A stretch of DNA of 62,462 nt, the filler included, from Circinaria calcarea (Eukaryota): NCBI GenBank assembly GCA_051942165.1. It is 10 parts of 10 records of this genome, joined end to end, with 100 filler letters (N's around TTAATTAATTAA, not from the genome) between each part and the next. Parts side by side here need not be neighbours in the genome. Positions count along the whole stretch, not along the records: positions 50,074 to 56,218 come from JAVECS010001658.1; 9 more parts are not named here. The stretch is one strand, 5' to 3'. A program made the position numbers and the translations under genes. A model generated the notes under the pieces. The model was given only the letters and a program-made list of their open reading frames with translations. It was not told where the DNA came from and did not search any database. Every line of letters starts with the position of its first letter. Position 1 is the first letter of the stretch. Shown here in pieces: positions 1-62,462 of this stretch.

Positions 1-1774
1 TAGCTGATCGATGACGATACGGAAGGACCTCGGCGACTTCCGTCCAAAAACCGGACAATGTCGGATTGTTGTGAGCGTTGGCATGAATACGATCAGTGGC
101 AAACCGAGAATGTGACATGTTATGCTCGGCACAGTAGTTAACTCGGAAACGATGCAGCTGAGCGATTTCGTTCGCTGTGAACATACCGCCCTTCTGGGCC
201 AGCTCAGTTAGGGAAGGATTGTAGTTCGCGGGCCGCTGGGACGAACGCGACTTAGATTGCGAGGATGAAGGCACCGAGCCATTTGATTGCGTCGGACGCT
301 CTTCACGCTTCTTTCTTAACTTTACCGTTGAGCTTGAGATTGGGACCTGCACCGTCTGGCTTTGGAGGTCTTCGCTACAAGGAAGGGCGTAATCTTGTGC
401 TTCTTGGTGGTTCTCAACAGGATTATTCTCGTCCGGTGTTTGAATAACGTTGCCATTCATGTGATTCGAAAGCTTCTGCTTGCGCTTTCCGGAAGGGATG
501 CGTCTGAGTTTGCCGGATTTGACATGTTGCGATGTTTCGAAATCATCAGATTCCTGCAATTGATTCTCCATTTGCATTACCGAGTGGCCTTCGTTTCCGA
601 ATCGAGAATGACTCGGTGTCTCATGGACTGCATTAGAAAAGTGCTTGTCAGTCAAATCACAGTTTAGAGACCAAAAATCTTCCGTGACACTTCCAGTAGA
701 CAATGTATGATTTAACTGACCTGTCCTGTCATCATAAAGTGTATCGTCCGTAAATTCTGTAACTCGCTTGCGTTTTTTCTGCTTAACTTTCTTTGCTTTC
801 CTGGCATTTTCAGGATGGCTGGGAAATCGAGATGATTCATTGCCCGAAGCAGGAGCAGAAGGAGCTTCGTCCCCAAGTGCGGCAAGCGCGAGACCCTCTA
901 GATCATCTTCACGTCCTGGAGTCTCATACGTACGTACAGTAGAGGATCTTGGGGACGACATTTCCGTCTGATACTCTTCAAGAAAACCTGAAACCACCTC
1001 GTCATTGCTATCAATGTCGTCGAGGCTCAATGTAGCTGGGGGCAACCCGGCCTGGTCGGCTGATGGCGTAGGAAGACACGAGCCCTCGTTCCCATTCCTG
1101 GATACCGGATGCGCGTCCCTTTCACTGGATTCTTGGACGGTGTCTAGTGTACTTAACCCATCAATTCCTCGCTCCAGTAAACCATCGCTCAACCTCTTCT
1201 TCTTTTTCTTCCTTCTTCCCTTTGGCTTTTCAGACACCCTATCAAGCCTTGGACGTTGAGCACTTGTGATAGGCGAGCTTTCTCTCTGCAATTGGGCAGA
1301 GGCAGCAAAATCATCCTCCTGAGAGCTAGCCAATCCCCGATTCCGTCCACTGTTGCGCAAGTTTACCAAGGCAAAGGCACTTTCCGCTTCCTCATCATCT
1401 CGGTTTTCTAGACTGATTCTCTTTCTCTTTTTGTGCCGGATCTTCTTCGCGCTCAGCTCTGGCTCCTCTCCGTCGCCCTCTTGTCCATGGTCCACGGCCT
1501 CTGTACTTGGCCTTTTTCGCTTTCTATGCTTTTTCGATCGGCGATTATCTGTATTTGGACCATCTAGATCGCCCTCCACTGCACCTTCTGTTAACTCCGT
1601 GCCACTGCTCCCTTTTCCATGTCGCGCCACATCTGCTTGACTTGAATCCTCTGTTGTTGGTTGGGTGTCGGCGTTCACCGAAGTAAATCCGGTGGGCTGC
1701 GACGAGTTTTGACCCATATCCTGAGCCCTTTGCGGAGCTCTATTGCGACGTTGGTTTGGGTCTGAATTCGCCAT
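1..1774 (-). CDS. Reb1/DMTF1-like Myb DNA-binding protein (3' truncated by contig edge)
   Basis: Missing from the ORF track because the frame runs off the edge without a stop. ATG at 1774: MANSDPNQRRNRAPQRAQDMGQNSSQP, then a long K/R-rich low-complexity region, ending GGMFTANEIAQLHRFRVNYCAEHNMS...FWTEVAEVLPYRHRSA, typical of the segment leading into Reb1-type Myb repeats. Possible in-frame intron 628-720. Confidence 0.7.
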   Translation of the reverse strand, partial: MANSDPNQRRNRAPQRAQDMGQNSSQPTGFTSVNADTQPTTEDSSQADVARHGKGSSGTELTEGAVEGDLDGPNTDNRRSKKHRKRKRPSTEAVDHGQEGDGEEPELSAKKIRHKKRKRISLENRDDEEAESAFALVNLRNSGRNRGLASSQEDDFAASAQLQRESSPITSAQRPRLDRVSEKPKGRRKKKKKRLSDGLLERGIDGLSTLDTVQESSERDAHPVSRNGNEGSCLPTPSADQAGLPPATLSLDDIDSNDEVVSGFLEEYQTEMSSPRSSTVRTYETPGREDDLEGLALAALGDEAPSAPASGNESSRFPSHPENARKAKKVKQKKRKRVTEFTDDTLYDDRTGQLNHTLSTGSVTEDFWSLNCDLTDKHFSNAVHETPSHSRFGNEGHSVMQMENQLQESDDFETSQHVKSGKLRRIPSGKRKQKLSNHMNGNVIQTPDENNPVENHQEAQDYALPCSEDLQSQTVQVPISSSTVKLRKKREERPTQSNGSVPSSSQSKSRSSQRPANYNPSLTELAQKGGMFTANEIAQLHRFRVNYCAEHNMSHSRFATDRIHANAHNNPTLSGFWTEVAEVLPYRHRSA

Positions 1775-2218
1775 GGTACATGTCGAGATGCTTGGATCAC
1801 TACCGGGTAAATTCATGCAAGATGAGTCTGGAAGCGAGCTCGTGGGGGTTGGAGATTGGCAAGTGGTACCGTGTCCGGAGGAAGATGTTTAGTGCGCAAC
1901 CGAGGACGCTAAGGATTCAACATTTTTCATAGATGCGTGTAAACACGTGAGACCTCACATGACTAGAAGGTCTAAGATGGGGCTTCTGGTAAATTCGTGG
2001 GATAGCCACCAGCCGAGTAAAGAGGTCAACCAGCTCGCTGCTCTACTGTTTACTGCATTCCGCTGCCAAGTGTCATTTTCACTCGTATGGGATGTGTTTA
2101 CCCTCAATGGCACCTTTTCAGCACTCCATACTCAAATGCATCTTTACGGCGCCATAAACCCAGCCGGTATACACTCCATTTGTATTGCTATTAACCGCTT
2201 CCAGCCAGCTGCTATCAT

Positions 2219-3824
2219 TCACGCCTGGCTCTGACGCGGCTCGAGCAGGAGTCTCCCAACAGGTCCCTCCTTTGCATTGAAACCATCTACACTGGAGAAG
2301 ATCTTTCGGCCTCGTAACCATGTTTCCGTGACGACTCCCCTCAGGCTCTTACCTTGATAAGGCGAGCACTTATTTCTAAAAAGCATGGTGCTATGCTCGA
2401 CCTCAAATATGCCGTCTTCATCGAAAACCGCTATGTCGCCGTCGAAGCCTACCCTCAAGTCCCCTTTTCGATGATCTAACCCGACCTGCTTGGCTGTGTT
2501 TCTGCAGCACCACTTTACGATGTTCTCTATTGTCAGACCTCTTTTTCGACCTTCGGTCCATAGGACGCTCAAGCCTAAGCCAACAGAACTGACCCCGCCC
2601 CACGCCGCAAAGAAGTCACCCTTCTCCCCGTCATGGTCAGACTCGCCGTCGGTCGCAATATTCAGAGGTAGTAGTTTGAGATTTGGCGTACAAGGGGAGT
2701 GATCTGATACCACGGTCTTGATCACGCTATCGTTATCTCGCAGGAGCTCGGACCAAAGGATATCCTGGTTGGCTTGCTGCCGGATTGGTGGGCAGCATTT
2801 GTGCCTGGTATCGCCATTTCTAATGTTTTCAGCGGCAAGGGATAGGTAATGGAAGCAAGTTTCGGCTGTGATTTTGATGCCCGCAACTCTAGCTTCTCTT
2901 AACAGCGGTATCGCTTCGATAGCCGATAAGTGAACGATATGTAACGGTAGCTTCGGGGCTATGGATGCAAGGCATATGATCTCGGCGACAGCGTAAGTTT
3001 CGAATGCTGGCGGACGCGAGGCTAGAAAGGTCCTGTACTCGTTCAAAGGGCCAACAGGTGCAAGAGGCGGCAGCGAGTGCTGCACGAGATCTCCAACCGA
3101 GTCAGATATGGGTGGAATCATCTCGGCGTGAAACATGATGGTCGTAGGCTGATCTGCAAGTTCTTCGAAGGCTTTGGCAATATCGAGGGAAGAAACAGCG
3201 GGAAACTCATCCACCTGGATAACAAACAATCTATCATTAATTTCACCTAGGAGCTCTGGCGAAGAAACTCACCCCACTATCAATCATGAACCCTTTGAAA
3301 CCTCTCACGCCTTCTCTCACCAACGCCTTCAGCTCATTGGTATTACCGGGCACTATTCCCCCATAAAAGCCAACGTCAACCCAGCACTGTCCCTGTGCAG
3401 CGTGTATCTTCTCTTTTAAGCCATTGACGGTTGTGGTCGGCGGAATGGCATTGAGTGGCATGTCAATTACGGTGGTAACTCCTCCGAACGCGGCTGCTCT
3501 TGTACCTGTCCAAAAGCCTTCCCATTCTGTGCGACCTGGCTCGTTAAGATGGACATGGGCGTCGACCAAGCCAGGTAAAAGTATTTTGGGAGAGTAATCG
3601 GTGTATGGGGTTCCAAGGGGAAAGTCAGAGGCAGGCAGGACAGAATGGAAGATGGACGTAATTTTCCCAGTGCGAAGGGAAATAATAATCGTAGCAGCTG
3701 TAAGTCCACCCGCTACCACTGCTCTGGACGATACGAGCACTGTGATGAGGGACACCATAGAAGGGCTTTCTGGTGAGGTTGGAGGGGTCGAAGCGCCACT
3801 GCTGCTCCAATCATACATGGCCAT
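2219..3824 (-). CDS. DAL1: Allantoinase (amidohydrolase family)
   Basis: LPGLVDAHVHLNEPGRTEWEGF, GGVTTVIDMPLNAIPPTT, GFKGFMIDSG, HIVHLS, ETCFHYL, KCCPPIR, VVSDHSPC, WGGVSSVGLG. One intron 3215-3272 (GTGAGT...CCAG) joins the two ORFs as DSG|VDEFP. Confidence 0.95.
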
Positions 3825-4487
3825 GGTGAAGGGTTGGATAGCTATTCTAATAATTTAGTCCGTTGAAGGGTAAATAGCCTTTTATTTCCAAAGAGGAATT
3901 GTTCGCACTATGGGCTATTGTTATCTAATTGCTTGCAGATATGCTGAAGACTCGGAGAAGCTACGCTGTTCTCGTGGAGAGAAAGAACAGCCATAAAGAA
4001 TCCAAGAAACCGGAGGAGGGTAGGAGGGGTCCATAAGCCCCTCGAGATTGAGAACAAACAGAAGAGACGCGAGTTACATTCAACGGGCAGATCGTTCGTG
4101 GCATCGTACGCCAGAGTACGGGGAAGACCGTGCAGCAAGGGGGGTTTCCTTATCGCAGTTCCATCGTATGGAAAGTATCCCAGGAGCCACCACCCTATCA
4201 ATCGACAGCCAGACATCTTATCCAGGTTCTTCTTACTCGATAGCCTCAGCTTAGCTTGTGGGAATATCTGTAGTGCAGTAGGATGGGCCGGGTCAGCAGC
4301 AATGGACTGCACTCTCCGTGTGGAACGATGAACTGAGGTTGAGAGTAGATAAGGGCGCTAAGACTGATAAGCACGATGGGGTATTATCGCGATGGACTAG
4401 GAACCTGCGACTGTAAGATCATCCTGGTATGACCGCAGCTATATTCCCACCGACTAAGGCGACCTGCGTAAAAGAATGCTACCAGCC

Positions 4488-4500
4488 CGGAGCTGTCCGA
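4488..4500. promoter_or_regulatory. CGG-N6-CCG Zn2Cys6 (UaY/Ppr1-type) site upstream of allantoinase
   Basis: CGG-agctgt-CCGA, reading TCGG-N6-CCG on the gene strand, about 665 bp upstream of the ATG. GATAAG at 4348 and 4366. Confidence 0.5.
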
Positions 4501-4513
4501 ACTTGCCATTTAC

Positions 4514-4593
4514 TTATTCGATCATTACTCGATCATTACTCGATATTGTTACTCGATCGTTACTCGATAACCAACTCGGCCGTTACTCGATAG
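4514..4593. repeat. Degenerate 11-bp tandem repeat (TTACTCGATCA, about 7 units)
   Basis: ttattcgatca ttactcgatca ttactcgatattg ttactcgatcg ttactcgataa ccaactcggccg ttactcgatag. Confidence 0.85.
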
Positions 4594-5130
4594 TTTGCTA
4601 AAGCATTACACCATCATTACCCTCGAACATTTCGTTGAGCAGCTTCAGACCGTCGAGCATCGTACGGGCCATGAAGAACTTCGCAGGTCAGAAGACGTCC
4701 AGGCCCGTCTTCATGGTCAGGGTTGAGGCATCTGCATTCAGACCCAACTAGTAGAATAGGCTTGGTTGCATGCTCTGAGCCAACTTACATACAGAGCATT
4801 GACATGAGACAATGCGGTTTTTGTAGTAACGTAGGTGTGCTGGTCAAGTTCGGAGAAATATGAGTCTCTCGTTCCTCCTCGAACTGAACAAATGGGGCGA
4901 ACTTTTGATCAGCGAAGCTGGAGAACGGCGGTGCGGTAGAGAGGAGCAGACGGATGGATACCACAGTCATCTCTGCCGGGATGGCCCTGCGGATATTCTC
5001 GAGGTAGAGAGTACGGATCTTGTAGATATGGATGGCTGACACTGAGTGGTTGGAATGGGCAATTATCGTATTGTTGTTAGTTCGCAACATTAATCTGCAC
5101 TGGTCCCTCGAGATTTCAGGTACAGTTTCA

Positions 5131-6028
5131 TTAAGTTGCCTGTCGGAGCCTTCGTCTTGTTTTGTCTCCCCACTTTTCTAAAGTCTTGACGGTTTGGATA
5201 TTATCTTGATTTGGCTTTTTGTCATCGCCTCCAATTACCCAGGTCTTAATAACCTCCTTAATTTCAATGTGCTTCTTTCCTTTCTCCTTGGCCTCCTTGA
5301 TCCTTCGCAAGTATCCAGCATAGACGACCACCTCCGCTACGCCTACCATACCACTGCCGCCCATGCTCAATCCTAATCGCCTCAGGGTACTCCAACGACT
5401 TGAAGCTATCCATATAGCCACGCTACATGCCACGATGGACACCAGTATATTGATGATCAGTGCCATTTGCCGATTGATATCTGCGTATGTGACCTCATCA
5501 TCTTCCTCAGTTACTGCTCTTTGATTGCTTTCAAAAAGGTTTGTATAAGTCGAGTTTGGAAACCGTTGCGCGAAGGATTGCATTGGTGATGTGGGATTAA
5601 TCATCCGCTCGTAGTTGCGGGCTTCTTCTTCTCTACGAAGCCGAGTCATCAATGCCTTGTACTCAGAACTCTGCTCAATCGCATGGCGTCAGAGACTGAT
5701 TCTGTAAGATTCGCATCATCAGACTTACCGGTTCAGCTTTTGGCTTAGGGGGCTCAACATAAACCTTTGAGCCCCGTAAAAGCTCGTCTAGGTGGCAACT
5801 CATCCCAAGGTCAGGATTAGAACAAGTGGGATCTAATGTAGCCTCATGTGTTTTTCGTAGATGTCTCGAAATAGCAATGACTTGTGCATGGGATATGGGG
5901 TTGCCAACGGCTGGTGCCTCCAGTGAGGGTTCGCCGTCATTCAAGAAGAAGTGAGACAAGTGAACTTCTTCTTGCTGACAGCACCTGACGGCCCTAACCA
6001 TAGCATCTGTCATCGTGAGGAGTACCAT
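5131..6028 (-). CDS. VMA12: V-ATPase ER assembly factor Vma12/Vph2 (TMEM199 family)
   Basis: MVLLTMT...GNPISHAQV...LDELLRGSKVYVEPPKPKAEP|SSEYKALMTRLRREEEARNYERM, then two TM helices (LIINILVSIVAC; GVAEVVVYAGY). Intron 5671-5728 (GTAAGT...GCAG). Confidence 0.88.
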
Positions 6029-6174
6029 ATTGAACACTGAATGTATTGTTCCCTTGTGAATTAATCACGAGTAAGAGCTTGTTAGATATGTTCATCGGCC
6101 ACTCGGGAGCTTTAGCTCCGGAGCAATCGCCGACAGCCTGGTCAAGATCCCTGCAGACGATCATTGTATATGGG

Positions 6175-6274
6175 NNNNNNNNNNNNNNNNNNNNNNNNNN
6201 NNNNNNNNNNNNNNNNNNTTAATTAATTAANNNNNNNNNNNNNNNNNNNNNNNNNNNNNNNNNNNNNNNNNNNN
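6175..6274. other. Artificial contig spacer
   Basis: N44-TTAATTAATTAA-N44; the 12-mer gives stops in all six frames. Confidence 0.99.
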
Positions 6275-7586
6275 GTTGTGCGCCGCGTTGCTGTGCATGT
6301 AGACTCCGCCGTTGAAGATGGCAGTAGCATCCTTGCCAATACCAGAGCTGATCATAGCCTTTCCACCTGGATGGCTCTTGATGAAGTCAGTGACATCATG
6401 GACAACACCTGCAACAGCAATGAGACCGCGGCCGTTCTTCGCCTGGTCTTGGTAGTCGTCCCATTCCATTACAGGAAGAGCTTCAAGAGGAACACCCCAG
6501 TCAAGTCGGGAACGCTTCTGATCGAGCTTCTTCTGCTGTTGCTGAACGCGGCCCTTTTCGATTTCGTTCTGCTTGAACTGTTTGAGGTCGTAGGCGAGGC
6601 CGAGTTGTTTCCAAATCCAGATGGACCATTTGGTAGGATCATACTGGTGCCATTCAATAGCATTGCGGTAGTCGGATGGGAACTCGTGATGGAAGTTGTG
6701 ATATCCTTCGCCGAGGGTGACAAGTGCAGTGATGACATGATCCCGAGGAGAGTTGCGGTCGTCAAATGGTTGGTCACCAAGCCAGTGGGCTAGGGAGTTG
6801 ACACAGAACGTAGCCTGTTGAACGAAGAAGATCCGGAGGATTCCACCGTATACAAATCCACCAAACCAGTCACCCCATCCGAAACCGCAGACAAGCGTTG
6901 GCAAGATCAAGCCCATGAAGAGGACTACCTTCAAATAGTTCTTGTGTTGCCATACTACAACCGGGTCTTCATTCAGGTCCGAGATATCAGTGCGGCCGAT
7001 CCGTTTCGGGTTCTGCTTCATCAACATCCAACCAAAGTGTGAGTAGAGGAGTCCCTTGCGAACAGAGTACGGGTCCTTCTCGGTGTCGGTGTAACGGTGA
7101 TGAGCTCGGTGATCTCTAGCCCACCATCTGACTGACCCTTCTACAGCTCCGCCTCCAGCAGCAGCCAAGAAGATTCGTAGGGGTAGAGTGGCAGAATATG
7201 AAGTATGTGCCCACAGTCGATGATAGCCTGGCTGCTATTAGCCAGAAGCATCGGCTGCAGACGTCTTAGGACATACCAGCTGTGATTCCCAGACCAGTCA
7301 TGAAATAGTAGGCCACCGCCCACGCCGCCGTCTTCCACTGCAGAGGCACCCAGAAAGCCTGGATGCAACCGTACAAAGGGATTCCCACAATGAGAGTGAC
7401 ATTCAGCCAGTTGACATGTTTGTGCCAGTTGGCTTTTGTGATGGGAGTGTCGGTGATGTGCGGCTTCTTGGGGTCGTATGACTTGCTTCGGTTGGGCTCC
7501 GAAGTTTTTGCCATGGGCGAGGGCTGTGATGAGAGGTATTGAGGCTGGATGGCCAAGTGGCCAGCAGCTGGTTGATTCGAAGGCAT
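6275..7586 (-). CDS. OLE1: Delta-9 acyl-CoA desaturase with C-terminal cytochrome b5 domain (3' truncated)
   Basis: His boxes HRLWAH, HRAHH and HNFHH; cytochrome b5 HPGG. Intron 7228-7276 (GTATGT...CCAG) joins GITAG|YHRLW. Start is 7586 or 7514. Confidence 0.96.
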
Positions 7587-8800
7587 GGTGTTGAGTAGTA
7601 CCGATGACACCAAGAGAGGAATAGGAGTGGGATGAAGGAGAAGGAGAAGAAGAGGTGAGGAGAGGAGAGGATTTGTATATGAGTGCGTCAAGGAAGCCTG
7701 TAGGGTGAGGTCGGTGAGAGCAGCGCCGAGAGGTTAAAGTCGATTGAGTGTGTTGGTGCCGGGATTGGAGGGCCCGAGCTGCCAGGGTTGCAGCTCCAAC
7801 CTCGGGGCGATTTCAGCAAAATGGCGCCCATCGCTACTCGATTGTCTGGGGCTCTGCTAGAACCAGAATCCCACTGGGGAAAGTCTGATGAACCGTTGGG
7901 CCCAACAAAACTTATATTGCCCGGGGATTGGTGAGATTCGCGAACCAATCAGACCCTGTGCCTTGGAATGCTCCGTAGGGCTGATGCTCAATTTTCAGGA
8001 ACGCTTTCGTCATAACACATCAGTCCCTGAAGCTTGGCATTCACTGACATTTCGTATCGCAATGGCAAAGGCGGAGGAATACAAAGCGTAGGGCTCGCAA
8101 TCTTCACAGCTATTTTCGATTGGGTACCTTATTTACTGCTCCAAGCCTAAGCTCCACCCCAAATTCCATGGCATCAGTCCGGATGGATCCATACGCGAAA
8201 CCCTACTTCGTACCCGCAGCCATAGACCTTCCCCTCCATTCCCCCAACGCCAAAAACCTAACCCAGGAAGACAGCACTCTTAACATCCAGCTTACAAACC
8301 CGACCTTTTCAACCTCTTCAAAATTAATCGCAAAACCCATGACCATCCAGCCCCAAAAGCTCCCCAGTTCTCTCACTTTCACAAAAATTCTCAAGCCTGA
8401 CATCCTTCCCTGACTTCCCCCCCTCCCTTTCTCTCCCTAGCCCACCCCAAACCAATCCTTAACTCATAGTGCAGGCATCAATATCGAGTAGATTAACCCA
8501 CAGATTGCTGCCCTACACTGTACTACTGCAAAACTGCTGGGGAGTCTAAACTCATATGCCCCAACCATTCTTCTTCTGTGCGCCAAATTCGTCCGAGGAA
8601 CACCGGACCCTACGTACGCAAGCAAGTCCCTTTGGCGAATCACAGCCTCACAGCCTAGGGACGGATGAGGGTTTATGCAGGTGAATCAAGAGGACTGCGC
8701 TTCGATCCGCTGGGGTTTGTGCCATACTTCTTAGAGTTTCGAAACGAGCAGCTGAGGGAGATGCTGGTTATGGACATGTGGTTATGACGAATGCTATCGT

Positions 8801-8932
8801 AACAGATCAACTACCCAAAAGAATTAAACGACAGTGTATACCAAGAACCTTTTCTCCTTTTCGAAACAGATCAACTATCCAAAATAATCAAACGACGGTA
8901 TATACCGAGATTCTTTTTTCTTGTCGAAACAG
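8801..8932. repeat. Diverged tandem duplication (64/63-bp units)
   Basis: aacagatcaactacccaaaagaattaaacgacagtgtatacc... at 8801 recurs as aacagatcaactatccaaaataatcaaacgacggtatatacc... at 8865, just downstream of the permease stop. Confidence 0.85.
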
Positions 8933-8950
8933 TATGCACCGGCCTCTTCG

Positions 8951-10813
8951 CTAAACCGATGCCTTGGTCGGCGTAATCTCCCCATCGATACTCTTCTCAC
9001 CCAGTTCCATGTCCTTTGCCCCAACGCCATCCCTCCCTCCCCGGATCCGATTCCACTCTTCCCTGTCATCCGCATCATCGGCCACATTCGCTGTAAGCTC
9101 AGCCGCCTCATCCTCAATCTCCTCGACCAACACCAGGTTCAAGAAAAGAGCCAGGAAACCCGTGACGGCGAAGCCCGTCTCCATCACTAGTACAATCGCA
9201 TTGAAAAACCCCTGCTTGGCGTTGTTATCTCCCTCATAGGTAAAGACGAATGCGAACCAGTTGGGCACTAATATTGCGCCGATTCCAATCGATAAAGACG
9301 CTGTGAGGATAAATCGGTTCCGACGCGTAAATGGAACGGTGGAAATGATACGGATACCGGAGGCTGCGACGGCACTGAACAAGAAAGTCGTCATTCCGCC
9401 AAGGACGGAACTCGGAATGGAAACTAGGGCAGCAGCGAATTTCGAGAAGATGCCCATGATGATCAAGAAGAAGCAAGCGGCGTACCCGGCTTTACGGTTG
9501 GCGCAGCGTGTCAAAGCGATCACACCGTTGTTCTGTGCAAAAGTTGACATTGGTGTGATTGTGCAGAGACCAGCGAGGAGGCCATTGAAGCCGTCTGCAA
9601 GGACACCGCCCTGAATGCGTGAGTCAAACGTCATTCCCTCAACTTCCAGACGTGACACATCGCAAGTGGCTGTGATATCGCCTATGGCTTCCATCATCAA
9701 GACAATGTAGACAGCTAGTAGCGGTAGGACAATCGGTCCATAGACACTCAATGGAAATGTCTTAACCCATATGAATGATACTGCCGGAGCGGCGTCAATT
9801 CTTGATCGGTCAAAGTAACCAGTCCCAGCTGCAATAATACATCCAACAAATAGGCCGAGCACCACAGCGCATGACTTCATAATCGGACTTCCGAAGCGTT
9901 CGCAGAGTATAATGGTAACGAAGACGGAGAATCCTAAGCCGATGAATTCCGCACTTCCCCAAGGAAGTGCGTGAGGTGCACCGACTTGCGGACACACCGT
10001 GAATGGTCCGGTCGTTGGGCGTGACATACAGAGTCCAGTGCCACCTGCCCAATTTTCAAAGCCTGATGCCACTAAAGACACCCCGATCAGCATGACGGTA
10101 GGTCCTGTGACAAGTGGAGGAAACAATTTCCTCAGATACTTTGGCGAGGTAAATGACAAAAGGATTTCTAAAAGGGCGCAACAACAAGCTGTACCGAGAA
10201 TAGCTCCATAGCCCTGCGGACAGGGTAGTTTGGTACCATCTGCAGCTGTCGGACAGAATCCAGTAGCATACATCTGCGCAAATGCTCCTGTTGCAACAGG
10301 GATAATGGCGAATGATGTACCAACGACGGAGATCAGACCCGTGCCAACATAGTAAGGCGTTTTGTAGATATGGAGTCGAGTAATTTGTATAGACGATAGT
10401 ATCCCACACACAATGAGTGATGTCGACACCAGATATTGCGCATCGTCAGCCGGAAGATTTGCTCCCCCTTGGCCGGCAATGAGAATAGGAGGGCTGATTA
10501 CACCGGCCAACATGGACAGCGCATGTTGAAACCCCAGCAATAGGGCCAGCAGAACAGGCATTTTGTCGTTCAGACCAAAAAACGGGGCTGCTTTCCTTGA
10601 TCTCTGCATGAACGGAAGATTCGGCTTGAATAGAAAGGCATAGTCGTATTGGCCAACCAGACCCTCCCTGGTACCAAAGTTAGAAAGAGCTTGAGTTGAA
10701 CTTGCCCATGATCTTTACCTCGATGTGAATGCTCGACCAAATCCTCTCGCTTTATCAGCGAAACTTCTCTTCGGAGCCATATCGGGACCGATCTGATCCG
10801 GAGAGTCATCCAT
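8951..10813 (-). CDS. Uric acid-xanthine permease, NAT/NCS2 family (UapA/UapC-like)
   Basis: Exon 1 MDDSPDQIGP...FTSR, intron 10668-10718, then EGLVGQYDYAFLFKPNLPF. LGFQHALSM in TM1, EAIGDITATCDVS, and NAT signature FAQNNGVIALTRCANR. Confidence 0.95.
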
Positions 10814-11452
10814 GTTTTGCAAACGTTGACAGTGTCCAGGGGTTGTTTCCGTGATTTCAATGTGCGATACAATTGGATATCGTTTTTGTCTGCCGGTGAC
10901 GTTGGCGTGGTACCAGGTGATTGACGGTGGTCCTAAGAGCTGCTATTTGCTGGTGTCCAGTCCTCAGGCAATACAACCTAATCGAGAAATGTAGTTCGCC
11001 AGTCTTCGGAACAATTTAGAACGTATCGCATTTATAGCTGCTTTAAGTCAAAGTACATGAAAGTTGGGCTCGAAAGCTGGTCAGGAGATCAACAAGGTTC
11101 GGAACGGAAAACGGTGGACTGTAGGTCGTAGAAAACAGAGAGTGGGCTACTGTGTTGGAAAACTCGAGTCTTGCAGCGGCACAAGTCAAGATATATACAA
11201 CAGGTATGCTTAGTTCTTTTCCGCAAGGCGGCGGATTGCTGCCGCCGCCAAGTGACAGGAAAGCTCTGGCCGCGGTCTTGATCCCTATAGATCTCCAGGA
11301 TGCGGGCGGTCATCGCCAAAAGATCCAATTGTGGGACGGCAATCGTCTAGAGGCGTAGATCCGCTGAGATATGGATCTGATCGTGTGCCCCACACGAGAG
11401 AAAATTATGATACGACAGGTGATAAGAGTTTATTCAGGGGAGATTAGCCGAG

Positions 11453-11465
11453 CGGCATTCCCCGA
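11453..11465. promoter_or_regulatory. CGG-N6-CCG Zn2Cys6 (UaY/Ppr1-type) site upstream of the purine permease
   Basis: CGG-cattcc-CCGA, reading TCGG-N6-CCG on the gene strand, 640 bp upstream of the ATG. GATAAG at 11421 and AGATAG immediately after the site. Confidence 0.5.
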
Positions 11466-11855
11466 CAGATAGACAATTTGGCCATTCCACATGTAGCCTA
11501 GTCTCTAATCGACGTTTGAATTCGACATGTCCCTATTAGAACTGCTAAAGGTAGCTCGACTATCTCCAAGGCATAGATGCCTCGAATAGCATCGTGTATG
11601 ATACCCACCCTAAGATCAGGCTTGGAGTGTCTGATCATCGAGACTTAGTGGTGCGCAGTCATTCCACAATTTCCCGCTTTCCCCAAGCAAGGGGGCACTG
11701 TTGAGCTAGGAGTACTCTTAATCAGCAGGGAAGAAATACCTGGAAGGATCAGAAGTAATGGGACGATGAATCTTCTACATTTCCAACCATTTCAAGTATG
11801 GGATCTTAATGGATAACAAGCCCTTGCAAAGTTCCATCAGTTGTCAGGCGCTCTG

Positions 11856-12443
11856 TCATTGCTTGATATAGAAGTGCTCTCCAGTTTCCAAGACTTCAAT
11901 CTGATCGCCAACTTCAATGTGACTTTCCTCCGATGCGGGGACCATCTGCATCCCCATGCAAGCATCCTTTCCCGCTCCTTTGTCAATGCACCGGAAGCTC
12001 TTAAGCGTCCTGTCCGGCTCCGTCTGATGCTTGAGTCCAGTAATCTGATCCGTATTTGGCAATCTGCACCGTGCTGTCCGACAGGACACATAATATTCAT
12101 AGCTACCTATACGGATCCGCTTCCAATCATCCTCTGCGTACGCTCGTGGACCTGTGATGACAATGTTTGCGCGGAATTGAAGTGCACTTAACCTTGGGGT
12201 TCCTTCTGGGAGTCTGCAGGCAACGTCCTGTACACTAGCAAGATTTAGGATGTGAAGAGGATACGCATCAGTGAAGCCAGTGACGGGCTGATAACCAAGT
12301 TGCTCCTTTCGCGGTGCACATCGTAATACTGTACGATAGTGCTTGGGGTCGACTCTGAACAGGGCAAGCGTAGTATCCTTGCTCATTCCAAGGAAGTGAC
12401 CTAGCCCGGGTGCCATGCTCGATGACATATTTAACGATGTTGG
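11856..12443 (-). CDS. MOSC-domain molybdenum-cofactor protein (mARC/YcbX-like), 5' truncated
   Basis: GFTDAYPLHILNLASV, FRANIVITG...AEDDW, SCRTARCRLPNTD (conserved Cys), EPDRTL, IEVGDQIEVLE. Confidence 0.88.
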   Translation of the reverse strand, partial: PTSLNMSSSMAPGLGHFLGMSKDTTLALFRVDPKHYRTVLRCAPRKEQLGYQPVTGFTDAYPLHILNLASVQDVACRLPEGTPRLSALQFRANIVITGPRAYAEDDWKRIRIGSYEYYVSCRTARCRLPNTDQITGLKHQTEPDRTLKSFRCIDKGAGKDACMGMQMVPASEESHIEVGDQIEVLETGEHFYIKQ

Positions 12444-12543
12444 NNNNNNNNNNNNNNNNNNNNNNNNNNNNNNNNNNNNNNNNNNNNTTAATTAATTAAN
12501 NNNNNNNNNNNNNNNNNNNNNNNNNNNNNNNNNNNNNNNNNNN
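12444..12543. other. Artificial contig spacer
   Basis: N44-TTAATTAATTAA-N44. Confidence 0.99.
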
Positions 12544-12845
12544 ATGTCGTTTTTCTGGCCTGCTTTTGTGGGAAGGTTTTGGTATATCATACATGTCTGT
12601 GGTGGTATTCCGCATCGATGCTTGTAACTTACGTTGTATTGTGTAGGTTGACTGGTTGTGGTAGGGAGGCTGTAGATGAGGAGGGAGAGGAATGGGGAAT
12701 TCGTATTGAATTTTGCGGGTTTGGGATTTTACAAAGGAGGTCTTGACGCTTTTGGAAGATCGGATGAGCTCATCATCTATAGAAATTCGGGCATCAAACC
12801 ATAGGAGATAATATAGTAGATTCCATTGAATTTCAACATCTACAA

Positions 12846-14376
12846 CTACCCCCCATCCACCTTCCCCACAACCCCTTTCCCTCTATTGATCTGCACCCGC
12901 TTATCCTCCCCTCCGCTGACGATTCCTACATCCGCATCCCAGCAAAGCCCAAAGACCTTAATTCCCTCCCCTCCCACTCTTCTCGCTTCACCTTTGACAC
13001 TCTCCCGGGTAATGGTATACATGCTTTCTCCCACCGGCCCATCATTCTCACTGCGACTCGACCGGACGTCCCAGATCCTACATGTCCCGTCATGGCTTCC
13101 ACTGACGAGACCGTAGCTACTATCAGGGTCCCGAGCGAGCGTAACGACGGCATTGGTGTGTCCTCGGAGTGTCATTGCTGAGATGGTGGTAGCCGATGTT
13201 CGGGGATCGATTAGGGTAATGTGTCTGGCTGATGTTCCTACAGCGAGGAGACTGAGGTCCGGGAGGGCGGCGAGGGAGAGGAGAGCATGGGATGTGGTGC
13301 GAGTGTCTACCAGGGAGGCGGTAGGCAGGTCCCACGTGCGAAAGGTGTGATCCCAGGAAGCAGAGTAGGCGACTGTTGGATCATTGGGGGCGAATATTGT
13401 AGAGGAGACGGGGGCGGAGTGAGATTTCAGGAGCGCAAGAGGACCACGTTGAGGTGTTGAAGTCGAAGTCGTCAGCTTCCGCCTTTTGCTGTTTCGAGAG
13501 TTATTTTGTGGAAGTAACGATGCTGGTGCAACTGGAGCGTCTGACTTTTTTATAGACCAGATCCCTATAGAGTGGTCTGCCGAAGCAGAAAGGAGGCGAG
13601 ACGAAGGGTGATGTACGGCTATCGAGTCCACGCTCGCTTTGTGGCCATAAAGCTCGAGTTGAGGGCTTAGAGACGCCGTAAATCCTTCGGTATCCTCATT
13701 GTACTTCCAGATACGAATGGTCCTGTCAAGTCCTGAAGAAGTAATCTGTGTCGGCGAAATGAATTTGACTGCCTTTATGGAGGACGTATGACCACCGCTG
13801 GTGGCCGACGGTGATGTTGCGAGAACCTCGGAGGACATATTCCAAACCCGGAGAAGACCATCATAGCTGCCTGACAATATCCTTTCCTGACCTGACACTA
13901 TACTTGCGCTTCTGCCTGCCCATTGCCCGGCTGGGGATGCACTGGACAGGACATCCACCGCGCTCACCCAATCATCATGCTCGAATGATGATAGGTACAA
14001 TGGCGGGATTATAGCGCGCACATATTCGACTGCAAGAGTTGTCTCGGCAGATATACCGTTGGCGGTCAGGTATTCGTCAATGGAGGTGCGGAGGAAAGTG
14101 CCATTGATGAGGAATTCAAAGGGTATAGGTTTATCGTTCTCTAACAGAGCATTGACGAGGGTTGAAAGGGCATAGCGGCGTAAATCTCGACAACCGATCA
14201 GTATCTCCCTTGCTATACATTGGGTTAGACTTACTAGTGTTTACGAGAATAGGACCAGTAGGTTCGGGCAGGGAGATATCGGCCTGCCGTGTTGATAGCT
14301 GTACTCTGACCTGGGTTTGCGGGGCTATAACATCTGTATGACTCGCGTTACCGGTGTTCATATCTACAGCAGCCAT
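12846..14376 (-). CDS. YTM1: Ribosome biogenesis WD40 protein Ytm1 (WDR12)
   Basis: N-terminal NLE domain [11 protein letters not shown]...[21 protein letters not shown]...[19 protein letters not shown] repeats (SGSYDG, SASWDH, SGSHDG). Intron 14186-14234 (GTAAGT...GAG). Confidence 0.94.
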
Positions 14377-15668
14377 TTTCAAACTGTTTCAACGACAATA
14401 GTGCGCTCGAATGCGAATAGAGTACTATGTATTCTCATTTTCGGACCATGAATCTATAAATTTTACGGACAACAGGTGTCACATAGTGTGCAGAAACTAC
14501 GCCATCTTGTACAGGGTACGGCCGCCGAGTGGGACAATCACTGAAGCGCACTTGGTCTACTAAGTTTTTTGCGGTGGCAACTACGAAATAAGGGCTCAGT
14601 GGCGATGCAGCAACCCAAATGGAGTAGCTTAGGGACAGAGTTCCCTGAGTCGTTGATAGCGCTTTGAGCTGGCGCTAATACCCTATGTCGTCGTTGGAAT
14701 GATATCGTCCTTTCGTAGTTTGCAGCTGTTCCGAGCCGTTTCCGGACAGTACGCTTTGACCAAAGTTTTCGTACTGTCCGCTCTAATCAGCGCAGGGGTG
14801 GAGCGGGCACTAAGCTAGGTATTCAAAGCTTAAATATATACGCCCCGATCTTAGTTGGAGCCCGCGATATTAATGGGTATGCCCGGCGAGCTGTGGTATA
14901 CCCGGCGAGTGCACTATGAAAACCGGCTTCGCCAAGAGCAATTTCTGATAAATATAGCGAAGAATCACTGCTTGTTAAGAGGGTGAAATCTCGGCGATCA
15001 CTATTCGGATTGTCATTTCGAAACTATTAATAATTGGGGTTGCTACCTTGGCAGAATTCTCTGACACGCTTCTTTTGTCCTCCATTGAGATAATTGGACG
15101 TGAGAGTAATCTTAGGGGTAATCTTGCTGCCCTCTTCGAGCTCAAGTGGATTGCCTGCCATGGCGGCAAAGTCAAGGCAGTTGTTGGGAAGAAAAAGTGA
15201 TTGTGAGGAAATATACACAACGGACTTTAGCGTGGACTTTTACAAGGCACTTGGGGGGAAGTCGCCGGGGGGAAAGTCGTCTGGTTTTATCTAATTTACC
15301 CGGTAGTGAAAATTCATCGTCTGTATCTATTGGGCGTCTGGTTAGCTTTTATTTATGCCCGCGGCCGTAAAGAGAACACAAGGCAACACGATGCACGCCA
15401 AACGCTTCAAGTGTGCTTACGATAAGCCGCCCATTAGGTACCTGGAAATAGACAGCGAGGCTGAGGTGTAACCTATTACGAAAGGCATGCCCAGATTCAA
15501 TGATGTATAATTTTTAGCAGCCGGATTAAGAGACGGTGGAATAGCAAAAATGGCACTTATCCAGTGGGTATACTTGTCGCATCGATCATATAGTAGCAAA
15601 TGGTTGACCATTTCTGGAAAGACACTTGTGAATTAAATGTAGCATGGTCATTCAGCTCCGCTATACTC

Positions 15669-16803
15669 TCATAGTCTAGCCTTTTCCTTGACAAACTCGA
15701 CCTTGTTTGTGCACGTCCCTATTCCTTCAAGTCCTACTTCCACGACGTCTCCATGCTTGAGCCAGACTTGTGGAGTCCTTCCCATTCCAACTCCTTCTGG
15801 CCTGTCAAGAGACCTCATTAGCTTCTCAATCAAGAACCACACAAATAAAAGAAGACAAGGACATATACTCACGTTCCCGTGAAAATCAGGTCGCCTGGTA
15901 GCAAGGTAGTTCCCCGACTCAAGAATGCAATTGTATCCCTGACCCCAAAGATCATATCCTCTGTCTTACTCTCCTGCACCATCTCTCCGTTCAGCTTCGT
16001 ACTAATTCTCAATGCCTGTGGGTCTCTGATTAAATCCGTGCTTGCGATCCCGGGACCATACGGCGCCCAGCCGTCAAAGCCTTTGCCTAACGCCCATTGA
16101 CCCCCTCCGCGCTTGAGCTGCCACTCTCGATGTGATATGTCATTACCGACCGCATAGCCAAGCACATAGTCAAGGGCGGAGGACGCAGGTACATTTAGGG
16201 CGGGACGCCCGATTATCGCGACGAGCTCGCATTCGTAGTCTAGACCTGGGGCTTCTTGCGCGGGCAGGGGAACTGGAATGGGAGAAGTTGGGCCGGTGAG
16301 CGAGGTGATGGGTTTATAGAAGAGGATGGGGTATTTGGGAAGGGGCATGGCAGACTAGGATGGAGAGAAGGCAACGTTAGCGAGTATTGTTTGGGGGATT
16401 ATTAGGGTTAGGTACCTCCTTGGCGTGTTTTTCATAGTTGAGCCCGAGGCACCGCACTGTTTTCACATCTGAAGCGGCAAGAGGGGCAAGAAGGGTTTTA
16501 ACGTCCTAATTGAATGTGTAAGGATTACTTAGTGTAACAAAATCTAGGGCACCTCCGTCGGGAAATGACCTACAGCAACCTGATCCGTAACATTGTGCTT
16601 CCCAAAGATATCTCCATTGATTATACGGGCCTGCGTAGTCTTTGCGATATCGCTCACTCCTGAGGGGAGGATAGCATCACCGTAGTACGTCCTCCCGTCC
16701 TTCGCGAGGAAACGGACCAAGCGCTACGACTCGATGTCAGCGATGTCATCGGCCAAGTATGGTAGCCCAGAGAATCAAAGGACCTTACAGAGAAAGTAGG
16801 CAT
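15669..16803 (-). CDS. Fumarylacetoacetate hydrolase family (FAHD-like) protein, 5 exons
   Basis: Spliced product MPTFS|RLVRFLAKDGRTYYGDA...|...VRCLGLNYEKHAKE|SAMPLPKYPILFYKP...DYECEL...GNDISHREWQ...GKGFDGWAPYGP...GDLIFTGT|PEGVG; four GT-AG introns. Confidence 0.92.
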
Positions 16804-17321
16804 TGTCGAGGGCTTATCTCCCGCCGAGTCTTGATCGATTCAGCGCAAGTGCATCATTCAGTAACTCTCGAGCATGTCCCACCCTCCTTCCCACCGGGCT
16901 TATCTCCGGGGGAGGGGAAGAATGGTTTATCGGTCGGGATCAGACATCGGACTGAGAGACACGCTAAGACACTTTGAGGTAAATGGACAAAAGTCCTTGT
17001 GTTCAGTTATGTATGTATCATTGTGGAACACAGTTGATTCCTTGTCCCCGTCCATTCGTTTTCTGCCGTCAGACAGCGTGTCCACCCGGATAACGCTTTG
17101 CTTGTTGTACAACGGGATCGATAGGTCCGATCCTGTCATCCTGCTCTAGGGGAGTCGGCGCTTCCCGCGTGATGCGTCTAGAGGACAACCCATGAGCACA
17201 CACCTTAGGACCATAAAGAGGATATAAGAGCATCACTTTCTCAAAAAATCGCATAAGGCCCGACGGCGAGGATCATAAACCATAGAGGTCAAGTCCACAG
17301 ACCCACCGTACTCTAAAAGCT

Positions 17322-18706
17322 ATGGCCGATCGCCGCACTTCTCAGCCCTCGAAGCCGCGCCCAGTTCCGGGCTCTCACTCCACCAATATTTCGGAGGGTA
17401 GATCGTCAGCACCAGAATCTACATCGCGGACTACATCAACAGCCCGTCTAGCTTCTCCGGTTCCATCAGGTGGTGGTATTGGCACGGGCACCCCAACTGT
17501 CCGTCAAGCTCCTACCCCTAGTCAACTCAACTCAGGCACACACACTCCACTTGCTGGTGCTGAAGCAAGCGACTCACTTCCAGGACCTGGCAGGTCAGCC
17601 CTGGCAATAGCTCTTCAAGGTACCCTCGGCGGGAGTCCGCCACGGTTCGGAACACCTCCGATGCGGTCCTACGCGCCTGAATCTTCAAGCGCGACACCAC
17701 AAGCCTCCGAGCAGCCAACTACGTATGGTTCCTTCAGTGCACAATCCAATCATGGTGCCCAAGGCCCGAACGAGGATGCAGAGGTTGTGAAGCGACATTT
17801 GGTGCAACCTTCATACTTTGCCGGGCAAGGTGAGCAGCATAGATCCGGACGCAATTCTCTTCCAGGGGTACAAGGTTCTTCAAAAGCCGCTTTCGGGCAT
17901 GATCGGAAAACGAGTGAAACAAGGGGAATACATGACGGGGAATTCTCCAGTCTACAATTACAAGGAGGTGATATCACACGGGAGCTTTATCGATGGTCAG
18001 AAGACGCAGAAGCTGAGTCTGCCATCGGAGGGCGCAGCAAGAGAAGTAAAAGCTTCAACGTTTTTCGACCACAGCCCGACAGTGAGATCTTGGATATAAA
18101 TTCGATACTGGTGCCAGGTGGTTTCCGAAGAGATCATCTGCGGCGAAGAGCTGGCAGTCCGTTGCCTATAGGTAGAGGCAATGCCGGTGACACAGAGGGT
18201 GAAGGGCGGTTAAGTCAAGGAAACGTTAAGCCGAGGCTATTCACCAATAATTTTATTGAGTTTCTCACACTCTATGGGCACTTTGCGGGAGAACAGCTTG
18301 AAGAGGACGACGAGGATCTCGAGCCTGACGAGTATTTCGCCTCCGACGATATAGCAGACTTTTACCAAGATAGTGGCGATGATAGCGAACGTGAGCCGGG
18401 CGAAGGAAGTGCGCTATTAACACCTAGAACGCCAGGTGGTAGAAGGAGAAAGCCAAAGGAGCGTACAAATACCGGCCAGAACGGCCCCACTGGTGCCACC
18501 TTACTCTTGCTCAAGTCTTTCGTTGGTACCGGTGTCTTATTTCTACCCAAAGCGTATTTGAATGGAGGAATGCTTTTCAGTAATCTCGTGCTTCTTTTTG
18601 TTGCACTATTGAGCTATTATTGCTACTATCTCCTCGTCAAAACCCGACTGCAAATCAACGGCTCTTTCGGCGATATCGGGGGCGTCGTTTATGGAAGATT
18701 CGTGCG
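17322..18706 (+). CDS. Vacuolar amino-acid transporter Avt3/Avt4-like (3' truncated)
   Basis: EVVKRHLV, SSLQLQGGDITR, VPGGFRRDHL, FTNNFIEFLTLYGHFAGE, LLLLKSFVGTGVLFLPKAYLNGG. Confidence 0.92.
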
Positions 18707-18806
18707 NNNNNNNNNNNNNNNNNNNNNNNNNNNNNNNNNNNNNNNNNNNNTTAATTAATTAANNNNNNNNNNNNNNNNNNNNNNNNNNNNNNNNNNNNNN
18801 NNNNNN
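18707..18806. other. Artificial contig spacer
   Basis: N44-TTAATTAATTAA-N44. Confidence 0.99.
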
Positions 18807-19024
18807 CCTGTGTATATTTGGCGTTTTTAGAAAAAAAAGAAAAAAAGGGGGGGGGAGGGTCCGGTCTCTATGCTTTGCGAGACAAAGTTCATTTTGAAAC
18901 CCATGCATGCCTTCTGAAAGCTAACCGCTTCGGGCTCCATCACATGAATTCATCGCCGGATCGTGAAACCAGACCAACTCTGCTGTATTTAGGCCTGGTA
19001 ATAAGGAATATCTAACTAAAGCAT

Positions 19025-20342
19025 TTAAACCCGATTACCTTCCTCTCGCGCAGTCGCCGCATCATGCGCATCCACCGTGTACTCGTCCCTGACGCGAATT
19101 ATATCCAGCGGTATAGCTTTGGTGCCAAGCGTCGGCGACAAGGAGCCACTGCTTCCTTCCCCCACAATCTGTGTGACGTTTGTCTCCGTAGGTAAATATG
19201 CTGGTTTGGGGTAACTCTTATTTAGCAGCTTGCCGCCCGGTTTGGCTTTGTCGGAGAAGCCGGGGGACTTGTCGCGTGTGAAGAGGGAGCGGTAGGAAAC
19301 GAGACATGCTATTATGATAGCTGGGTGCGGGTTAGACTGTGGGTATCGAGTCGAGGGTTCATGGAGGCTTACCGATGCTGATCTCAATGGTGGTGCCGAG
19401 GTAATACCATGTGTTGTCTTCCCTAGGACCCCGGATTGAGATTTCGACCCTGATGATGGAGAAGATCATGGTGATGAGGGTGAGAGAGAACATGGCTATT
19501 AGAGCGAGCTTTTGCCGGCCGTTGATACGGACTTTCCATAACAACCTGATAGGGATAATTAGGACTGCAGCTTCACGTTAGATTACATGGTTTACACGAG
19601 CAATAACTGGACAGCTTACTAAGAAAGTCGGTTGAAAAGTCACATCCGATCTGAGTGCGGAAGGCAGCACGAACCGCGCGAGTAGCTGCTGGTGTACCGC
19701 ATACCGCTAAGGAGGGTTAGATCAAAGTCGATTGAGAAAGTGTCTATACTTACTCGCAGCAGCGTCGAAAGTAGTAAAGGTGCAAGGATAATATATAACG
19801 CCAATGGAAATAGCCCATCCCGCTATCGTTGCGATTAAAACACACCACCACAAGATCTTCTGGCCCCGGACATGATGTCCCAGCTTTCGGAAAAATGTCA
19901 AGAAAGAGAATTTAACGCAATATAGGGCGCAGAGGTTCAGAAAGGTCTCGGCGAATGCAACATGCAGCGATGATACGAAATGATCGATATACTCGGCGGA
20001 AGGTGTTATCCCCCCGTAAGCCACACGATAGCTAATATAGATAAACTCCAAGTTATTTCCCGCTGTCCAGAGGATGACGGTGGTGAGAAGGATCACCCAT
20101 GCGAGAATGACAAGAGCGTCATCATCAAAGAGTTTGTGGAAAACATGAAGACGGACATAAATCCTGAAGGCTACGAAACACAGGGAGAGAGCAACACAAG
20201 CCCATGCAGTACCCTTGGTGGACGAGTGTCAGCGACGAGTACGGCCCCATGTCCAATGAAGAGGAGGACATACCAAGAAAGCTGGCTGGGAAACCAAGAG
20301 AAGCGAGGCTGGATCAATATCCACCGGGGTAAAGCTTGACAT
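19025..20342 (-). CDS. PTH11-like fungal rhodopsin-domain integral membrane protein (no CFEM), 5 exons
   Basis: Spliced product MSSFTPVDIDP...|GTAWACVALSLCFVAFRIYVRL...FDDDALVILAW...CVKFSFLTFFRKL...|...CDFSTDFL|ILIIPIRLLWKVRINGRQKLAL...EISI|AIIIACL; multiple TM segments. Confidence 0.85.
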
Positions 20343-21848
20343 GATTGAAAAGTCGATAGGCTTTATAGGTAGCGCTACCGATTGATTGTAGCTTTAAGCT
20401 GGATGAGGATATTTTGAGGTGCGGGTCGATAAGCATCAAAGTATGATATATCGGAGGATGATAGCAACATGACCAGCTCGCGACGACATCGAAGCGGCTC
20501 GTGTGAGAGTGGTGGAGCAACCTCAAAAATATAACAAGACTGGCTCGCATGGCTACACCGCAAGCTCTCAGTGAAGGAAGCAAAGTGGGAGGGTAGCATC
20601 ACACAGCACATGCAGGAGGCCAGCGTCGCCGAGCCAAACGAAGTGTGATTGGCAAAAAGTAAGCTGCATTTCGGGGGGGGACAGCTTTCTGTGGATGTTG
20701 CACCGGCTAATGCGGGGCAGGGCTGAGGTGATTTTCCGGAGGATCAAGGTGGAATTCAAAAGTTAGCTGCAGTTGACACATTCATAGCTAAACGGTATTG
20801 TCATGAAAGAATTCGTGGCTCAAAGTTCATTGATTTGACTATGTTCATGTAAGTAGGTAGGAGCAAGAGAGTTCGCTAAAATACTGCTGGGCTTACGTAA
20901 GCCCCAACAACGGGCCTTTTCTAGTGCTAATTTAGTCTAGTTGTCTGGTAGTTAGATACTTAATATATTATATACTGTGGTCGAATGGGTATTAGCTATT
21001 GACGTCACGCTAAATGCTTGTGGTTAATTGACTTACTGGCAAACAGCGAGGCTCTAGCTGCATTGGGAGCTGATCTACTAGTGCCGAGCTAACAGCTGAC
21101 ACTCGTCCGAACCATAGTATCTACTTTGGGAAAGAGCACGCACTGAGCCGCACATTTCGGAGTCTAAAGCTTTATGGTTATCTGTACTTCCTAGTCTAAT
21201 GCAATGTTGCGCCTTAGCAGCTTGGGGGGTTCCATCGGGTATTTAATGTTCACCCCGCTATTCGACGACCTTCCCCCCAATATCCACGGGGATGTTGCGG
21301 GCGCGTGATTATCTCAGCTTATTGATTAATGTGCTGAAGCCGCTAGGTTGAGTCACTATGCAGGTGGGTGGCACTCCATAGGTTTTCCTTCTGAACAGCC
21401 TTCTATGCACTTTTGTCATCCACCAGACTTCAGCTTGAGGCAACACAGGATTGCCCCGCCCGCTGCTGGAAAAAACTGGTGCCTCTTACCTCTTAGCCTT
21501 ACCGGGGGCTGGCCACCCGCCTTCGCATGTTCTTTCCCTTTGAAGTTTAGCTACGGCAACAATGCCCTCTGATACGGTGGGAGTGTCTTGCTGATGTGAG
21601 ATAATGGTCTCGTTTTCAGACGTTCTGCCTTCCCCTGTTTACCCGTAGCTCCTTGGTTGCTATTGTATTCGTGGAGGCCTTGATTCTCTAGTGCGGAATT
21701 AGCCGCGGCGCCCCAAAGTCGCTGCTGTTCCCTTCAACAGATTCGGTTTCAATCTTGCCAGCTCTGATTCTTTCTTTCATTTAATTCCACCGCTTCCATC
21801 AATTCGTTGCAGAGCCTATATTCTGCTACCATAATATCACGTTTCAAG

Positions 21849-23733
21849 ATGCCCTCATATTCAATCCTGCCGTTTCCAGGCGCCAGTAACCATGAGACGA
21901 TGCCTCTTTATTTCACTAAGTTAAAGATGCTACTAGGCTTGTGTTTACTAGCTGCCATAATAATCTCCTATATCTTCACATATTTGCGTCTAAAAGACGT
22001 TGAGGGTCCGCGATGGGCTGCACTTTCTAGACTTTGGTTGGTGAGAATTCTCGCGTCTGGAGATAGTCCGACCGTGTTCGAGAAAGTTAATAAACAATAT
22101 GGTGAGTTGCGAATTTGTGTGACACAGGAGGCCCCTTAGTGTACCGCTTAATGAGAGAGGCATGGTATTGATCTGACTAATCTTAGGGCCACTCGCTCGG
22201 ATTGGACCGAATCATCTTGTTACGAATGATCCGGGCGTCATGCGAAAAATACTGGATTCTCGGTCCCGATATACCCGAAGCATCGGCTTCGACTCTTTCA
22301 GGGTTGATCCTCACGTTGGGAATGTCATATCCGAAAGGGACCCGACAAAACATAATCAGCGTCGTCGCCAGTTGGCCGCAGGGGTAATGTGTTGTTTCAT
22401 TGATACTATTTTCGTGCTGACTCCTTTCGAAGTATGGTGGAAGAGATGTTGATTATGTTGAGTCGAGTGTGGATAATCGTGTTAATGAAGTCATGAGAAC
22501 AATTGATGAGCGTTGGATATCGACTCCCGATAATACCAAACGACTCGACATATCTATGATGATACAGTATTTGTCTATGGACGTCATCACACATCTTCTC
22601 TTCGGCAAGCCTTTTGGATACGTCCACACCTATACTGATGTTCATGGTTTTATACAGATTATAAAGGAGAGATTACCGATAGTTGAGCAGTTCTTTGTTT
22701 TGACAGAGTTATGCGATCTACTATTATTTGTGTCATATGTTCCGGGGCTGAGGAGCATCCTACCTTCACCACGAGATAATTGGGGCATCGGTAAAGTTAT
22801 GGGGGTAAGTTTCCACATCGCGTGGCCCGGGGCATCTTGCTAATATTAATCTACAGATAGCCCGTCAAGCTGTAGGAGAACGCTTCATGCCAAACTACCC
22901 CCCTCGAAAAGACATACTTGGATCGTTCTTACGGCATGGACTTTCCAAAGAACAAGCAGAGTCTGAGATTACAGTCTCTTTGTGAGAAGCTTCTGTACTA
23001 GACACATTGATGGTTTCTCTCACTAACCGATCGGTAGATTCGCCGGATCCGATACTACAGCTACTTCTACACGCATAACACTGGTTAACATTATCACGAA
23101 TCCTGGAGTCTATGCAAAACTTCAGAAGGAAATCGATGATGCAGTAGCTGCGGGCGCGATTTCTCGGCCAATTCAAGTAGCCGAAGCTGCGAAACTTCCT
23201 TACTTGCAGGCCTGCATTAAGGAAGGTCTACGCATCTTACCTCCTATCGGATCTCTACGAGAACGAGTCACGCCTCCTGAAGGTGACATCATAAATGGTC
23301 ACTCGATCCCAGGCGGCGTCAATGTGGGCTTCAACATCCTGGGCATGCAAAGGAGTGAAGTTTTTGGTGCAGATCCAGATGTTTTCCGACCAGAACGGTG
23401 GCTACACCGAGACACTGATCGGTTGCAGAAGATGCAGATGGTGCTTGACTTGATCTTCGGCCACGGAGAGACGAAGTGCTTAGGGGTGAAGATTGCATAC
23501 TTGACTTTGAATAAGTTTTTTGTGGAAGTAAGTCAGCAACTTGCAGATAGAAGTGCTTCAGCGTCTGATACTAACCACTGCAGCTCTTACGTCAATTCGA
23601 CGTTGGGGTTTTGAACGCATATCATCCGTTCGAATCATGGTGTCATCAGATCTACTTTGTTAAGGAGCTTCACGTGCGGATTACGCGGCGGGATCAGGGA
23701 CAGGCGACGTGCAAGGAGAAAGACTTGCTCTGA
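21849..23733 (+). CDS. Cytochrome P450 monooxygenase (pisatin-demethylase-like clan), 6 exons
   Basis: YG|PLARIGPNHLVTNDP, I-helix FAGSDTTA, KEGLR (ExxR), FRPERW, heme motif FGHGETKCLG. Introns about 22102-22186, 22384-22432, 22805-22856, 22982-23037, 23528-23583; TGA at 23731. Confidence 0.93.
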
Positions 23734-24081
23734 TGCGTTGCACCAGAGTATAATCAATCAATCGTCTTCAGAAAAATTACCGGAAGCAGATCGTCTCAGT
23801 CGGAAAATATTATAAGGGGCGCCTCAGTCATGACCAATGATATGGCGTACCTGAAGATAAGGAGGGCACCACCTGCCACTATCTTCAGACTCCTAATTCT
23901 ATTTCAATTGCGTTCGAGTAAAAAGTTAGAGGGTGACCGCAGGTTACAGAGCATCGAAACTATAGTTCCGACACCCGCCTTGATGCTAGGTGATATGATC
24001 AGTATAAATCTCTAGTACTAGTTAGCGCGATTCATACGTAAATATCTACTACATCCGAGAGATTTGACTTCCGCCTATTTA

Positions 24082-24378
24082 GGAGGTTTCGCTGGATTTT
24101 TGTAAGAAATTTGTTATGTATGGAAGGTCGGCAACGATATCCTAGCCTAATATCGTAAGGCTCGATTGGCAGGCATACCCTGCTCAAGCGGAATCCGCCC
24201 CTTCTTATTGGCCAGAATAGGTCCACTAATATAAGATAGCTCCGATGTTATTTAACATCGGAGCTATGTTATGCTAGACAAGGGCTCTTTCGAGAGCAGG
24301 GTATAGATTGGCTGGAATACAGTTATTCCGAGCTTACATTACATTAGTTTAACATAACAAAAATCCAGCGAAACCTCC
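24082..24378. mobile_element. MITE (Tc1/mariner-like non-autonomous element, TA target duplication)
   Basis: TA|GGAGGTTTCGCTGGATTTTTGT ... ACAAAAATCCAGCGAAACCTCC|TA: perfect 22-bp TIRs, 297 bp, no recognisable coding content. Internal 15-bp perfect hairpin at 24236-24267. Confidence 0.8.
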
Positions 24379-24606
24379 TAATTGTCCCTATCTTTGTACT
24401 ATTACGAACTCTTGCCAGAAATGTCAGCTGATCGTAGATTGTATCCACATGTATTTTGATCTATAAATCGGTGAGCCTGTGTTCATGCAAGGTTACATCA
24501 GAGCTACTAGTTTCCGAGGGAGATTCTGTCCCAAATAAATACCAGGTATATCCCCTTCTTCATCTTCTTCCTTTCTACCTTGAAGCTTTTTTCCAGTACC
24601 GTCAAT

Positions 24607-24967
24607 ATGTCTCCTGATCAGATCTCATACTTAATGAACCCTCTTATCTACATTATTTTCCAGCTATCTCTCATCACATTCATAGTGGGCTTTGTCCCAC
24701 CAACGTCGCTTCTCCGCTTACCCATCCTCCCCATCCTCGTACTCTGTAACTACCATCTCCTTCCGTCATACCCCTTTTTCACGCGCCCAGCCTGGTCCGG
24801 CTTCATCGCCGGTCAAGCGTTAAGCGGAGTCTTGGAATACACCGAGAAAGCTCTCCTAAGCCAATGGAGCTTCGACGACTACGGTCCCAGCGCTGAGATG
24901 CGTAAACGAAAGAACGAAACAACCGCGGACAAAGCCGCTCCAGACCCCAAAAACCGCTCATGCCCCC
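24607..24967 (+). CDS. Probable Tri7/wax-synthase (MBOAT_2) type membrane acyltransferase, N-terminus (3' truncated)
   Basis: Hydrophobic N-terminus LITFIVGFVPPTSLLRLPILP...VLEYTEKALLSQWSFDDYGP resembles fungal secondary-metabolite acetyltransferases. The catalytic domain is beyond the contig end. Confidence 0.6.
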
Positions 24968-25067
24968 NNNNNNNNNNNNNNNNNNNNNNNNNNNNNNNNN
25001 NNNNNNNNNNNTTAATTAATTAANNNNNNNNNNNNNNNNNNNNNNNNNNNNNNNNNNNNNNNNNNNN
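24968..25067. other. Artificial contig spacer
   Basis: N44-TTAATTAATTAA-N44. Confidence 0.99.
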
Positions 25068-25186
25068 TGCTGGATCTGCATCTGCATCTACATTGTACCT
25101 CTCTCCGCACAAGTAGGTCGGGGAGTTGGAGTAGAGCGCGGAATAATGGGAAATTTTATATATGTACTGTACTGTACCCCGGGAAC

Positions 25187-25234
25187 CTGGCTACTGGCTA
25201 CTGGCTACTGGCTACTGGCTACTGGCTACTGGCT
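25187..25234. repeat. 7-bp tandem repeat (CTGGCTA) x ~6.5
   Basis: ctggctactggctactggcta... Confidence 0.95.
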
Positions 25235-28200
25235 TTCCTCTTTCCTGTAGAGCTTCCTCTTCCTATGTAATCTAACAAGGACAAGGACAAGGGATCGGAG
25301 TCGGATGTATGCACCTGGCTTTTCTTCTTTTTTTTAAAAACTCTATCTAGCTACTCTAGCTAAAATAGATACTATAGTTAGCTCTACGAGGTTTTTGCAA
25401 AGTTTTTTTTCCTCCCCAAAAGTCGGGGAGTTCGGGGGAGGAGGAGGAGGAGGAAAGATGTATAATCCGCTGCCTTCTCTTTCCTTTCCTTTTTTCTTCT
25501 TTTTTTTGGTCTTCCTTTTTTTGGGTCTTTCCTTCTTTGGGCCATGAAAGCTAATGAAACTACGAAAACCACAAAAGACCCCAAAAGACCTCCCCCCCCC
25601 CCCCCAAAAAAATCCTAAACCGAGAAAAGATCCATGGAGAAAAATGCGGAGAAAGGCAGACGGAGGAAGAAATGGAGAAGGGCAGACGGAGAAAGGAAGG
25701 TGGAGGAACTTTGAGACAGAAGGGATTTTGAGATCGGGCAAGGTCGAGGCTATAGGCCTATCCAGCGATGAGCTGGTGTATGCTCACATCCTGACAAGTT
25801 CCTTGGTTCAAGAGGAGATGGCTGCAAGGCCCGATGGGGTAAGTTTGGCATGGCCTTTTGTTCAAAACGTTGGCGGCATTCATTCCGCTTGTCGTGTGTG
25901 GGAAGGTAGAGGGAATCGTAAACTGCACCCATAAGTCATCCGGAGAAACCGAATACGAGAGATCGGGTAGCCAAGGCCAAGGTAGGCAGAAAGCTTCCGT
26001 CCCCGTTGGCACTGAGTTGGCATTTCGAGCTCATCTCTCGTAAACCCCTGCTTGCAAAGAGGGGAGGGGGGTGTCAGCCCCGATGAGGATTGGGGAGTGG
26101 GTTGAACCGGTTGAGCAACGGGACCGGGAAGCCTCCTTTGCTGTAAGATGTGGTTTTGGGTGTGTTGGCAGGGGATCGAAGATGAAATAACGGGGACAGA
26201 GCAAACAGGAAAGACGGCCACGGTAAGTCCATCTGATTAGTGATGAGCTGGAATACGATGTCCTCCCTGGCAAAGTGCCTTTTGATAGAGCGCATCTGGG
26301 ATATTGCGGGGTAAAGGACCAAAAGAAGGGGAGGGGAGGTGTAAGCGAGGATCGAGACATCGATTCAATTGCCGTATTCTTTGGCGTAGGTTATGGTACC
26401 CCGAGGACTTGCTTAGCGTGGTTCGAGGTCGAGCGAGGCAGTTGGGATGAACTCTTCGAACCTTTAGTTTCTCCACTTGATCTTTTACCAGAATGCCTCC
26501 ATGGAAACATCTATTCGCCACGCAGACTGGGCTCATGCTAAACTTACATGCAAACGACCCGGAGCTATACTTTTAGATTTGGAAGTTGGGACTGCTTTCG
26601 AGCAGTAATGATTCGCATTTAGTATTGCCCCTACAACCGGTTAAGGTAAGGTAAGATTGAAGATGGCAGGTCGAGTCGCACACAGATTATCAGCCGGCAT
26701 GAATCTCGACAAAGGCATGGCTAAGGTTGCCCGACGCTCGGGCCATCCACCATCCTGTTGCACGCAAACTACGCCTGCAGGTTGGGCTTGCACTAGCCTC
26801 CTGCTGGGGACGTTTTACTCGAGTCCGGTAGCCTTTCACATGCAAAAGTGGAACTTGGACGGGTGCGCTATTTTAGGTCGTCGATGGCGTGGTGTGGTGG
26901 GGCAAAAGATGAATTTTCCAATTTTTGTTGGGATGGAACTAGAGAAGTCCTGGTCTGTTTACGAAACAACAGATAAAGGACTCCGGATTATGAGTGAAAA
27001 CCTTTCCCTTTGGTTGATAGGCTATGGGGCCCGAATAACCCTGCCTTCAAACTCTCCGCACTCGATTAGGCGGCCGTGCTGTTCCGAGATTCAAAACAGT
27101 GTTAGGCAGGGACTGAGTTTGAGAATATGAAGAGTAGGATGTAAACAAATCGCGATGCTCGGTCGATCCTTTGAGTTCCAGTGGGACAAGACAATTCGGG
27201 CCCGGGGAGAGCCCACGGGGGAAGTCAGAGTAGTACCTATATTCCAGAGCAGACCATGGATGTCAATAGGGCAAGCGTATCGTACTTGCCTCTCCTGATT
27301 ATCCGGACAAATCCGAGGGTGGACTCTATTGAGCGATTGCTGCCATTGCTTTGGTTCCTCTGAGTTTGATGGTAGCACAGCATGAATCGGTCCACGCTGC
27401 CACAGTTCAAACGTTGAATCGCCAGCACGGTTTCTATGTCTGCTGCAGATCTCAATCTTAAGCTTCTCATCCGCTACGGGATAGTATTGCCCTTCCCTAT
27501 CAGCCCTTCTTGTTTACGCGCGCTATCAGATCAGCAACAAGAGTCCCGGGAGTAGAAGGAGATGCCCTGCTGTTTCAAGCGCCACCAAGCACGTCCATGC
27601 GGGTCATCTGTGTATACCTAATCGGAAGGACGTGTGCTGCTTGTCATTCCTATGGCGAAACGTAGAGAATGGGATTTGTGTGGGTCTGACACATGTCAAT
27701 GAAAGACAATTACCAGGAATCCGGTGATCGTCGTCCCTGCATGAAGATAAGGTAAGTAAAATACCACCCAGTGGTCTACTACGTATTGGCGCTGGCATAG
27801 AGAGAAATGGATCGTCGAATTACTCGATCAACTTTGGGACAGAATAAAGACTCGGCACGTCATCTCGAGTTAATTGTTGGCGTCAAGAACCACAATACGC
27901 AGTATTTGCAGTTAGATTGCGAGCACCAACACAAAGTCACCTAATCGGTCAAGCAGTTCCTGGAAACGCGTGTGATAGTTTCAAGCCAGACAGAAAGCCG
28001 AGAAATACATATCTTTCATAGCAAGCTGTTAGGGCTGATACTCTAACAAGACTCTGCCAATCAAAGACATAGACGAAACTGACAGACAAGCGGCATTACG
28101 GTAGTGCAAGCGGTTACCTTACAGTAATTTCTGGAAGACTATCCAGTAGCATTTCGGAGCACGCATAGAGTTTATTTGCAGCCGAGACAGAAAATGGCTT

Positions 28201-29990
28201 GCCTGAAGCTCATCGTGAAATAGTACCCCAGGCGGAAGGGCAACTCATGTACCTTGCTGTACCTGGTGCAAACCCTTTACGGGGTGCCAGGAGAGTGCAG
28301 CCGTGAACCGAACAAGATACACTTTCTTGCGGAAAAAGGCAAATACATCTAGCGGCGGAATCTACCAGATACGGGCAGAATTCACGCAGAGCAATCGAAT
28401 TTTGAATAGAACACGGATCCATGCGTGCTTCAACCTACCTAGAAACAGGCGAGTACCGAACCCTCCTCATTCGTGTGCTGTACCTTGTAAGCAGTCATCA
28501 TACAATCAGCACTAAAGAGTAATCACCCGATTTCTCGATTGAAAAAAAAAAAAAATTTTCCCCGCAGCGGGCAGGTTGAAACTTTTTTGGTCAAAAGCCA
28601 CTGATGCCAAGCCATCTACTAGCGGGTGCCGGCCGTTGGAGGAAAACGCCCAGATGCACGTTCCAAGGTCGAGCGATGACTAGCTTAACCCTTAGTCTCT
28701 GCCCTACCGTGTAACATAATACGGAGGACCATGTCGAGTAGTAGAGGTGAGAGCTTGGCTCGAAGCCACGGACTAAATATTGTCTACTGCCCACGGTCGC
28801 TATCTGCCACCTGGCTTTGTGTAACGCCGGAGATACCTCCTGAGCCCGTCCCAGATGCTGCAGTGCTACTTAAGGGAATTTCTATTTCCTTGTTTCGGCG
28901 TCAGCCACGGCGCGATCATCGGCATGATAAGAGTCGAAACACCACGAGCTCGTTGCGGCTCTCTAGGAATTGACAACGTGGTTTGTGGTATAATGAATTC
29001 AGTTGCGATTCTCCTTCTGCTACTCGATCCCAGAAACATGACCGCCTTGGCAAATGGACGGCCCGCCGTGGTTGTTGATGATTAGGCAGAGGGTAATTAA
29101 TTATAGTTACATTGCGACCGCCGGCAGCGTGTCAGATGTCAGACACGATGTTTCGCGCATTATCAACTTTCGGTGACTTCGGCAGCTGCGGCCGTTGTCG
29201 CTTCTCGAATACTTTCGTTGACTACGCCTCATCTGATTGGCGCGTAATTTTGCTGTGTACGTAGTCTTTCAAAGCACATCATCACAGTGTGACCGTAGGA
29301 TGAGGCTTCAGTCCTGGACCAGACAAAAACGCGTATGACGCGATCCTAACTGTCTAACAGAGCGGGCGGCACAGGACCCATCTGTTGCAAGATCCTCTCA
29401 ATTGCTGTTAGTAGTTTATTCGGGGACCAATGCTGCAGGAGTAATGGTGGTAATACTATAGTCTGCATACGCTAGGGGCAACGTAATTGATATGATTGAT
29501 GATTCTCAACGGTTGATTCGGTATCGGCAGCAACTGCCTATCTCGCATGAGATGAGGCAGCATGAAAGGGACTATCAATCTCTAGCCTTGGCTTGTTGGG
29601 ATTGTTGCTGACACACCCACAACCAACCGCCCCTTGTTCCCCCGTGGTGACTGATCCTCACCCCAAACCAAATACAGTTGTTATTCTGGAGGACGAGTCC
29701 ACTACCTCAGCTTAGCTGCGCAATCCAGCGACAAAGTTACCGTCGCCCCATCGAGGGCCAGCGAGACGAAACCCCGGCACACTCAAACCCAACCCTGATC
29801 TTCTTCTATTCTTGCCTGGACCATGTCACTTGCATGGTGGTGTGAAGCAAAGTCGCTTAAGTCGCACCCGAAGTTTCCTGCACTTTCCCTGTCCGCCCCA
29901 ACTACTCCCGTATCGTCCCTGTGAAGCTGTCCGTAAATAACGCGGTAGAGTGGGCGGTTTGGGAGTAATGAATATGATTTCTTCTCGCCA

Positions 29991-30021
29991 TGCCACTGCC
30001 ACTGCTACTGCCACTGCCACT
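29991..30021. repeat. (TGCCAC)n hexanucleotide microsatellite
   Basis: tgccactgccactgctactgccactgccact. Confidence 0.85.
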
Positions 30022-30812
30022 TGCGTGCCGCCGTCGAACCTTCAGGCCAACCCCGTCTTTGGCCGTACACCCCGTCTCGCGCGCTACTAGCTTACTCTGG
30101 CTGCCGCTATCAATTCGATCCCACTTCTCTCCGCTATGCTAACAGTAGTCGAGATCGCACCCAAAACTCCTCAACCTTGCCATCACCTCCACTACCTCCT
30201 CCTCCTCCTCCTCCTCCTCCTACCCTCCTCCACTACCTAGGCTCTCAACTGCCCCTCATCATATATCATCCGGCACCATTGCACCTTTTTATGTTGCCCC
30301 TCTCGAGTACTGCCACTCGAGCGAGCTGGTCATAGCATCGCTTATCAACAAAAGAAAAAGTTCGAGGTAAAAGGTCATCCGCTTTGGCTGTGCCCTCACA
30401 AGTGGACACAGGATCACCGTTCGAGCCTGGTGCTATTGTCTGGCTTTGCTGGTGTCCCCGTGTAGATGCAGTCGTGATTCAGCTGTGCTCCGGCGTTGGG
30501 GATCCTCACATTCCGTCAACCACCATTCGTTTCGGACCGGCAATAAGGCTTATTGGTATCTTTTTGTACGTCTTGCTCCGGCCTCGCTTTAATATGCAAT
30601 AGAAGGCACTTGGGCTGTTAATATGTTCAATTGCCCCGTCTTTCTACCTTATCCGTTATCGGACTGCTTGCTAATCCGGGCGTTCGGAATAGATTCATTG
30701 CTTTAACCACGCCCCGAACCTTTGGCATTGACAACTACTATCTCAAGTCCTCAATCGCTCTTCGAACATTCTGGTCCTTCCGCCTCCCCTACCCTCCGTC
30801 GACGCCGTACAC

Positions 30813-31225
30813 ATGCCTTACACTCCCCCATCGCAGCACTCACCGATTGCGTCAAGATCGGAGAGTCCATCACTAAGCCGCTCTCAATCCTATTTCACGG
30901 GCCCGCAACATCTCAACTCCAGTTTGAATCCTTCGCCAAGGCCCAACTTACCTCGGTCAGCTTCCTCGACGGCCTATTTGCACAAACACCGCCGGAGTCC
31001 CTCACTTACGAAATCGACAACCTTTGCCGGACCTGCATCTCCCGAGACATCGCCGAGCAGTGGAGAGTCGGTTAGACTGGAGGACGCAAAAACATCCACC
31101 CATATCAGTAGTCTCCACCAACCACCACCACCGCACGTTGAAAAATTATCGGCCCCCGCAGATGCAGGCTTATCCCCGCCAGACTCCAATCAGAACTCAA
31201 GTGATGATGAAGATCAATCGAGGAG
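30813..31225 (+). CDS. Probable PP1 glycogen-targeting regulatory subunit (Gac1-like), N-terminus (3' truncated)
   Basis: MPYTPPSQHSP...SPSLSRSQSY...RPNLPRSASS..YLHKHRRSPS...SPPDS..SSDDED matches my recollection of Pezizomycotina Gac1 N-termini. The RVxF motif and CBM21 domain are not within the contig. Confidence 0.65.
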
Positions 31226-31325
31226 NNNNNNNNNNNNNNNNNNNNNNNNNNNNNNNNNNNNNNNNNNNNTTAATTAATTAANNNNNNNNNNNNNNNNNNN
31301 NNNNNNNNNNNNNNNNNNNNNNNNN
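31226..31325. other. Artificial contig spacer
   Basis: N44-TTAATTAATTAA-N44. Confidence 0.99.
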
Positions 31326-31509
31326 TTGCATTCGGATATACTTGCGTTCGAGGAAAATGTCACACAGTAGGAGCATTTAGGCCCAGTTGACGGGCTCCCC
31401 CAACTCAAATACTCATGACAAGGCCAGGGTTGATGTCGCATGAGTTCCGATAACGACCCAACGTAAGTGTCGAGTGGCTGTGATTCACTGCAGGAACAAT
31501 CAAGCCGGT

Positions 31510-31669
31510 CCCAGTATTTCTCTGCCTCCTGCACCAGCGTAGTATCGCTCTCATCGCCCAAGAATATAGTGCTCCGACCAGTGCAGACCCAGTATTTCTC
31601 TGCCTCCTGCACCAGCGTAGTATCGCTTTCATCGCCCCAGAATTCAGTGCTCCGATCAGTGCAGACCCA
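31510..31669. repeat. 78-bp tandem duplication inside an unidentified minus-strand ORF (31326-31789)
   Basis: Units start at 31510 and 31588 and encode WVCT(D/G)RST(E/I)F(W/L)GDESDTTLVQEAEKY twice. Confidence 0.85.
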
Positions 31670-32568
31670 ATCAGTGTCACAGAACTCCACTGAAAGGTTC
31701 CGGGAAAAGCAAGATGCTTCCTCAAAGGACCTGGTGAAATGTGGGAAGTTCAGGGCCGGCCCGAGCGGCGAGAACTGGAAAGGCCTCATAAGAAATCAGC
31801 ACATATCACTGACTCAGGCGTAAAAGCAGCCATGCCGAACGTTGACCCGACTCAAGGTAGTTGTGCAGTATGAAAGCCTGCTTAGGCATATTGGTAGGAA
31901 TCTCAACTGAGAATCAGATAGCTATAGAAGATGCCGTATGCATTTGATGAGCGGGGAATTGCCTGGATGCGGATAAGCTACCCCGAAGTACTCATTGGAG
32001 AAGACAGAGATTGGAATTTCCTCGGAGTTATAACTTATCTGATCCAATATACCCAATCAGTCCACTCCCGACTTCACCCAGTACAACAATGGATGTCTTC
32101 CCAAGTATACCCAGGGCAAGCATCGAAAGTCGAGTTCCAACGCATCGTATTCTGAAACTCAACGTCTGGCATGGCTGGCCCTTAAAGAAAACTGTCACTT
32201 ACTCGTACTCGTTGGAAGGGTCTTGCTCTAAGTCATTTCCCCAGTACTCATCCCGGATACTGTCCACAGTGTCCACATTACTAGGATCGATCAATCTCAA
32301 ACCTGCAACACATTCTAGAACAATTGCTTACCCGCCAACTTCGATGAGGTCCATTGAGGCCATTGTCATAAACGGTCGCACACCTGGTTTGCAGCTTATT
32401 TGTCGATGTGGGAAGTTAGAGGGAAGATGGTTTGTAAAACGTTGAAAGTTGGAGGAAAGACCAAGGTAAGCTTTGTAAACCGCTGAAAGTTGCAGTATGA
32501 CAAGAACTTGATGATGGAGAAAGCAGACATTATATATTCGCCTATACTCATGATCCTACATGGTATTC

Positions 32569-32709
32569 AAAGGCTACCCGCGAGGCTCCCACAAGGCAAT
32601 CGCAGGGCTCCAAGGCTCTGGCAAGGCTTTCACGGACATTTCAGAAGGCTCTTGCAGGGCTTCAAGGCTCTCGCAAGGCTCTCGCAAGGCTCTCGCAAGG
32701 TCTTGCAGG
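32569..32709. repeat. 11-bp minisatellite (CAAGGCTCTCG), 3.5 perfect plus degenerate copies
   Basis: Perfect copies at 32663-32700; degenerate aaggct/caaggc units upstream. Confidence 0.8.
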
Positions 32710-33425
32710 AACGCCAACAAGGGCTCCATCGACACAAAAGTAGCCCCACCAATAGACGCAGTGTCCAATAGCCTGCCATACCATCTTTGCAAAATGTTTG
32801 ATACCATTCGAGATTTGAGTTGAAGCGTACTCGACGACGGATCTTGGACATCGGCTTTTTAGCCGCCGGGGCAAAAACGAGCAGGGGGTTCGGAGCCTCA
32901 ATGCCAAGATGCAATTAAGCTAAGCTAAGCCATACCATACGTCACTCGTTATATGGACGTAAATTAACGCGCCGATGCTCAGACTTTCGCGTGCTTTGGA
33001 CAAAGTATATGGAATTTTTTTCTTTTTAAAAAATAATTGCAACTTCGAGGTAGCCTCTATAAGGGGCTGGGGGAGGGGGAGGGAGCCGCTGAAGGTTGAT
33101 TCGAAAAGAGACGGCAGGAACCCCGAACCCGAACCCGAACCCGAGAGAAATGACTCTTGTTTGGGCGGACGGAGAGACGAGATAGATGTTCACTTGCTGC
33201 AGGGGTGTCTACTTCGCGGCACTATTTGCATGCAGAATGGTAGCAGTAACCCGACTCCGGACATGGACAAGCTCGATCCAAGGAGGGAAAAAAAAACCAT
33301 GTAATTTGCCATTGGGTATCTATTTTATCCTATGCGCGCAAAGGACATTCAAATCCAGCGTCCCATCCAATTCATGCATCCCGCACACACCATTGCTTCA
33401 ACTAAAAAATGCTCGTAAACATGGC

Positions 33426-35329
33426 TCATTCATCCCCGTCGCTCATATCCATCATACTCTCCTCCGGCATAACCTGCCTCTCTCGTCCGTGATCCTGCTT
33501 CCTCCTTCCGCCAACGGTGCTCGTGCCGTGCCGAATGTCATGTATCTTGTCTATCAGCACCGCCTCGATCATTCCATCAACCGCCGCATCTTCTCCCCAC
33601 CCCATCCGTCTCGAGTCCTCGTCTAGCGCCCTTTGTAAAAGATCGGTCGCCACAGGATCCTGCGGACTGACGGCTAAGGCTTCGTGGAACGCGCAGACAG
33701 CATCCCACGGCCTACCCAGTTCCAAAAGTACTAAGCCTTTGGAGCAGAAAATGCCAGGGTCCTTCGTACCGTGGCGGAGGACTTCATTGAACTCCTTTAG
33801 CGCAAGGGTGAATTGACTCTGTCGACGATATGCATGCCCTAAATTGGCGCGTGTAGCAATCCAGGCACGAGGTTCGGAACCGATTTTTTGAGCGATATCA
33901 AGGGCACGGGCAAAGGTCTCAATGGAGAGACCAAGGTGATCGGTATGATAGTACACGACGCCCAGCTCATTTAACAGCAGGGGATCTGTATCGCAGAGCT
34001 GAACTGCGATTTGTAGGTAATCATGCGCAAGGGCAAGGTTGTTGAGTTGGAGGTTCTGCATGCCGATGAAAAGTTTGGGAAGATGTGTTCCTTGAAAAAG
34101 ACGCATGGCGCTGCTATATGCAGATATGGCTTGGTCGTGTTCACCTTCTGCGGCAAACGTATGAGCAAACCCAATCCAGGCCGGGCCAAATTGAGGGTCC
34201 ATCACGGATGATTTGGAAAAGAATCGTCGAGCCTCGGCAATTCTGTTAATGCTGAGGTAGTAGACACCCACCGCAAGCCAGGTGGCGGGTTCTTCCGGGT
34301 AGAGGTCCGCCAGACGATGAGCAATGAGGAAGAGAGCATTGGTTTGTTCAAGTTCATGGAGGCAAGCGAGATGGAGCGGATATATGGAGAAGTTGTACTC
34401 ATCCGTCTCGAGTATCGACGTTGTAACGGCAAGCGCTTCTTTGAAGCGACATTGTGTAAAGAGAAGGTCTGCTTTCGCAAGCAGGAGGTCTGGATTGTCA
34501 GCTAGACGGTAGTGAGTGGAGAGGGTCTCCGTCGCATTATTGAATTCAGCAGGATTCTTGTACTTGGAGAGTCGCGTGGTGTAAAGCATTTTGACGAATT
34601 GGGCAGCTTCTTGAGAAGTTGATACGTTATCTGCAGTGATCGAGTCAAAATCGAGAGCTTCGAGGAATTTCCACTCCTCATCGGGCGACATCAAAGAGTT
34701 CCTCATCAACTGGTCGAATGCTTCAAAGCACTGAACATCTATGAGAACGGCGTCCTTGTAACAGTCCATAGCTCGGTCGAAAGCGTTTTGCTTTGCGTAA
34801 CAGATTCCGCGCAGGTAGCACATGGCAGCCTCGTACTTGATATCCGCGGCATCCTCCTTGTCCCTCTCCTCACTCCTCTCAATCCTATCCGGCCTCCCCG
34901 GGACTTTCTCAGACCTCAGCCCCCCATTCAGTATATTCCCAGTTGTATGCTGAAGCTTCCGCCGAGCTTTACTCGTAGTTGAGATGAGGTGGGTGGGGTT
35001 TCGTTCCCCCAATATCGAAAGGGCTTCATCGAATTTCTGTAGCTTTACTTGACAGTGAGCGGCAAGGTATCGACATGATGGGCTATGGCTGATAAGATTG
35101 TGCCTTTCAAGGATAGTCTGTGCGCGTGTGTAGTTGCCAGTAGAGAAGTGTGCTTGAGCAAGCCAGAATGCGTCCTTTGGGTCATCTAGTAAGCATCAGC
35201 TTGTCAAATGGCGCGGGAAGATGACCACTTACTTGTAAGAGCAAGCAATTTATCGCCAATGTATGTCGCCGACTCGTAGTGGTGTTTGTTGATAGCGTCT
35301 TGCCTCCAATCCTTTAGTAGTTTCTCCAT
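33426..35329 (-). CDS. CDC16: Anaphase-promoting complex subunit Cdc16/Cut9 (APC6), TPR protein
   Basis: MEKLLKDWRQDAINKHHYESATYIGDKLLALT|NDPKDAFWLAQ...; EAAMCYLRG; TWLAVGVYY; ARRFFSKSS; AWIGFAHTFAAEGEHDQAISAY. Intron 35186-35232. Confidence 0.95.
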
Positions 35330-36109
35330 GCTCTGTGGACTTCCATCCAGGTATTTGATAGTGTATGGGAGGAGTAGAAGGAGATGTAGTGTTATTCAGC
35401 TGTTCAGATCGAAAGAAGTGGTAAGGACTGGACTGGTGTACACTAATTGGACTTTATGAACGTAGACAAGACAGTTCGCACAACGGCTAATGTAGTTTAT
35501 TCATTTGTTGTGGAAGTCGCGTATATCTTCGCGACTTGAGATCCAACGCTGCTTCAACAAATTACCAAGGACTATTCTAATCAGCTGCAACCATTGAAAC
35601 CGTTAATCGCTTGATTCTATAGATTATTTTGTTGCATAACTGATATCGATTTGATGGCATGATTAAACTTACAGCTACGATGGCTGGCAATACCAAAAGT
35701 CGTATTGGAGTACTCTGGGGCTGATCGCTAGAATACTTCTACGAATTTACTTTCGTTCGTACCATTCATCCATGATTTCAAGCGTTACAGTTGATGTAGT
35801 CTCTAAGATTGTGATTGCGTGCCCACTTGTTTCTTTGTATCTATACACGTCATTCTCATACTATGAATCCTACTAAGTAGCAAAGTCGAGACCATGTTCA
35901 CAATCGTAGGGATCCTTCTTGTCACTCCGAGGCTTGCCTTGTACTCTCGTGAAAGTAACAACCCCAAAGCTTACCAGTGAGTTAACCGCAACTCATCATC
36001 CACACCGAACACATCTTATAAGAAGAATTCCGACGCCACTAGCATCCAATTTTGCTGACCACATTCTCCTCACCAGATATCATATAATGGTAGCTATCGT
36101 CGAGAATTA

Positions 36110-36900
36110 TCAATCCTGTTTCTGTATCAAGCATGCACGAGGGTGAAAAGCAGTGATCGACCAACCTTTGAACTCATTACTACGCTCCGCGGAGCCATAA
36201 CTTTGGTACAATATAACAATCTCAGTAGGGCTGAAGTGGTAAATCTCCTTGAAAGCCTTAAAGTCCTATCTCTTTTATCTAGTATAGATACTAGCATTAG
36301 TGTCGGCTTCACAGCTGTGTGCTATGATATTGCCAGCCTGGATCTTTTTTAAAATAATAGACTGCTCTTCCGGTTCCTCTTTTATATACCTTTGGGAAAG
36401 AAATGTCTGACTTCATCGTACTTTTCGCTGGCGTACTGAAGTATTCTGAGCTGGGTCCACATCGGACACAACTCCGGCCAGTGGAATTCAGTCTTTGACC
36501 AGGACACCATGGGCGTTCTTGCCGCGGGAGGGCCAATGAGTACCTTCAGTGTATCGATCGCCTGCGTCATGTCGTCTTAATTAGACTATTAGTCGTTGAC
36601 TAGATGCCATAAGCCTTAATGCCATCAGAAAAGGCCAAGTCCGTTCCTGCTGTACCTTCATCGGCTCGAAATCCCATCTCAGCCTCTCTAACCGTTCCAG
36701 GACACTAACCCCCTTGAGTTTCCGACAACAGGCCGCTCTCCTTCGTACGATGTCATCATTGTAATCATAGTGTCTCAAAGTGCTTTTTTTGCGGTAGGCT
36801 TCAAAGCCCTCTGCGACTATGTGTCGAAAGAATAAGTTCCAAAGCCCTCTACGTCAGCCGTGTCTAAAGAGGTATCGTATACGACATCAGAACGACCAGA
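36110..36900 (-). pseudogene. Possible degraded gene fragment next to an AT-rich tract
   Basis: Successive protein-like minus-strand segments (RHYDYNDDIVRRR..., MTQAIDTLKVLIGPP..., DFKAFKEIYHFSPTEIVILYQ...) are broken by TAA/TAG stops; no family recognised. Confidence 0.3.
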
Positions 36901-37369
36901 AATAACACTATAACCCCCCAAAAGGTACCTCCCGCGCAGCAATAACACCTTCTTACCTATCTAAAAATCTCTGGCCTATCAAATGTCCACTTCGAAACAA
37001 TCCAGTATAAAAGACCAAACTCTAGGCTCCCTCATATATATTTAAATTATTTATAAAGTGTGCGGGTTAAGAAATAGGTCGTCGGGGCCTAATAAGCCCG
37101 CTCCGGTCGCCTGGCAGCGTAGGGCTACGCCCGTTCCGTAATAATAAATATATTATAATTTTAATTTCTACGGTTATATATTATATTTATATTATAAATA
37201 AAGCTTATGAATTTATAATAAGCTGCAGCGCAAATTGTATAGGTTTATTTTTATAATTATATATCGTAAAATAATTATTTAATTTCATGCGCTGTCGCTG
37301 CTGCCATAATAATTATTATGGTGGAAAAGATATAAACTGGTGTGCGCAAAGTCCAAAAAAGATTTTGCG

Positions 37370-37477
37370 AAAAAAATTCCCAAAAAATTCCCAAAAAATT
37401 CCCAAAAAATTCCCAAAAAATTCCCAAAAAATTCCCAAAAAATTCCCAAAAAATTCCCAAAAAATTCCCAAAAAATT
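37370..37477. repeat. 11-bp perfect tandem repeat (AAAAAATTCCC) x ~10 running off the contig end
   Basis: Read directly; it causes the spurious KKFPKNSQ ORFs. Confidence 0.97.
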
Positions 37478-37577
37478 NNNNNNNNNNNNNNNNNNNNNNN
37501 NNNNNNNNNNNNNNNNNNNNNTTAATTAATTAANNNNNNNNNNNNNNNNNNNNNNNNNNNNNNNNNNNNNNNNNNNN
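37478..37577. other. Artificial contig spacer
   Basis: N44-TTAATTAATTAA-N44. Confidence 0.99.
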
Positions 37578-38260
37578 CCACCCCCCCCCCCCCCCCCCCC
37601 CCCCCCAACCCGGTCCGGAGAAGGCAAAGGAAATGAAGAGGGCGAACAGAGGAGGGAATGCGGAGAGGGGAAAGGAATGACTGAGCAGGAAGGGTAGAGC
37701 CATAAAGACGTAGAAGCATAGGTGGGGGTAATTGGAGGAGCTTGCACGGCGAACTCAAGGAAATTTGAGGAGGACGAAATGGGGAAAGGGGGTGATGGAG
37801 GGGAGTTGGTATGGGTTTTTTTCCAAGGACTGTAGCAGGGATGCTGGAGGGGGGAAACGTTGAGAGATTTGGGAAGGTTTGTGGGAGAAACCGGAGGGTT
37901 CTTAGATCTGAGTTATAGGAAGTATAGAGAGATATCTTGTTGTAAATTAATTTTCTCGCCCCTGACTAACGAGAATCTATTTCCGCCCTTCGCTTCTGAA
38001 AATCTTTGGGAGCGTCTAATACTCAAGAGAATTCGTAAGGAGGTATCAAGCTAGTAACACACAAGGGATAACTCTAGTGTTTACCAAGAAAATGCAAACA
38101 TGCCGTGTTGAAGAATTTCAGGAACAGACCCATTGATCTCGGTAGTCCTGCATGGCGGAGAAGGAGCCTTTCCGGCCTAGCAAATGCCTACCCCCCTTCA
38201 AGGACGACAAGGAGGTCAGGGCAGAGGGTGTTTTTGGTTGTTCAGATAACCAACCGACCA

Positions 38261-39292
38261 TCACCGTCGCCATTCCGAGCTGTTCTTCTTCCGGTCCAGT
38301 CGCTTATTGACCGCCCCGAGAACTACTTTGAGGATTCCATCCGAGTTTAGGCCTGTCCCGTTCTGACCACTCCACGGGACGGTATCCACAATGTCCCGCA
38401 TCTTCCCCTTGCAGTCGTCTCCGCCTAGGAAGTCATCCATCTCGATCAAGGCTTTGGTCGCCTCCTCGGAATTGCCTACCTGGAAGAATTGGATGCCGAG
38501 CTGCCAGGGCGGCGCTCCCCATTCGTCTAGCTTCTTGGCGGCGTTGATGATGACTGATTCTACATCATCCGAAGGTTCACCGTCGGTGATGACAATAATG
38601 TTCCGTGCCCTCTGTTCCTCCCAGTTGGCCGAATCCTTGACGCAGCATCCATTTTTCTTACACTCGGCAAAAAAATCCCTTATGAGGTGATTCAACCTTG
38701 TTCCCGTTGGAGTCCCGCCGCGAGGCTGCACAGTCTTGAATATGGCTTCGACGTCTTCTGGCCTCTTGAGCCTCTTGTACTCTGAGTTATCCGGATGATT
38801 GAGAAAATAGATATCGACTCCATTCTTTCCGTGTTTTACACAAGTGGGAATAATCGCCGCGAGAGCATGACCTGTTTCTGTCCAGTTTTTCCCCACCATG
38901 CTACCGCTATCATCAATTAGGAAGACGGTGTCGAAGTTGGCCAGAAAAGCAAATGGGCTATCAGTCGAGGCGGTAGTGGTGGGAGGTTGGTAGGCGGGTG
39001 GGGGATCTGAGGCTGCGGGGCTTTTGGGCCGACGGGTCGACATGCTGGGTGTACTGAGAGAGGCAGAGGTATTCTTGGCGGAAGTAAGGTGGTGTGATGG
39101 CTGCGATGGGGTGTTGATAAATGGTGTACTAGAAGTTGAAAGGATGTCTTGTTTGCCTTTTTTGCCTTTGCTGCCACCGAAAAGGCTGGAGATTTGAATC
39201 TTCATCCCGAACGAGGTGGAGCTTTTGGTAGAGGATGGATGGAGTGGAGGAATGGAGGGACAAGGTGATGAGTGGTCGAAAATGAATGGCAT
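38261..39292 (-). CDS. von Willebrand factor A domain protein
   Basis: FDTVFLIDDSGSM (MIDAS DxSxS), GGTPTG, IIVITDGEPSD, GIQFFQVG, DIVDTVPW. Start is 39292 or the downstream MKIQ. Confidence 0.9.
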   Translation of the reverse strand: MPFIFDHSSPCPSIPPLHPSSTKSSTSFGMKIQISSLFGGSKGKKGKQDILSTSSTPFINTPSQPSHHLTSAKNTSASLSTPSMSTRRPKSPAASDPPPAYQPPTTTASTDSPFAFLANFDTVFLIDDSGSMVGKNWTETGHALAAIIPTCVKHGKNGVDIYFLNHPDNSEYKRLKRPEDVEAIFKTVQPRGGTPTGTRLNHLIRDFFAECKKNGCCVKDSANWEEQRARNIIVITDGEPSDDVESVIINAAKKLDEWGAPPWQLGIQFFQVGNSEEATKALIEMDDFLGGDDCKGKMRDIVDTVPWSGQNGTGLNSDGILKVVLGAVNKRLDRKKNSSEWRR

Positions 39293-40539
39293 GTTGTTAA
39301 GAAGCTGACTGGTTGGAACTTGATGACTGACAGTGGAATTCTCGCTTAAACTTGGGCCCGATCGATGTCTCAGTTCTAGCTGGATCAAAAACACCGGTAT
39401 TATATAAGCGTGGTAGCAGTAGCAGTAGCAGTGTGATTGCAATTGTGGATCTTCGCCTTAGATACTGGACTATCCCACCCCTTCGATCATCCTTATATAC
39501 GTCGCTGAACCCCCGATGCTAAATGCCTGGAAATCTGCCTGTGAGGCAGCCGCTCCAGACAACCTCTACAAACTATCAAACAACAAACGATGTAAGCGGG
39601 GCAGTGTCAGTGTCAGTGTTAGAGATAACTTCTACGACGCTTCCACAATCCTTGGAAGCCAAGCCCCGTTATGGTAGTCTATGGAACAACATAAGGTTAA
39701 GGCTAGTGGCGGAACCGCAGCGATGAGCCACAGCCACAGCCTCCTGCCGCTACATGCGCCAATTAGGTTCCGATCGCCCCTCTGGAACCTTATATGACTT
39801 GCATGAGTGGGATGGCCCCCGTGTACCTTGCAGCTCTTGGCTGTGTTATCAAACTAAGGTCGGGGTCGATAAGCCTAAGGTATCGCTTGCGGTCACCCCA
39901 CTCGAGGGCCAAGGCATGGCCAAGGCGCATGCCATGCAGCCGCCTCACTGCCAGGTCAACATACCACATAGATACCTGAGAGCTTCAATGCAGCAGCAAT
40001 GTGGCTGTCCGAGTTTGAGGCATTGTTGAAGACATGCAACCTTCAGACACTACAATCCACTGTACTGGTTGATAACCGTTTATGACCATTTCTATCCAAT
40101 TCGACAATCGCGGCAAGTGTGCTTAGGGAAGGTGGTAAAACACCAGCGATAATGCTCTCTGCCTTTGAAGACATGATGCTGGCGAGTATCAGGGGCGAAG
40201 CCAAAGTTTAAAGTGATGGTCTAACTTTATCGACACCGAAGCAATAAATACGGTGGTTACCAACGCATACCCGGAAAGGAGGATGGGTTAGGTCTTACCA
40301 TAGGATCATTGCGCCTGGCTCCTGGCTCTTTCCAAGCGAGGTCATGAGATATAAATCGGATCAGCTCGCAGCAAGTGCGAATGAGACTGGTGCCGTTTGT
40401 TGCCTTCCGACTTATGTGCTTCATGGAATGAAAGAGGAGGCGGATTTCTGCACAAACTCAATCGATTCATTCCATGAACATAGTATAGTACGCTTCTCGT
40501 GTCTTTTGTAGAAAGATACTTGTCCCTGGGCATGTAGAT

Positions 40540-42191
40540 TCAAAGAAGGATTGATTCGGTGTTCTGCAACTGATTCCACAACTGTAGACATCTGTCCCAT
40601 TCCTTGTCTTCAAGAAACCCGAGGCTTCCATTGGGAAGAATCGCCTTAGCCTGGTGTATTGACTGAGTTTCCCAGGAAGGCTCCTCGCCTTTCAAATATG
40701 CTGCAAAGGGCTTCAGAAACTGTTGAATCAAGATTCGCTCATCTGAAGCAAGGCTTGCACCGTTCCCGTAAAACCATATGGTGAGATCGCTCCCGTGCGT
40801 CACCCCCCATTCCTTTGGATAGAATAGATCAACGCATTTTGGCCGCCAATCTATGCGGTAGCGGTAGATATGTGAAAGAGGTAGCGATTGTGCTAGAGCT
40901 GCAATGAATCCACGTTCAGTCATGTGAACCTGCACGTCCGCATAAATGCGGCCGAATAAGTCCTGCCAACTGCCGCCGGAAGGAAGCGCTTTTGTCGGAC
41001 AGTAGAGCTTCATCAGAGTCTTGGTAACGGCGAGAGGATACTCAACTCGAAGTCTCTCAAATAGACCTTCATGGGACGACGGAGGGTTTTCAAGCCTGTA
41101 AACACTTACCTCATCGGGGAGATCTCCAATCAGAATCTTGATTCCGCGTCGTGCCATTGATTTTCCGAATTGCCCGTCCTGGATCTCTTGAAATAAAGTG
41201 CGTCTAACAAAGCCGCCGTCTGTTACCGCTCGAAATGAGTTCATCCTCATTTTGCCACTTGCGGCGATAAGCTCTGTCCAAGGTAGAGCCTTCAGCCTTA
41301 TCAGCTTTTCCGCAGCTGCAAGCTCCTTTGAGATCCCCAATGCAGCAACTAGTTCATTGAATTGCTCCTGCGCTTCGAGTATAGATCTAGGTTGGACACC
41401 CGGCCCATTCGAATACATTGTCACCCGTCGAATGATGGATTGATTGCCCGGAAGACTTAGCACGTATGAGAGTTGATGAAATACGGAGTGAGCGCCTGCG
41501 GATAAACCACCAAGGGTTATATTATTCTTATTCCCTCCGAAGCCACTGACGTGCTTGAAAGTCCATTCGATTGCCAGCCGCTGATCCCAAAACCCAAGAT
41601 CTCCGACCGTGCCATCTTCGCGCATAACTGAGTCCTGAAGCAGCTCCTTTGAGGCCAGGAAGCCAAATAGATTAAGCCTGTAGACCGGCATGACAATGAT
41701 GCACTGAACATCCGTCTCACCGAGAAGATTACATGGGTTTAAAGTATTTGGTGAACCCCATTGCAGAAAGCCTCCATCTAAAAGTAGTAAGTATCAACAT
41801 CCTTTCCAATGGTGTTAGACATACGTAGGTAAACCCACACAGGCCATCCTTGCTCAGGCCTCTCCCCAGCAGGTACCCATATATTACATTGTAGACAATC
41901 TTCACTCATTTGAGAGGGGTCCAAACTGTCGTCTGGATTGTATATCGCCTGTGGGCAAACAGCAGATAGTTTTGTGAAGTCTGATGGTGTCTCTTTCGTT
42001 CCGTAGGCGTAGCCATCAGGTAATGATTGAGCTCTTTTCCACCTTTGACTGCTTGTCATTGGAAGAGCATAAGGGACACCTCCGAATCGATGACATTTAG
42101 GCCTCTTCGAAGGGCTCTCTAGGAAAGTCACACCTTCGAGGAATCCTCTGTCTTTAATATAGTGGAGGTACTGTTGTGTAATGCTCTCCAT
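40540..42191 (-). CDS. Type-B carboxylesterase (alpha/beta hydrolase)
   Basis: FGGVPYA, SEDCLQCNIWVP, VYL|HGGFLQWG, YRLNLFGFL, WDQRLA, nucleophile elbow GLSAG, THGSD. Intron 41778-41824. Confidence 0.93.
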
Positions 42192-43329
42192 CTGTGGAAA
42201 TGGCACATTTCTCAATCCCGCGGAGGCTACTTTGTACTAATCGAAGGATAGGTTTCTCTTCGGCTTGAGACGAGAAGTTCACATATGTATCACCTTGTAC
42301 TCTAGTTGCTTTGCGCAATGATAGTTGAAGATTTGGCTTAGTGTATGTGTCTGCAACCTTGTTAAGAAAACTTTCGTGAACAGATTGATGTTTCGAAACA
42401 TGTGTCATACATCTAGACATCTAGACTCAACATATGGATCCCAACCAAAGTAGTTCTTACGATGGATTACAATGCCAGAACTTTCACTAGGAAAAAGTCA
42501 AGCTAGCAAGCTACGAGACATGCTTCTCGACCGGTAACAATTAGGTTTTGATGAAGTATCGTGGCATTCGAGAAATTGTCTAGGATAAAGGTCCCCCGAA
42601 CCCGTTGGAAATACACCGCGGAACATGCAAGACCAGAATTCTTGACTGCTTGACTTGACTTGCTGGGCGAAGGTGCTCTAGACAGAGCCACATAACGTGA
42701 CTCGCCACCACAGCCTTTATTCTAAGCCGCAAGACCCAAAAACATTAAAACCTCAACATTATCTTCCTTCAGTAAATATAGTATCTACACTACGGAGTGC
42801 TATGGCGGTTTGACCGAATCCCCTATCGGTGAATTGCATGTGCGAACCACCATACCACACCATTTATCAAACAACTTAAACGTGGTATTCGAGGTTTGGA
42901 CGCCGAGTACTCCGTAGTTGTCTGTTTTCATTGAGCTGCGGCGCAGATTGATGTGAGACAGTACATCGGTACTTGGCAAGTACCGTAAGAGTGTGTGGCC
43001 TATAAGGAATTCAGAGGTTGTGATTCAATGCCTAGGACATGTTGTTATGAGGAGAGGTAAGCTCCATGTTGGAACTCGAAAGGAGAAGCGGGTTGTTGCC
43101 TCCTCGTTCGGACTACAGCTTTGTGACTTTTTAGTAGTCCACAACACCTATCACCTGGTCATTCAAAGCACAGCATACCTTAGCACTGCTTCACTTAAAT
43201 TTTTATAACAAGCAATTTTACATTAAAACATAGGTACATAAACCTGGCCCATATGTACAAAATAACCAACTGCCTTGTAAGCTCTAGGACGAGAACAGTC
43301 ACCTTAAGTACCACCGCTCCCCCCTCCCA

Positions 43330-43727
43330 TTAGCCCGTCGTTGTAGGTGGAGGCTCCGCCTTGCGAGCAACCAGTGCTATCAAAGCTGCGCCGACACCGC
43401 TTCCGTCCTTCGCGATACCTATGCGTATCCTCCTCTCCCCCTTTGGGCCTATCTCGGGAATCTCTCTAAGCGCTTCGCGGATGTATTCCACAAAGCCCGG
43501 ATAGTACTCCACTAAGCTACCATCAACGCCGATATCTACTATATCCTCTTCTTTAACGGATCCATCATCTTGGGTTGCTTGCTCTAAAGAATTTGCCTCA
43601 GAGGTCACGGTCGGCGATGCCGTGTCCCTATTGAGTCTCCCGGTAGAAATGACAATTGCACCAATGGCTATGGCACTCAGTCTAGCGGATCGCTTGCCGA
43701 TTGCGGTAACAAGTAACTTGATAGCTT
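43330..43727 (-). CDS. GLK1: Glucokinase/hexokinase C-terminus (5' truncated)
   Basis: AIGKRSARLSAIAIGAI...VDIGVDGSLVEYYPGF...IRIGIAKDGSGVGAALIA. Confidence 0.9.
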
Positions 43728-43827
43728 NNNNNNNNNNNNNNNNNNNNNNNNNNNNNNNNNNNNNNNNNNNNTTAATTAATTAANNNNNNNNNNNNNNNNN
43801 NNNNNNNNNNNNNNNNNNNNNNNNNNN
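43728..43827. other. Artificial contig spacer
   Basis: N44-TTAATTAATTAA-N44. Confidence 0.99.
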
Positions 43828-44853
43828 CTTGGTGGGTGGGGCTGGGGCTGGGGCTGGGCATTGGGTGCGGAGAGGGAGATGGTGATGCAGGGTGTAAGGG
43901 CTGGATTGTGGTGGTTTTGCGCATGGTGGGAGAAGAAGGTTTTCTGTCTCTGGGTTCTTTGTGATTGTGGTGTAGGACGGAAGAGTCGCTGGTATCGCTG
44001 GTAGTATCACCAGGAGGAGGCGCGGGATTGTGATCCTGATCATCGTTGATGGATAAGGAGCTTTGGTCGCTGCTGGGAGAGGGGGAGATGACGCCGAGAC
44101 GCTCGAGCTCGTCCCAGGTGCGATGGTAGTAGCGGAAGGTGGCAAAGGGCTTGTCGAGGGGGTCGAGAAGGTGGTAGCGGTAGTAGCGTCGGGGCTGGTT
44201 GAGTGCGAGGAGGCCGGCGCGGGGAAGGCTGATAAGGATTGGTCAGCGGAGAGGATAGTGACGGAGTAAGTGAAGAAACTGGTCGATGGGGTAAGGCATT
44301 ACCTGATTCCACCGTCTTTGGATTTGGCTTTGCTGATTGTTGCTACGCCAAAAGGCGTTTCCAGGAAGTTGGCAGTTACCGGGTGGATTCGCGTACGGCC
44401 TCTAGAGCGGAAGACGCGAACTTCCATCACATCGCTCAAGCTTCCCTTGTGCATCTTGGCTGCTTTAGGTTCGTCGGGTCCGAAACCGAGGAGCCTCTTC
44501 TCGAGCGCTTTAGCGCCGTCTTGGAGTTCCGTCTCAAAGATGCCGAACATGGTTTTCCCCTTGAAGCCGTCGTCTTCGCTACAGCCCCAGCTGAGAATGG
44601 GCGTGCCATTAACGAAGAGTTTGAAGTAGAAGATGGCGTTGGGGGGGTAGGGCGCCGTGACGCTGTAGGCGATCCAGAATTGGCTGTTGGGGTAGGTGGG
44701 GATGTAGACGGAGACGAGTGATTGATCCGTGTTGACGAGAGTGGGGGTTGGGGAGAAGGGGTCATTGGAGTGCGTTGGGGGAGCAAATTCGGGGAGGGTG
44801 AGGACGTCGAATTGGGAGACGAGGGAAAGGGTGATGCTGCGGTAGGTGGGCAT
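43828..44853 (-). CDS. Conserved fungal hypothetical protein (DUF7918-like), 3' truncated
   Basis: MPTYRSITLSLVSQFD...SVYIPTYPNSQFWIAY...FYFKLFVNG...SWG; after intron 44229-44302: RYYRYHLLDPLDKPFATFRYYHRTW. Confidence 0.75.
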
Positions 44854-45604
44854 TCTGGGCTTTCTCGTGTGTATTGGGGTTTTGGTGGTGGCGGTCGGAT
44901 GGAATGAATGCGATGGGTTTTCTGGTGTTGACGTTGCTTCAGTATGGTTTCGCTTCGATCCCTGCTCGGCTGGGGAGCCCTAGAATCCCAAAAAGCATGG
45001 ACCATCATCGGCGATATTACCTAAGGAAAGCAACTCGAAGCGACCCGATCCCCACAGGCTGAATGCAGCATATCACACATCTCATAAAGGTATAGTGTCT
45101 ATATGAAAATATAAGGCATACATGTATCGTCGCGCCAGATGGTCCACATGGAAGTCCTGAGATAAGTTCTGGCTTTAATTGCAATGCATCATTGTTTCTC
45201 ACATTTCACCCTCTCAACTCATCCCAGTCATGGGTGAATAATCTGACACGTTATCTTCACAATGCCGATCAGGTTATAGGATTGACCCCTTTTATCTAGG
45301 TCCTTCATCCATGGAGAACTTCCTCGATTCTGCCTCTTTACACATGTCATCGCATTGACTTTCATGATTGCTTTGATTGACCTCGCGTCGTACCATCATC
45401 GCAAATTCATTCATCAGCATGACTGCTATTTGAACTCTTGAGTCATACTATCTACGCTTCATCGCTTTCTCATGATTCTTTGCTCGTATTTCGCTGTTTC
45501 TCAAGGCCCTTTCTTCAAACTCAATTCTTGCTTCTTCATACTCGACTGCTTCATTACATATCAAACTCTTTCCGTACCTTGCATTGCTTTCTAATCAAGG
45601 AAAA

Positions 45605-47595
45605 ATGCCCCAATCACAGGAGGTGGTGGCCACCGAGTTTCTCGACGAAGTAAGCCTCGGTCACCATACTACTAAGGGTCAATTGCTAATGTTATCTTCA
45701 GTGGCCAGCACTTACTCCAAGCAAGAGGACAGTCCGTCAACTTACCAAGTCTCGCTCATCTACTCCTAGTCTAGGAACATCAGTTCCAACCTCGCCCGTC
45801 TCTATGGAATCCGTCACATTGGCATCTACCACCTCTGAGGTATCTAAGTTTGAGCAAGGGCCTTTAACCTTGTACCCTGTTCCGGTACAGAAGCTGCGAG
45901 GGTCTGTCATCTTCCTAAATACCATATAACTACCGACGGCTAACCGCCTATAGACTCCAAACCGGCCCCAAGATCAACGTCTTTGTTGATGAACGTTCAT
46001 GTCACGATCTTGTATTCAATGTTCCGCAAAGCCTACTTACCTACTTTTCTCCAGTCCTACATCACTCACTACAAACCAAGGCAGATGGACCAAATGTCGT
46101 TGTCCTACAGCACACGGACAAGAAGACAGCTAGCTGGGTACTGAGTTGGATGATTGGTGGTGGAAAGACGGTACCTGCTGCCATATCTCCACGAAGTACT
46201 GCAAACTCTCCGGACGATATTGTTGATATACTTCTACGCCGGCTACAAATTGTGTTTCAGCTTGATATCGTGGGTAAACTCGAAGCTACTTTGCTCCTCG
46301 AGCTTGAGCAGGCACTCCAGAAATCCTCTGTTCTCTCTGGAAACTGGGTGCATTGGATATACTCACACACTTCATCGGTCACCGCCCCAAGATTGCGTGA
46401 TATCTTCGCCACCAGCGTAATAAACACAGTTCTTAACCATGACTTGGCGATACCGAGTTCATGTCCTCAGCAACAGGCTGTAGCCCATGCAGGATTCCGC
46501 AGAGACCTCACCAAGGGACTCTCGAGTCCAAAAACAATTGGCCGCATACGAGGAATGCAACAGCAGCGACCCCTATCGGTTTCTCAAGTTCGATTCATTT
46601 TTACCTTTGCCGCTTCTAAATATCTACGCAAGGCTGTTGCGCAAGACCTTCTAGCCCTTATTGACGATGGCAAAGTCAATGACGAGCAGGCGTACCGTGA
46701 CTACGCTTGGGAGAATACGGAGTTTGAGGACGAGATGAGTAGAGCCATCGACGCGAAGGCAAGACGTACAGCTTATCTTGAGCGGGAGGCTGCTAGACAA
46801 GCCAGAGTTACAGTCAAGCAGTACCATTCGAAAGTTCCAAATGTACGACGGAAAGCATCGGTTCTTCCCAGCGGAAGGGATTTCCAGTCCAAGCTTACTC
46901 CAGCACCTATGCAGATACCAACGCCAGTCAACGGTACCGAGCAGACCGGCAAAGGTACAATCGCTAAATCTCAGCGTCGAGCCATCAAGCCTACCGTGGC
47001 CAACAAGGCAATGAATAATGCGAATAACCCCAAGGTAATTCCTCCCAATCGCGTCATAACTTTTGAAAGCATTGCTCCATCCGGCCCAGCATTCAGCTTC
47101 ACCCCTGCACGAGGCAGCAACCAGAGATCTCGCAAAGCGCAGATCGAGACCATCATCAATGCAGATACAGGTGCCCGGCTTGAATCAGCATCATCCACGC
47201 GTACTAATCCAACATTCACCTCTCCAAACACCGGCACAAACGCAAGCAAGGAGATTCCCAATGCACTGTCCGCTACACCCAAACTTCGCACCCGCGTTCC
47301 TCCCGAAACGAGGAAGATCAAAACCAATCCTACCTACACGACACGGCTCCAGCGGGAGACTACCTCTCAGCTAAAGCCAAAGCCGACACCCACTAATCCG
47401 TCGGCGCCTGCCCCAGCACCAAAACCGAGACCTCGACAAGTAGTCAAGAACCCAGAAGCCGCAAGAAGAACGGATGAGAAGAAAGAGACTAAACGCGCCG
47501 AGGCGATTATGGGCACGGCGAAGACCAGCCCTGCAAAGGCGAAGATTGATTCGGCTAATATGTTCAGGGTGTTGGAGGACAGTGTCGATTGTTAA
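45605..47595 (+). CDS. Hypothetical protein with a divergent BTB/POZ-like region and disordered C-terminus
   Basis: Introns about 45650-45701 and 45902-45953 join ATG 45605 to the 46150-47595 ORF. GPKINVFVD...FNVPQSLLTYFSPVL...VVLQHTDKKTASWVLSWM looks BTB-like. Confidence 0.55.
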
Positions 47596-48296
47596 TGCTG
47601 GAGCTTACCAGTTCGGGCGTTTTGGATAGAGCCCTCGGTGAGTGATGGCTTAGGGATTGAGCATGGACCGTCCGTGAAGCGATTTGGAGATTCGGTACTC
47701 TGGACTCTTTGAAGTTGGACTTGCTTGCGGAAAAGCCGTGGTATGTCTCTAGCGGCGTCCTGCTGCTATGATGCCCAAGCCTTATCCCCTATCTCGTTAT
47801 CTTTACACTAGTACTATTAGAAAATAGACTTAGTAATACATTAACATCATCACATTCCACTTCCGAACACTGAGGGCTGGGATGATCGGGTGGCTCGTGG
47901 TAAGAAGTGTCACTGTTGCCAGTCTCCTTTGGCCGGGAAAATGATATACAGGGTTTCTTCTCTCGCTTATATTATATCAACTTCTCTGGGATAATAAGCG
48001 AGACGAAGTAAAATAAGGGGTTTTTTCCGGGGAAAAACCGTCCATGAGCCGGCGCTAACGGGATGATCGCCAAAATCCTTTGAACTGAACTGCGCCCAAA
48101 GGACCAATCTCTACAGGTTTGCGGTGCCAAAACGCGTGATCTGAATTGCAACGCACACTACGCGTTCCACGTTCATCATGTCGCTTGCGTGCCGGTGCGT
48201 GCTTTCGTGTGCTACACTCTTCCGTTGGAAAACTTCCAACTTCCTGTTCGGTGTAACATACATATCCTGTAACGTGAACATAACCATTCTGCAAAC

Positions 48297-49973
48297 ATGC
48301 CGCCGGGACAATCGCCCGTCAAGCTGACCCCCGATCTTTTCGATACATACAAGGCGTACAAGAAAACCACGTTCCACGTGATCAGCTGGTTTGCTGCCAA
48401 CGGGATTCCAGCCACCGAGCTGACTTCGGTCCAAGGCTTGAAGGACGCGGCACATGCACTGCGGGCCAGGGGAGTGAGTCTGACCCGTCAGCTCTACTGG
48501 GACTTGAAGGATACCGTCAAGAACCGGAAGACCATCAATCAGTGGTTCCGTCGTGCCACCGTGGGCAAGGAAGACGAGGTCGTCCGGGAGTTGAACGACA
48601 GCCATGAATACATCCAGAATGCGTGGGTTACCTTCATGTTTTTTTTTTCTTTGGTTAGCCTTGATGGTAATAAAATAAACCAAAAACATAGATTACAGCA
48701 GATCTTTGTCATCTTGTTTCCAACCGGACTGCAACCAGGAACGCAAAGCAAGAATCAAAGGAAGTCGACAGGCAGTAGCAAGCCAACAGCTCCAAAGTCC
48801 TCGAATAAGTTCGCCGGCCTTGAGAACGTTCCTCCGGAGACAGTTGTTGACCTTCCTGACGTTGGCGAGTTGAAAATTGAGACCCCTGAACCCAAGGGAA
48901 GAGTTCAAGACCCCAGGCCTCTTGATGTCATCCGGAGAGAAGATGATGACGGTGACACTCCGAACACCTTTTTCGAACTGGACGAGCTCCCCGTTTTCCT
49001 AATGCTTTACAAATGCGCAGTGGTGAGGGTCACTCGTCAATTGACAAGAGAGAGCTCGGATTAACATTAGGTATAGGAATTCGAAGAGATTTGTGACAGA
49101 GTCAAGCAAGCATGGGAAGAGGCTGCCACCGGAGCTATGCCGATTGTCTTTGCGGCGTGGTTGTCGATTGCCGCCTATAAGCTCGTGGAAAGGCTGACTA
49201 CAATCTTCCACATGAAGCCAGACGTCTATGTCATGACCCATATCGATTTCATTGACATTTTCAAGAAATATTCAGCAGCATTGCAGACGGACGCAATCCA
49301 TCGATCTCAAAAAGGACTTCCGTACAAGGTTTTCCTCGCGGGACAAGGGATGTTCACACCTTTTCATGTTCTGTGCGACTTCAAGGAGACCAAGTTCTTC
49401 CAGTCGGGTTCAGTAGAGGAAAGAATTGATGAAATACTCGTGCTCAGGGAAATATATTCGCTGAATAAAAATGCCATTCAAAACGATCCATTTAGTTTAA
49501 TAAGGATAGAAGAGAAGACTCTAGAGACAATATTGTCGAGCATGGCAAGGTCGGTCAAAACGCACGAGGATGTGTACCAGGGGGCGTTCAAAATGACCAT
49601 GAACCCTCTGGTTGCAGAGCTGGAAGAATACCTGGAGTCGGGAGACGAAGTACCCGACACTAGTCTGGTTATCGGCCTTCAATTCCAGCTGGAAATATTC
49701 AAGAGCTATCTTTGGCCAGATGCGCGCACGGAAAAGAGGGTCGTCGTAAGCCGCGGTGGACCATGCCCTTGTGGCTCGGGACGGAAATTCAAAAAATGCT
49801 GTGGAAAGGAGAAACTGCCCGAAGGAACCGGGAACAAAGGCGAGGAGACAACTGGAGTGGCGTCTGGCGAAATTGAGATTCCTATCCCACCCATCAACTG
49901 CCGCCTCCAAGCTCTGAAGTTCGCAAGAGAAGTTCAAGAATCCCTGCGAAAGGTCAATCAACACTCGTCCCTG
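48297..49973 (+). CDS. DUF6604-like fungal protein with an internal SEC-C zinc-binding motif (3' truncated)
   Basis: N-terminus LFDTYKAYKKTTFHVISWF...RKTINQWF...NDSHEY. Introns about 48623-48691 and 49023-49076. SRGGPCPCGSGRKFKKCCG at about 49749-49805. Confidence 0.75.
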
Positions 49974-50073
49974 NNNNNNNNNNNNNNNNNNNNNNNNNNN
50001 NNNNNNNNNNNNNNNNNTTAATTAATTAANNNNNNNNNNNNNNNNNNNNNNNNNNNNNNNNNNNNNNNNNNNN
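49974..50073. other. Artificial contig spacer
   Basis: N44-TTAATTAATTAA-N44. Confidence 0.99.
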
Positions 50074-50534
50074 AGTTGCGCTTGCCTTTGAAGATCGGAC
50101 TGTTGTTCATGAATGCTAGGGGCATCCGCTCGTAGATGGCGAAGCCAGGAATGCCACTGGGCTATTGGCGGCTGCATCAGTAATGAAGCATACCACAAAG
50201 CTATCTTGACAATGATGGTGTACTACCGGGCATGACGTACGGGATATCTGTATGTCTGCGTAATGGGTTTTCGGGTTGTATTGGGCGATGCGGCGAAGGC
50301 GGTTTGCATTCATGCTATCTTTGAATTCCCAGAAAGTGTTGCCAGCGAGATCCATGCCTATTGATATGCTCCAAATCAGCCAACTCTCAATCCTACCGCG
50401 TCACATTCGAGTGGATAGGCGCATAGACAACAGGACTATACCATACCAGCCAGCCATCTTCGCCGCCAAGGGAGCTTAAGGCTTCTCCACTTGAGCCACG
50501 CTCGTTGTACTGGACCAACCGGAGGAGATGACAT
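50074..50534 (-). CDS. Complex I assembly factor NDUFAF2 (NDUFA12 family), 3' truncated
   Basis: Spliced product MSSPPVGPVQRAWLKWRSLKLPWRRRWLAG|MDLAGNTFWEFKD...RRIAQY...IS|PQWHSWLRHLRADAPSIHEQQ. Confidence 0.85.
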
Positions 50535-50979
50535 GAGAGCGTGGATGCAGATTCAAAACCAAAATATAATTGTAGATGCTCGTAGGGCTTGAAATGACTA
50601 GGTATACACTCCCCCCATGCCATGCCAAAGTCGTCATTGTGCAGCTCGAATTGAAAATCCGGGGAAGAGGATGAGCACCGCGAGAGTCACCCTAGATATC
50701 CGAAAAGTAAATCCTCGTACTTGCCATTCAACGCCTTATTTCAACGCTACCAGAAATCTCGACCATTACATTAGAGCACCTTTAAATTTACAAAGGCACC
50801 GAGATAGGGAATACGCTACAAGGTTACGAGAGAAAACCACCCTGTTTCGCAGGATTAAACATGACAATTTGCTCGACTAGCTTGCCATCACATCCCAGCT
50901 TCTTGACTGCGCGCTCTCACTGGGTACAGGCCTTGGACTGCCAACGGTAGCCATCTTATTCTAGAAAAGAGAAGCAAGC

Positions 50980-53121
50980 ATGGCATCAATTTCTTCTCTC
51001 GACAAGGACTTGCGGAACATGCGCCTGGGCAAGTACACCCCGCAAATCGCAGATGAAACTAGAAAATGGATTGAAGAGGTTCTTGGGGAACAGCTGAAAG
51101 CCGGAGATTTACTGGAGGCGCTGAAGGATGGGATAGCTCTTTGCAAGTATAGGCACCTGCTGGTCACTTGGATCAACCTCGTTCTATTCACGGGTTCTGT
51201 CTGACACGAGAGGCATAGGTTAGTAAATCTTGCAATAGGACCCCCTGGGGTACGGTACAAGCAGTCATCGATGCCATTCGTTCAGATGGAGAACATATCC
51301 CACTTTCTCCGAGCATGTCAAGCACCTCCTCTCAATCTTCCTCCGCATGATGTCTTTCTGACAGTAGATCTATACGAAAGCAAAGACCCGACGCAAGTAG
51401 TACAATGCATTGGATCGTTCAGTCGAAAAGCAAGCTTACTCCAGCCCGAAAAATTCGTTAGAGCTATAGGCGTCAGGAGTAAGGGAATGATGAGCCCACA
51501 GAATACAGGAGCAAGCAACGGCGGTTATTCTAGTGGAAGTGGTGCTTTGCCTGGCAGGGCGAGAGCTCCAAGTAATACCAGTGAGAGTAGCACATCGACG
51601 CTCAATACAGCCTCCCGGGGCGTTGCTAGCGGTTTTGGTTCCACCAAATCTACCGGGTCGAGTAAATCCAACGCAGATCCCGATGGAGGGCACGCATCAC
51701 CCACTGGGGGCACTAGTAGCTGGAGTAAAAAGGGAGATGAAGGAACGACCATGCCGGCGTGGAATATTCACCAGTATGGCTATATGGGTGGAGCTAGTCA
51801 AGGAAATCAAGGCATCACGTTCGGTGGGCGGAGACAAATCACGACTCCGGCCCCAAAAGTACCTAGTCTTGCAGAAAAGGAGCGCAAAAGACGAGAGGAG
51901 GCGGTTGAGAAAGAACGGTTGAGGTTGCAGGCTGAAGAGGCGGAGCATATCCGAAAGGTGAAAAGACAAGCGGAAGAAGAACAAGAAAGGGTAGCTGAAG
52001 AGAGGAGATGGGAGGAGGAAACTCGGCAGCAACGAGAGCGAGAAAAGAAGGAGGCTGATATTGAGAAACAGCGCTGGGAAGAGGAGGAGAGGAAGTGGAA
52101 GGAGGAAGAAGAGATCCGCCTCAGAGAAGAGAAAGAAGCTGAAGCACGGATCGAAAAGGAACGTCAGCGGAAAAGAGCGAACAGCGATGCTCGCCTTAAG
52201 GGCCAATTCCTTAGCCAGTACCAGTCCGAGCAACGACAGGCATCTAGAAGCCTCAATGCAGAAGACCCTGAACGAGTTGCAGAACGTGAACGAGTAAAGG
52301 ACCTGGAGAGGCAATTGGAAGAAGCCAAGGAGCGCGAACGACAGTACGAACGTGAGCGACAAGCAAGACTTCGCTCCGATTCAAATCAACACAGCAGTAG
52401 GGCTCAATTCTCAACAGGACCAGTCAAACCCCAGGAAGCCCCCAGAAGACAGCCTGAGACACCATCGCACTCCCACAAGAATAGCGAAGATTCATGGCAA
52501 GCCAACGAAAGAGAATATCCTCGCCAAGAATGGTCAAGTCACCAAGAGACAGCCCTCGAACGCTCAAGGGACCCCCTTCCGACACCTCTGCAACCCCCAA
52601 GACGACTCCCCACCCCTGGATCACAATCTCCAAATCCGCCACCGCAGCCATCAAACCAGGAGATCTCTCCCTCCTTGCCTACACGCCCTCTTCCGGATCC
52701 AAAAGCCTACACCTCCCAACCCGCCACCTCCCGCACCTCCGCCTTCCTATCCACAAACCCCGCACCAACCCCCCCGAAACCAATCGCCCACCTCGCTCCC
52801 GAACTAACTTCCACCTCCGAACAAGACGCAGAAACCTCCCGCCGCACCGCCTCCCAGTCCAAAACTAAAGCCGGCGGCTGGGCCTCCAAATCTCTCCTCG
52901 AACGCGAGATGGAGCGCGAAAGGCAGCGACAACAGGAATGGGAGGAAGCGCAAAAGGCAACGAAGGAGGCGGCGGAGAGAGGCGTGAAAGATGGTGGTAC
53001 GGGTCCGGGAGAAAGTTGGGACATCAATCAGTATGGGTATATGGGGGGTGATAATCAGAATAGGGGTGGTGTGGTGTTTGGAGGGAGGAGACAGATCATT
53101 GGACCCAGGCCGAAGCCCTAG
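50980..53121 (+). CDS. Calponin-homology/transgelin (Scp1-like) actin-binding protein with coiled coil
   Basis: MASISSLDKDL, LLEALKDGIALCK|LVN, MPFVQMENISHFL, FLTVDLYESKD; two QYGYMGG...FGGRRQI calponin-like repeats. Intron 51147-51218. Confidence 0.9.
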
Positions 53122-53457
53122 GAGGTAGGTTATGCAGGAAGTCAGCTCTACCTGCGGGAGGTCTTATGGGAACGAGCTATGAGTGCATGCGAGCATTGGC
53201 AGTTCTACGTCTTCTGTGACTTCGACTCCAAGCTGCCGACTACTCTGATAGCTGTTGAGCAAAGTCCTGCCTGACGACAGTTTCTATTCTTACAGCCGAT
53301 AAACTTCTGTAGCTTCTAGCAAGCGTCTTTCATAGCAACACCCTAGTAACTGTGGCCTCATGACCTTCGCCTTACACTAATCCCAATTCTCCATCCACAC
53401 CACCAGCAACCTTTACTTCTCCAACCTCCCCATACCCTTCCTTTCCCTCATTTTTTC

Positions 53458-54318
53458 TTATCTCCCATCCCCGCCAAATCCAGGCGGCGGTCCGAAGCCG
53501 CCCGGTCCTCCTACCGGACTCGGCCCTCCCATCTGTGGTGGCGGAAAGCCAGGCGGTGGGAATCTGAAATCGGGAGGTAGACCGCCGGGGGGAGGGAAGG
53601 GCATACCATTTGGCATCATGGGAGGCATACCGCCAGGGGAAGGGGCTGGAGGGAAAGGAGGGAAGGGTATGCCGCGGCCGTTAGGGCCAGGAGCTGTGGC
53701 GAGTTAGCTAGGAGGGTGGATGGACTATTATAAGTGAGATAGAAAGACATACGGGGAAAACCACCGGGGGGAGCGCCAGGCATTCCAAAGGGTGGTGGAG
53801 GCATACCGCCTGCAGTAGAATTTGTTAGCAATCTCTCGGAGCGAATGAGTTTACAGAGGTATTGTATACCAGGGAAACCAAACGGCGGAGGAGGAAACGG
53901 TTGTCCCGGTCCCGGATGTTGTCCTAACATGGGATTTGCGCCTGCTTGGCCTTCGGCCGCGTAGGAGGATGTGATGGAGTCGATGACGGATTGGGCTTTT
54001 TCATGGCCGATTTCTGCAAGTCACCACACCATTAACAGAGGTCCTTTGGCGTGAGTTATTACAAGTAGGTGAGAGGAGCATACGTTGGTAGTAGTCGACC
54101 ACATTCCGTAGGTGGTTCTTGCCAGTGTTGTGAGCTTTCCGTACACTCATGGAATCGTGGGTGAGGTACACATCGCAGTAGTCACCTTGGGCCGATCAAT
54201 ACTAATTTTAGGTGCCGACAGAGTGGGCTGTTACTAGAAATAGGGTACCTACAGAAGAGTGAGGCGTGTCAGTAAAGCTTTTGTTAGATATAGGGATAAG
54301 GAACTTATATTTCGGCAT
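53458..54318 (-). CDS. YHC1: U1 snRNP protein C (U1-C), 6 exons; first intron AT-AC; 6-nt microexon
   Basis: Exons 54318-54309, 54258-54253, 54185-54084, 54013-53870, 53809-53753 and 53693-53458 give [57 protein letters not shown] plus a Pro/Gly/Met-rich tail (matrin-type zinc finger). Confidence 0.95.
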
Positions 54319-55221
54319 GATTGCAGTTGTATTGGCTTTACTATATGGAGAGGCGCAAGTTCCAGAGACCTGGACCTTCAAATCAATATGGTAATTTCTC
54401 CATAGGAGACTTTCTGGGCTACTCAACGGCTGAAAGAGAGTCCGGGCCCCGATGTGGACCTTGCTGAAGTCGATCGTCTTCCTTTTCTTCCCCTTCAATC
54501 GATGACAGCTAAGAAGTCAGCTCTAAGTAATTGCTCACAGAGTCGTGTTAATGCAACCCCGTTGCAAGCCAGAGGTCTTGTCATTCTGCGTTGAATTCGT
54601 AGAGCCGGAGCCTTCGGTGGACACTTTCACCAACCTTGAAAATTTTCCTTAACTAATCTCCCTGCTATCTATCTCATATGCTTCTGTCAACCAAATCATC
54701 CCTTTCCCAGCTATGTAGTAATGAATCATACAAGTGTTGATTTGCTTAAACAATGATGGTGTTGCTTGATATCTGCAAACTTTAAGATATCACGTCTTAA
54801 GTTCCATAGCTTTAGCTAGGTGCCACGGACAGTGTGTGGAGATAACACCTTATAGGCTCATATAACCAGGTGTCTTTCCTTGATGGGAGTTTCTCCAACC
54901 AGGTTAGGTGTATTATTGTTTTCATCCTGTATGTTGAGATTCAGCGTGGTAACTCAGGAAAAAGGTTTTCTAGTACCATGGCACTTACTACGTCTAAAGT
55001 CAAAGCACAGCTAGTGTGATGGCATCGAGAGGTGTCTGACGTCGCGTATAAAAGCATGGGCGGATGCTTTTGCATATGATATTATTGTTCTCTGCATATA
55101 TAAAGAGCCTTGAGGCCACCTATCAATCGATATTCAAACCATCACATTCTTTCCATCAAAGAAAAACGTCCAACTCCCTACCACCAATTAAGCAATCATA
55201 CCACATCTCGCAACCTCCAAG

Positions 55222-55803
55222 ATGCATTACTCCCAGCTCCTTGCCGTCTCCGCCCTCGCCGTCCTCGGCGCCGCCACACCCACTCCTGCCAAGATCGCCC
55301 CGCGTGCCTGCACCACCCAACTCCCCTCATACTATCAGAAAATGTCCGAAGCCAGTCCTATTGAAAACTACCCGCAGAATGGCGTCTTCCAAGCTAGTCA
55401 GGATAAGGACGGTGCCAACGAGTTCGTTACCATTGTTCATTTCCAAGGTGTCCGCAATGGCTCGTACGCCTGCCAACTCAACATCGCCTTCGACTCTACG
55501 AAGGATATGGCCAGCTCCGGAAAGACGCTGTTGTACGTCTACATCGTATCCAAACCCGCCAGCGCAAACGACACCTTCTCTACAGTCTTATCTAATAGCG
55601 AGGACACCCCAGTGGGAAGCTTGTGGGGTGCTGGCACCATCCGTGAGGCGACCATGGTGATGAACAGCAGATCTTGCGCGTCAAACCTGGTCTTCCTGGT
55701 TAGGATTGCGAGTGATTACGAGGCCGGATCGGTGGCATACACAGATGATTCTGCTCTTGATGGGCCCAGAATAAATGGGTTCTACCTGACTTACAACTGT
55801 TAA
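55222..55803 (+). CDS. Small secreted protein (But2 C-terminal-domain-like, 4 Cys)
   Basis: Signal peptide MHYSQLLAVSALAVLGAA; GSYACQLNIAF, NSRSC, terminal GFYLTYNC; TATA-like elements at about 55048 and 55097. Confidence 0.7.
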   Translation: MHYSQLLAVSALAVLGAATPTPAKIAPRACTTQLPSYYQKMSEASPIENYPQNGVFQASQDKDGANEFVTIVHFQGVRNGSYACQLNIAFDSTKDMASSGKTLLYVYIVSKPASANDTFSTVLSNSEDTPVGSLWGAGTIREATMVMNSRSCASNLVFLVRIASDYEAGSVAYTDDSALDGPRINGFYLTYNC

Positions 55804-56218
55804 GTCAGTGGCGGGTTGACTACGGGATCGAGGTTTGATGAGTTACACATCGTTTCTGAGTGCAGGACATGGAGGGGGCGGAGAGAGTGCCGAACTTGAC
55901 GTTTGGCAAGAGTGGGAGTTGAAGCCTTAGGACAAAAGTTTTGATTTAGAGAAAAAACAAAGACAGTAAATATCTAATATGATTAATGAAACGCTATCTC
56001 ACCAACGACAAGATAAGCCCTCCGGGGTGTTTAAAAGGGATACCCTGAAAGTTCTTTCATCTGTCGCTACAGCTCACATCCCATAAATGATATCGAAGCT
56101 GTTCCCCTCGCCCTCCAACTCCCCTTTCCCCCATTCTACCACTCTCTCCTCATAATCCCTTTCACCATCTTCCTATACTCCATTTCCCCCCAAATAATCC
56201 CTTCCCCTACCACCATCC

Positions 56219-56318
56219 NNNNNNNNNNNNNNNNNNNNNNNNNNNNNNNNNNNNNNNNNNNNTTAATTAATTAANNNNNNNNNNNNNNNNNNNNNNNNNN
56301 NNNNNNNNNNNNNNNNNN
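56219..56318. other. Artificial contig spacer
   Basis: N44-TTAATTAATTAA-N44. Confidence 0.99.
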
Positions 56319-56319
56319 G

Positions 56320-57081
56320 CACACGGAGCTACCCCTACCATCGCCCATCACGGGGTGCCAGTGCTTTCAGCTGGCACTTCAGAAACTGTCGAGCGTCAAC
56401 CTCATATCCACGTCTCAAACCACCACGTTTGATGTTGCACTACAGCAGGGCAAAGAATCCATTGCTCTACTGGGCTCTATTCTTCGCTGTAGCTGCCGCA
56501 TGCTTGACCACGTTCTCGTCATCATCCTCGCAAGCCTCATTTCACGAACTCTATCACTCTACCAATCGCTCTGTACCGTGTACCTGGGGCATCGGTCACC
56601 GCCTTGCGCCGGCCACGAGGAAACCAACAACCGGAATCCATCCAGCAGAACCCCTCAGGCTCGAGTCACCTTGGGCATGTACGAACTGGACGAAGATGAT
56701 CAGGATCGTCTCAAACTGAACATTGTCTGGTTAGAGCTTCAGAAGGTGGAAGACATCATCTTCATTTTCCGCGAACAACTCTGCGCGGCTAACTCGGTGC
56801 CATGGCCGTTGTCGTCCGCGTCCTCCACATTCAACGGCCCATTCTCGGTTGGAGGATTGGAGGATGGGATCCGGTCTCCCACCAACGGCGGACCGGGCGG
56901 CTCGGCTTCTACTCCGATACGTCATGACACGGGCGGGGAGGATCATTCGCGCTTACATTGTGAGCTAGCCGAGATCCTGGCCCGGGACCTCAAAATGGCA
57001 TATGAAGCCGTGCAGGGGCGGATGCGCAGGACCAACACCGACCGCCGGGCGACGTGGTACAGTCAGGAATTCCCCCTCTGA
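56320..57081 (+). CDS. AflR-like regulatory-domain protein (probable Zn2Cys6 transcription factor), 5' truncated
   Basis: Open from the contig edge: CQCFQLALQKL...FDVALQQGKESI..LGSILRCSC...ASLISRTLSLY...VTLGMYELDEDDQDRLKLNIVWLELQKV. The DNA-binding domain is not in the window. Confidence 0.7.
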   Translation, partial: HTELPLPSPITGCQCFQLALQKLSSVNLISTSQTTTFDVALQQGKESIALLGSILRCSCRMLDHVLVIILASLISRTLSLYQSLCTVYLGHRSPPCAGHEETNNRNPSSRTPQARVTLGMYELDEDDQDRLKLNIVWLELQKVEDIIFIFREQLCAANSVPWPLSSASSTFNGPFSVGGLEDGIRSPTNGGPGGSASTPIRHDTGGEDHSRLHCELAEILARDLKMAYEAVQGRMRRTNTDRRATWYSQEFPL

Positions 57082-58096
57082 GCGCCTCGAGCAAGGAGTT
57101 CGGGAATCAATAATGCTACATCAAAGTGCATCATCTGTGGCTGCATCGCATTAGAGCATAGACGATAGATATACACCAGTAATGATAACCACGCGAAATG
57201 ACCGTCCACGATCTACAATTATTGATAAGCTGCAGCCCCGTTCGATTCTGATTACTTTGTCCCTAGACCATGGACGTGCATGGCCTAGACGTTCCATGTG
57301 TTAGATGACATCAGGAAAGTAAAGCAAAGCGAGATTGCCTACAGACCCCATCTATTCTTATTCTTACCATGGCAATCCATCGATATACGTTAACGTTCCT
57401 ATCCCCGACCCGGACCCGGACCCGGAGAAGGTTCGAGTCTGCAGTACGGAAGTACGCGATGAGCTGCCCTACTCCACTATACAATAAATGGATCCGGATC
57501 GGTTGGCAGGATATGCATGGGCACCTGCATAATCAAGCCTGGATGTGGCAATCGAACGGTTCCAATCGGCCTCTCGGGCTCTCGAGAAGCGTCCATGTAT
57601 TCTAGTTCTACCAGCCGACTTTTTAAGATTCGCTCATGCACAGATCCGCCCTCCTGGCATGCCTTTCCGATGCATGATTATCTTCCGTTTTGCAGCCAGA
57701 GTGACAGGAACGGGGTGAGAAGGGGGCACATGGTCGTCTGCAAACATGATGCATGGCGACGTCGCCGTCCAAATTGAACCAGCCACCAGATCAGACTTAT
57801 AGAGAGAGGATCACAGCATTCCGAGGGCATGGGAGAATTGATTGAGGCGCTTGGGCGGTTAGTGCTTGACGTGAGGCGTTGATGTTAGTTAGCGTATATT
57901 TCTACCGGTGGGTCAGCCCCGAGAATAGGCTGAGCTACCGCCTGGGCTTTCGGCTATCCCCAGCACAGACCCGCTGTCCACCAACACTTCTGGCAAGGGC
58001 AAGGTACACGACCACCACGACTGGAAGGTTTGCCGTGGCGGGCAGTTTCGGGGGTTCCCTTTCTCTTTGGACTTGGACTTTCTGGTGCCAAAGCAA

Positions 58097-58126
58097 ACTT
58101 TCGTCAGTACTTTCGTCAGTACTTTC
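58097..58126. repeat. 12-bp direct repeat (ACTTTCGTCAGT) x2.5 containing CGTCA half-sites
   Basis: actttcgtcagt actttcgtcagt actttc. Confidence 0.8.
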
Positions 58127-61100
58127 CCCACGCGCGGTGCTCATCCCAGCCGCTGCGGCTTCGTATTCCCCGTCAGACTCGACAGCCAACAGAAAGCGTG
58201 CGTAGTGAGGTCATCCACAGTCCTACTCTCGGAGCTCCCTCCGTCCACGTCCGTCTGAACTCCAAGAGCCCGGCAATCTCAGAGAGAGGATTCCACCCAG
58301 GCCCCTTGGCCAGCTAGTTTCCCTCGACGAGCAGGCATCCCATTCCCCGGCAAGCCGCCAACACACCCATCGTGTCAACCTCGGGTGATATCAGTCACGA
58401 CCAGGATTGTGCATGGATGCCGGCCAGGACATGAAACAACCACGGCATCAAGCTCGCTTAAGCCACGAATCGCTCCGAGTCCGCCCGCACCCTCTTCACC
58501 ACACTCCCGCTCATCCTCCACCACCACCACCACCACCATCACCACCACCATCACCTTCATCCACACCCCAATGGTGGTTTACCGCAGGATTGAATGCAAG
58601 CTCAAGCCATTCGACATGTTCCCGGGTATGCCGCTACGCAAGGCCTATGCGCGAGGCACACATGGAAGGTAAGTAGTCTATCACTGGTCGGTATCTCTCC
58701 TTTTGCATTTGTCGGTGGCCCTGCTTGACGCAGAGACGTGCCAATCTCTATCGCTGGAAAAAGCCCATGCTCGATTATGCTTTTCGACTCAAATCCCATT
58801 CCTGGCCTTTCATCCTACGCCAGGGACATGCTCAGCCACTACCATCCAACCTTCTACCAAGCAATTCTCTTCGTGCTATCTCTCCCATCACCCTCCACCT
58901 TACAGGAAAAACGGATTGTTCATCATCCCTCCCCGGGTTTGATAGCCGCTCCCCTCTCTGGTCTCCATCCACGCCACCTCCCACTCTCACCGTCCTCCTT
59001 TCACTGCCCCCATCTAACCCGCCCTCAGCTTCGAATCCACATCCACCGACCATCCTGCTCCCCCCCAAGCACCATCATCGAACTTGATAGCAATGCACCA
59101 CCGTCGAGCAGCAGCAGAGTCAAATGACACGTGCCAAAGTCCCATCTCGCATTCCGACATGCACTATGCTATGCATGAAGATCCTCTCAAAGTTTTCGAT
59201 TTTTCCATCCATCCATCTTACTGCGCTGCTGCTTGTGCATCTCCGGATACAACCCAACAGATCCCCCAACCCATTTAAGCCTTTTAGTCGCGCTTTCACT
59301 TTCGGCACATGTCTTGTCAACGCCTATCGATGGATTACCATGCGTCGATCTTGCCTTCCCCCCTTGCCTCATTCCTCCTAGAACTTGGAGCCACACTCGC
59401 TATACTTATCTAGAGTTATCCAGAAGCTACTTAATTCCTGGGATTATTAACCTGGTTGCAGATGAACGAGGAATCGGAGATGTAATCACCTATCGTCGTC
59501 CTGATGGTTGCTATCCTCATCATCTCGGATTGTTCCTGTTCTCATCCCCCCTATGATCCTTCCAATCCTTCCAATCCTTCCTACCTCTCCTTTCCTGATC
59601 CCCCCGATCCCGACTCGGCGATTCCATTCTGGAGTATTAATCTTATCGGCGTCTATCAATACAATCTCGTTCCAACTCTACACCTAACTGCACGTACGGC
59701 CATCCTCCATATCACTTTGCCGTAGCGCACACACATTCGATAGCTTTTTATACTACTCGCCCATTTCACGGTTTCAATCTCGGATTATAGATCTTATTAA
59801 TTACCATGCATCCACCAGCTCTTTTTTCCATTCCTCCGATTGCGCCATACAGTCCGCTTAAGGCCCCCCGAACAGTTCTTCCTACAGGATTAATCACCGA
59901 GAAAAATATCCCCGAGTCCACCGTTCAATCTAATGCAAAGCCAGACCAACGATATTTTCGTGCAGCGTGCAGCATGCAGCATGCAGCACTAGAATATTTT
60001 TAATGTCCGATTCCGCCTTTGACAGCTGCATAACAACGCAGACATCTCAACGTGGCCCCTGGTCTATGGGATCCCCGAAATTTTCCCCTCATCGTCATGC
60101 ATTCCCCCGTTGTCCGAGCCCCAATTCCTTTTGCTTACCATTGTTCACACCGCCCTATCAGCCATCTTCTTTCAATTTAGAATAGCTCCCCCAATCCTAG
60201 GAAAATTGATAGCTCTCCGAGATCTCCAATCATAGTTTGAATAGGGGCACCCCCTTTCCATTGATGCACGAAACCAAAAACTCCCTCAACCACCGCCTCC
60301 TATAAACCCAATTTTTTTTCCTTACCAGGGCTGTCCTCCAACCAAGTCTCCTGCACTCTTTTCACGTAATTCCTTTCACCTACCCACTCACGCTCCTCCC
60401 CTCCTTTACACCCACCCACTCACGCAGCAACTTCAAACTACATCAAATCCCCCTGTGCACCCGCAATACCCAATACAAGTCCTATTTACCCCCTACCCTA
60501 CCTAACCTAACCAATGGAAGACCCCAACCTCAATGCAACGTTGATACCGGTCGATAAAATGGAAACGGGCTGAGAAACGCGTTTCTGCCATGGAGCACAA
60601 TAAAAGACCGCTATCTGTCTCCCACTCAAGAGATCCCACTCAAAGGGATCCCCGAAGGCCCTACCATTTCCCGTCGCGATGCCACACCCGCCCAACCCAA
60701 GAACAAGTTCTAATGACGACCACCTGCAAGTACGAACTCCACGCATAGCCCTTCAAACTGACTGACCTTGGACAAGAAGCCAAAGGATCCTTCCTAACCC
60801 AAGGATACTGTTTTTTGGTTAACCAAACGCGGCAGAAATGTCATGTCATGTTTCTGTTGTGGGGCACGAAGGGTGTGCGCACGGTGTTATTCACCTAATA
60901 AATTGCATTTTTCTATATATATTTACTTTCTGATGTTCACTTTCTCCATGAACGAAAAATTGGCCATCTTTTATACATCGAGGGGGACTCTCAATCGACA
61001 AAAATTTGGAAACGGCGCCGTTCAAGTTTACGAACGGTTCAAAGCAAGGAGAAAAGGGAACAAGGTGCGAATATCATTTTCACACCCTGGATTTCGGGAC

Positions 61101-62462
61101 CTGGGGGAAAGTGGGTAGGAGGTCCGAGTCGAAGTCCCCCACGTTCCGGAGGGCTTGAATGGAAATTCAAGGTCGAGTTGACCAGCCATGAGACGTGTAA
61201 AGCCGAAATATGACCAAAAAACGTAAAAGATTTTTTTTCTTGAATACAGTCGGACTTGCTCTTTCCTCCGCTCGATTGGGCTTAGGGCTCGACAGCATAC
61301 CCGAAAAACTACCCGTAGAGCACCTAGTTAGTTGTAAACCCCTCAGAGCCTCAGAGTCACTTTTCCCCCCTAAGACAAAACTCTCTCTCTCTCTCTCTCC
61401 CGATACTATATTCGTGAAAAGTGAAATGAAAATTTTTTAAAGGAAAAGCGAGGGCTTTCGGTTGTTCGTGAGGAGGAAGCAGGAGGGAGTTTGATAAAAG
61501 GAAAAAAAATTCGAACGGGTGAGCAAAAACCGGGGCATGGATATATAACCCCTCCCCCACCCCCTGGGGCCAAGGCAACTTTCAACGAAAAAACCTCAGT
61601 TGGGTTGAAAGAAAGAAAAGGGGGCGAGGGAGCGCTGTGGTGGAGCCAAGGCGACTAGTGATTGTGCGCACATATGGAATGGGCAGGCAGGCACGGAGGA
61701 CTCACAGACATACACTCCTTCAGCATAACAGAGCAGCATAGCAGTCGGAAATGCAATACTGAAACCGGTCCTGATATCTCCCTTGTATATGCACTATATA
61801 GTGTAGCAGTCAGTTCATGCTATACACCCTTTGATTCTTCACTATTCAGGCCCCGTTACCCAATTCTCGACAGCGTCTTTGCCTATACCTTAGGAGCATA
61901 GCGGAGCACCCTCTTTTCTCCACAGCGCCAGGGAGAGAGGCGGAGGCCAACAAGAAAGGGAAAATGACTGGACCTTAAAACTCCCCCGCTCCCAAAAAAA
62001 AATCCAGGGTTTCTTTTCCGCGCCCGAGAGAAAGATAACCCCGTTATTTAAAAATGAGAGGGGAGAAAACAACCCCCCCACCCCGCCCTCCTTCCCGGAG
62101 GCATTGTTACAGTACAGTATAGTACAGTAAGCCATAGAATCTATTTAATCTATCCCAACCGACTTTTGCAGATTTGGGATTGGGGGGAAGGAAGTTTTTG
62201 TTGGAGATTGAATTTTGGGAAATCTAGTTGGGGGGGGGGGAATATTGCTGGGGTTGAGTTGGGTTCAGGTTCAGTGTAAGGGCCTCTACCAGAACCCGCC
62301 TACGAACCCTACCACACGGGTGAACTATATACCGAGGTCACGAAGGTCTTGGCTTAGCGAGAAGGGTTTTCCTCGCGAAGCACGAAGCGTTACCACCAGT
62401 ATTTCTATAGTATGGTAATAATTTCATACGTTATGCGAACAAATTTGAGCACATTATCACAC

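Follow-up and report, generated by a model that had tools for sequence, protein, structure and literature searches.

Animal genes contain a small number of introns, termed type II AT-AC introns, that have AT...AC ends but an otherwise U2-type 5′ splice site (SCN4A, SCN5A and some two dozen others; Sheth et al. 2006, PMC1557818). The portion of that study devoted to them counts 24 U2-type AT-AC introns among 610,067 introns, and describes them as very rare and as having borders that are kept between distant species; the consensus of their 5′ splice site is /ATAAGT (a slash marks a splice site) according to the section of PMC5029451 that deals with them. The share of AT-AC introns in fungal gene models is 0.03% (PMC4084796). 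One mention in PMC1557818 hypothesises type II AT-AC introns in the xylanase genes of filamentous fungi, a proposal of the same kind as the one made here but for a different gene family, and the passage that carries it does not name U1-C.

Two further systems come from yeast. The nested AT-AC intron of S. cerevisiae RPL30 (Gould et al. 2016, PMC5029451) is likewise natural and found in a fungus without a U12 spliceosome; the pertinent part of that paper gives it 1-2% of transcripts and a 5′ site unlike /ATAAGT, and there the authors leave the machinery open. The other is an engineered intron combining G(+1)A with G(−1)C (Parker and Siliciano 1993, cited in PMC11585973 and PMC5029451), i.e., the same compensating terminal pair as in the intron described below. 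As summarised in the lines of PMC11585973 on this subject, an intron's first base pairs with its last in a non-Watson-Crick manner, and A-C can take the place of G-G there. U12-type introns may have the same AT-AC terminal dinucleotides, but Ascomycota and Pezizomycotina are reported to lack U12 splicing, both snRNAs and introns being absent according to the relevant part of PMC2846911.

Here we analyse the gene of the U1 snRNP protein U1-C in a window of 62,462 nucleotides, filler included, of Circinaria calcarea DNA. A sequence-only reading of this window had proposed, as first intron of the gene, a natural intron with compensated A(+1) and C(−1) ends and major-spliceosome signals. Its premises agree with the sources, as far as the parts concerned go: Pezizomycotina have no U12 spliceosome (PMC2846911), G(+1)A and G(−1)C compensate each other (PMC11585973, citing Parker and Siliciano 1993), and U1-C stabilises imperfect 5′ splice sites, +1C and −1C included (PMC4383343). 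Our literature searches found no paper describing an AT-AC intron in U1-C; the ‘AT-AC’ matches in PMC3091305 are polyketide synthase domain strings, not introns.

The 5′ site of the U1-C intron equals the /ATAAGT consensus of the type II AT-AC introns and its ends are the same, yet unlike the animal examples it is found in filamentous ascomycetes, reported to have no minor spliceosome, and across three fungal classes. It also differs from them in its length of 47-56 nt, in a branch site placed 10-13 nt before the AC, in being followed by an exon of only 6 nt, and in lying in a core U1 snRNP gene. Whereas the RPL30 event concerns a small minority of transcripts, the conserved protein can be reached only through the U1-C intron, whose signals are textbook U2-type ones; and whereas the yeast double mutant is a laboratory construct, the U1-C allele is natural and apparently ancient.

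Results

The U1-C gene model

Removal of the 50-nt AT...AC segment was said to restore the conserved U1-C start, and the coordinates turn out to be exact and the reading frame open: the exons of Table 1 join into a coding sequence of 555 nt for a protein of 184 aa beginning with MPKFFCDYC. Intron 1 starts with AT (54308-54307) and ends with AC (54260-54259) on the minus strand. The zf-U1 match of exon 3 on its own (E 2.9e-17) does not begin until position 7 of the 38 in the profile, so the missing six N-terminal positions must come from upstream; exon 1 and the micro-exon supply precisely these, the first zinc-binding Cys included, and the full model has the C2H2 ligands (MPKFFCDYC...H...H) together with the MPK(F/Y)(F/Y)C start that characterise the domain. 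Named Lecanoromycete U1-C proteins share 78-83% identity with this model, e.g., 82.6% over 172 aa for that of Schaereria dolodes (P0124) and, for that of Lambiella insularis (P0045), 81.6% over 179 aa. An Rfam search of the window gave 0 matches, and a neighbouring ORF of 638 aa matched no Pfam family.

Table 1. Coordinates of the U1-C gene and of its splice signals in the Circinaria calcarea window.
Feature	Position	Strand	Remarks
Exon 1	54318-54309	minus	ATGCCGAAAT = ATG CCG AAA T; start codon + 7 nt, phase 1
Intron 1, U2-type AT-AC	54308-54259, 50 nt	minus	ATAAGT...CAC; ATAAGTTCC...TTTACTGACACGCCTCAC
Intron-1 5′ splice site ATAAGT	54303..54308	minus	U2-type consensus except A at +1
Intron-1 branch site TACTGAC	54268..54274	minus	predicted branch A = 54269, 10 nt from intron 3′ end
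Intron-1 3′ splice site CAC	54259..54261	minus	
Micro-exon TCTTCT, 6 nt	54258-54253	minus	completes Phe4, encodes Phe5, first base of Cys6
Intron 2, GT-AG	54252-54186, 67 nt	minus	donor GTAGGT, 3′ end CCCAAG
Exon 3	54185-54084	minus	begins GTGACTACTGC; remainder of zf-U1 zinc finger; Pfam PF06220
Introns 3-5	54083-54014, 53869-53810, 53752-53694	minus	all GT-AG, 59-70 nt
Exons 4-6	54013-53870, 53809-53753, 53693-53458	minus	stop TAA

The same reading had found no GT-AG solution giving this start, which holds in the sense meant: among the 35 open single-intron GT/GC-AG models that can be built from ATGs within ~1.2 kb upstream, none gives MPKFFC. The sole AG between the in-frame stop and exon 3 is at 54187-54186, and the open stretch ahead of the micro-exon (54268-54254) has neither AG nor ATG. 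Canonical models with other N-termini do exist, such as MTRPLACNGVALTRLC-DYC, starting from the ATG at 54584 and using the donor TCT/GTGAGC at 54538.

A search of the window for the composite motif ATAAGT-N20-45-CTRAC-N5-10-YAC gives a single match, exactly at 54259-54308. With an expected count of 0.18 and at least one match in 16 of 100 shuffles, such a motif is by itself no rarity; what counts is where it lies and that relatives conserve it, rather than how often it is found. The only public run matching this stretch, the DNA metagenome X1 (0.04 share of words), has a 242-nt contig of a relative that covers 54091-54329 with 19 differing letters; the differences listed, all but 12 of them, spare the ends of intron 1, a finding of little weight.

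Conservation of the intron ends

Comparison of U1-C intron 1 across metagenome loci shows the AT-AC form to be widely kept in relatives and to alternate with GT/GC-AG forms. In the best 80 of 309 confirmed loci, 38 have AT...AC ends and another 38 GT or GC...AG, while mixed ends (AT-AG or GT-AC) are found in none of these 80; the rest are one locus without intron (L063), one with intron 2 only (L077) and two truncated at the 5′ side (L013 and L055). The recurrence of the same ends at the same place in 38 of 80 loci, none of them mixed, rules against base-call errors at both ends and bears out the structural side of the original proposal. Clustering at 90% identity left 23 AT-AC clusters (the window included), 25 GT-AG and 2 GC-AG clusters; one further AT-AC locus (L035), read by eye, comes on top of the 23.

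Within the AT-AC class the only invariant parts are ATGCC.AAAT/ATA.GT, CT.AC and AC/TCTT.T/GTAG, the intron interior being unalignable. Exon-1 ATGCCNAAAT is invariant over the 23 aligned clusters, all 23 of which have the micro-exon TCTT(C/T)T, and the clusters hardly differ in exon 3 and the beginning of exon 4. In three AT-AC clusters (L016, L032 and L046) there is an AG 3 nt upstream of the AC, the use of which would add one codon. The Circinaria intron has a second CTAAC, 25 nt from its 3′ end, with no counterpart among the columns conserved in relatives.

Type of the splice signals

Apart from the terminal bases, the donor, branch and acceptor of the window intron (ATAAGT, TACTGAC and CAC) had been read as U2-type, and the relatives agree. 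ATAAGT is the donor of 21 of the 23 AT-AC clusters, whereas among the 25 GT-AG clusters 11 have GTAAGT (Fisher p 6.5e-4, a value that ignores relatedness). All 23 have a CTRAC at 10-13 nt from the 3′ end, the acceptor is CAC in 12 and TAC in 11, and intron length is 47-55 nt, as opposed to 50-98 nt in the GT class. Neither the U12-type 5′ site ([AG]TATCC; /ATATCCTT) nor the U12-type branch site TCCTTRAY (TCCTTAAC, 10-20 nt from the 3′ end) is present in any of the 23 clusters; the TCCTTAT of the window intron lies at intron positions 7-13, i.e., not near the 3′ end. The donor of intron 2 also separates the classes, as it reads GTAG (+1 to +4) in 23/23 AT-AC clusters and in none of the 15 GT-AG clusters that have intron 2. 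A small CUAC/GUAG hairpin around the micro-exon was considered and dropped, since it fits TAC-type acceptors only; likewise discarded was a GT-AG decoy inside intron 1, for which the GT at +5/+6 of ATAAGT does not count as conserved, the bases after it varying across the 23 clusters.

A transcript-like contig

One contig, the Aureobasidium-like L077 (96.7% identity over 123 aa to A. namibiae), differs from the genomic locus L056 by the absence of exactly the 51-nt AT-AC intron and of the 57-nt intron 3, while intron 2 is kept; it carries the junction AAAT/TCTTCT and has no poly(A) tail. The loss of exactly the AT-AC intron with retention of intron 2 suggests that it is probably a partly spliced transcript, although it could be a genome that has lost introns 1 and 3.

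Distribution among fungi and its effect on annotation

According to read-through and truncated protein annotations, the AT-AC form occurs in Lecanoromycetes, Eurotiomycetes and Dothideomycetes, as seen at the peptide level, where codon degeneracy resolves positions +2 and −1 only to ‘pyrimidine’. Translated intron is seen as MPKYK...HSSVG in Lambiella, MPKYK in Xylographa soralifera, and MPKYK...SSVG or SFVG in Aureobasidium spp. and Rhizodiscina, whilst the peptides MHISVG, MHSFVG and MHSSVG occur in Gomphillus, a Penicillium sp. and Polytolypa, respectively; Microthyrium has the AT-AC form at the same level of resolution. At this site, GT-AG or GC-AG is found in loci of the Sordariomycetes type and in others. 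Two proteins, P0001 and P0009, read through as Q-S-F-V and are thus of the AG type, their intron-1 donors lying outside the ORFs and their DNA outside the 80 loci. In P0009 the acceptor is of the CAG type and the intron-2 donor of the GTAGG type, so that it could possibly be a mixed form or a reversal.

Standard gene callers accept only GT/GC-AG introns, so that U1-C is usually annotated without its true start and without the first zinc ligands. We take 31 named U1-C proteins to belong to Eurotiomycetes, Dothideomycetes, Lecanoromycetes or Lichinomycetes (taxonomy was looked up for 7 of them). Only two, those of A. pullulans (P0219) and Lithohypha (P0220), have the MPKFFC start; the other 29 show intron read-through, a start at Met18, or invented first exons.

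Discussion

Very probably, the Lecanoromycete-like U1-C gene contains a genuine, constitutively used U2-type (‘type II’) AT-AC intron, persisting most likely by epistatic lock-in. What is observed directly is the nucleotide sequence with its reading frame, the types of signal and the fact that the ends are conserved; the mechanism that we infer from them would run as follows. U1 snRNA would pair with positions +2 to +6 of AAAT/AUAAGU, the +1 G-C pair being lost, and this loss would explain why +3 to +6 are kept at consensus. U2 would pair with UACUGAC, the predicted branch A lying 10 nt from the intron end. At exon ligation by the major spliceosome, the intron ends would meet in an A(+1)-C(−1) contact instead of the usual G(+1)-G(−1) one, and such compatibility would make the nearby AC, and not an AG, the acceptor; the ordinary GT-AG intron 2 would then join the 6-nt exon to exon 3. 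The arrangement seems old, being common to Lecanoromycetes, Eurotiomycetes and Dothideomycetes. Either single reversion (to AT-AG or to GT-AC) would cripple an essential gene, and both ends would therefore be held by purifying selection, with no special regulatory role needed. If the AT-AC form arose once, as seems probable, the perfect association between donor and acceptor represents one event and its retention, not many independent covariations. Lock-in leaves two things unexplained: how the double change became fixed, and why the G at +4 of intron 2 is invariant.

That the intron should be an artefact or the product of a wrong model (sequencing errors at the two ends, a pseudogene, an intron of U12 type, or some other first exon with a GT-AG intron) is hardly credible, and close to refuted already. 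On paper it has the 35 canonical open single-intron alternatives, the one from ATG 54584 with the donor at 54538 among them, but no alternative yields the conserved MPKFFC, the coding sequence is intact, the same A and C stand at 38 independent loci, and U12 motifs are found in 0 of the 23 clusters in a subphylum from which U12 splicing is reported absent. A further question is whether the AT-AC ends are kept for a function beyond lock-in, either a set-point or switch-like control dependent on U1-C-loaded U1 snRNP through the +1A/−1U site, or a block to micro-exon skipping; we regard such a function as unlikely. Linked to it is the possibility that the invariant intron-2 GTAG and the pyrimidine micro-exon (TCTTCTGTAG/G) together offer a stand-in polypyrimidine-AG by which the 3′ site of intron 1, itself without an AG, would be recognised early.

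The sequence-only reading favoured the former, i.e., an autoregulatory sensor in which the +1A/−1U mismatched 5′ site ties productive U1-C mRNA to recognition by U1 snRNP and U1-C, and so sets the level of U1-C. The choice of host gene speaks for it, since the encoded protein contacts the duplex of 5′ splice site and U1, and since U2-type AT-AC introns are so rare that one in U1-C is a notable coincidence; in the part of PMC4383343 concerned, moreover, U1-C adds stabilisation to oligonucleotides mismatched at +1C, −1C, +5C, +3U and +4U, and all 23 AT-AC clusters retain the intron. Lock-in predicts this conservation equally well, however, and the coincidence is subject to selection bias, the intron having been noticed because of its host gene. 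From the same part of PMC4383343 the sign of the loop would also seem wrong: if U1-C aids U1 at a +1-mismatched site, more U1-C would give more productive mRNA, which is positive feedback and not homeostasis. Across the 23 clusters the intron has no conserved element beyond its splice signals, nor is a conserved decoy seen, and the one contig in which the AT-AC intron is gone while intron 2 is still there fits poorly with a slow step. We thus hold the sensor to be improbable. Still more doubtful is the idea that end incompatibility protects the micro-exon, an advantage that would have helped fix the double change: with A(+1) ligating only to C(−1), and the G(+1) of intron 2 only to an AG, as the pairing rule given in the lines cited from PMC11585973 would have it, the 6-nt exon could not be skipped and no MPKCDYC would be made. 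The micro-exon and intron 2 are indeed present in 38/38 AT-AC loci, while 12 of 27 GT/GC-AG clusters are without intron 2, and in GT-AG species the micro-exon is left out by gene predictors (giving MPKC-DYC, as for Hymenoscyphus P0092 and for Parascedosporium P0086), so that the skipped form is a formally available product. Against this, 15 GT-AG clusters keep the same micro-exon without any AT-AC device, three proteins that read through (P0016, P0055 and P0065 of Microthyrium) point to AT-AC ends without intron 2, and the association of the two features may simply reflect one ancestor.

The U1-C intron, as a U2-type AT-AC intron, offers a natural and deeply conserved test case for the rule by which the first and last intron bases pair in the major spliceosome, in easily manipulated hosts (Aureobasidium, Penicillium, Aspergillus) from which a minor spliceosome is reported to be missing. 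Its position in the gene of a protein that helps U1 to read 5′ splice sites makes the feedback idea directly testable. On the practical side, U1-C annotations usually miss the N-terminus of the zinc finger.

Results

On the minus strand the U1-C gene reads ATG CCG AAA T / ATAAGTTCC...TTTACTGACACGCCTCAC / TC TTC T / GTAGGTACC...GGCCCAAG / GT GAC TAC TGC, slashes here and below marking exon-intron boundaries. The Pfam family zf-U1 (PF06220) matches the exon-3 peptide (E 2.9e-17) from profile position 7 of 38 only, so that the first six positions and the first zinc-binding Cys must be encoded upstream. The sequence-only reading had placed there an AT-AC intron, and excision of this 50-nt AT...AC segment, together with intron 2, does yield an open 184-aa U1-C frame that begins MPKFFCDYC, the six exons joined by coordinates giving an open CDS of 555 nt; the gene's other four introns, intron 2 among them, are ordinary GT-AG ones of 59–70 nt. 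The named proteins nearest to the model all belong to Lecanoromycetes, with identities of 82.6% over 172 aa in Schaereria dolodes, 81.6% over 179 aa in Lambiella insularis and 78% over 191 aa in Icmadophila ericetorum, so that the fungus itself probably forms lichens or is related to such fungi. None of the window's short, periodic N runs falls inside the gene. The convergent open frame listed in the table is Glu/Arg/Lys-rich in its middle and repeats the motif ...QYGYMGG...GGRRQI... near both ends; a Pfam search with it found no family.

Features of the U1-C region and control matches in the window
Feature	Position	Strand	Basis
Exon 1 (ATG CCG AAA T)	54318-54309	-	direct reading
Intron 1, AT-AC, ATAAGTTCC...TTTACTGACACGCCTCAC	54308-54259, 50 nt	-	direct reading
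Micro-exon TCTTCT	54258-54253	-	direct reading
Intron 2, GTAGGTACC...GGCCCAAG	54252-54186, 67 nt	-	direct reading
Intron-2 donor GTAG, +1..+4	54249-54252	-	window; compared across L001-L080
Exon 3	starts 54185	-	direct reading
Convergent open frame, 638 aa stop to stop	51205-53121	+	
Control GT-AG match	19707-19753	-	pattern
Control GT-AG match	23528-23583	+	pattern

Canonical splicing offers no other route to the MPKFFC start, in agreement with the sequence-only reading. A TGA nine codons upstream closes the exon-3 frame, and past it the sole AG is the acceptor at 54187-54186; for the micro-exon frame the closing TGA lies five codons upstream, with neither AG nor ATG in between. When a script enumerated the open GT/GC-AG models that have one intron and an ATG within ~1.2 kb upstream, none of the 35 started with MPKFFC. 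Two of them are plausible gene-caller choices, one lacking Cys6 and the other reading MTRPLACNGVALTRLC-DYC. The composite signal ATAAGT-N20-45-CTRAC-N5-10-YAC has a single match in the window, exactly 54259-54308, with 0.18 expected by chance and at least one match in 16 of 100 shuffles; the motif count by itself would not be sufficient to carry the AT-AC claim. A control pattern for short textbook GT-AG introns (GTAAGT...CTAAC...YAG) matched twice, with 0.16 expected and two matches reached in 2 of 100 shuffles.

A protein search with exon 3 gave 510 matches, and many among the 120 listed are either ORF calls without interruption or wrongly modelled genes, their N-termini running on through the introns. 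Read back into codons, MPKYK...(H/Y)S(S/F)VG-DYC is AAA T/AY AAR ... (C/T)AY/TCTTYT/GTAGG, and MPKCK...PVFC-DYC is T/GT AAG ... CCA G/TC TTC TG; at this peptide level, owing to codon degeneracy, +2 and -1 can be told only to be pyrimidines. Scanning metagenome contigs with a U1-C protein alignment gave 334 matching stretches; confirmation left 309, from which the best 80 (L001-L080) were taken and each read from ATG to Cys6. Among these best 80 of 309 loci, intron 1 is AT...AC in 38 and GT...AG or GC...AG in 38, and mixed AT-AG or GT-AC ends occur in none of the 80. The other loci are one intronless (L063), one with intron 2 alone (L077) and two truncated on the 5′ side (L013, L055). The AT-AC state of L035, which encodes DYCDIY, outside the search pattern, was read by eye. 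Clustered at 90% identity, the 77 parsed loci and the window form 52 clusters: 23 AT-AC (window included), 25 GT-AG, 2 GC-AG, 1 intronless and 1 with intron 2 only. The intronless contig (L063:1-1282) extends 144 nt upstream of its open CDS, and its protein shares 97% identity over 69 aa with P0104 of Cladorrhinum; the contig represents either cDNA or a gene without introns.

The AT-AC introns also bear out the proposed major-spliceosome signals: 21 of 23 clusters have ATAAGT as donor, the exceptions being L018 (ATAGGT) and L052 (ATATGT); all 23 have a CTRAC branch site at 10–13 nt from the 3′ end, and none has a 5′ site or branch site of U12 type. The acceptor is CAC in 12 clusters and TAC in 11, and lengths are 47–55 nt (56 nt in L035, by hand count). 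Invariant columns of the 23-cluster alignment are only ATGCC.AAAT/ATA.GT, CT.AC and AC/TCTT.T/GTAG, the intron interior being unalignable. The GT-AG class is looser, with GTAAGT in 11 of 25 clusters (Fisher p 6.5e-4, kinship of clusters ignored), lengths of 50–98 nt and 10–30 nt from branch site to 3′ end. A stricter donor fits a site that lacks the +1 pair to U1 and is obliged to keep the rest. In three AT-AC clusters (L016, L032, L046) the AC is preceded, three bases earlier, by an AG (AAGCAC or CAGCAC); splicing to this AG would add a codon and alter Phe4.

The intron-2 donor is GTAG(G/A) in 23 of 23 AT-AC clusters, as against 0 of the 15 GT-AG clusters having intron 2, while its neighbours, donor +6 and position -3 of the AC acceptor, are free to vary. 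Micro-exon and donor together read TCTTCTGTAG/G, resembling a pyrimidine tract followed by AG, which might act as an early 3′ site recognition signal for an intron without an AG of its own.

Discussion

The U1-C intron belongs to a known but very rare kind, the U2-type AT-AC introns, of which a survey of five species counted 24 among 610,067 introns (PMC1557818). The same paper mentions, in one sentence, hypothesised cases in fungal xylanase genes, and AT-AC introns are described as scarce in fungal annotations (PMC7072748; PMC4084796). The fungal U1-C donor matches the 'very strong /ATAAGT consensus' of metazoan U2-type AT-AC introns, and Saccharomyces cerevisiae RPL30 has a minor AT-AC intron inside it (both PMC5029451). 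Our literature search, mostly outside subscription journals, found no description of an AT-AC intron in U1-C; supplementary RNA-seq junction tables may list it uncommented.

Since U12 snRNAs and U12 introns are reported missing in Pezizomycotina (PMC2846911) and the signals are of U2 type, we infer that the major spliceosome removes this intron. At exon ligation the two terminal bases of an intron meet in a non-Watson-Crick pair in which A-C can replace G-G (PMC11585973, citing Parker and Siliciano 1993). An A(+1)-C(-1) contact standing in for G-G would explain both the strict co-occurrence of A and C and the choice of an AC 10–13 nt past the branch point.

One locus may capture the product. 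L077 (1030 nt) has 13 nt ahead of the ATG and reads ATGCCGAAATTCTTCTGTAGGT... Compared with genomic L056, precisely two segments are missing from it, the AT-AC intron (51 nt) and intron 3 (57 nt), whereas intron 2 is retained at 89% identity; the base before TCTTCT in L056 is C, which in a transcript would fix the junction as AAAT/TCTTCT. The L077 protein shares 96.7% identity over 123 aa with that of A. namibiae and 95% with that of Aureobasidium sp., both annotated with the AT-AC-type intron read through. Compared with L056 and L055, L077 has a one-base frame shift in the proline-rich tail. The alternative is a genome that has lost introns 1 and 3, in keeping with a contig without poly(A) tail; the simplest explanation seems to be a transcript, spliced in part, that was assembled from metagenome or metatranscriptome reads.

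Could the AT-AC state serve a purpose? U1-C stabilises U1 binding at mismatched sites, +1C and -1C included (PMC4383343), so that the AT-AC donor, off at +1 and -1, would be more U1-C-dependent than most. Such dependence, however, predicts positive feedback and not the homeostatic loop of the autoregulatory sensor first suggested, the 23-cluster alignment holds no other conserved element in the intron, and L077 is already free of intron 1 with intron 2 still present; a regulatory role is possible but unsupported. The AT-AC state would also prevent skipping of the micro-exon, since the AG of intron 2 could not serve as acceptor for an A(+1) donor. All 38 AT-AC loci among the best 80 of 309 do have the 6-nt exon, but 15 GT-AG clusters handle the same micro-exon without AT-AC, and the sequences of three read-through proteins point to AT-AC genes that lack intron 2.

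Among named proteins, read-through peptides show an AT start, an AC end or both in three classes: Lecanoromycetes (Lambiella insularis both ends, Xylographa soralifera donor, Gomphillus americanus acceptor), Eurotiomycetes (Penicillium sp. IBT 31633x and Polytolypa hystricis, acceptor each) and Dothideomycetes (both ends in Aureobasidium sp., A. melanogenum, A. namibiae, Rhizodiscina lignyota and, without intron 2, Microthyrium microscopicum). Named Sordariomycetes (e.g., Chaetomium tenue, Fusarium, Metarhizium) have GT-AG or no intron 1. Fungal phylogenies group the first three classes together, apart from Sordariomycetes and Leotiomycetes, which makes one ancient origin the simplest reading; the U1-C coding exons, nearly invariant among clusters, are unsuited to resolving the tree. 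Two read-through peptides, P0009 (...RQSFVG..., with a GTAGG-type intron-2 donor) and P0001 (...KQSFVSS..., exon 3 identical to the window's), indicate a CAG acceptor before the micro-exon and could have reverted to GT-AG or be of mixed form, their intron-1 donors lying outside the visible sequence. Three ORFs on long contigs of 24.7 kb to 2.2 Mb (P0116, P0066, P0214) run from upstream straight into MPKFFCDYC...YYQQIG, and thus represent U1-C without an intron at the first three positions; the IGQEKA form of P0116, found also in Penicillium proteins, hints at intron loss within the AT-AC group. The correct MPKFFC start is annotated in A. pullulans EXF-150 (P0219) and Lithohypha (P0220), so some pipelines implicitly accept the intron.

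The U1-C gene is essential in yeast. Once both intron ends had changed, either single reversion would be harmful, and we think that the persistence of the AT-AC state is best explained by this epistasis.
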